A stretch of 64,000 bases of DNA from Phaeosaccion multiseriatum. Its lineage: Eukaryota > Protista > Ochrophyta, other classes. The stretch covers positions 1,736,001 through 1,800,000 of the forward strand of contig OZ218963.1 of NCBI GenBank assembly GCA_965112735.1, given 5' to 3'. Of this stretch, positions 1-64,000 are shown in pieces (the first letter of the stretch is position 1; every line of letters starts with the position of its first letter). The position numbers and the translations under genes are program-made. The notes below the pieces were generated by a model. The model was not told the DNA's origin and made no database searches. It was given only the letters and a program-made list of their open reading frames with translations.

Positions 1-8
1 TCATTCAG

Positions 9-1618
9 CTCACGCCCAACAACGCACGCGTGGGCGATGCCGTGAGAGCCGCCCTCGACACGGACCTGCTCAGACAGGTGAGAACGAGGTGGAATTGAGA
101 CTGTTGAACCTGAATCTGTCGGAACTGAAACTGAAACTGTGTGTAGTGGAGAGATTTGAGTGTGTGTAGGGCAGTTTTCTGATGACGAGCTTGCTTGTCC
201 TCCCTCCCTTCCTCTGTCCCTCCCTCCCTCTCTCTCCCCCTCCCTCCGTCCCTCCTTTCTCTTCTCCCTCCCCCTCCCTTCTTCTCTCCCTCTCTCTCTC
301 CCTCTCTCTTCCACCTCTCTCTCCCTCTCCCTCTTTCTCTCTCTCCTCTTTCTCCCTCCCCTTGTCCCGATAACAAGATGCTACGGCCTGGCTCCACGCT
401 GGGCTCAGCGGATGTATCCCGCCTTGTGACCTTCATTGTGGAGCATCTGTTGGGCTTGCAGGTGGGTATGCTTGGCGGCCTACCAGTCGGTCTGCCGGTC
501 TGTTCCAAGCCGCATCACTTTGACATGCCTCTCCAGCGTGCTTTGTGCTTTGTCTGCGGGGCAAATTGATCGCTCAAATACGTACCACACCCTCTGCTGC
601 ACCCGAACGAGAGTTCTGACCTAACTAGTGCATCGCTTTTTCTCTCTCTCCCTTCTTCCTCTCTCTCCCGCTCCCTCTCTCTCCCGCTCTCTCTCTCCTT
701 CTCTTTCTCTGCAATCAATCAATCTTTCACTGCCCTCGCTCTTTGTCGCACCCCCCCCAGGCACCCGTGCGTAGCGAGAAGACGCGAAAGTGGTTGGCAA
801 AGTTCCAGGGGGGGCTCTCTCGCGCAGCCCAGGGGGGCGCCTCACAAGAGCAGCAAGCGGAGGCCCTCGTGCTCATGCTGCCTCGGGCCTTCGACTTCTT
901 CTTCTCGAGAATAGATGAAGTGCGTGTGTGTGTGTGAGTGTATATATATGTGTGTGTGTATGTGCGGCACAGGCCTCCCTGCTACAGCCCCGCTACAGCC
1001 CTGCTACCAAGCAAACACTTTGCTTGGGGGCGGAGCAAGTTACGTGTGTTTTCCGTCTGCTTTCTGTCGCTCCCCTGGAGGCCCGCAGGGGGGGAGGTTG
1101 ATGGTTCCTGAGGGGAGGATTCCCTGGTTCTCTTGTCCCTTTGACTGCAGCACCCCCCCCCTGTCCTCCCACGCCTCCTCTTCAAAATCTTGCAGTGTGT
1201 GCCTCTATCCCATGTACACGTCTCTTCCTCTCCTCGTCGTGTTGAGGGCGAAAGACTGCCGTTCACTCCCATACGCTACTTACCGTCTGCATGGAACGAT
1301 ATGCCCCTCTCTCTCCTCTCCTGCTCCCTCACCCCTTCGCTTTGCCTCCTCCTCCTCCTCCTCCTCCTCCTCCTCCTCCTCCTCCTCCTCCTCCTCCTCC
1401 TCCTCCTCATCTGTGTATACATGCAGGTCCGGCGTGACATGGCCAATTACCACATTCAGACCATCGTGGCGCCGTACCTAAAGCGAAACGGTGCAGACTT
1501 TGAGCGCAATAAGTTCGAAGAGATGCTCAAGGCCCGAGGGGGGGACAAGGCGCTGGTAGGTGGAAGTACAACTCTGTCGGTCTGTCTATGTGTGCGTCTG
1601 TCTCTGTCTCTGTCTGCC

Positions 1619-1716
<98 letters not shown>

Positions 1717-1730
1717 TGTCTGTCTGTCTG

Positions 1731-1792
<62 letters not shown>

Positions 1793-4700
1793 GTTTTCTC
1801 ATACAGCCATGCCTTAACATACCGACTGGGGCATGCATCGGTCGTCGGGGGGCAGAGGGGGCAGATCGTGTGGGGTGACGCTCAAACCTGCTGAGAAGAG
1901 CTTTAAGCTGCTTTGACCCTCGCGCCGTGCCTTGCGTTGCGTGAAGAGACTTCTGTGTATGTGTTGTGTGTGTGCGTGTGTGTGGGGGGGGGGGGGGGAG
2001 TATGGCTTGCTTCCTTTATTCTATTCAGAGAAGTGCACTAATTTGGTCCTTCAACCTTCCTTCGTTCCTTCCTTCCTTCGTTCCTTCCTTCCTTCCTTCC
2101 TTCCTTCCTTCCTTCCTTCCTTCCTTCCTTCCTTCTTCCTCCTTCCTCCCCTCCATATTTTCCTTCCTCCCCTCCCTCTCTCCCTTCCTTCCTTCCTTCC
2201 TTCCCTCCCTCTCTTTCTTATTTCCCCCCTCCCTTTCTCCTTCCCCCTCTCTCTCCCTCCCTTCTTTCCTTCCCTTGGTTCGGGTGTGATAATCTCTGCC
2301 TTCCTGGACTGGACGCACTTCAAGGTGAACATGCGTGAGTGGTTGCGAATAGGCCTTGTGGAGGCCAATGCCAGTGGCGGCGGAGACAGCGACTCCGTTC
2401 TGCAGTCTGTCAAGGAAGGGAAAACTGCTGTGGTGCTGTCGGTCCTGCAGGTGCGTGCCTTGTATGAGTGAAAGCACTTGTTCTTCTCCCCCCCCCCCCC
2501 CCCCCCCGCTTTCTCCGATCCTTTGGTGTGGGTGGTGGAGGCCAAGAGCAGTTTAATCGACCGCACCCTGTACCCGTATAATTAAGTCACTCTTGTCCAT
2601 AGAGACTCCTGTGCGCCTGTGGAGTACTCTGCTTCCGATCACTCCCGATCTGCCTCTAGAATGTCTTCTCCCTTCTCCCTTCTCTCATGTGCCTTTCTCT
2701 CATCTGCACTGCTCTTCGGAACCTGCGCGTCTATCCAAAACCCACTCTCTCACTCATGCATTCACACACTCACTCACTCACTCACGTCCTCACTCACTCA
2801 CTCACTCACTCTCATTCATTCACTCATTCGCTCTTTCACTCAACTACTCTTCTCACTCACTCACTTCCTCACTCACTCACTCACTTATTCACTCACTCAC
2901 TCACTCACCCACGTCCTCACTCACTCACTCACTCACCCACGTCCTTACTCACTCACTCAGTCACTTCCTCACTCACTCACTCACTCACTCACTCACTCAC
3001 TTCCTCACTTCCTCACTCACTCACCTACTCACTCACTCACCCACGTCCTCACTCACTGCCTCACTCACCCACTCACTTCCTCACTCACTCACTCACTCAG
3101 TCACTTCCTCACTCACTCACTCACTCACTCACTCACTCACCCACTCACTTCCTCACTCACTCACTCACTCACTCACTTCTTCAGGCACTTCTTCAGTCAC
3201 TCACTCACTGCCTCACTTACTCACCGCCTCACTCACTCACTTCCTACCTCCCTCCCTCCCTCCCTCACTCACTCACTCACTCACTCACTCACTCACTCAC
3301 TCACTCACTCACTCACTCACTCCCTCACTCCCTCACTCCGTCACTCCCTCACTCTGTCACTCCCTCACTCCTTCACTCCCTCTCTCCCTCCCTTGCTCCC
3401 TCCCTCCCTCCCTCCCTCCCCCCCTCCCTTCTTCTCTCCCCTCTTCTCCCTTACTCACAGCTGGCATGGGTGCAGCTGCTTCGTCGGCCCGTGCGCCTCT
3501 CCACCCCTGGGGCCCGCCTGCCTGAGAGTCTGGAGATGGACGGAGAACGCCTTGCTGCAGTCAGAGACACTTTGGACAGCGTGGCGCTCACCGCCACTCT
3601 CTGCGTGCTGCTAAGACAGGTGGGTAGCACACACGCACATACACGCACCCACACGCAGATACACGCACACACACGCCCCCCCCCCCCCCACACACACACG
3701 CGCGCCCGCACACATGCACACACACACACACACATGTCGACGCTTGACCCCCACCCCACTGTCGACTCTCTGAACTTGCTGTCTTCCGCCGCTCTCCTTC
3801 GGCTGTCCGCCCGTCAGGTGATGGCCCGACTGCACTGTCCCTTCCCTGTGGCCTCTCAGGAGCGCCTTCAACACAGACTCATGATCCTCGTCACAGACCC
3901 CTCCAACATGGTGCGTAGGAAGGATGGAAGGATGGAAGGAAGGAAGGGAGATATGGATGGAAGGAAGGAAGGATGGAAGGAGGGAAGGAAGGAAGGACGG
4001 AAGGAGGGAAGAAAGGAAGGAAGGAGGGAGCAGGAAGGAAGGGAAGGGAAAGGAAGGAAGGAAGGAAGAAAGGAAGGAAGGAAGGAAGGAAGGAAGGAAA
4101 GGAAGGAAGGGAAGGAAGGAGGGAGGGAAGAAAAGGAAGGAAGGAAGGAAGGATGAGAGGAAGGAAGAAGGAAAAGGTTCAATGAGTCAATTTCCTTTCA
4201 GCTTCCTTTGTTTCCGACCCATTGCAAGAGGTGTACATGCGGCTCGGCTTAACATTCTTTGTGCTCGACACTACTTGTGTGTGACACTACTACTACTTAC
4301 GTACTACTACTTCTGTTGTCTCGTCTTTCTGCCCGGCACTCTGCACTCTATTCTCTGCTCTGGATCTTAGGTGAGGCTACCCCAGCTCGTGGAGGAGGTG
4401 GTTTCCGAAGCCAAGCATCTCTTTCTCTCCCGCCCTGCGTCAACCCCTCCCGTCTCTGCATGTGCGGTCCCGGGGGGTGCGGCCCCGGGGGGGGCGCCAC
4501 TGAAGGAGGAGGATGAGGACAGCCTTCGAAGCCTGCTCCGGAACAGTGCTGACCCCGACAATGAGGTGGGTGGGTGTGAGTGGGTGTGAGTGGGTGTGAG
4601 TGGGTATCAGTGGGGGTATCTCCGAGGCAATCTCTCTTGGCCTTCCCGGTGGTGGCCTTTAGTGTTAGGGAGAAGAGCTCCGCCCCTTAGGGTACCATCC

Positions 4701-7700
4701 ATCCATCCGTCTCCATCCCATCTAACAGTTGGCCCTGCGGTACCCCACCCTGCATCGCATGTACCCTTACGTGATGCCCTTACGTACCCGTACGTACTCC
4801 CTCGAATTGCTGCCGTACACCCGTTGCGTTTGCCCCACAGGTGTTCAAAGTGTTCTTCGATCGCACCTTGTCTGTGGTGCGCGGCTCGTTGGGCGGTGGC
4901 GGTGTGGAGGCTCTTTGCGTCAAGTACGGCCTCAAGGCCTTTGAGAAGCCCCTCGGGGAGCAGGGCGACAAGCTGCGCATGTGAGTGTGTGTGTATATGT
5001 GTGTATATGTGTGTTTGTGTGTGTGCGTGTGTGCGTGCGTGCGCGTGTGCGTGTGTGCGTGTGTGTGCGTGTGAAGGTGTAGGTGGGTAAGTGGGGCGCT
5101 CAATGAGGAGGTACCGCTTTTATTCAAGAGTTTACAACACCGGCGGGGGAAAGTACGATTTCTCTGTGTTTAGCCCCTCTTTTTCAAACTCGTAGATATA
5201 CCTTTGTTTGTTACATTGAGACGGGTCTTTTCCTCCATTCTTTTGGGTATCCGTACCCCCACTGACCAAAATCCTTCCTTCCACTGTCACTCTTACGAAC
5301 GATGCGCCACTCGTGCCCCATCTCGTGTGCTCACTCACACCACTCACACCACTCACACCACTCACACCACTCACACCACTCACGCCACTCACTCCACTCA
5401 CACCACTCACACCACTCACACCACTCACTCCACTCACACCACTCACACCACTCACACCACTCACACCACTCACACCACTCACACCACTCACACCACTCAC
5501 ACCACTCACACCACTCACTCCACTCACACCACTCACACCACTCACACCACTCACACCAATCACACCACTCACGCCACTCACACCACTCACACCACTCACA
5601 CCACTCACACCACTCACCCCACTCACACCACTCACTCCACTCACACCACTCACTCCACTCACACCACTCACACCACTCACACCACTCACACCACTCACAC
5701 CACTCACACCACTCACTCCACTCACACCACTCACTCCACTCACACCACTCACTCCACTCACACCACTCACACCACTCACACCACTCACACCACTCACACC
5801 ACTCACACCACTCACACCACTCACTCCACTCACACCACTCACACCACTCACACCACTCACACCACTCACACCACTCACACCACTCACACCACTCACACCA
5901 CTCACACCACTCACACCACTCACACCACTCACCCCACTCACACCACTCACACCACTCACACCACTCACACCACTCACACCACTCACACCACTCACACCAC
6001 TCACTCCACTCACACCACTCACTCCACTCACACCACTCACACCACTCACACCACTCACACCACTCACACCACTCACACCACTCACTCCACTCACACCACT
6101 CACACCACTCACACCACTCACTCCACTCACTCCACTCACACCACTCACACCACTCACACCACTCACACCACTCACACCACTCACACCACTCACACCACTC
6201 ACACCACTCACACCACTCACACCACTCACACCACTCACACCACTCACACCACTCACACCACTCACACCACTCACACCACTCACACCACTCACACCACTCA
6301 CCCCACTCACACCACTCACTCCACTCACACCACTCACTCCACTCACACCACTCACACCACTCACACCACTCACACCACTCACACCACTCACACCACTCAC
6401 TCCACTCACACCACTCACTCCACTCACACCACTCACTCCACTCACACCACTCACACCACTCACACCACTCACACCACTCACCCCACTCACACCACTCACT
6501 CCACTCACACCACTCACTCCACTCACACCACTCACACCACTCACACCACTCACACCACTCACACCACTCACACCACTCACCCCACTCACACCACTCACAC
6601 CACTCACACCACTCACACCACTCACACCACTCACCCCACTCACACCACTCACTCCACTCACACCACTCACTCCACTCACACCACTCACACCACTCACACC
6701 ACTCACACCACTCACACCACTCACTCCACTCACACCACTCACTCCACTCACACCACTCACACCACTCACACCACTCACACCACTCACACCACTCACACCA
6801 CTCACACCACTCACACCACTCACACCACTCACACCACTCACACCACTCACACCACTCACACCACTCACACCACTCACACCACTCACACCACTCACACCAC
6901 TCACACCACTCACACCACTCACACCACTCACACCACTCACACCACTCACACCACTCACACCACTCACACCACTCACACCACTCACACCACTCACTCCACT
7001 CACACCACTCACTCCACTCACACCACTCACACCACTCACCCCACTCACACCACTCACTCCACTCACACCACTCACTCCACTCACACCACTCACACCACTC
7101 ACACCACTAACCCCACTCACACCACTCACTCCACTCACACCACTCACTCCACTCACACCACTCACACCACTAACACCACTCACACCACTCACGCCACTCA
7201 CTCCACTCACACCACTCACACCACTCACACCACTCACACCACTCACACCACTCACACCACTCACACCACTCACACCACTCACACCACTCACACCACTCAC
7301 ACCACTCACACCACTCACACCACTCACACCACTCACACCACTCACACCACTCACACCACTCACACCACTCACACCACTCACACCACTCACACCACTCACA
7401 CCACTCACACCACTCACACCACTCACACCACTCACACCACTCACACCACTCACACCACTCACACCACTCACACCACTCACACCACTCACACCACTCACAC
7501 CACTCACACCACTCACACCACTCACACCACTCACACCACTCACACCACTCACACCACTCACACCACTCACACCACTCACACCACTCACACCACTCACACC
7601 ACTCACACCACTCACACCACTCACACCACTCACACCACTCACACCACTCACACCACTCACACCACTCACACCACTCACACCACTCACACCACTCACACCA

Positions 7701-9592
7701 CTCACACCACTCACACCACTCACACCACTCACACCACTCACACCACTCACACCACTCACACCACTCACACCACTCACACCACTCACACCACTCACACCAC
7801 TCACACCACTCACACCACTCACACCACTCACACCACTCACACCACTCACACCACTCACACCACTCACACCACTCACACCACTCACACCACTCACACCACT
7901 CACACCACTCACACCACTCACACCACTCACACCACTCACACCACTCACACCACTCACACCACTCACACCACTCACACCACTCACACCACCCACACCACTC
8001 ACACCACCCACACCACTCACACCACTCACACCACTCACACCACTCACACCACTCACACCACTCACACCACTCACACCACTCACACCACTCACACCACTCA
8101 CACCACTCACACCACTCACACCACTCACACCACTCACACCACTCACACCACTCACACCACTCACACCACTCACACCACTCACTCCACTCACACCACTCAC
8201 TTTACCCACACCACTCACACCACCCACACCACTCACACCACTCACACCACTCACACCACTCACACCACTCACACCACTCACACCACTCACACCACTCACA
8301 CCACTCACACCACTCACACCACTCACACCACTCACACCACTCACACCACTCACACCACTCACACCACTCACACCACTCACACCACTCACACCACTCACAC
8401 CACTCACACCACTCACACCACTCACACCACTCACACCACTCACACCACTCACTTTACCCACACCACTCACACCACCCACACCACTCACACCACTCACACC
8501 ACTCACACCACTCACACCACTCACACCACTCACACCACTCACACCACTCACACCACTCACACCACTCACACCACTCACACCACTCACACCACTCACACCA
8601 CTCACACCACTCACACCACTCACACCACTCACACCACTCACACCACTCACACCACTCACACCACTCACACCACTCACTCCACTCACACCACTCACTTTAC
8701 CCACACCACTCACACCACCCACACCACTCACACCACTCACACCACTCACACCACTCACACCACTCACACCACTCACACCACTCACACCACTCACACCACT
8801 CACACCACTCACACCACTCACACCACTCACACCACTCACACCACTCACACCACTCACACCACTCACACCACTCACACCACTCACACCACTCACACCACTC
8901 ACACCACTCACACCACTCACACCACTCACACCACTCACTTTACCCACACCACTCACACCACTCACACCACTCACACCACTCACACCACTCACACCACTCA
9001 CACCACTCACACCACTCACACCACTCACACCACTCACACCACTCACACCACTCACACCACTCACACCACTCACACCACTCACACCACTCACACCACTCAC
9101 ACCACTCACACCACTCACACCACTCACACCACTCACACCACTCACACCACTCACACCACTCACACCACTCACACCACTCACACCACTCACACCACTCACA
9201 CCACTCACACCACTCACACCACTCACACCACTCACACCACTCACACCACTCACACCACTCACACCACTCACACCACTCACACCAATCACACCACTCACAC
9301 CACTCACACCACTCACACCACTCACACCACTCACACCACTCACACCACTCACACCACTCACCCCACTCACACCACCCACACCACTCACACCACCCACACC
9401 ACTGACACCACTCACACCACTCACACTACTCACACCACTCACACCACTCACACCACTCACACCACTCACACCACTCACATCACTCACATTACCCACAGGC
9501 TCTACAAGCACAACCTCAAGGTGTTCGCCACGCACTACAGCCGGATAATGATGCAGGAGGCGAGGGCCCTCCTCATTGCTACAGGTGGATGA
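9..9592 (+). CDS. T-complex protein 11 (TCP11/SOK1) family protein, 5'-truncated by the window edge, multi-exon
   Basis: Spliced exons (9-77, 378-461, 761-919, 1427-1555, ~2325-2450, ~3461-3619, ~3818-3910, 4371-4565, 4841-4980, 9499-9592) give [46 protein letters not shown] and [13 protein letters not shown], matching TCP11 domain motifs. GT-AG boundaries keep frame; stop TGA ends at 9592. Confidence 0.8.
2745..3375 (+). repeat. Degenerate (ACTC)n microsatellite in the 3' half of a TCP11 intron
   Basis: cactcactcact runs read directly; the intron ends ttactcacag at 3460. Confidence 0.95.
5331..9497 (+). repeat. ~4.2-kb 9-bp satellite (CACTCACAC)n filling the last TCP11 intron (4981-9498)
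   Basis: Near-perfect 9-mer tandem array with variant units (cactcactc, cactcaccc, cacccacac, cactaac), ending at the acceptor cccacag. Confidence 0.98.
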
Positions 9593-10373
9593 GAGGAGGA
9601 CTGAAGGCGTGTATCCAGTCTTTTCCCAGCGTCCCAGACGAGATCCAACGCATGTCTCCCTCTCTCAGAGAGAGAGAGAGTAGGAGAGAGAGAGGGAGAG
9701 CGTAGAGAGAGCGCAGAGAGAAGCCTCGAGGTGTCGGAGGCTGAGTTAGCACGTCACCGCCCGAATTGCCCACCCGAACCGCGTTCTCCGATTATCCAGG
9801 AACACACCCAAACCACTGTCCACTGTTAGGCACCTCATCTCTAACCATCACGTAAGATTACGTAATGAGTGGCGTTACGTCGAAGGAATTCTCGACGCAT
9901 AATGTAATAACCCTAATGACAACTGAACCTCGGCACCGAAACCCACCGTTGCTACACGACAGAAGTTCGAAGAAGTCTCCCACTCAGGCACGCGCTCCCG
10001 CACCCGCTCGACTCTCACCCACGGACGCAAGCACGCGCTCACGTATGCACTCACTCCACCAGTCGCGCACATGCACACACGGCTCACTTTGCTTGGCGAG
10101 GGGTGCGTGCGTGCGTGGGCGCGTATGCCCTTCAGCTTCAGTTTCAGTTTCAGTTTCAGTTTCAGTTTATTTACCCCCTTCTCATCTCTCTTTCGAATAC
10201 CTACTGTACTGGTACACGACACACGACACTGCTCCTCGCGGTGTATGATATACACGGTCTTTCTGAGCTCTCCCTTCCGCTCGACAGGTGTAAAAAATCA
10301 TCATCATGAGCTGACACTCAAACTTTTTCAACAGTTCGACGCCAAAGCAAGGGTGAATAAGAGAGGGCTGCCC

Positions 10374-26350
<15,977 letters not shown>

Positions 26351-26556
26351 GCTCATGGGAGGTGAAGAGCGCAGAGCTGAGGCCAACGGAGCTCAAGGCT
26401 GAAGGTGGAAGGAGGAAGGGAAGGGGGGGAGGGGCAGGGTCGTTTTGCCTTTGTTGCCGAAGTACCCTGGAGAAGCCGAGGGATGATGCGGAGAAAGTAA
26501 GAGTAAGTTGGTGTGCTGCCTTCCCTATGTACCCTGTAGCCCACGCACTGCGCTCT

Positions 26557-29142
26557 TTACATTGAGAGGGCGCTGCGACAGCACCCCAATGCGACGAGGG
26601 CGGCCGTTTCGGCACGTAGGACGTTAGGCCCAAGGGACACCGCACGGATGTTGGCGTGGGCCTCCATCATGGCAAACTCTGACTCACTGAAGCCCCCCTC
26701 GGGGCCCACGAGGAGGAGGATCTTCTTCAGGCTCTTGTCGCCGCTGCTGCTGCTGCGAGTGGTGGTGCTGCTGCTTCCGTTATCGGCGGTATCGGAGCGG
26801 TCTCCCTCCGCTTGGCGTGGTGCCGTCATTCGCAGTAACTCGGATAGGAGAGGTGTCGCCTGTTCGCACCGCTCCCTTTTTTTAGGCATAGGGGCACAGG
26901 GGCAGAGCGAGAGGCAAAAGGCAGGCAGAAGCAGAGTCAAATGATACGGCCAGGCTCACAAGTAGAAGGTCAGGGCAAAGCGGTGCTACCCAAAGACTGC
27001 GGTCTGAAGTGAAGAGAAAGGGGCGGCACTCGGGAGCGTTCTCTCTCTGTCTCTCTCTGTCAGTCTCTCTCTCTCTCTCTCTCTCTCTCCCCCACCCCTC
27101 CTCTCTCTCTCTCCCTCTCTCTGTTTCTCTCTCTCTGTGTGTGCGCGTGAGTGCGTGGCCGGCACGTGAGGCTCCGTCGAAGCCTTCCTCTCCGCTCCTT
27201 ACCTGCAGAGGAGAACCCTTTGGTCTGCGCCTAACCCGTCGAGAAAATCTGCCAAGGACAAAAGAGTCCCCATCCCTTTTGAATTTGAATTTGAGCTTGC
27301 CTCAGCCTCAAGCTGCGGCAGCGTAAGGCGTTCGCACTGCTCCGCTGCCTCCACAGTTACCGCCCTTAGCTTGCTCAGCGCATCGGCGGAGGGGAGGCAG
27401 CTCTCCTGTGTCCGTTCCGTCGATACCAATAACACCCTAAACAGAAAGAGGAGCCACACACACACACAGCAGGGAAAGGTGGGGGGCGAGTTTGAATAGG
27501 AATGGGCGGCTCACACACTTCATGCACATCAAGTCAACAGGCACAGGGGGTGTTCCCTTAATCCCTCCTTGCTCTTTTGATACCCACCACCCACCACCCC
27601 ACACCCCCCGCTTGGCTCTCGCTTCTTTTGTCTTTTCTTACCGATCGGCTCCAATCTCGGTGGCCTTCTCCACCAACAGTTTCAAACGCTGCCTCTTGAT
27701 GGGGGCCACACACAGCCAAATCTCCGGCCCTTGCCCCTCTGCTTCTGCTTCTGCATATGTCAACGCGGAGGAACCCCCCCCCTCCTCCTCCTCTGCTGGT
27801 CTGGTTCCTCTCTCGCCCCCCCCACCCCCCGCTTGTGATCGATCTACAGCCTGCTTGCCCTTGCTCTCGCCGCTGCTGACCGCCGGGCTTACTTCATCAC
27901 CCCTCTCCTGCTTGTGTTGCCGGGGTTGGGGGCGAAGGAGCTGCTGCAGGCGGAGAGCCAGGAGCCCTCCCTTGGCTCTTCCCCCTCCGCTCCTAATTCC
28001 GGCCTGGCCCCTTCTGGTCTTTCCCTTTCCTTTCATCCGTCGCTGGAGTAAGAGTGTGTGCGTGTGTGGGGCGGGGTGGGGGTGGGGGCACGGAGGAGGG
28101 TTCGAAAGCAAGAGGGAGATGCACCAAAGGAAATTAGAGTGAAGAAATGGGGAGAGGAAAGAGAGGGGTAGAGACGAGGAAAGGCGAGGGGAAGAGAAGG
28201 GGGAGAGATTGTGACGAAAGAGAGGAAAGGATAGTCACTCAGCACTGGGCCGGTATGAGGACAAAAGCTATTGCATCTGTGTTGATTCTCGGGGGCTTCT
28301 GACCTGTGCGGTTGGTGTCGCGTTGGAGCTATCCAAGCTGCTAACAAGAACTACGGTGGTAGGGCAGTGAACGCGGGGCGGGGGGGGGGCAGGAGAAAGG
28401 ACAGCAACGCAGTTGGCGTAAAGTCATGAGAAGGGAGACCAACAGGGTGCAAATGAAGGGACTGCAAGCCGGCAACCTTAACTGCATGGCCAGCCACCAG
28501 CCAGCTCAAGTCTAAAACACCCCCCCCTTTCCACTCCTCCCAGGTCAATCCTGAAGAGGGTTGCCAAGCTGTGTGTGTGTGGAAGGACGAACGATACCTG
28601 CCGCGTACTCCCCGTGTCTTCCGTTGAAGGCTCGTACAGCCCCGCCCTCCCTCAGGCGCATGACTGAAGATAGATAGTGCTGGAGCGAGGGAGGGCATGA
28701 GTGAGGGAGAAAGAATGGACCAGGTTGGGGAGAGAGAGGGAGGAAGGGAGAGGGAGATGTAGTGAGCCAGAGGACAAGAGGGTACTGCGTGCTGGGCACG
28801 GTTAGCGTAGGCGACTAACGACGGAGTTGCACATGATCTCAGAGGACGTCGCACCTGCTGCTCCGGGGACAACGGCACAAGCAGCCCCGTAGATAGACGC
28901 GGCACATTCACGTAAACCCGAGGCGAGCGATGATCTACAACACACGACTCATCCTCCTGCCCAGGTCTTGAGGTAGTGAAGAACGTCCTCAAGCACTGAT
29001 CTCTGTAATTCGCAGTCCTCTTCAAGGACGAGGATATACTGTATACCCCAGAGCGATGGGCTGTGAAAGCGAGACAGCTGCGGCGCTTCATCAGGAGCAG
29101 AATCATTAAAGATATCCTCCCCATTGGAAGATGAGGCAACAT
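26557..29142 (-). CDS. rsmE: 16S rRNA m3U1498 methyltransferase RsmE, probably organelle (plastid) targeted, 6 exons
   Basis: Spliced motifs PRVYV, HYLSSVMRLREGGAVRAFNGRHGEY, APIKRQRLKLLVEKATEIGA, EAAEQCER and VGPEGGFS..E...SLGPNVLRAETAA form the SPOUT RsmE signature. The N-terminus has a hydrophobic stretch followed by CLA-F. Confidence 0.93.
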
Positions 29143-29265
29143 TTAAACAAAAAAATCGCGAGCACGAGCATCCGTCCCCCTTCGAGTTGGTTCTCCGTTG
29201 TCGTCGCATTTTCTTCTTGTGATTCGATAATATTACGTACGCGACCCTCAATTTTCACCCCTCTT

Positions 29266-31144
29266 TCGGCTCCAGACTGGCCTAGAAGCCTATGCTCTAG
29301 GCCCTAGGCCGAGCGGCCTACAGCCGCTCTAGGCCGGCCATTTTTTCTCCCTAGGCCGGCGGTTCTAGGCCTAGGCCTCGACCTATCTGATTAGTAATTA
29401 CGGCCGGCGCAGCCGGCCTGATTACTGATTATGCTCCAGCCGGGGGCTGATTACTTATTATGGCCGGCGCACACCGTAATCTTGTCCAGGGTGGAAGGGA
29501 GGGAGGGAGGGAGGGAGGGAGGGAGGGAGGGAAGGAGGGAGGGAGGGAGGGAGGGAGGGAGGGAGGGAGGGAGGGAGGGAGGGAGGGAGGGAGGGAGGGA
29601 GGGAGGGAGGGAGGGAGGGAGGGAGGGAGGGAGGGAGGGAGGGAGGGAGGGAGGGAGGGAGGGAGGGAGGGAGGGAGGGAGGGAGGGAGGGAGGGAGGGA
29701 GGGAGGGAGGGAGGGAGGGAGGGAGGGAGGGAGGGAGGGAGGGAGGGAGGGAGGGAGGGAGGGAGGGAGGGAGGGAGGGAGGGAGGGAGGGAGGGAGGGA
29801 GGGAGGGAGGGAGGGAGGGAGGGAGGGAGGGAGGGAGGGAGGGAGGGAGGGAGGGAGGGAGGGAGGGAGGGAGGGAGGGAGGGAGGGAGGGAGGGAGGGA
29901 GGGAGGGAGGGAGGGAGGGAGGGAGGGAGGGAGGGAGGGAGGGAGGGAGGGAGGGAGGGAGGGAGGGAGGGAGGGAGGGAGGGAGGGAGGGAGGGAGGGA
30001 GGGAGGGAGGGAGGGAGGGAGGGAGGGAGGGAGGGAGGGAGGGAGGGAGGGAGGGAGGGAGGGAGGGAGGGAGGGAGGGAGGGAGGGAGGGAGGGAGGGA
30101 GGGAGGGAGGGAGGGAGGGAGGGAGGGAGGGAGGGAGGGAGGGAGGGAGGGAGGGAGGGAGGGAGGGAGGGAGGGAGGGAGGGAGGGAGGGAGGGAGGGA
30201 GGGAGGGAGGGAGGGAGGGAGGGAGGGAGGGAGGGAGGGAGGGAGGGAGGGAGGGAGGGAGGGAGGGAGGGAGGGAGGGAGGGAGGGAGGGAGGGAGGGA
30301 GGGAGGGAGGGAGGGAGGGAGGGAGGGAGGGAGGGAGGGAGGGAGGGAGGGAGGGAGGGAGGGAGGGAGGGAGGGAGGGAGGGAGGGAGGGAGGGAGGGA
30401 GGGAGGGAGGGAGGGAGGGAGGGAGGGAGGGAGGGAGGGAGGGAGGGAGGGAGGGAGGGAGGGAGGGAGGGAGGGAGGGAGGGAGGGAGGGAGGGAGGGA
30501 GGGAGGGAGGGAGGGAGGGAGGGAGGGAGGGAGGGAGGGAGGGAGGGAGGGAGGGAGGGAGGGAGGGAGGGAGGGAGGGAGGGAGGGAGGGAGGGAGGGA
30601 GGGAGGGAGGGAGGGAGGGAGGGAGGGAGGGAGGGAGGGAGGGAGGGAGGGAGGGAGGGAGGGAGGGAGGGAGGGAGGGAGGGAGGGAGGGAGGGAGGGA
30701 GGGAGGGAGGGAGGGAGGGAGGGAGGGAGGGAGGGAGGAAGGAAGGGAGGGAGGGAGGGAGGGAGGGAGGGAGGGAGGGAGGGAGGGAGGGAGGGAGGGA
30801 GGGAGGGAGGGAGGAAGGAAGGGAGGGAGGGAGGGAGTCGACCCTGGACAAGATTATCTGATTCTGATTACGGCCGGCGCAGCCGGCCTGATTACTGATT
30901 ATGACCGGCGCCAGCCGGTCTTGTTGCTTACAGCCGGTGACCAGCCGGCCTGGTTACTGATTTTGCGCCGGCCGGGGGCTGATTACTGATTACGGCCGGC
31001 GCACACCGTAACCTTGTTGTCCAGAGTCGATCTAGGCCAAGGCCGGGGGGGCTGCGCCAAAAATAGGCCTAGGCCAAAAATAGGCCTAGGCCGGGGACCT
31101 GCGGCCCCCTCTAGGCCTAGGCTTCTAGGCCGGTCTGGAGCCGA
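29266..31144. mobile_element. Non-autonomous TIR element (MITE-like, composite) carrying a (GGGA)n array
   Basis: 27-bp TIRs: TCGGCTCCAGACTGGCCTAGAAGCCTA (29266-29292) and its reverse complement with 1 mismatch (31118-31144). Identical 6-bp flanks CCTCTT (29260-29265, 31145-31150). Subterminal CTAGGCC repeats. No transposase ORF. Confidence 0.88.
29497..30837 (+). repeat. ~1.34-kb near-perfect (GGGA)n microsatellite
   Basis: Read directly; lies in the centre of the TIR element. Confidence 0.99.
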
Positions 31145-32031
31145 CCTCTTCTTCCCCTCCCTCCTGGGGCGCTTCAGCGCTCTGCCCGCTCGAGACTTGG
31201 CACCCGAGACTAGTGCCACGTCGTCGTTCTCCTCTTGCCCTCTATCTCCTTCGTCTGATTGTTTGGCCTCTCCTTCGTCCACCGGTACGCCTGTTCCCTC
31301 CTCCTCCTGCATCGCCTCCAGCGCCGACCGACTGTCTTCGCCTCCCTCTTTGCTCATGACGCTCTCGGCCCATCGTCCACTCGCAGCCATCATCTTGTCC
31401 GGCCATTGCAAAGGGGGCAACGCTGTAGCCGGAACAGCAGCGGCAGCAGAGGCCATGAGCAGGCGCGTGGAGCATGAAATTTGGGGAAATATTACTTTTT
31501 GTACCTTACGTAAGTACGTCACGTAAGGGAATTGGGTGTCTGTCCGCTGGGGAAATGGGTCCCCCCTCGCCCCCCCCCCCCCTTTTCTACTTTCCAGAGG
31601 TGCGTGTGACTTTCCTCTCAGCGTCCAGAGTAGCCATAGGCAAGGGAGGCACAACAAAGCCATCAGAACCTCAAACAAACCTGTATCCTTCGCAGTTACG
31701 GCAAAACAGGAAAAAAAAAAAAATGGGAGGAAAGAAACCCGAAAACTATAAGTTCCCCGGGGCAATGAAGAGAAAAAAAGGGTACACGGAGGGTGTATAA
31801 ATGCATCTTAATTTTTTTTGACGGCCCGCTGGTGAGGCTTGGCAAAGCATCCTGGCTTTCCCCCAGAATTTTGTCACTCTTTGCAAGGGCTTACTAACTT
31901 CGAGCGTTCGACAACGGTCGGAGCTACCCGTACGAGGTGAAGGATCAAGAGCTTCATGTTAACTAACTAAACTGAAGACGTCCAAATCTGCTGAAATTGC
32001 TCTGTGGACTACGACACATCGCCCCACTTCA

Positions 32032-33432
32032 CTACGCGGCTCTGTTCATCTTTCTCTTGGGGAAGGTCAGGGGCACTTTGAGGCTTGCGTTTCCCCCACT
32101 TGTCGTGGAGCAACCAAGCTCTCTCAGCAGCGCCGCTGTTGCCGTGGAGGACAGCTTCAAGTCATTGGCCAGCGCGGTGTAGGAAAGCTTGCAGCCGGAC
32201 TTTGGATCAGCAGTCAGACAGAGCGAGAGGCAGACAGATAGCGGGAGAGAGGGGGAGACCCAGAGAGAGCAGAGTTGAAGAGAGAAGGAGAGAGAGAGGG
32301 AGATAGAGGAAGAGAAAGGAATGAGGGCGGACGAAAACAGCCGAACGTACCAAATATGAGATGACGCCGTGGGGGGGAGGTCAGTGCGCTTCGATATCAA
32401 AGCTCGAGGCTGGAAGGCAGGGATGGAGGAGCCCATTGACTTACTGCCTAGCCTGCTACTCCAGTGCACGAGTCAGACCCAGAGCTCTTTCTGGTCGAGA
32501 CCCTTTCTGCTCCCTGTTCATACTTCTCGCTCGAAATGAATTACCAGCCACATCGACCCCACACACTCACACACACACACACACACACCTACACACACGC
32601 ACACACAAACACAATCACGTATGTTTAGGTTGACTCCTGAAAGTAAGTCAATGCATCACTCACCAGTACGAGGGCCAGACACAGGACGTGCACATGAGCC
32701 TTGTCCTTGAGGGACTTGGTCTTGACGAAGGTGCCCTTGCCTCCCTTGTCGCGCTTCTCACACGCAGCGAACTTGCTCAAGAACTTGTTGGCAAGGAGGT
32801 CGGGTATGCCGAGCGTCTGTCATGGTGGTCAAAGGGCAAAGGAGGGAAGCACACGCACAGTCCGTCAGTCCGTCAGTGGGTCAGTCAGTCAGTGGGTCAG
32901 TCAGTCAGTCAGTCAGTCAGTCAGTCAGTCAGTCAGTCAGTCAGTCAGTCAGTCAGTCAGTCAGTCAGTCAGTCAGTCAGTCAGTCAGTCAGTCAGTCAG
33001 TCAGTCAGTCAGTCAGTCAGTCAGTCAGTCAGTCAGTCAGTCAGTCAGTCAGTCAGTCAGTCAGTCAGTCAGTCAGTCAGTCAGTCAGTCAGTCAGTCAG
33101 TCAGTCAGTCAGTCAGTCAGTCAGTCAGTCAGTCAGCCAGTCAGTCAGTCAGTCAGTCAGTCAGTCAGTCCGTCCGTCCGTCGGTCAGTCAGTCAGTCAG
33201 TCAGTCAGCAAGTTATCAGTAAGTCAACGTGCAAGGGATAGAGCTGGACCAACCTACGTCAAGCAAAGCGTCAAGCACAGCGTCAAGCACAAGCACAATT
33301 GGTGTTTCACCTCAACAAACACTGCTTCCTTGAGGCCAAAGCATGGAACAACAACAAAAACAACAGCAGCAACAACAACAAAAACAACAAGACAACAACA
33401 GCACACAACAACAACAACAACAACAACAACAA

Positions 33433-33477
<45 letters not shown>

Positions 33478-34482
33478 ACAAGAGCATTCGAGCTGGAGCA
33501 ATCACCCTTCCCCATTTCTCTTCCTTTCTTTGCTTTGTGGCCTCTCTCTCTCTCTCTCTCTCTAGCATTTCTCACCTGTGCCACCCCCCTGGGTGTGTTC
33601 TTGATGATGCTGGGGGCAGCAGTGAAGGCGAGCAAGTGGCGCAAGTACAACAGTTGTAGGAGCCGGTCGCGCTGTCCGGCCACGGTGGGGTTCACGAGCT
33701 CGGCCATCTGCAGTAGCAGTAGCAGTAGCAGTAGCAGTAGCACAGGGACACGACACGAGAAAGAAGAGTGAAGATGGACAAGTCAGTAGGGGTGTAAAGA
33801 AGCACAGGGGGGAGGGGCACCCTCGTCAGCAGCAGGAAGAATGAGGGGCGGAGTGCGGAAGAAAGAACGAGCCCATTTGGAACCTAGGGCCAGAGGTGAG
33901 CCTTTATTAACCAAGCATCCCCTTTTGGGCAGGACACCTATGCTACTACTCGGAGCCTATTCAGAGAGTGAAACTGAGTGGGCAGGCACCTGCATTTAAC
34001 GCGCACCGAAACGCTCATGCTGATGGCATGTCGGATTGGCCTGCTCTCTCTCAGTGCTCTCTCTCTCTCTCTCTCCCTCACCTTGGCCCTGACGAAGGTG
34101 GGGAAAGCGGGGTCTGCTTCCGCCTCTTGCAAGAGCTCCCTCAGCCACACGCGGATATCTCCCTGACACGATCATCGACAACAGGAGATGTTTAGTCATG
34201 TTAGAGCATTGCACCTCATCGACAAGAGGAGATGTTTAGTCGTCTTAGAACATTAGAACAAGAAGAGGAGATGTTTAGTCGTGTTAGAACATTGCACCTC
34301 ATCGACAAGAGGAGATGTTTAGTCGTGTTAGAACATTGCACCTCAGCCAACACGCGAATATCACCCTGATAAAAAAGAGCAGCGCGACATGACGTACAAA
34401 CAGCAGCACAGCGACAGCAACAATAGCGACAGCAGCACAAACAACAGCACAGCGACAGCAGCAGCAACACAGCAGCAACAGC

Positions 34483-34528
<46 letters not shown>

Positions 34529-34530
34529 CC

Positions 34531-34566
<36 letters not shown>

Positions 34567-37276
34567 GCAACTACCGCACGTATCGTACCTTGCCCTCCTG
34601 TACCTCCTCTGCAAGCTGTCTGTCGAGCACGTCCCAGGCCTCCTCCCCCACGAGCTCGGACACCAGGTATACGCCCTCGGGGGTCGCCGAGTCCTGCACA
34701 TGGCACAGGGCATATGAGCATAGAGCATATGGGTAAAGGGCATGTGGGTATAGGGCATATGGGCAAAGGGCATGTGGGTATAGGGCATATGGGCAAAGGG
34801 TATATAGGTGAAGGGCAGATGGGTATAGGGCATATGGATATAGGGCAGATGGGTTTAGGGCATATGGGCAAAGGGCATATGGGCAAAGGGCATGTGGGGA
34901 TAGGACATATGGTCAAAGGGCATATGGGTATTGGGCATATGGGTATAGGGCATATGGGCATACGGGTATAGGGCGTATGGGTACAGAGCATATGGGCATA
35001 GGGCATACGGGTATAGGGCATATGGGTATAGGGCATATGGGCAAAGGGCAAATGGGCAAAGGGTATATGGGTAAAGGGCATATGGGTATAGGGCATAGGG
35101 GCAAAGGGCATAAAGGTATAAGGCATATGGGTTTAGGGCATATGGGCATAGGGCATATGGGCAAAGGGCATATGGGTATAAGGCATATGGGTTAAGGGCA
35201 TATGGGTATAGGGCATATGGGCATAGGGCATATGGGTGTAGGGCATATGGGCATGGGGCATAGGTATAGGGCATATGGGTTTAGGGCATATGGGCGTAGG
35301 ACGTATGGGCATAGGGCATATGGGTATGGGGCATAAGGGCATAAGGCATACGGGTATAGGGCATATGGGTAGATATAAGGGCACACGAGTATTCCCCAAG
35401 GAGGGAAGCCTTTGCCTACCTCGTGGTAGGGCGGGAGGAAGCTTCTCCTGGCGGCCGTTACTGCCCGTGCGGCAGCGTCGAGCTTGGTCTTGACGGGGTC
35501 AGCCCCTTCCCCTTCAGGCTCAGAGGCTGCCCCTAAGGCGCCGGATGCGGCACCTGAGGCGCCCTTGCCTTCCTGTTTGACACGATGGCAGGAAAGATAA
35601 GGTGTGTGTGTGGGGGGGAGGATGATAGAGAATAAGGTCAACAATGTCAGACAAATGTAACTAGAATGCAAACTCACACATCGTGAGCGAAACTGAAACA
35701 GCACTTGGCACCCAAATCAGTTGCACTCCTTTGATAACTTGATGCTTGAGACACCTTCCCTCCCTCCCTTCCCCCCCCACCGACTCGCCTGTAGCGCCTG
35801 TTGCAAAGCCCTCCCCATGGCGCCTCCCCCCACGACCCTGTCCGAGTCGATTATGTTGGAGCGTGCACTGCGGACCGCCGCCTGCTTCTTCTTGGACCCA
35901 AAGGCGCTGATTAGAGACGCACGTCGGTCCTGGCCGAAGCAGTGGCAGGGGCAGGGGCATGGGCATGGGCGGGGGCAGGGGTGGCAGTTGGTGATACGGT
36001 GGTAACAGCAGCAGCAGCCGGGAGCAGGGGGCAGCCATAGGAAGGGATGAGCGAGGGGTAGCACAGAAGATGGAGAGGACGGTGGTGGTGCGAGAAGGAA
36101 GCGGAGCGGCGATAAAAAGTATCTCTAAGAAGAAGGGAACAAGCAGAGCTGAATTGCGGCGCTTACTTGGGCGGAGACGTGACTGAGCGAAAAGTCCGCA
36201 ACAGTGCTGTCGACGCCGTTGAGGCTCTGGCGGAGACTGTATGCGTGCATGGACGGATACACCTCCATCTCGCGGGTCTGAGCAGCGCGTGAAGGAGGGG
36301 GAAAGCAGAAAGCGTTTGTTTAGGAAGAAGAAGGAGAAGAAGAAGAAGAAGAAGAAGAAGAAGAAGAAGAAGAAGAAGAAGAAGAAGAAGAAGAAGAAGA
36401 AGAAGAAGAAGAGGAGGAGGAGGAGGAGGAGGAGGAGGAGGAGGAAGGGGAGGAGGAAGGGGAGGAGGAAGGGGAAGAGGAGGAGGAGGAGGAGGAGGAA
36501 GCGAACAATTTGAAGAGGAGTCGGTTCCCCGTTCCAAGTGTTCAAGCGAGGTGTTCCTAGAAGAGCGCTGGAGGGGCCTGAACCCTCCCCTTCTGTTCTT
36601 CAGTCAGACATCAGATCGGGGCCAGGGTCTGAGGCAGGGTCGGTGCCGGTGGGAAGTGTGCACAAGCCACTCGAAGAGCACCCTCACCTCCTTATCCAGC
36701 ACTCCTACGTAATAGTACGCGAGGTCAAGGTCATCCTTGCCCTGTGGGCCGTAGTTGGTACCGAAGTAAGTGGTGGCGGTCTCCTCGCTAACCTGCAAGA
36801 CAAGATAAGAGGTATGGGAGGGTTATGATACAGCCAAGGCTATGGCAATGAAAGGCACAAGGTCGTCTCGCCTAGACCATCTAACATTCGATTAGAGGGC
36901 TGGAGCGTGGCCGCTTTCAGGAGGGGGAGCAGTTGGTCACCGCACCGAGCACGTGCGTCGAGCTTCTCACGAGTTGGTGCACTTTCAGCATGACTCTTAC
37001 CACAAAGACTATGGAAGTGCCTGCGGAATGAGGGGAAGCCAGAAATACCAACGATCGCTCATCCGAAAAAGCACAACACTCACCAACACCCGTTGCCTCT
37101 TCTTCCTGCTTCCTACGGGTTGATGCATGCTGAAGTCCATGCCCTGTCGTGCGGTATGATGATTTGCAAGCGAGAAAGGGGAAATGAGATGTCTAAGAAA
37201 GGCGAGCATGCACAACAATTCACGGGTCCACAGGAACCTTCGCCCTCACTGCTAATCCTCCTCCTCCTCCTCCTCC

Positions 37277-37307
<31 letters not shown>

Positions 37308-37583
37308 TCACCCACCCCTCAACACTGAAGTCGAGGCACGAGGCATCAGAAGAGCAACCTCGCTGCTTAAAGCCCACGCGCAGAAGGGTGGAACGAGCGA
37401 AACATCGAGTGACATTCCATCGCTTACCTTCCAGTCGGTGGGCAGCACTCCGCCCGGGAAGCTGACGAGGGGAGGTGCATCTCCTGTCTCCCCTCCTCCG
37501 GCCATTTCCTTCAACGTGACAGTCATACTGCTGCTGCTGCTCTTCTCGCTCCTCCTTCGCTTCTTCTTGGGGGTATCCTCCAT
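32032..37583 (-). CDS. RPA49: RNA polymerase I subunit A49 / PAF53-like protein, 11 exons
   Basis: Spliced motifs YYVGVLDKETREMEV, RASLISAFGSKKKQ, FLPPYHEDSATPEGVY, KDKAHVHVLCLALVL and ALANDLKL...LRELGC...ASLKVPLTFP follow the A49-like family pattern. N-terminal KKKRRR NLS. Confidence 0.85.
32862..33210 (-). repeat. (CTGA)n on the gene strand [(GTCA)n on +] near the 3' end of an RPA49 intron
   Basis: Perfect tetramer run ending about 40 nt before the acceptor gacag (~32817). Confidence 0.97.
34172..34343. repeat. Four ~44-bp tandem units (tcatcgacaagaggagatgtttagtcgtgttagaacattgcacc)
   Basis: Direct comparison of units; inside an RPA49 intron. Confidence 0.9.
34705..35375. repeat. 15-bp minisatellite (GGGCATATGGGTATA-like)n, about 45 copies, filling an RPA49 intron
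   Basis: Period-15 degenerate array; it produces the spurious MPYTH/IGHMG ORFs. Confidence 0.95.
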
Positions 37584-37743
37584 TTTGTAGAGGAGTGGTG
37601 GCGTATCCGGATTCGGGTGTTGAGAACCAAGTGGAAGGACTGAGTGGAGGATGGGAGAGGGAGGGAAGGGGGGGAAGTTGGCGATCCAATCACAGATGAC
37701 GACGCCCCAATAGAGAGAGAGAGAACAGAGAACAGAGAAAAAA
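37584..37743. promoter_or_regulatory. Compact bidirectional promoter between RPA49 and MIS18 with two CCAAT boxes
   Basis: Head-to-head ATGs are 160 bp apart; gatCCAATca (~37686) and ccCCAATag (~37707). Confidence 0.55.
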
Positions 37744-38716
37744 ATGGAACAAGACGGAGGAGGCGATGATGATGGCGTTGATGCGCCACTTATTTTTCAG
37801 TGCCTTCAATGCCGCCGCGTCATTGGGGACAGTTGGTCCTTCCGCAGCAGCAACGCTGAATCCAAGACTATTTCCCTCTCAGGGGCATCTCAACTCGTGA
37901 AGGGGGACAATCCTGAGACATCCAAGGAGGGACCCGATAAGGGCAGCACTTTCCTGACGCTCAGCTGTGGCGGTGGAGACTGCCAAGCGATTGTGGGGAA
38001 GACGTATTTGGCCACACCGAGACAGCTCGACCATATCAGAGATATGTACACGCTCTACACAGGTGACACGGTCACTCTCCTCCTTCTGAGCCAATTCTGC
38101 ACCCCTTTCTCCGCCTCCTCGATCCAGCCTGTAACTGTGCCGTCTCCCGTCTCCCTTCTTGCCCCCCTTTACTCTTGTTCTCTCTCTTTTATCTTCCCCG
38201 CTTCCTGCAGACGCCCTGTGCAGCTACCAGCTGGGGAAGAATGAAATGGATGCGAACATCCCTCCGCCAACCCTCGGAGACGGCCCTACCGACCAAGCCG
38301 GCAGTGCCGGCACCTTCGGAGATGCTTCTGCTTCTTCGGCAGTTGCTACTGCTACTACTGCTACGGGCGGCCCATCAGCCAGGGGAGGCGAGACTGTCGA
38401 CGATAACTCTGGCGCTGTGTGGGTAGAGATTACCAAGATTGAAGGCGTGATTCTGTCGCTTCACGAAAGGATTGCTTACCTGGAGGGTTTGGGTGACATC
38501 AAGCTGAAAGGAGATCCTCTTCATAGCCCAGAGGAGCAAGCATCCGAGGATGCATCGCAGGAGGAGGCGGGGCGGCGATGGCAGGCACAGGGGGGGAGTG
38601 TTGGGAGTAAGCAGCGTGAGGAGGACAGGCAAGACAGAGAAGAGGGACGAAGGGCCCCGCGGGGAAGTGGGAGGTCCGAAGGCGGGGAGTCATCGACCAA
38701 GCGCAGACGGCAGTGA
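37744..38716 (+). CDS. MIS18: Mis18 (Yippee/Mis18 Zn-binding domain plus C-terminal coiled coil), exons 37744-38062 and 38211-38716
   Basis: PLIFQCLQCRRVIGDS ... LSCGGGDCQAIVGKTYLATPRQLDHIRDMYTLYT|DALCSYQLG matches the Mis18 pattern; amphipathic helix EITKIEGVILSLHERIAYLE. Confidence 0.85.
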
Positions 38717-39779
38717 GTGAGTGGGACCAGGTGCTGCTGATACGCCCCCACTGCCGTGCGTTTCAACTCTTTCCGGGGCCCTTGTCCTGTGTGTCTGGGC
38801 TTGGGTAGAGGGACCGACCGCAGATGCCTCACCTCAGGAGAGGGGCGCGTCTGCCTCCTTTCTCATCGCCGATGGCTTCCTGACAGTGTTGACGGGAGTA
38901 TAAACAACCCAAGTTGAGCGACCGCGTGGGAACAAGAGGGAAGCTCAGCCCGGGCAGAAGAAGGGTAGCTACTCACGCGCTTCCGTCCCGTGGAGAAAGA
39001 GAGCTTCAGAGAGGCGGACCGATCATTGGACGCCGCACCGCTGCTCCGTGGCCAACGCAAAGTCGAGGAGAAGGAAGGACGGGCTGTCGTCCGCCCCCCA
39101 CCTGCTGCAGATCTCCCCATAGACAACAACCAACAGCTACCTCTGGGACGAGAGCGTCCAGCGCCAGTACCAGTAACCAGCACCAGCATCAGACGAGGAG
39201 CAGCTGCAGCACAGCAAGAGCAAGAAGAGCGTCAGCCGAGACAGCGAGAGAACAAGCGCCCAGCGTGCGTGCGTGCGTGCGTGTGTGTTGGCTGGTTCTC
39301 GTGATGCTCCCCACGGTGGTCCTGATGGCGCCAGAGGCTGGCGCCCGTATCGTTTCGAGGGACAGTAATCACGCTTGCAACCCGACACTTCTCCTTGACG
39401 GGCAGCTGATAATGTAAGTGTGGGTGGAGGAGAGCTGTAGCGGCCAAGGATGAATCCCGGCCCATCTCCCTCGCACAAGCAGCGTGCTCCATGCTACTGG
39501 TGCCAACGAAGAAGCAGGAGGGGGGATAGAAAGTGGAAAGGGCGAGACCCAAAACAACTCCTACGGTACCACAGGAGACCCCCCCCACACCCAACCCGGG
39601 AAGTGGAGGCGGCCGAGTGTGTTGTTATCTGTGTCAAAACGTCTTGGGGTCACTGAGGACCGATTGTGCCCCACGACAGCCTACAGCTGGGCTCTCCCCC
39701 CCTCCCCCCCCCCCCATGCCCTCCTTTAACTAAAATTCAATTTTCAATGAAGTAGAGTACATTTGTACAATTGGGATTG

Positions 39780-42700
39780 TCACTGCTCCTGTGGCTGCCC
39801 CTGCTGCGGCTGCTTCCCCGCGGTGAGGTGTTGATGTCTGGTGCTTCCTTTATCGAGGAAGAGGCTGTCCAAGCTGCTCTGGATCTTAGCGCTGCTCTCT
39901 CTTCTCTTTCGACGCGCCGCTCTCATACGCAGTAGGACCAGTTCTTCTTCCCCTGTCCCTGCTCGTCCTCGTCCTCCTCCTCGTCCTCCTCCTCGTCCTC
40001 GTCCTCCTCTGGTTCCACTCCCACTCGCTTCTAAGTGCGGAAGAGACGGCGGCGGCGGCGAATACCCCCCCCCTGCCCCTCCCCCTTCTCCTGCTGCCGC
40101 AGCTGCCCTATGGGCACTTAACCTCATTCCGGTCACTGCCTCTGCAGCAACGCCCCCGCCTTTCCCGTCGAGGGCAATGCGCATAAGCCCCGATGCCGCC
40201 TCGTCCCAGTAGCCGGCGCTGCCATTCACCCTCAAAAGAGCAGCGGCAGCGACGGTCGCAGAACGTCGTCTTTCTTCACGAGATAGTGAGGAGGTGGGGG
40301 TTTCCTTCATCCCCATCCCGTCCTTCCCCTCCTCACCCACTGGTCCGTAACCTTCCCCGGGCAGAACATCCACCGCCAGCGTGTGTCCGGAGAAGGCAGT
40401 GACATGCACGCCTTTCCTGCGCAAGGCCTGCCCTTGCTTCACCGTGCCCTGTAGGTACTCAAACACCAACCCGGCAGCGGTGCGGTGGATGGACGTTTCA
40501 TCAGTACATGAGTCCATCATGGAGATGATAATCCCCCGGAACTCCGACAAGTTGTTGTTGGCATGGTCCGCCATCACCTTATCCATAATGACGGGTAGAG
40601 GCACGTAGCCCGACATGTTATCCAGTGCCATCTGTAGCATGGCATCGAGCACATGCTCCACCAATGCTGTTGTCTGTGCCCCTCCCCGAACACTTCTTGA
40701 GGAGCGTGCACCACCGCCGCTGCTGCCATTGCTGCTACTATTGGACGCCACCACAAGCCCCTTTGCGCCGATTATCTTATCCAACACACTAAACCACAGC
40801 CGTGCGCTGCCATCCTCGTGCTCTGTCGTCGTACCAGTAGCTGTAGCGGCAGAGGCAACCTTATCCTGCCCTCCTCCCTCCCCAAACTTCTCCTCCCCCC
40901 TCGAGGTCGCTTTAGGAGCACCGTCTCCCTTGTTGGGTCCCTTGTTGGGCATTAGTGATGCAGTGGAAGCCCGCTGACAAATCTCAATCGCAACCACCAG
41001 GGATCTCTGCGCTTCCTTCCCTTCCTCCAAATAGTCAATGATGAGCCGCGCCATGCTACGATCTCCCATGGCGGACGAAGCTGAGTCCCCTTCAAGACGA
41101 GAGGAGGAGGGGGACGGCATCATCAACACCGATGACGACACTGATGCTTCCCCTTTCGAAGTCGCCTCGCTCGCTGCTGCCCGACTGGCCCGGATTACCA
41201 CACTCCGGGCATTGGTGGCCTTCAAAGCCCTCTTTAGGGAAACCAGACGATCTCCCAGTGTACGGAGGGTCAGCTCTAGAGCGTTGGACACTTGCCCAGA
41301 CCTCTCCAGCAGGTAGGCCGTGGCGTCTGCGAGTCCATTGTCCTTACACACCGCGAGCCACTTGGCAATATCGTAGTCGTCTCGGCTGCTCAGAAAGCGG
41401 TACACCGCATTGGGTTTGAACCGAATCAACTGGCGCATGTACAGCTCCTGCGTGGTGGCGGGACGGAGAGGGGGGGCGGGGTGCGTGCGTGCGTGCGTGT
41501 GTGCGTGCATGCGCGAAAAGGGAGGGGTGGAGGCGGAGGAAGTGGGGAGTGAGGACGGGCAGAGTGAATGGGGCGAGCACTCTCTTCCTCTCTTCACAGT
41601 AGGTAGGGGTCACTGGAGCAGCGGCAAAGACTTGAAACAATATCGGATAGTGCGGGCATGGGCTCCAGCCCCCAAAAAAGGGTCGTTGGCGTCACTTTCC
41701 TTCCCCATACCATCGCCCCTGCCGAAGAACTCTCTCTCTCCTTCTCTCTTCTCTCTCATTCTCTCTCTCTCATTCTCTCTTCTCTCTCACTCTCTCTCTC
41801 ATTCTCTCTTCTCTCTCTCGCTCTTCGCTCTCTCTCTCCCTCTCTCCCATTCTGCACATGAGACTGCACCTCTGCCTTCCTCGCCCAACCTCCGTGATAC
41901 CCCCATCACTTTTCGAAGGACACCCCCCCCCCTCCACACACACATATATACACACGTACCTGATCGGCATCGTCCAACGGCATCGACGAAGCTTCTCCCC
42001 CGCTCCTGCCCCCACTGCTGCTGCCACCGCCCCCGCTGCCCGCCAGTACATCGAGATACTCGAACTGGAGCACTGCTGTAGAGGAGAGCGCCGCTAGAGC
42101 CGCCTTGTGATCAGCGAAGAGATCGTCTACAAGGCGTACAGTCTCCGTCCTTCAGAGGCGGGGGGGGGCAAATGCAAACGTGCATGCTTCAGAGACAGGA
42201 GGTTCGGGCTCTTCTTTAAGCAAATATGTACGATACTTCATACTTCAAAGCTTTTTCAGTCTTCGTTCCAGACATGCGTGTGTGGATGCGCGCGTTTGTG
42301 TTTTGTGCCCGAGTGTGTTTGGCACACAAGGGGCGGCACCAATGTGCATGGCAACAAGTGGCGATAAGTAAGGCTAAGTAAGTGGGGGTACCTGTCGAGC
42401 TCCAGTAAGTTCGGCAGCTCCTCGAGTATCGTCACTTGGAGAGGGGCCAAGTCGCCGCCGCGGGCTCCTTGGTGACGGATGAAGGTGAACACCTTCAGCA
42501 CACCGAACGGAAGGGGAAGGGGACACACACAAAGGAGAGCAGACAGACGGCACGGCACACAAGGACACACAGTGGAGGGGGGGCACAGTGGGACCACAGT
42601 GGGAACACAGTGGGACCCACAGCAGTGCGTGTCGGAAGGCGAGATAAGATCAGAAAACGACAATGAGAGTATCTCCAGTGGGGCGAACGGAAAGTGCGAT

Positions 42701-43188
42701 AGGCGAGGAAGAAGGATCGGCCGACTGACTGGACGACAATTGGGGAGGGAAACCCCGCGAGAGTTCTTGGGGCGAGGTCCAACGCGTGTGCCATTCCAGC
42801 GTGTGTCCCACCAAGAAGCTCCACCCAACAACAATCACAACCACCACCACCACCACCACCACCAACCTGCATTCTGAAGGCCTGGTCGGAGTCCTGTAGA
42901 TAACAGCGTACGGTACAGGCTGCCACCGATCCTTCTGGTTCCTCCCCTGCCCCCCCCCCCCCCCCCCCTCCCCCTCCCCCGCCTGGCATTGCCGCCAGAG
43001 CTTTGTACAGCGCCACTGCTGCTCGAAAGAAGCCAACCCTCTTTACCTCAGGTAAGAGGGACTCAACATCGACTTTGGGGATCGAAATCTGCGCGGGGTG
43101 GGTTTTAAAACCCGGGAGAAAGAAAGGGATGGGGGTGGGAGGAGGTCAGACCGCAAAAAAGGACACAACACGGGCTGCGTGTGGCTGG

Positions 43189-43256
<68 letters not shown>

Positions 43257-46200
43257 CACAAAAAAGGGACAAGAATGGCCCCCCCCCCCCCCCCACTCTA
43301 AACGGTGGTGAGTCATCTCCACTTACGCGCTGCAAAAGGGTCACAAGACGAGCCTGGGCATCATCGAAACCGTCCTCTCGGATCGTTTCCGCGCTGGTTT
43401 GATGCAGTAAAAGAGCGTTGGCAAGCTCTGCGTTGAGGTGTACGAGCGACAACTCCACATACTTTGAGGCAAAGGCATATACGAGGTGCGTGCAGGAGGA
43501 GGGCCACGGCATACCATCACGATCCTTGAAGACCACCCCCCCCTGCGCTCCCTTCTCGACGGGTTCATCAGTCTCATCAGACACATTGGGAAGGTGGCGT
43601 TGCGCCCTCTGCTGCTGCTGTATCACCAACCGCTGCTGCTGCTGCTGGTGCCCCTTGTCGGCCAGGTGCGGAGCCAACACACAAGTCACTGCGGAAATCA
43701 CCGCCATTCGCGACGGGCAAGTCACCACCTGTGGAAGTGGGAGGGGCGCAATCCAGAGAGCCATTTGTGGTGTATTGCAGGGAGCCGGGCATGTACAAGA
43801 AGACACTTCGAGAACCGAGGGTGTGTTGCATCCAGCTCTTTGTTGATTGACAGACTGATTGTTTGATAGACAGATAGACAGATAGATGGATGGATGGATG
43901 GATAGACAGATTGAACTGGTCATTGCGGGCGAAGGCACTGCGCTACGGTTCCTCTCACCTTCAGATCCGCGGCTGCTGCAGCCGTCATCATCCTCTCCCC
44001 GGTGTCGGTAACTGCCCCGCCCTCGCCCTCCCAAGCCCCCACCATTGCCCCCCCCGCCCGTCCTCCTGCCTCCACGGAGTAAGCTGCTTGCCCGTCCCCA
44101 TTGAAAGCGGCATCGGGGGAGTCCATCGCCACCTACAGAAGGCGGAGGACGAGCCAAAGGAAAACCAGAAGTGGGAGGAGTCAACCAGCAAGAACCATTG
44201 GAGGTGGAGGAGAAGGCAGCAATGGGGGGGAGGGGAGGCTGCCATCGACGGCGCGGAATACTATACTCCCACGTCTTCCCATCCCCCCTCTCCGCCTGTG
44301 CATGTGCATCTGATCTGTGCTGCCCGCTCCGAGCAAGCACCAACAAGGGCTTCGCTCCCGCAGCTTTTACCTCGAGGGTTTGCAGCATGTTGGTGGCATC
44401 AATGTATAACAACACGCGAAGGTACGGGTACATGGCCGTCTGCCACAGCGAGGCAGGCGAGCCGGAGGGGCCTGCGACTGCGGCAGGAGAAGGGGAAACA
44501 GTCAAGTCAGTGTGAGGAGCACGAACGGGAGGACGACAGCAGAGGGGAATGAGTGGATGCTTTAGGAGGATCATCGGGCTGCATGTACATTGATGTACCA
44601 TGAAGGACCATGATGGCATCTTCACAGGCATATGGAGGCATACCATAGGCAAATATCACAGGCATATGCAGGCATATGGAATACCATGGGCATCAAAACC
44701 AGGATCAACCAGCAAGCCGGCCTGGCCGGTCCTAGACAGAAGGACTTTTGAACACTAGACAGGAGGGCATTACACGAGCGAGAACGCTGATGTGACATCT
44801 CTGTGAGCTCACAGCACCCAACGCTTTCACATACCCCTCCCCCCCCGCCTCTCCTTACCCTGCGAAGGCGTTGATGTTGGCGTTGAAGACGATGGCAGCA
44901 GGCCGCTTGCCCTGCCGCCGGTCACGGTCTGTTGCAGGAGGAGATGCAGCAACACAGCCCGCGCCGTGGCAACGCGCCCCTATCGGGAGTGATGGGTGGA
45001 CGGCAAGCATGGGCAAGACAGGGCAAGAAAGCGGGGAGGGGAAGTATGCTGAAGACGGCGCATGGCATGCGTGCGTGGGCAACGCTTAACTTCGGTAGGA
45101 AGAAGCGCGCAAAGCATGACAGTGCTCCATCTGTCCCCTCACTCCACAACTCTCCGCTACACTCGCTCTACTCCCTCTTTGTCCCCTCACTCCGCAACCC
45201 TCCTGCTGCTCCCTCTCCACGTGGTGTAGAAATGTGTCCGAACCTTGGGTAGCTTGGACTGTCCATCAGGGGGGAAGGCTTGACCCTTGAGGCAGTCGCG
45301 TAGGTACATCAGTGCTTTGTAGCCCAGCGTCTGTCGGACAGTTTTGGACCACACAAAACAAGACAGATACATTGTAAGCTATGTTTCCTTGTAGAACGAG
45401 GCACACAGCTCAAGGGTTACTTACTTACCCCTGCCCCTTCCCCTCTCTCTCTCTCCACCCTACAAAACTTGAGACGCACGCACGCGCGCACGCGCGCACC
45501 CACACACCTCGAAAGAAGGATCGGGGGGGAAGGCATGGCACCCCGCTTCCTGTCTGCAGCCGCCCTCTCTGTGCTCGCGGTCCGCCATGACCATCAGCTG
45601 CCGTAGAAGGGCCTCTAAGGGCGTGAGATAGTCACCCAGGCCAACGGAGTATACGTGCAGCAAGCCTGTATAGAGCGAGTGCTTTCGTAGCAGCGGAATG
45701 ATCCTGCATATGGAGCGGATTTGAAGAGGAAAGGAAAGGAGGTTAATGTATGCATGCATCCATCATTCGCGTGATATTCGTAGCAGTAGTAGTTGTAGTT
45801 GTAGTAGTTGCTGTTGTTGTAACAGTAGTATCAGTAGCAGTGGCAGGAGCAGTACAGATCACCGTTGTCCCTCGATGGTTAAGACCGGAGCACATGTGGG
45901 ACGGACAGTAGCCGTAGTGACAACAATCCAAAATCCACTTGGTGCCAGACAAACACATTCCTTCCCTCCTCTACTCGACATGTCGCTGTTTCGAAGTACG
46001 CGAGCAGAGGGAGGAGGCAGAAGGCGAAGCAAGGCAGTCCAAATAGTACGCACCCGTTGAGGTCAATTTGGTCTTTCTGCAGGTGAAGGACGAGTCGCTC
46101 GACCGCCCGCAGATCCCCTCTCTGTTGGCACATGTCTGCAAAGGCGACGAGGGCCTCTTCAGAGAAAGCCCCGAGCTTTCCGTTGAGCACAAAGGGTTCT

Positions 46201-49200
46201 AACACATCGAGGAGCACCAGCAGCTTGCCCGCCTCTCTGAAGCGCTGCAACACACACAAACACACACACAGGGAGAGAGAGAGAGAGAGGGAGAGAGTAG
46301 ACACATACATCATGTGCACCGGAAGTGGGTTCAGTGAAACAAAGAGAGAGAGAGACACGCGTGGCTATACCAAACGAGGCCAAGGCAAGGAGTTCTATGG
46401 AGAGGGAGCGAGGACTTACGGGAGGGGAGGGAAGGCAACGGCGGTACACGGTGGAAGTAAACTCCCAAGCAACTGTAACACAACAAACTGCAACACCTGC
46501 GAAAACAGCACGGGAGAGACAATGGCCCATGGGCCGCAGCGCTAGCGAAAAAGACTTGGGCCTTGACCCGCCTTGCCCCTTGCATATTAACACCAACCTC
46601 CCCTCAATCGTACCTGCAGAACAGCGCCAAACAGCAGGTCCAGGCGTCCCGTGACAATGCAGAACTCTCCACACACGCCCGCGAGCATCTGAAAGTGACT
46701 TCGAGCAAGATCCACGCCGCCATCACCACCTCCTCCTCCTCTTCGCCCACCCGGTCCCACGGAAGAAGAAGAAGCGTTCCTTGGTGCGTTAGCAATAGCG
46801 AGATTGACGTAGCGCAGGAGAAGTTCGCTAATGTGCTCCAGTCCTTCGCTACGAGTGGCGCCGGCACCGCTCCTGTATGACCAACTGCTACCCCTGTTAC
46901 TGCTGCTGGTGCTGGTGCTGCTGCTGCCGGTTCTTGCTCCAGACTTGTTCCCTGTCCACCCTCCTCCTCCTCCTCCTCCTCCTCCTCCTCCTCCTCCTCC
47001 TCCCTTCTTGAGCCTGGCAGAAAAGCTTCCACTGCTGCTGCTGGTGCTTCCCCTGTCTCTTGCCCCGCCTGGCATGGTACTACTTGCAGCCAAACCCCTC
47101 TTTCCCTCCACCGACCGAATTTGCTCCTCGTAGTGGTCCAAGGACACAGCCAGGGCCTCTAACCATTCGCCCGCCTGCCAGTGGCGAGAGCGCGCCCGTG
47201 GACACGTGGAGTAAGGGTGGAAGACATCAAAATCAGCAAATGAAGTAACACGTCAGAGAGTGGAAGAGGTCGGGAAATTGTGCGCCACACATCAGACTTG
47301 ATCGGAAAATGTCGCCCCCTTCTCCCGGCCCCAACCAACCGCATGTTGTGATATGGCAAACAACACTGCATTGATTCCCCCATCGGACGGTGGACCTTCC
47401 CTTCCAAGTTCAAGTACGTACTCTTATGAGACAGTCAATTCGTTGTGTCCATGATTGCACTTTGGCGACTTGTATCTGCTCCCGCCCAAGCATGTACAGC
47501 CAACTATCACCTGCAACAACAAGGACGCGAAAGACGATGACGACGACGACGACGAGGACGAGGAGGAGGAGGAGGAGGAGGAGGGGGAGGAAGAGGAGGA
47601 GGGAGAGGAGGAAGATGGACCCGCGACGGTGGAGACACTCGTGAGTCACAAGGGACAAGACAGGACAGGGGGGCTTCGGGGCGACAGAAGGAGAGGGACC
47701 ACCACACCATTGGCCAGCAGCACCCAACATGTTCATACCCGCCCCGCCGCCCGATCACCCCCCCCCCCCCCTCGGCCAAGCACTGCAGCCGTTTCATAAG
47801 CACTGCAGCCGTTTCATCTCGCCATACTCACAGGCAATGAAGCTGTTCTGGTGCATGTAGAGCGCAGCCGAGGGCAGAGCGGAGCCTTTCTGCACTCCCT
47901 TGGACGGACCCTCCTCCTGCTGTGCCCCGCCGCCACCCGAAACACTGGTGCTGCTGCTACTGTTACCGCCGTTGCTACTACTGCTGCTACTACCGCCACT
48001 GCCACTACTGCCGCTACTCGGTGGGCCAAGTCTCCTAAGCCACTGCAGGGGGGGTGTTTGGGCAAGGGGGGGGGGGGGGGTGGGGGGTGGATTGTGCGTT
48101 TGCGGGAGGGAGGGAGGGAGCAAAGAGGGGCGTGTCGATATGGAGCTGCGTACAGAGGGAGAGGTGGGCGGCGCGAAGTGACGAGGTAAAATGGTTCTGC
48201 GGAGAAAGAGAGACCAGGAGCGAAGACCCCGACAGGACGACATGTATGTTCGATAGAGGAAGGTGCATGTGTGCATCCATCCACGGAGCAAGGGGTGGAA
48301 GTATGAAACCCTGCAAGGCTTACATGCGCGTGGCCTGAACTCTGATGGGAGAGAACTTACGACTCCTTCGTATCCTCACCACCACCCCCCTCCCTCCCCC
48401 CCTAACTCTACCCACCTCCCTTCCTTCCCCCTCCCCTCCCTCCCTCCATAATCGCCTGGCGCTATCCTTCCGGTCAATGGTTCTCACCTGAGGCGAAACG
48501 GCAATGGATACCATCCGCATGTGCGACACGTTGAGATGCTCGAGCTCCGTCATGGCCTTCATATCAAACACACACAGCTCCCAATCCGCATTGAGGTAGG
48601 CAAGCACCTCCGCTTGGAGCCACTCCACACACACAACGGCAGCACTGGTGCGGAGCTGACTCGCCAGTTTGAAAGTAGGCATGAGCACCTTTGCCGCCGC
48701 TGCCGCCGCCGATGACCCTCCTCCTCCTCCTCCTCCTCCTCCTCCTCCTCCTCCTCCTCCTCCTCCTCCTCCTGCTCCTGCTCCTCCAGCACCACCACCA
48801 CCCCCACCAGCCGTGTAAGTGTCGGTAGCGGTAGTTGCAGTAGCAGCACCACCAGCAGTAGCCCTCCCTTCGACACCGGTGGTCTCGGCACCGTCGAAAT
48901 TAGCCTCCAGAAGCTCCAACGTGCGGCCCCAGCCTCTCGCGAGAAAGCACCGGGGTCCTCTGCCGTTGCGCCGGTCAGTGAGGTGGCTGGCCCTCCCCCC
49001 TTCGACCCTGCCGCTGCCGCCGCTGCTGCTACTGCTGCTGCTGCTGCTGCTGCTACTGCTCCTGCCGTTGGGGGCTGCCTCCCCTCCTCCGGTCGGAGTG
49101 TGGGGCCAACCCCAAGCCAGGCAGGGAAGGTGCCCGCCCTGCTTCTGCCCATCCTCCCTTCTTCTGCCCCCTGTCGCGCCGTTCTTCTGCGGATTCGTCG

Positions 49201-52200
49201 CCTTGACCCCGTGCCCCCCCTCTTGTCCTTGCCGTGTTCCCTTGCCATCCTCATCAGCGTCAGTGGCATCGTCTCGGCGGGCTCTCATGCTGTCTCTGGG
49301 GTTGACACCGACTGGTGCTGGTGGCCTTTCCTCCGGTTTACCCCACTTGTGAATCACCTTCACCTCAGGCCGGAGGCTAACAAGAAACGTACTCTTTAGC
49401 GAAGACATGGCAATAAGCCCGACCCTCTCAAACAGATTCGCGTTGGGCAGCGCGTTGGTGTTGAATCTCGTCGTCGTCGGATTCCATCCCAAGCCCTCCA
49501 CCCCTCCTGCCATGGCCGCGTTATTCCCTGCGGCGGCTGCTGCTGCGGCAAACCCCCCCCCCAAGCCCAAACCAGCCGCCTCTCCGGAGGCCTGGACGGG
49601 AGCAGGGATGAGTGCGGATTTATCGCACCGGAAGCAAAGCACGCGGCAGCGTAGGAGGAAGAGAAGCGAGGGGGCCGGGGGAGGGACATGAGAGGGGGTG
49701 AGACAATGGGTGAGTAGAAGGTGGCGGGGGTGAATCTCTTTCAATCCTCGAATAACACCCCAACCCCCCGCCGCTTCCTGCAACATGTGCATAGAGGCCA
49801 CATATATACATTCATACTCTCCCCTCCTATTGGCCACTTTCGGTCACAAAAGCCAAGCCAAGCCGAGCCGAGCCGAGCCGAGCCAAGCCAAGCCAAGCCA
49901 AGCCAAGTGCGTACGTACCACGTCGGTTGCCTCCCCTGTCCCCGAGGCCAAGCGCCACACGGGCAGGACGGACACGCTGGGGATGGGGCCCGCCGCGCCG
50001 TCCAGCAAACATTCCGTATCGGAAACCCACGCCGTCCACATTATCCGCCTGGAAACATAGACATGTGTATTCCATGGCACATGTAAAGATGGGCGTGGGG
50101 GGCGCGCAGAAGGAGAGGTGAGAGAGGGTCGAGTGGTGGTACCATATTGCGGATCAGAGGTGGTGTGAAACCCAACTCGTCAAGATGCACAATCCACAAC
50201 CCACACATCTGTGGTGCTCTGCAGTGTCCGGCCTCCAATCTTTCTTCCCCTGCCCTCCCTTTTCTTCGCCCTCCCTTCCCACTGCCTCTCGGCCCCCCTC
50301 TCCTTCCTCACCTAAAGGTGACCTTATTCACCACACCCGCCTGGTCCGCCGTCACCACAGTAGGGTCTGCCTCTGTGAGGCATCGTATAGTCATAACCGG
50401 CGAAGAGTGGGCATCACTCAGCGCCTTCAGTACAGTACCCTTGACGAAGTCCCAGAGCAGGAGGCGGCCGCTGTGGTAGCCGGCAATGAGGTGCTGAGCA
50501 GAGGCGGCCGGGCACATGCCGAGAGCGGTGACTGCACCATTTGCTGCCATCGTGCCGGTGGGGCCCTCCGTGGAGCCGAGGACGTGCCGCACCTCTTGGA
50601 AGTGATCGAAGAGAAGAATGAGGCTCCGGCTTGTGCCCACTGCGATGAACTGGGGCAGTTTCGGCAGTTTCGGCAGTTCCAGACGGCCATAGAGTTTGAG
50701 GGGGGTGGAGGAGAGAGAGAGGGGGGGGGGGGGGAAGAGGCAGACAAGCAGGGGCCGGGATGGAAGAGCGGCGATGGAGAAGGGAGAGGGTAAGCCAAGC
50801 CCGAGCCGGAACTGCAACGATGGCAGACGTCATTCGCGCGGCGCAAGTGCCGCAGCAGCCAGAGAAGAGACCATGGCGCCACAAAGAGTCCTTCCTCACC
50901 TTACTATGGACGGCTATGACGGAGGGAAGGCCTGGGCCGTGCTGCTCATACATGGCATTCTTGGTGAGTTGGCGACTGATGGACTCCATGCCCTCAACCT
51001 TGCAGTGAGGGGAGGGGAGGGGAAGAGAAGAGAGAGAGAGAGATAGGCGGAGAGCGGCGAGCAATGCCCGTGATGGAGGTAGTCAGAGACAGAGGGAGAG
51101 AGAGAGCTATAAAGAAGTGGAGGCCCCTTCCTCGCCCATACCCCCCGCCACCTCTCAATAGCACCCATCTACTGAGCCTGGTTTGGCTTACCCTGACGAG
51201 CCCGCCTGGTTCTCCCTTCTTCCCGGCCTCGCCGCTGCCGCCGCCGCGTGACAGCCCCTTGTGGGGCTCGCGCATTCTTCGTTTCACCTTGTAATGAAAC
51301 ACATCGGAGGGAGTCAGTGAGTGCGTGATGAGTGAGGACTGTGAGCCCCTGTTCGTGGGAGAGTACGCAAGGTGTGGTTTGTATAGAGTCGCGCAACTGC
51401 GTGGAAGATAATGGGGTGCAAATAACTGTGAGAGCGAGGGGAGTTTTCGAGGCGATGCTAGTTTGGTTGCCCCTTTTCTGCCACCTCTTTTCATAGCCTC
51501 GTTCTCGTCACAACAAACTCAGCCAGGCCCCACAGTCCTCCCTTTCCCCCGACAGGGGCATTCCTACCTGCAGCGGGCTGAGTATATCCCGATTTCCTCC
51601 ACTGTACATGCGTCTTTCTCTCGCCTCGGCCGTCGCCAGGGGGCCCATACCACCACCTGCTCTCCCAACACTTGTCCCCGAACCCCACACATTCCTCAAA
51701 GCCGCGGGGCTACCGGGGTGATGAGCAGCGCCTCTGCTACTGCCGCTGCCGCTGCCGCTCCCCCCCTCTAGCTGAGAAGGTGAGGACGACCGCGAATATT
51801 GTGACCCTTCTTCCCCATTTGTCCTGCTTCGCTCGTCCGATTCCGCTCGTCCACGTTCCAGGTGTGTCTCGCTACTGCTGCTCCTGCTCCTTCTTCCAAC
51901 TCCTCTCGTCTCCGCCGCGTTCAGTCTACTGCGGCTCGCGCCAAACGCTCTCCCCCGATTGCCAGCCTCTGCTGGTGACGCGTACTTTCTCTCTGCCTCC
52001 ATTTCCACGCTTTGAATGATCTGATCAACATCCAGATTTTCGACCAAATCATTGCCTCGTCCGGTCTTCTTGCTTGTGCTTGTCCTGCCTGCTTGCGGTG
52101 CCCACTTGTCGCTCACAATGAGGCCGGATTGGGGATGGCCATCGTCGCTCTCGTCACTGCTACCCCCACTTCGAGCATCGCCAATACTCTCTTCACCTCC

Positions 52201-52243
52201 AGCACCACGCAAGCCCGGCTGCGGATACCCCATTCGCCGCCGC

Positions 52244-52276
<33 letters not shown>

Positions 52277-52653
52277 ATGTCGAGTAGCTCGTCCTCGCTC
52301 TCCTTGAGGATCTGCTGCAACAGGCGCGAGTCATTGCTTACCTCGAGTTTCGTCGGCTCTGTTCTAGGAGCATGAAAAAATGCTGCAGTCCCATCATCCT
52401 CTACTTCTACTGCTGTCGCTTCATCGTTCAACCTTGAATAGCTTCCACGTTTCCCTCCCAATGGGTCACTCTCGGCGCGTCGGCCCGCCAGAACATCCAC
52501 GTGGAGAAGATCCTCGAACTCATCGTCCTCATCGTCGTCTTCTTCTCGGAGGATATCCTCCAGTGTGATATTCGAGGCATCCACTTCGTCCTCGTCATCG
52601 CTCTCCGTGGCGGCTGCGGAGGCGAGGATAGACTCGACCTCGCGGTTGCTCAT
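39780..52653 (-). CDS. VPS8: Vacuolar protein sorting 8 (CORVET subunit), multi-exon
   Basis: Spliced motifs GPGLPSVIAVHSKFIAVGTSRSLILLFD, AGYHSGRLLLWD (beta-propeller), LPCLAW, LEPFVLNGKL, LRKHSLYTGLLHVYSVGLGDYLTPL, LGYKALMYLRDCLKGQAFP (Vps8 central domain) and LADATAYLLERSGQVSNAL (clathrin-like repeat). Confidence 0.9.
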
Positions 52654-52942
52654 CGTTTCTGCTCTCGGTGCTGCTACCGCTGTTGCTACCGCTCCTCCTG
52701 CTACTGCTGCTCCCGCCAGAGCTGTAGTTCTTCATAACACTTACCCTACAGAGCACTAAGCTGCTTGCAACTCATGAGAAGGAGTGCGAAGACCTGCAGG
52801 CACAGGAAGAGGGAAAAGTGGACATCGCCCAATGAATGGAAACTCACGTTCATCCTTACTTGGAGAAAAATTACGGTAAGAACCCCCCCGGGGGAGTAGG
52901 CGGTCTGTGGGCTGGGGTGCACAGAGGACAGAGTATCGAGCC

Positions 52943-54370
52943 ATGGTGAGTATAGGGAGGAGAGAGGAGAGGATGTCTATGTTCAATGCAGCGACATCAG
53001 GGACTTCTGCCACCGGCGTGGCGTTTGTGGCTTTTCTTCGGAGCTGGTGAAGGAGGTGGGGCGGGGAGCGGATGGGAGCAGGAGGAAAGGAGCAGCTGCA
53101 AGAGACGGCTTTGCTGCAGCAGTCTGGCTGAAGATGAAGCAAGAGCGCCATTCGGTTTTATCAAGCTTTGAGCTCCGTGGAGGGGGGTGTGATGCGAAGG
53201 GTATGCTGGGAGGACGCCACTTGTTGGGGGAGCGCATCAGCTGCAGCAGCAGGGCTGAGGTACCACCCTTGGAAGTAATTGAAATCTGCAAGAGGGGTAG
53301 AATAGCCTTTCACCCGACCCTCTCTGGGGAGGCCTCAAGCTTCGGGTGGAACGGAGACGCAGGAATCTCTTCCTGTGCCGTGCTGATGGCACGCAAAGGC
53401 CGTGCTTTTCTCAGCCGTCCCTCGTCGCCTGGCGAGGAGGACATGAGGTTTCGGTGATGACGAGGCACTACGCTGTGGGTGTTCAGCTCTGGTGCCCTGC
53501 GAGGGGAAGGGGCGAGGGGGGGCTGTGGCCGCAAGTTTACTCCCCCGTACATCTGTCATCAAATGGCTCGAGGCTTTGATCTTTGGGGGCACTGAAGCAC
53601 ATTGATAGAGCACACCAGAGAAGCCAAGGGCGAAGGACGAAGCACCAGTACGATGGTCGGCCTTCACGGCCTGTTTTTGGGAAGGGGGGGGGTAGAAGCG
53701 CAAGGAGTGTACGCAGAACCAACGCGTGCGTCCGGCCCTGTGTTTTTTTTCTTTTCAAGGCTCTCATCTCTCCACTTGCCAATTGAGGATGAAACTGCGC
53801 AACTAAAACCTGCCCGTTGCCTGTTCCCCGTTGCCCGTCACCTTCTCTTTCTTTCTCTCTCTCCTTTTGCCCTCTACCTCCGCCCCCCCCCTCCTTCCCG
53901 TTCTGTCCTTCATTCACCCTCTTACACAGCCTTCCCGACTTTCAAAGAACCGCAAGAAGCGTGGACACGTGTCCAGTGGACACGGACGCAGGGGAAGGCA
54001 TCGCTGCCATCCCGGAGGACGCGGTAACGCCGGTGGCCAGCACCACCACCGCATCCTCTTTGACAAGTACCATCCTGGGTACTTTGGAAAGGTTGGTATG
54101 CGCTATTTCCACAAGACCAACAACCAGTTCCACTGCCCAACGGTGAACATTGACAAGCTGTGGTCGCTCATGCCGGAGGGAACCATGGCGTCTGCCAAGG
54201 CCGCCGCAGGAAAGGCGCCCCTCCTCGACCTCGGGGCCCACGGAATCTCCAAGGTGCTTGGAAAGGGACAGCTGCCGGACGTGCCGCTTGTGGTCAAGGC
54301 CAAGTTCTTCAGCAGAGACGCGGAGAAGAAGATTAAGGGGTCGGGAGGCGCCTGCATACTGTCGGCATAG
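52943..54370 (+). CDS. RPL27A: 60S ribosomal protein L27a (uL15); ATG-only first coding exon 52943-52945, exon 2 53930-54370
   Basis: [56 protein letters not shown] is unmistakable. The upstream GCC ATG|gtgagt is the best start/donor; ATG|gtcggc at ~53653 is an alternative. Confidence 0.95.
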
Positions 54371-54936
54371 GTCAACTGATGCACACACCTACCCTCCTCT
54401 ATTCATGGTGGAGGCATGCATGCAGCGGTGTCCCCAATCTGGTAATATATGAGTGGCTCGATATTCATACTTTTACTTGTGTGTCCCTCCGTTCCTCTTC
54501 TTTTCTTCTTTGAGAAGGACGAAGAAGGACAAAGAGTCTTCAGCTTCTTTCTCTTCTTTTATCTTTCTTCTTTCAGACATGCGTGCGTCTGCCTGTATTT
54601 ATAGAATTGGGGCGCACGTAGCGGGGCCGTGGCTTCAGGGCGCAACAGGGCGACGCATATGTGGTTGGGTAATGCACTTTCTCAGCCCTCACCTCCCCTC
54701 TCGTCTCCCTCTGAATTCAGAAGCTCCCGGCCTGCAAATAGTGGCTCTTTTTGTCCTCCCAGCTTGGGTCCTGCTGGTTGGCTCCTGTGGTGGCGCTCGT
54801 CTTGACGTCAACCTCTTTCTCTCTTTAACTGCGTGGAGAGTCTTCGGAGTAACCTTCGAGCGCCATGGATAGATAGCCCCATCCTTTTCCGTTCTTCTTC
54901 TCTTCCACCTGTCCTCCTCCACTCTCGCCCCCTTAG

Positions 54937-55230
54937 TTAGTCACTAGGGTTCTGTATCACAATGAGAATATAGTCCTTGTCTGGCGCCACCATAATCTCG
55001 TGCTTCTGGCTCCGTAGTCGTAAAAAGGTCAGGCCGTCGTTCTCGTCCAGGGTTCTTACCACTCCCTGCGCTTTGAAGGAGAGCTGGCTGATGAGAGCTG
55101 CGTATGTGTCTGTATCTTCCTGGCTCAAGTTGGATCGAATGGGGAGGCCCTCTGTATTCAATATCAGCACGCCCTTCACTCCCCTGTGGCTCTGGATGCG
55201 TTTCAGCGTCTCCTCTACCTCCGTCGACAT
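54937..55230 (-). CDS. DYNLRB: Dynein light chain roadblock-type (LC7), intronless
   Basis: [20 protein letters not shown]...[29 protein letters not shown] is the canonical roadblock sequence. Confidence 0.97.
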
Positions 55231-55883
55231 CGCTCCAATTTTTCTCTCCCTTTCCCTTCCCCTTCCCCGTACCTCTCCTCTATTCTTGCCGAGGTGAAAT
55301 AAAACTGCTGCTGCGCCGCTGATCACCACTGCTGCTGCTGCTATTATGTCTTTTGCTGTGTATTGGGCTTGGCTTGATTTTTTTTAAGTTATTTGCTTCG
55401 TCCGTGCCGTTTAACCCCAACAAGCTGAAACTCGAACTTCTCCTGACCCCTCTTCGGCGATCATTAGACTGTGCACGCTCCCCCCCCTTGTTGAGAACAT
55501 ATCGCCTGCTAGAGGAGGAAGAGAAGAGAGAAACAGAGAGAAGAAAGAGTTAGAGACACACGGAGAGAGAGGGAGAGATACAGAGAGCGTTACAGATAGA
55601 GGCGAAAGGGGGATCGGGGGGGAAAGGGGACAACGAGAGAGAGACAGGGGAAGGAAAGAATTGAGGGAGGTAAGGAAGAGCGAGAGGGGTGGAGGGAGGG
55701 ACAAGCGGCAGAGAACAGAGAACAGTATACTCGGCTCGGAGGAGGACCCAGCTCCCACCACTGGAGCTCTCTCTCTCATCTCAGTCTCTTGAGCGCCCTT
55801 TTCTCTCCTTGAGGACACCTTGATGCGAGGAGCAGAGAGAAGGAAATCTGAGCCCGGAGGTGTGACGGCAAGGGAAGGTCAGC

Positions 55884-59059
<3,176 letters not shown>

Positions 59060-59779
59060 ACAGAGGCTAGCGGCACAGAGCATAGCACGAATGATAGCGA
59101 CCCTGGCATAGACAGATGAATTCGACGCTGGGACAGACAGGTGATAGCGAAGCAGATGGCAAGACATCGACACCAGGTTCTGCTGTCAAGAATAGCTCGA
59201 GTAACGAGAGAGCTCGGCAGAGAGTGGAAAAGGAGGGAGGGGAGGGGAGGGGTGGGAGGCACCAGCAAGCCCTCACTGCGATGCAAGAGGGGAGGGCTGG
59301 TCAAGTGGAGTCGGGGGGAGGGGGGGGGGGGCGCAAAGGCGTGTTTGGTTACGTCCCTTTTTAGCTACCGCGTCTAGCCGAGCCTGGAGAGTTTCGCTGA
59401 AGTGCGGAGGTCGAGGGGCTGCAGAGGAGCGGGAAGGGGAAGGGAGAGGGTGGAGGGAGGTTAGTGGAGGGAGGGGGGGGGGGGTAACGGCATCTCCCTG
59501 GGACAATCTCTCTAGCGGTTTACAGCAAATCGTGGCAGCACCGCAGCCGGAGCAACCATCAGCTGCCATGCGCCAGATTTATGTACTGTCGCTCCGGCAA
59601 TAGCCTTGACGAATCAACTATAGCCTTGGGGGGTGGGGAGGGGTGGAGTCCGCCGCAGTGTGATGAAAACAGAGAGAGAAAACGATAACTGAAACTCTCA
59701 TTCACCCCCCCCCTCCCTCCACTTGTCAAATTAGACATCTTTGCATCTTTGCCCCTTTTTTAGAAGAAGATAAAAGACC

Positions 59780-62345
59780 ATGACGCGGATAGTATCTCTA
59801 CTCTGTGTGCTGGGAGGCGTGGCGTCGGCTTTGGCCGCGGCGGTAAGCGAGGAGAGCCGCAAAGGGTAGATGAGCATGGTGTGCGGGCGGAGGAGGAGGA
59901 GCAGAGATATGAGGAGAGAAAGGGAGGAGAATGCGGAAGGGAGCTTAGATCTGTTCTGGCCTGCTCTAACCAGGAAAATGCTGTTGCGTCTCCTACTGTT
60001 TGCCAATCTCTCCCTCATTCCCAGCCTGGAGTGTCTGTGACAGTGACCCTGCGAGGCAAGAAGTACGAGGTCAGCGACGCCTCCTCGGTACGTGACTTGC
60101 ACTTGCCCTTCTACTTACTCGCTGATTCTTATCATCGGCACAAAGCTAGCACAGAGGCGGGGTTTCGCCTACACTTGGTACATCGAAATCCTAGTGCGGC
60201 TCCTACAAAGGATTAAGCCTGGGAAGTACTGCTGTCAAGTGTGCAGCCAGTTTCTCGGCCCTTGGGTTTCCAAAGACTTTATACGAAACTCCAGGGCGGA
60301 GTGTGGTAGGTAGGGGGGGGGGAGGTGGTGTGGGGGAGTAGGGTCGAATGCTGATTGTCCACGGGGTGCGGTGGGCAGGGGGGGGGAGGCGGAGATGGCG
60401 GAGATGTTGTGGGGGAGCCCGGTCGGACCCCGATTGTCCGGGTATCGTTGCGGAGTCACCTTGGGACACGAGCGTGCACCCTCCTGTCGAAGACATAGAG
60501 AATCTTAGCGGTTACTTAGCAAACACCCGCTACCCCATCTCCTGTCTGTGTCCGTGTGCGTGCTGCTGCAGGTGCTCGATGTACAGAGCTCGGTAGAGGA
60601 GCAGGCGGGGCTGGCTAAGGACCAGCAGAGCGTTCTATACAAGGTAAGGGGAGTCAGGCTGCCACTGCCCGCGCCCCGCGCTCCGGTTCGACTCGTCTCA
60701 TGGGCTCTCTCCGGAATGGACGTGGAGGGGATGGCGCTGTTGTTTTGATATTGTACAGTCTAAAGAGAAGGAGATCGCTTACCTGCTCTCTCCGTCGCTC
60801 AACAGGGCAAGCTTCTGTCCGCAGACGATGACCTTGGCGAGCTTGGAGTGAACGAGGGGGACACAATCAACATCGTCCCTAGCAAGAAGGTTGGCAGGGA
60901 GATGAGCCGAACGCGTGCCGAGGAGGGGGAATGAAAGGGAAGGGGAACACGGCCTTACCTTACCGGTGAATTATGTTACGCTTTGCTGCGGTGTCGTTGA
61001 ACGCCGCATCTCTACCCCCCCCTGGGGCATGTACTGAAGTAGTTGCCCTCCTTCCCTTCCCCTCCACCTTTCCCTGGTGTGGCCATAATGTCGTGTGCTC
61101 ACCCTTTCAGCCCAAGTCAGTGTCAGCAGCAGCAGCAGCAGCAGTCTCGGGAAGTGGAGATGTGGCAGCCTCTCCGGCGGCAGCGGATGGGGGTAGTAGT
61201 AGTAGCGGTAACCCCTTCGCTGGCCTCGGGGGAGGGGAGAATCCCTTCGCCGGTCTGGGAGGAGCAGGGGTGGGCATTCCGGGTATGCCTGAGGATATGG
61301 ACATGGCACAGTACCAGAACATGATGCAGGTGTGTTCTGTGGATGTTTCGTAGGGGGGAGGGCGGGGTGAAACAGGGCTGAATACCCTCATTCCCTCGAG
61401 TGGAAAATAGAGACAAGAGAATTGAAAAAGAGCAAGTGAGAACGAGAGAGAGAAAGAAATGAGAGACAGAGAGAGAATCGTGATTGATCCACAATGTGGT
61501 TCGCCTTTTCTCTTGCGTGACCCAACCTCCCTAACCTCCTCCCCTCGCGCACCTCCACCCCAACCCAAACACACACACTTCAGGACATGATGAACAGCCC
61601 AATGATGGACGAGTTCCTGGGCGACCCCACCAAGATCGAGGAGGCGCGCAAGGCCATCCTCGACAACCCCATGCTCAAGCAGGCCATGGCTCAGCTGCCG
61701 GGCTTCAACGAGATGGTGGAGGACCCGGAGAAGGTGAGGGAAGGACATATCACACACACACACACGCAAACGTGCGCGCGACACAGCGCACGCGTGTACG
61801 TATGACACCTACACTCCTTTCCTTTTTTCTCTGTATTTTTATGAGAGCCGTGCTCGAGGAGCAACCGTCACCCCTTTTGTTTGTTTAGAAGTGGCTGTCT
61901 GTGCACGTCGCCTTGTCATTCTCATTCGTATATATATATATATATATATAATATTCGGGGTGTGGAGAGGTACTGGAGGCAGGGTATCATGGTACATTTC
62001 AGAGGTACTGGAGGCAGGGTGTCAAGGTACACTTCGCCCATTCGGGGTAGGAAGGACCGATGACGAGGAGCCGCTTCTTGATTGGAACCTTCTCGCACTC
62101 TCCTTGGCCTCTAGCCCCCTTTTCTCTTGCCACTTTGCTTGCTTTGCGATGGATGTGCACGGCTTAAGCATCTTCCCCTCCCCCCTCCCCCCTTACACTG
62201 TTGCGGTTCCTCGCCTTGATAGTGGAGGGAAAGCATGGAGATGGCTCGCGAGATGTACGAGCAGCAAAAGGGACAGTTTGGAGGCGGAGGACCAGGAGCA
62301 GGCGGCAGCATCGGGGGCGACGTGGACGATCTGGACGACGAGTGA
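59780..62345 (+). CDS. Signal peptide + ubiquitin-like domain + STI1-like repeats, no UBA (ubiquilin/Dsk2-like), 7 exons
   Basis: Exons 59780-59842, 60025-60087, 60572-60643, 60806-60889, 61111-61329, 61584-61733, 62223-62345 (all phase 0). Translation: MTRIVSLLCVLGGVASALAAA-PGVSVTVTLRGKKYEV...VEEQAGLAKDQQSVLYKGKLLSADDDLGELGVNEGDTINIV (UBL) ... MMNSPMMDEFLGDP..ILDNPML..MVEDPEKW (STI1-like DP/NP-Met) ...DDLDDE*. Confidence 0.82.
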
Positions 62346-63408
62346 GTAGAAGTAGCTTATGTATGTCTGCTTGGGGCGGTCTGCCATTGGGTGTGAGGGT
62401 ACGATTTGGACGGCGAGTAGCTTATGTATCTGATTGGTTTGTCTATTTGCCCAAGCACAGTGGGAAAGGGAGAGTGTGAGGGTAAGAAGGCGTCAGTCGG
62501 TCCTGAGACCACACACAGGAGAACGATGGCATTGGAAGGCTCTGAACGAAGGGCCGTACACATCCACAGTAGAGAACACCCCTGCCAATATAATGATACC
62601 GTACAAGTCATTCACCCCCTCTTTGTCCTCATAGAATGATACAAACCATCCACCCATTCACCCTCTCTATGTGAAAAAACATATAAATAGGCGAGTGAAA
62701 AGCCAGAAGAGAAAAAAAGCCTCTGTTTGTACTCATAGAATGATACAAATGATACAAGCCATTCACCCTCTCTTTGTCCTGCAGGTAGCGCAGCGAGTAG
62801 CGTTACGCTCGCTGCCCACACTTCTTTCAAGGTGTTTTTGGCGTACAGCTCAGCACAGAGGCACGCAAGAGAGGGTGTGAGAGAATCCACCGTCCAGATA
62901 CAATATGCAAATGAACATAGGAATCAGTAACCCTTGAGTGTAAGGATGTGTGTCTATTGTTCTTTCACTCGCTCAGGCTCAAAGCGAACGCCCTACGCTG
63001 CAAAACGCTGCAAAACGTGATAACGTGTGGAAACACAAGCTCTGTTTTCTTCATAACGGCCCCCCCACCCTCCATTTCACTGCCCTCCAGCTTCTGCTGC
63101 TACTGCGCAGCCCCTGCCTCCACAGACTACAAAACGGTACCACAGCTCTCTGCCCGACTCCGAAAGGACTTGCCCCCCTTCCGCCTCGTTGTCATTCCTC
63201 GCCTCCTTCCTATTGTCTCTAAAACACCACTCCTCTCTCCTGCGCTCCTCACCTGCCGCTGTCCCACCGCCTCTCGAAACCATGGTCCACGCCATCGTCG
63301 TCACCACCTCCGCTCCTTCCCTTCCGCCCCAATACCAGCGGATGGGCTCATCTCTTCATCACTTGCGTCTACCTGTCGACCATTTCACGTGTCCTGCACC
63401 GATCCGGC

Positions 63409-63663
63409 CTAGTTCGCGATACCAACCTCCTGGTGTTGCTGCTGCTGCTCCTGGCTTGCCTCGTCCTCCTCCTCCTCGCCACTCGAACCACAGATGAAAA
63501 GTTTGGACAGGAACTCCACCTTCTCCTCCTCCGCTCTGTTCGAAGCCTCCTGTCGCACCACGGCCTTGCGGCTCATTGCCCTCGCAGCAGGCTGGTACTG
63601 ACGCATGTTGAGCCGATTCCTCTTCACCTTCTCCTTCTTGGCGTTGGCCCGGCACGCCATAAG

Positions 63664-63696
<33 letters not shown>

Positions 63697-63837
63697 CCTG
63701 CTGTTCACCGCGGTGGCACTGCTTCTACTTGCCACCATAGAGGAAGCAGGGGTAACTACCACAAAGGCCGAGGCGCAGGACGAGGCAAGCAGGACCAGGC
63801 ACATGCTCAAGGCAGCCGTCACCACAGACGCGCTCAT
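63409..63837 (-). CDS. Small plastid-targeted protein of unknown function, intronless
   Basis: Signal peptide ending CASA-F, Ser-rich transit peptide, then a basic core ACRANAKKEKVKRNRLNMRQY..SRK....EFLSKLF and an acidic tail. Confidence 0.75.
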
Positions 63838-64000
63838 ATTGCTAGGTCCTATCGGATTGTACAAGACCCCTCTTGTCCTAGGTTGGTAAGTAGGCGGGGC
63901 TGTGGTGCTGCCGTCGTTGGTAAAGACAAGTAAACACAGATCCTTGTGTACTTTACTTGACCTTGTGTTGTTGCCTGTTTCGCCCCACGACAAAATGTGT

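Follow-up and report, generated by a model that had tools for sequence, protein, structure and literature searches.

GGGA-type simple repeats are abundant in this genome, and the 64-kb window analyzed here, which is the whole stretch of DNA under study, contains one that is framed by nested inverted repeats. This arrangement raises the question of whether a long (GGGA)n array can be carried around a genome as the cargo of a DNA transposon and, if so, how it came to lie inside one. We propose, with a probability of roughly 0.8, that the element is a non-autonomous cut-and-paste DNA transposon with terminal inverted repeats (TIRs), built in three layers and amplified together with a captured (GGGA)n tract.

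Architecture of the window element

The element spans 1,879 bp (29266-31144) and is non-coding, comprising outer ends, two inner units and the (GGGA)n array. The only open reading frames (ORFs) over it are translations of the repeat, and the ORFs adjoining it had no Pfam match. The outer shell, referred to here as family A, is bounded by 27-bp TIRs with one mismatch, recognized by direct reading and by a repeat search that extends the pair to 30 nt at 93%. The left TIR (29266-29292, forward strand) starts with TCGG and the right TIR (31118-31144, reverse strand) ends with CCGA. Immediately outside, the sequence CCTCTT is read at 29260-29265 and again, as an exact match, at 31145-31150, forming the target-site duplication (TSD). 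The earlier note on this DNA had placed the TIRs, their termini and the duplication at these same coordinates. Among aligned copies of the family, the lone mismatch, which sits in the right TIR, is private to the window copy, and the remaining copies read GGCCAGTCTGG.

The left arm (29266-29377, forward strand) consists of the terminal repeat followed by CTAGGCC subterminal repeats and aligns over its full length to the left arms of 23 other copies. The right arm (31031-31144, forward strand) was delimited by aligning 26 right arms, among which the window copy has a private deletion of ~21 bp relative to most copies. CTAGGCC occurs 18 times in the whole 64-kb window (shuffle mean 8.8), and 16 of these occurrences fall within the arms (29279-29377 and 31032-31131), in agreement with the subterminal repeats reported previously. 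Across the family, the arms comprise 230–310 bp of short repeats.

Two units of a GATTA/GGCCGG type, family B, lie inside the shell. Inner unit 1 (29378-29495, forward strand), identified from direct repeats and alignment, is short by ~11 bp at its 5' end, a deletion common to all aligned copies, and its 3' end is mutated to GTGGA in the window copy. Inner unit 2 (30838-31030, forward strand), found by direct reading and repeat search, is complete and has its own inverted ends, TCGACCCTGGACAA...TTGTCCAGAGTCGA, which are complementary at 13/14 positions. The two units are direct repeats of one another (91% over 76 nt, 100% over 37 nt). The (GGGA)n array (29496-30837, forward strand, ~1.34 kb) fills exactly the gap from the 3' end of unit 1 to the 5' end of unit 2; TRF called it at 29488-30837 with period 4, 337.5 copies and 99% matches, and its longest perfect run is 1,204 bp. 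It is flanked by a 19-nt inverted repeat (29477-29495 / 30838-30856, 95% complementary), the 19-mer of which has only 2 matches in the window (0.01 expected). One shortened and one complete unit, the inverted ends of the latter, the inverted repeat around the array and a cargo of ~1.3 kb had all been described from the sequence, and each was recovered here.

The block formed by the two units and the array is itself flanked by TAGGCC. One copy lies directly 5' of inner unit 1 (29372-29377), where the exact left junction is present in 17 of 26 copies, and another lies after inner unit 2 (31033-31038). These are the putative left and right duplications from insertion of the inner composite. On the right, TCGA is directly followed by TAGGCC in most copies; in the window copy and in locus L019 two extra bases intervene, displacing the motif by 2 bp in the window copy.

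A non-coding family with 6-bp target-site duplications

In the 67-Mb genome, which a feature search with a VPS8-like ORF showed to be eukaryotic, the outer 24-mer of family A has 179 matches with no more than 2 mismatches (93 on the forward strand, 86 on the reverse, at least 100 of them exact), and the reversed control has none; the window element therefore belongs to a real transposon family and is not a product of chance. The family comprises roughly 75–90 filled copies. Among 33 unique adjacent end pairs at the fetched loci, 26 carry perfect 6-bp duplications, two carry perfect 7-bp duplications and one matches at 5/6, with four lacking a clear duplication. The perfect 6-bp duplications fall at 21 distinct target sites, and the termini are TCGG...CCGA in all copies. 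The tally of TSD lengths that had been suggested earlier thus centers on 6 bp.

The window copy is embedded in a host repeat that lies outside the element and serves as context. Its left part (29222-29265, forward strand) is made up of the 44 bp of left flank next to the element, the only portion of that flank that recurs genome-wide (91–95% identity), and its right part (31151-31644, forward strand) has 45 genome matches at up to 97% identity. Paralogous copies of this repeat at C4:3215050 and C3:2763978 probably represent empty sites of the kind that the earlier note had proposed to look for: judging from match coordinates, both flanks abut there across one 6-bp target. The host repeat was also considered as a transposon end and rejected, as its left-flank 26-mer has only 10 genome matches and 0 inverted pairs, and most matches start with TTGA and not TCGA. 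Joining the flanks in silico yielded no continuous ORF over the insertion site, and hence no sign of an interrupted coding exon; Rfam matched no family at the window site.

Conserved TIRs, fixed-length TSDs, an empty site by coordinates and no coding capacity place the element among non-autonomous TIR (class II, MITE-like) transposons. The search for an autonomous partner, which the earlier note had envisaged, turned up none with A or B ends; it covered the pairing of exact end matches by distance, long ORFs and profile searches. The only long pair of A ends (C9:215018-221463, 6.4 kb) was rejected as an autonomous copy, being a shell interrupted by a nested Gypsy/chromovirus with reverse transcriptase, RNase H, integrase and chromo domains. 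None of ten long ORFs at the fetched loci codes for a transposase. A search of the genome with the PF21787 profile, for P-like transposases, gave 0 matches and was equally silent in control genomes, and the NHL profile hit only four weak places in the genome, which give no hint of a transposon family. Among metagenomes, an exact search with the A end gave 0 matches; three matches of the B end lacked the GATTA/GGCCGG context and were dismissed as chance.

The earlier note had also read the near-identical TIRs as a sign of recent insertion. This is unsupported, because TIR identity provides no age clock for cut-and-paste elements and because the window copy differs by 3.6% from the family consensus, which puts it with the more diverged of the 26. 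Some family copies are only 0.4–1% from the consensus.

Probable nesting of the inner units and a proposed route to a filled shell

Family B is not confined to the interior of family A. The 19-mer of the B end has 398 genome matches (0 in the control), about twice as many as the A end (398 vs 179), so that the genome search proposed for further copies of the inner unit found many, as it did for the outer end. At locus L053, a solo B of the inner type is flanked by CTGTCG/CTGTCC, and an A copy is nested inside that B. The ends of the two families share 12 of 24 positions counted from base 1, a value reached by 0.64% of shuffles.

A shell that had never received the inner block would be predicted to read GGCGGTTC-(TAGGCC)x3-GGGGGGGCTGCGCC, and exactly two matches to this pattern exist in the genome (C4:1592428-1592467 and C13:1470797-1470836; exact pattern matches, located by coordinates), which we regard as probable empty shells. 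They compare in number with ~75–90 filled copies. Filled shells have four TAGGCC, and the one fewer in the candidate empty shells would fit a unit-array-unit block that inserted whole and made a 6-bp duplication of its own. TAGGCC is, however, a repeated arm motif, so three versus four copies could instead be repeat-number variation. Together, the two probable empty shells and the solo B with its 6-bp duplication lend support to the nested, MITE-in-MITE or composite, architecture that had been put forward for the window copy.

We hypothesize the following order of events. The family A shell would supply the working ends and the CTAGGCC-rich subterminal repeats, and a transposase made elsewhere in the genome presumably recognizes these and makes a 6-bp, occasionally 7-bp, staggered cut. 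The two smaller elements inside the shell, with TCGACC...GGTCGA ends, belong to an independently mobile family, likewise with a 6-bp duplication, and are placed tail-to-head with the (GGGA)n tract occupying the exact gap between them. Two B elements may first have come to adjoin, or lie within, a GGGA-type tract. The outermost B ends would then have served to move the pair as one block into a TAGGCC target within an A element, and an 11-bp loss at the 5' end of the block would have frozen it in place. Finally, the filled A shell would have been amplified to its present copy number of about 75–90, and the tract would have reached every new site with it.

The arrangement of the motifs bears on whether the block arrived in one step. 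It is conceivable that the B units entered the shell one by one and that the array grew from a 6-bp duplication or a spacer left between them, since the smallest array is only 36 bp and growth from such a short seed can be imagined. Separate insertions into TAGGCC, however, would leave TAGGCC between the units, and the spacer instead starts with AGGG directly after unit 1. In all copies this spacer stops directly at the start of the second unit, and TAGGCC flanks only the outer sides of the pair; we consider stepwise entry unlikely.

A simpler history would dispense with nesting altogether: family A would be one family, the GATTA/GGCCGG units its internal sub-repeats, and the array would have arisen de novo from an AGGG proto-repeat in a master copy. 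In favor of such a history, no fetched copy has the shell and B units without the array, and the common architecture of the copies gives the array a single origin. The inner units nevertheless have complete inverted ends of their own, and these ends are the more frequent ones in the genome. One unit stands alone outside any shell and is flanked by a 6-bp duplication of its own, and shells without the whole inner block, with exactly one TAGGCC fewer, appear to exist. A history without nesting is thus quite improbable, and we retain the reading of a captured block within a nested element.

The internal (GGGA)n array and its place among known systems

The (GGGA)n purine array is present in all 26 TSD-verified copies, where it ranges from 36 to 1,572 bp, always lies exactly between the inner units and always points the same way with respect to the arms. 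The array thus travels with the copies, a point that the earlier note had singled out for checking. Its junctions are constant over the 26 copies (...GGGTCGA/AGGG... and ...GGGAG/TCGACCC...), and the junction of B end and array occurs 75 times genome-wide, near the number of shells. By coordinates, some of these junctions, for example at C1:1601663-1603208, C1:6347096-6351511 and C2:2454320-2455033, are away from the listed A ends and are candidates for unit-array-unit blocks without a shell.

Arrays change in length in place, as is seen from recent segmental duplicates, between which the length differs by hundreds of bases. Loci L002 and L008 have flanks that are 99–100% identical and arrays of 901 and 579 bp, and loci L052, L054 and L055 have flanks that are 99.7% identical and arrays of 179, 479 and 452 bp; for long perfect arrays, these assembled lengths may be imprecise. 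The array would then be passive cargo that grows and shrinks after insertion, presumably by replication slippage or unequal exchange.

These two clear duplicate groups, and the difficulty of assembling long perfect tetranucleotide arrays, could also suggest that the copies derive mainly from segmental duplication, or that array lengths are assembly artefacts, with no need for transposition and real length change. We judge this very unlikely: 21 distinct target duplications and flanks are represented, the remaining copies share no flanks, and lengths are continuous from the shortest to the longest array, with interrupted and imperfect arrays included. It is scarcely credible that the elements do not carry the array and that separate small elements instead inserted, time and again, to the left and right of (GGGA)n tracts already in place, in the manner of the TA-targeting MITEs of pineapple or rice. 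MITEs that target microsatellites are documented (PMC8449440), GGGA-type tracts abound in the genome (~62,000 overlapping 40-mer matches) and several outer duplications are pyrimidine or purine tracts. Homopurine/homopyrimidine targets are not significantly enriched, however (5/21 vs a 14% background, p=0.17). At 21 sites the array lies between the same left and right arms, and one duplication encloses the unit as a whole. The array/B-end junctions do not differ between copies, the array is internal in 26/26 copies with unrelated sequence outside the element, and the empty-site flanks abut, by coordinates, without an array.

Roughly 13–16% of the genome's pure (GGGA)n with at least 10 repeats is held by the family, which bears out the suggestion that simple sequence repeats could spread by way of this element. 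Because most genomic (GGGA)n sits outside the family, it is one route of (GGGA)n spread and not the main one. A further possibility, speculative and rather improbable, is that the A and B elements, with their TCG-type ends and 6/7-bp duplications, form the non-coding wing of an undescribed P-related superfamily in this protist and that the G-quadruplex-capable array, far from neutral, has helped the filled shell to outnumber the empty one, for example by stalling replication or favoring gap-repair copying. If the array did act in this way, transposition would be a self-reinforcing generator of long (GGGA)n tracts.

The spread of a repeat around a genome by transposition is an already known type of event. 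The value of this case lies in a clean stepwise record of a simple repeat becoming mobile, with most stages visible in one genome: a shell that is probably empty, an inner element on its own, the filled shell at ~90 copies, and duplicates with arrays changed by hundreds of bases. It quantifies the share of the genome's long (GGGA)n that is due to one transposon family (roughly one seventh) and provides about 90 dated homologous loci at which the growth and shrinkage of a G-quadruplex-capable microsatellite can be measured. The non-coding elements described here, which consistently have 6/7-bp duplications and TCG ends, also enlarge a transposon group that fits none of the named superfamilies compared here.

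Among these superfamilies, IS3EU/GingerRoot elements have 6-bp duplications and TA..TA, occasionally TG..CA, termini (PMC10045372), sharing the duplication length with family A and differing in the termini. Dada elements produce 6–7 bp duplications, lack terminal inverted repeats and insert only in small RNA genes (tRNA or snRNA) (PMC3706591); the duplication length is alike, whereas family A has 27-bp TIRs and 21 different targets, with no Rfam match at the window site. P elements and P-MITEs make 8-bp duplications (PMC1562414), and their end repeats of 27–31 bp resemble those of family A, in which duplications are 6 bp, rarely 7 and not 8. None of the three fits TCGG...CCGA ends combined with 6/7-bp duplications at varied targets.

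The inner block recalls the bacterial composite transposons Tn5 and Tn10, and also the macrotransposition that paired Ac/Ds or P ends bring about in eukaryotes. In each, two copies of a small element mobilize the DNA between them via their outermost ends, as the TAGGCC flanks and the candidate empty shells suggest for family B; the difference is that the DNA captured here is a simple repeat and not genes. Micron of rice is a microsatellite-targeting MITE. Such MITEs are, like family A, tightly tied to one microsatellite motif, with clustered or adjacent insertions; there, however, the microsatellite is the target flanking the element, whereas in family A it is cargo inside the element, which is flanked by unrelated DNA, either unique or repeated. 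The same applies to the microsatellite-targeting Ac-mMITEs of pineapple (PMC8449440).

Closer in content are DTC84 of the clam Donax trunculus and the 'pearl'-type elements of oysters and insects, which are MITEs containing tandem repeats and microsatellites (PMC3879986). These too are non-coding multi-copy mobile elements in which conserved flanks form a cassette for internal repeats and a microsatellite, and in which repeat number varies between copies so that almost every copy is unique. They have short inverted repeats, a putative AA target, a few core repeats on the 100-bp scale and a short microsatellite at one end. Family A, in contrast, has 27-bp ends and 6-bp duplications; copies vary mainly in the microsatellite, which reaches 1.5 kb and fills exactly the gap between two smaller transposons nested in the shell.

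The history proposed here is paralleled by MER6, a Mariner-derived composite MITE that took up a SINE insertion and then amplified (PMC6887750). MER6 differs in its SINE-fragment passenger, TA duplication and known parent transposase, where family A has a MITE pair with a captured microsatellite. In MER6, a shell MITE took in a foreign mobile element, and the filled form was amplified by the shell ends, spreading its passenger; the same would hold for family A. Family A likewise presents a probable shell without the insert and an insert with its own putative duplication, a parallel weakened by the repeated TAGGCC motif, and its insert comes from an independently mobile family, as the 398 B-end matches and the solo B at L053 indicate.

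Architecture and insertion site

The element at 29266-31144 (1,879 bp) is bounded by two copies of the target-site duplication (TSD) CCTCTT, read directly in the sequence (29260-29265 and 31145-31150), and by 27-bp outer inverted repeats with one mismatch (29266-29292 and 31118-31144), which the repeat search lengthens to 30 nt at 93%. Alignment with other copies showed this mismatch to be private to the window copy. The two arms, ~110 bp apiece, together contain 16 of the 18 occurrences of CTAGGCC in the window. Between them, the repeat search identified two inner units, direct repeats rich in GATTA/GGCCGG (29378-29495 and 30838-31030), the second being a complete unit with its own inverted ends, and a 19-nt inverted repeat bracketing an AGGG array (29488-30837; TRF: 337.5 copies, 99% matches). 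Every component described in the earlier note (terminal repeats, TSD, CTAGGCC motifs, inner units, 19-bp inverted repeat and array) was present where it had been placed.

The genome assembly comprises 67 Mb in 22 contigs. The window is GC-rich eukaryotic DNA with VPS8-, TBCD- and kinase-like open reading frames (ORFs) and is dense in simple repeats (72 TRF rows). Its simple-repeat content is extraordinarily high: 462 copies of the 9-mer CACTCACAC (96% matches, GC skew near -1) form a 4.2-kb array at 5332-9488, and other kilobase-scale simple repeats are AGGGTG (16742-17740), CACT (2743-3390) and a 15-mer (34707-35371).

Of the left flank, the last 44 bp alone have further copies in the genome, and the right flank has 45 or more; the element therefore lies 44 bp inside a dispersed host repeat, H. 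In the window, H occupies 29222-29265 and 31151-31644. Its partial copies number 45 or more, are 83-99% identical and show mosaic breakpoints at ~31382 and ~31504; a minus-strand ORF extending into the repeat (30983-31765) had no Pfam matches. Window positions 29260 and 31145 both map to position 3215050 of contig C4, and on C3 the 26-mer 29224-29249 maps to 2763942-2763967 with the right flank beginning at 2763978, coordinates that put both TSD copies onto one 6-bp stretch. Judged by match coordinates, these paralogous H copies are precise empty sites with a single target and no array, in line with the insertion claimed earlier. H copies on C2, C11, C14 and C5 give concordant coordinates with a discrepancy of 1-15 bp, the sequence there being rich in C and T. 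Another H copy (C1:3802084-3802898) carries a different insert of ~803 bp at exactly the window element's 6-bp target, with an end of the inner-unit type at C1:3802750; this may be a second, independent insertion into that site, or an H copy that was duplicated with its insert in place.

Family A and its constant cargo

The outer shell (ends TCGG...CCGA) belongs to a repeated family, here family A. The left and right halves of the element each have dozens of genome matches, and the 24-nt outer end has 179 (93 forward, 86 reverse, ≤2 mismatches) versus 0 for the reversed control. Reading 64 loci yielded 33 unique adjacent end pairs: 26 with perfect 6-bp TSDs, representing 21 different targets, two with perfect 7-bp TSDs (L016 and L029; CACATCT and ACCATCA), one matching at 5 of 6 positions and four with none. 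The target stagger is 6 bp and, because of the two perfect 7-bp duplications, occasionally 7. The expected further copies with a consistent TSD length were thus found. If each element is turned so that the G-rich strand of its array is the top strand, pyrimidines make up 81/126 bases on that strand across 21 target sites (from loci L002-L064 and the window), and all five single-class targets are pyrimidine in the same orientation (CTCCCT, TTCTCT, CTCCTT, CCCTCT and CCTCTT). The elements may thus be biased in their orientation towards nearby purine/pyrimidine tracts, a tentative reading because the positions are not independent.

The arms of different copies are 97% identical at the median. Divergence from the majority consensus is only 0.4-1% for many copies but 3.6%, with 7 indel events, for the window copy, which is therefore not among the youngest copies, contrary to the recent insertion proposed for it.

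Each of the 26 copies contains a purine array, 36-1,572 bp long, which never changes orientation with respect to the arms, themselves different from each other. AGGG repeats start immediately after the first inner unit's end (...CTTGTCCAGGGTCGA), and the array end, ...GGGAG, is followed immediately by TCGACCCTGGACAAGAT...; both junctions are constant, bearing out the suggestion that (GGGA)n travels with the element. The junction of inner-unit end and array occurs 75 times genome-wide, near the shell count, and element length (0.66-2.15 kb) is determined almost wholly by the array.

Nesting of family B and the search for a transposase

The 19-nt end of the inner unit has 398 genome matches, twice the shell's count. 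Since a solo element of this type (ends TCGACC...GGTCGA) at L053:1400-3096 has its own flanking duplication (CTGTCG/CTGTCC, 5 of 6 identical), the inner unit is a member of a separately mobile family, B, which likewise makes 6-bp duplications. This solo element was itself hit by a nested A copy with the duplication TATGAT/TACGAT, an order of nesting opposite to that in the filled shells; positions 3170-3309 of the locus contain a partial tandem copy of the solo element's right-hand part.

Filled shells carry TAGGCC on either side of the unit-array-unit block. The shell without this block was predicted to read GGCGGTTC, three TAGGCC and GGGGGGGCTGCGCC, and an exact-string genome search returned exactly two matches (C4:1592428-1592467, with an exact match to the outer end beside it at C4:1592368, and C13:1470797-1470836); filled copies have four TAGGCC versus three in this string. 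The solo B element, the two empty-shell strings and the TAGGCC-flanked block support the nested, composite structure originally proposed. The spacer between the inner units is AGGG-type and contains no TAGGCC, which argues that both units and the intervening tract arrived together as a single block. An 11-bp loss at the 5' end of the block, common to all copies in the alignment, would have immobilised it. The exact-match pattern detected two empty shells, compared with ~75 filled junctions, a disparity that could mean either much more successful amplification of filled shells or divergence of empty ones beyond recognition by an exact string.

The A and B ends have 12 of their first 24 bases in common (TCGNCNC..GAC), a level reached by 0.64% of shuffles; together with the equal duplication length, this suggests that related or identical transposases serve both. 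No transposase was encoded in ORFs of the A-family loci read, and Pfam-based genome searches returned no transposase partner (the PF21787 query was silent in control genomes too). The sole long A copy (L061:1019-7464 = C9:215018-221463), with a 36-bp array, is split by a ~5.6-kb Gypsy/chromovirus-type retrotransposon with a 953-aa ORF (RT, RNase H, integrase and chromodomain). Judged on end sequence and duplication length taken together, the family does not match IS3EU, Dada or canonical P.

Array dynamics and comparison with known elements

Arrays change length in place after insertion, because near-identical flanks hold arrays of differing length: 901 and 579 bp in the segmental duplicates L002 and L008 (flanks 99-100% identical), and 179, 479 and 452 bp in L052, L054 and L055 (99.7%). 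Long arrays are almost perfect and short ones have more interruptions. In vitro, (GGGA)4 folds into a G-quadruplex that ranks lowest in stability and mutagenicity among those with single-base loops, and the long GGGN tracts of human DNA are predominantly (GGGA)n (PMC6614823). The perfect 40-mer (GGGA)10 has 62,018 overlapping genome matches, roughly 250 kb, of which 2,911 fall inside the 26 copies; scaled to 75-90 copies, the family would account for roughly 13-16% of the genome's pure (GGGA)n of at least 10 repeats, a rough share based on a non-random copy sample.

Earlier work has described MITEs that contain internal repeats and microsatellites (PMC3879986), composite MITEs that multiplied after acquiring a passenger (PMC6887750), and MITEs associated with microsatellites (PMC8449440). 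New here are the size and instability of the array, in a transposon group matching none of the compared superfamilies, and the persistence of an empty shell and a solo inner-family element beside filled shells. A third new feature is the position of the microsatellite, exactly between two nested MITEs.
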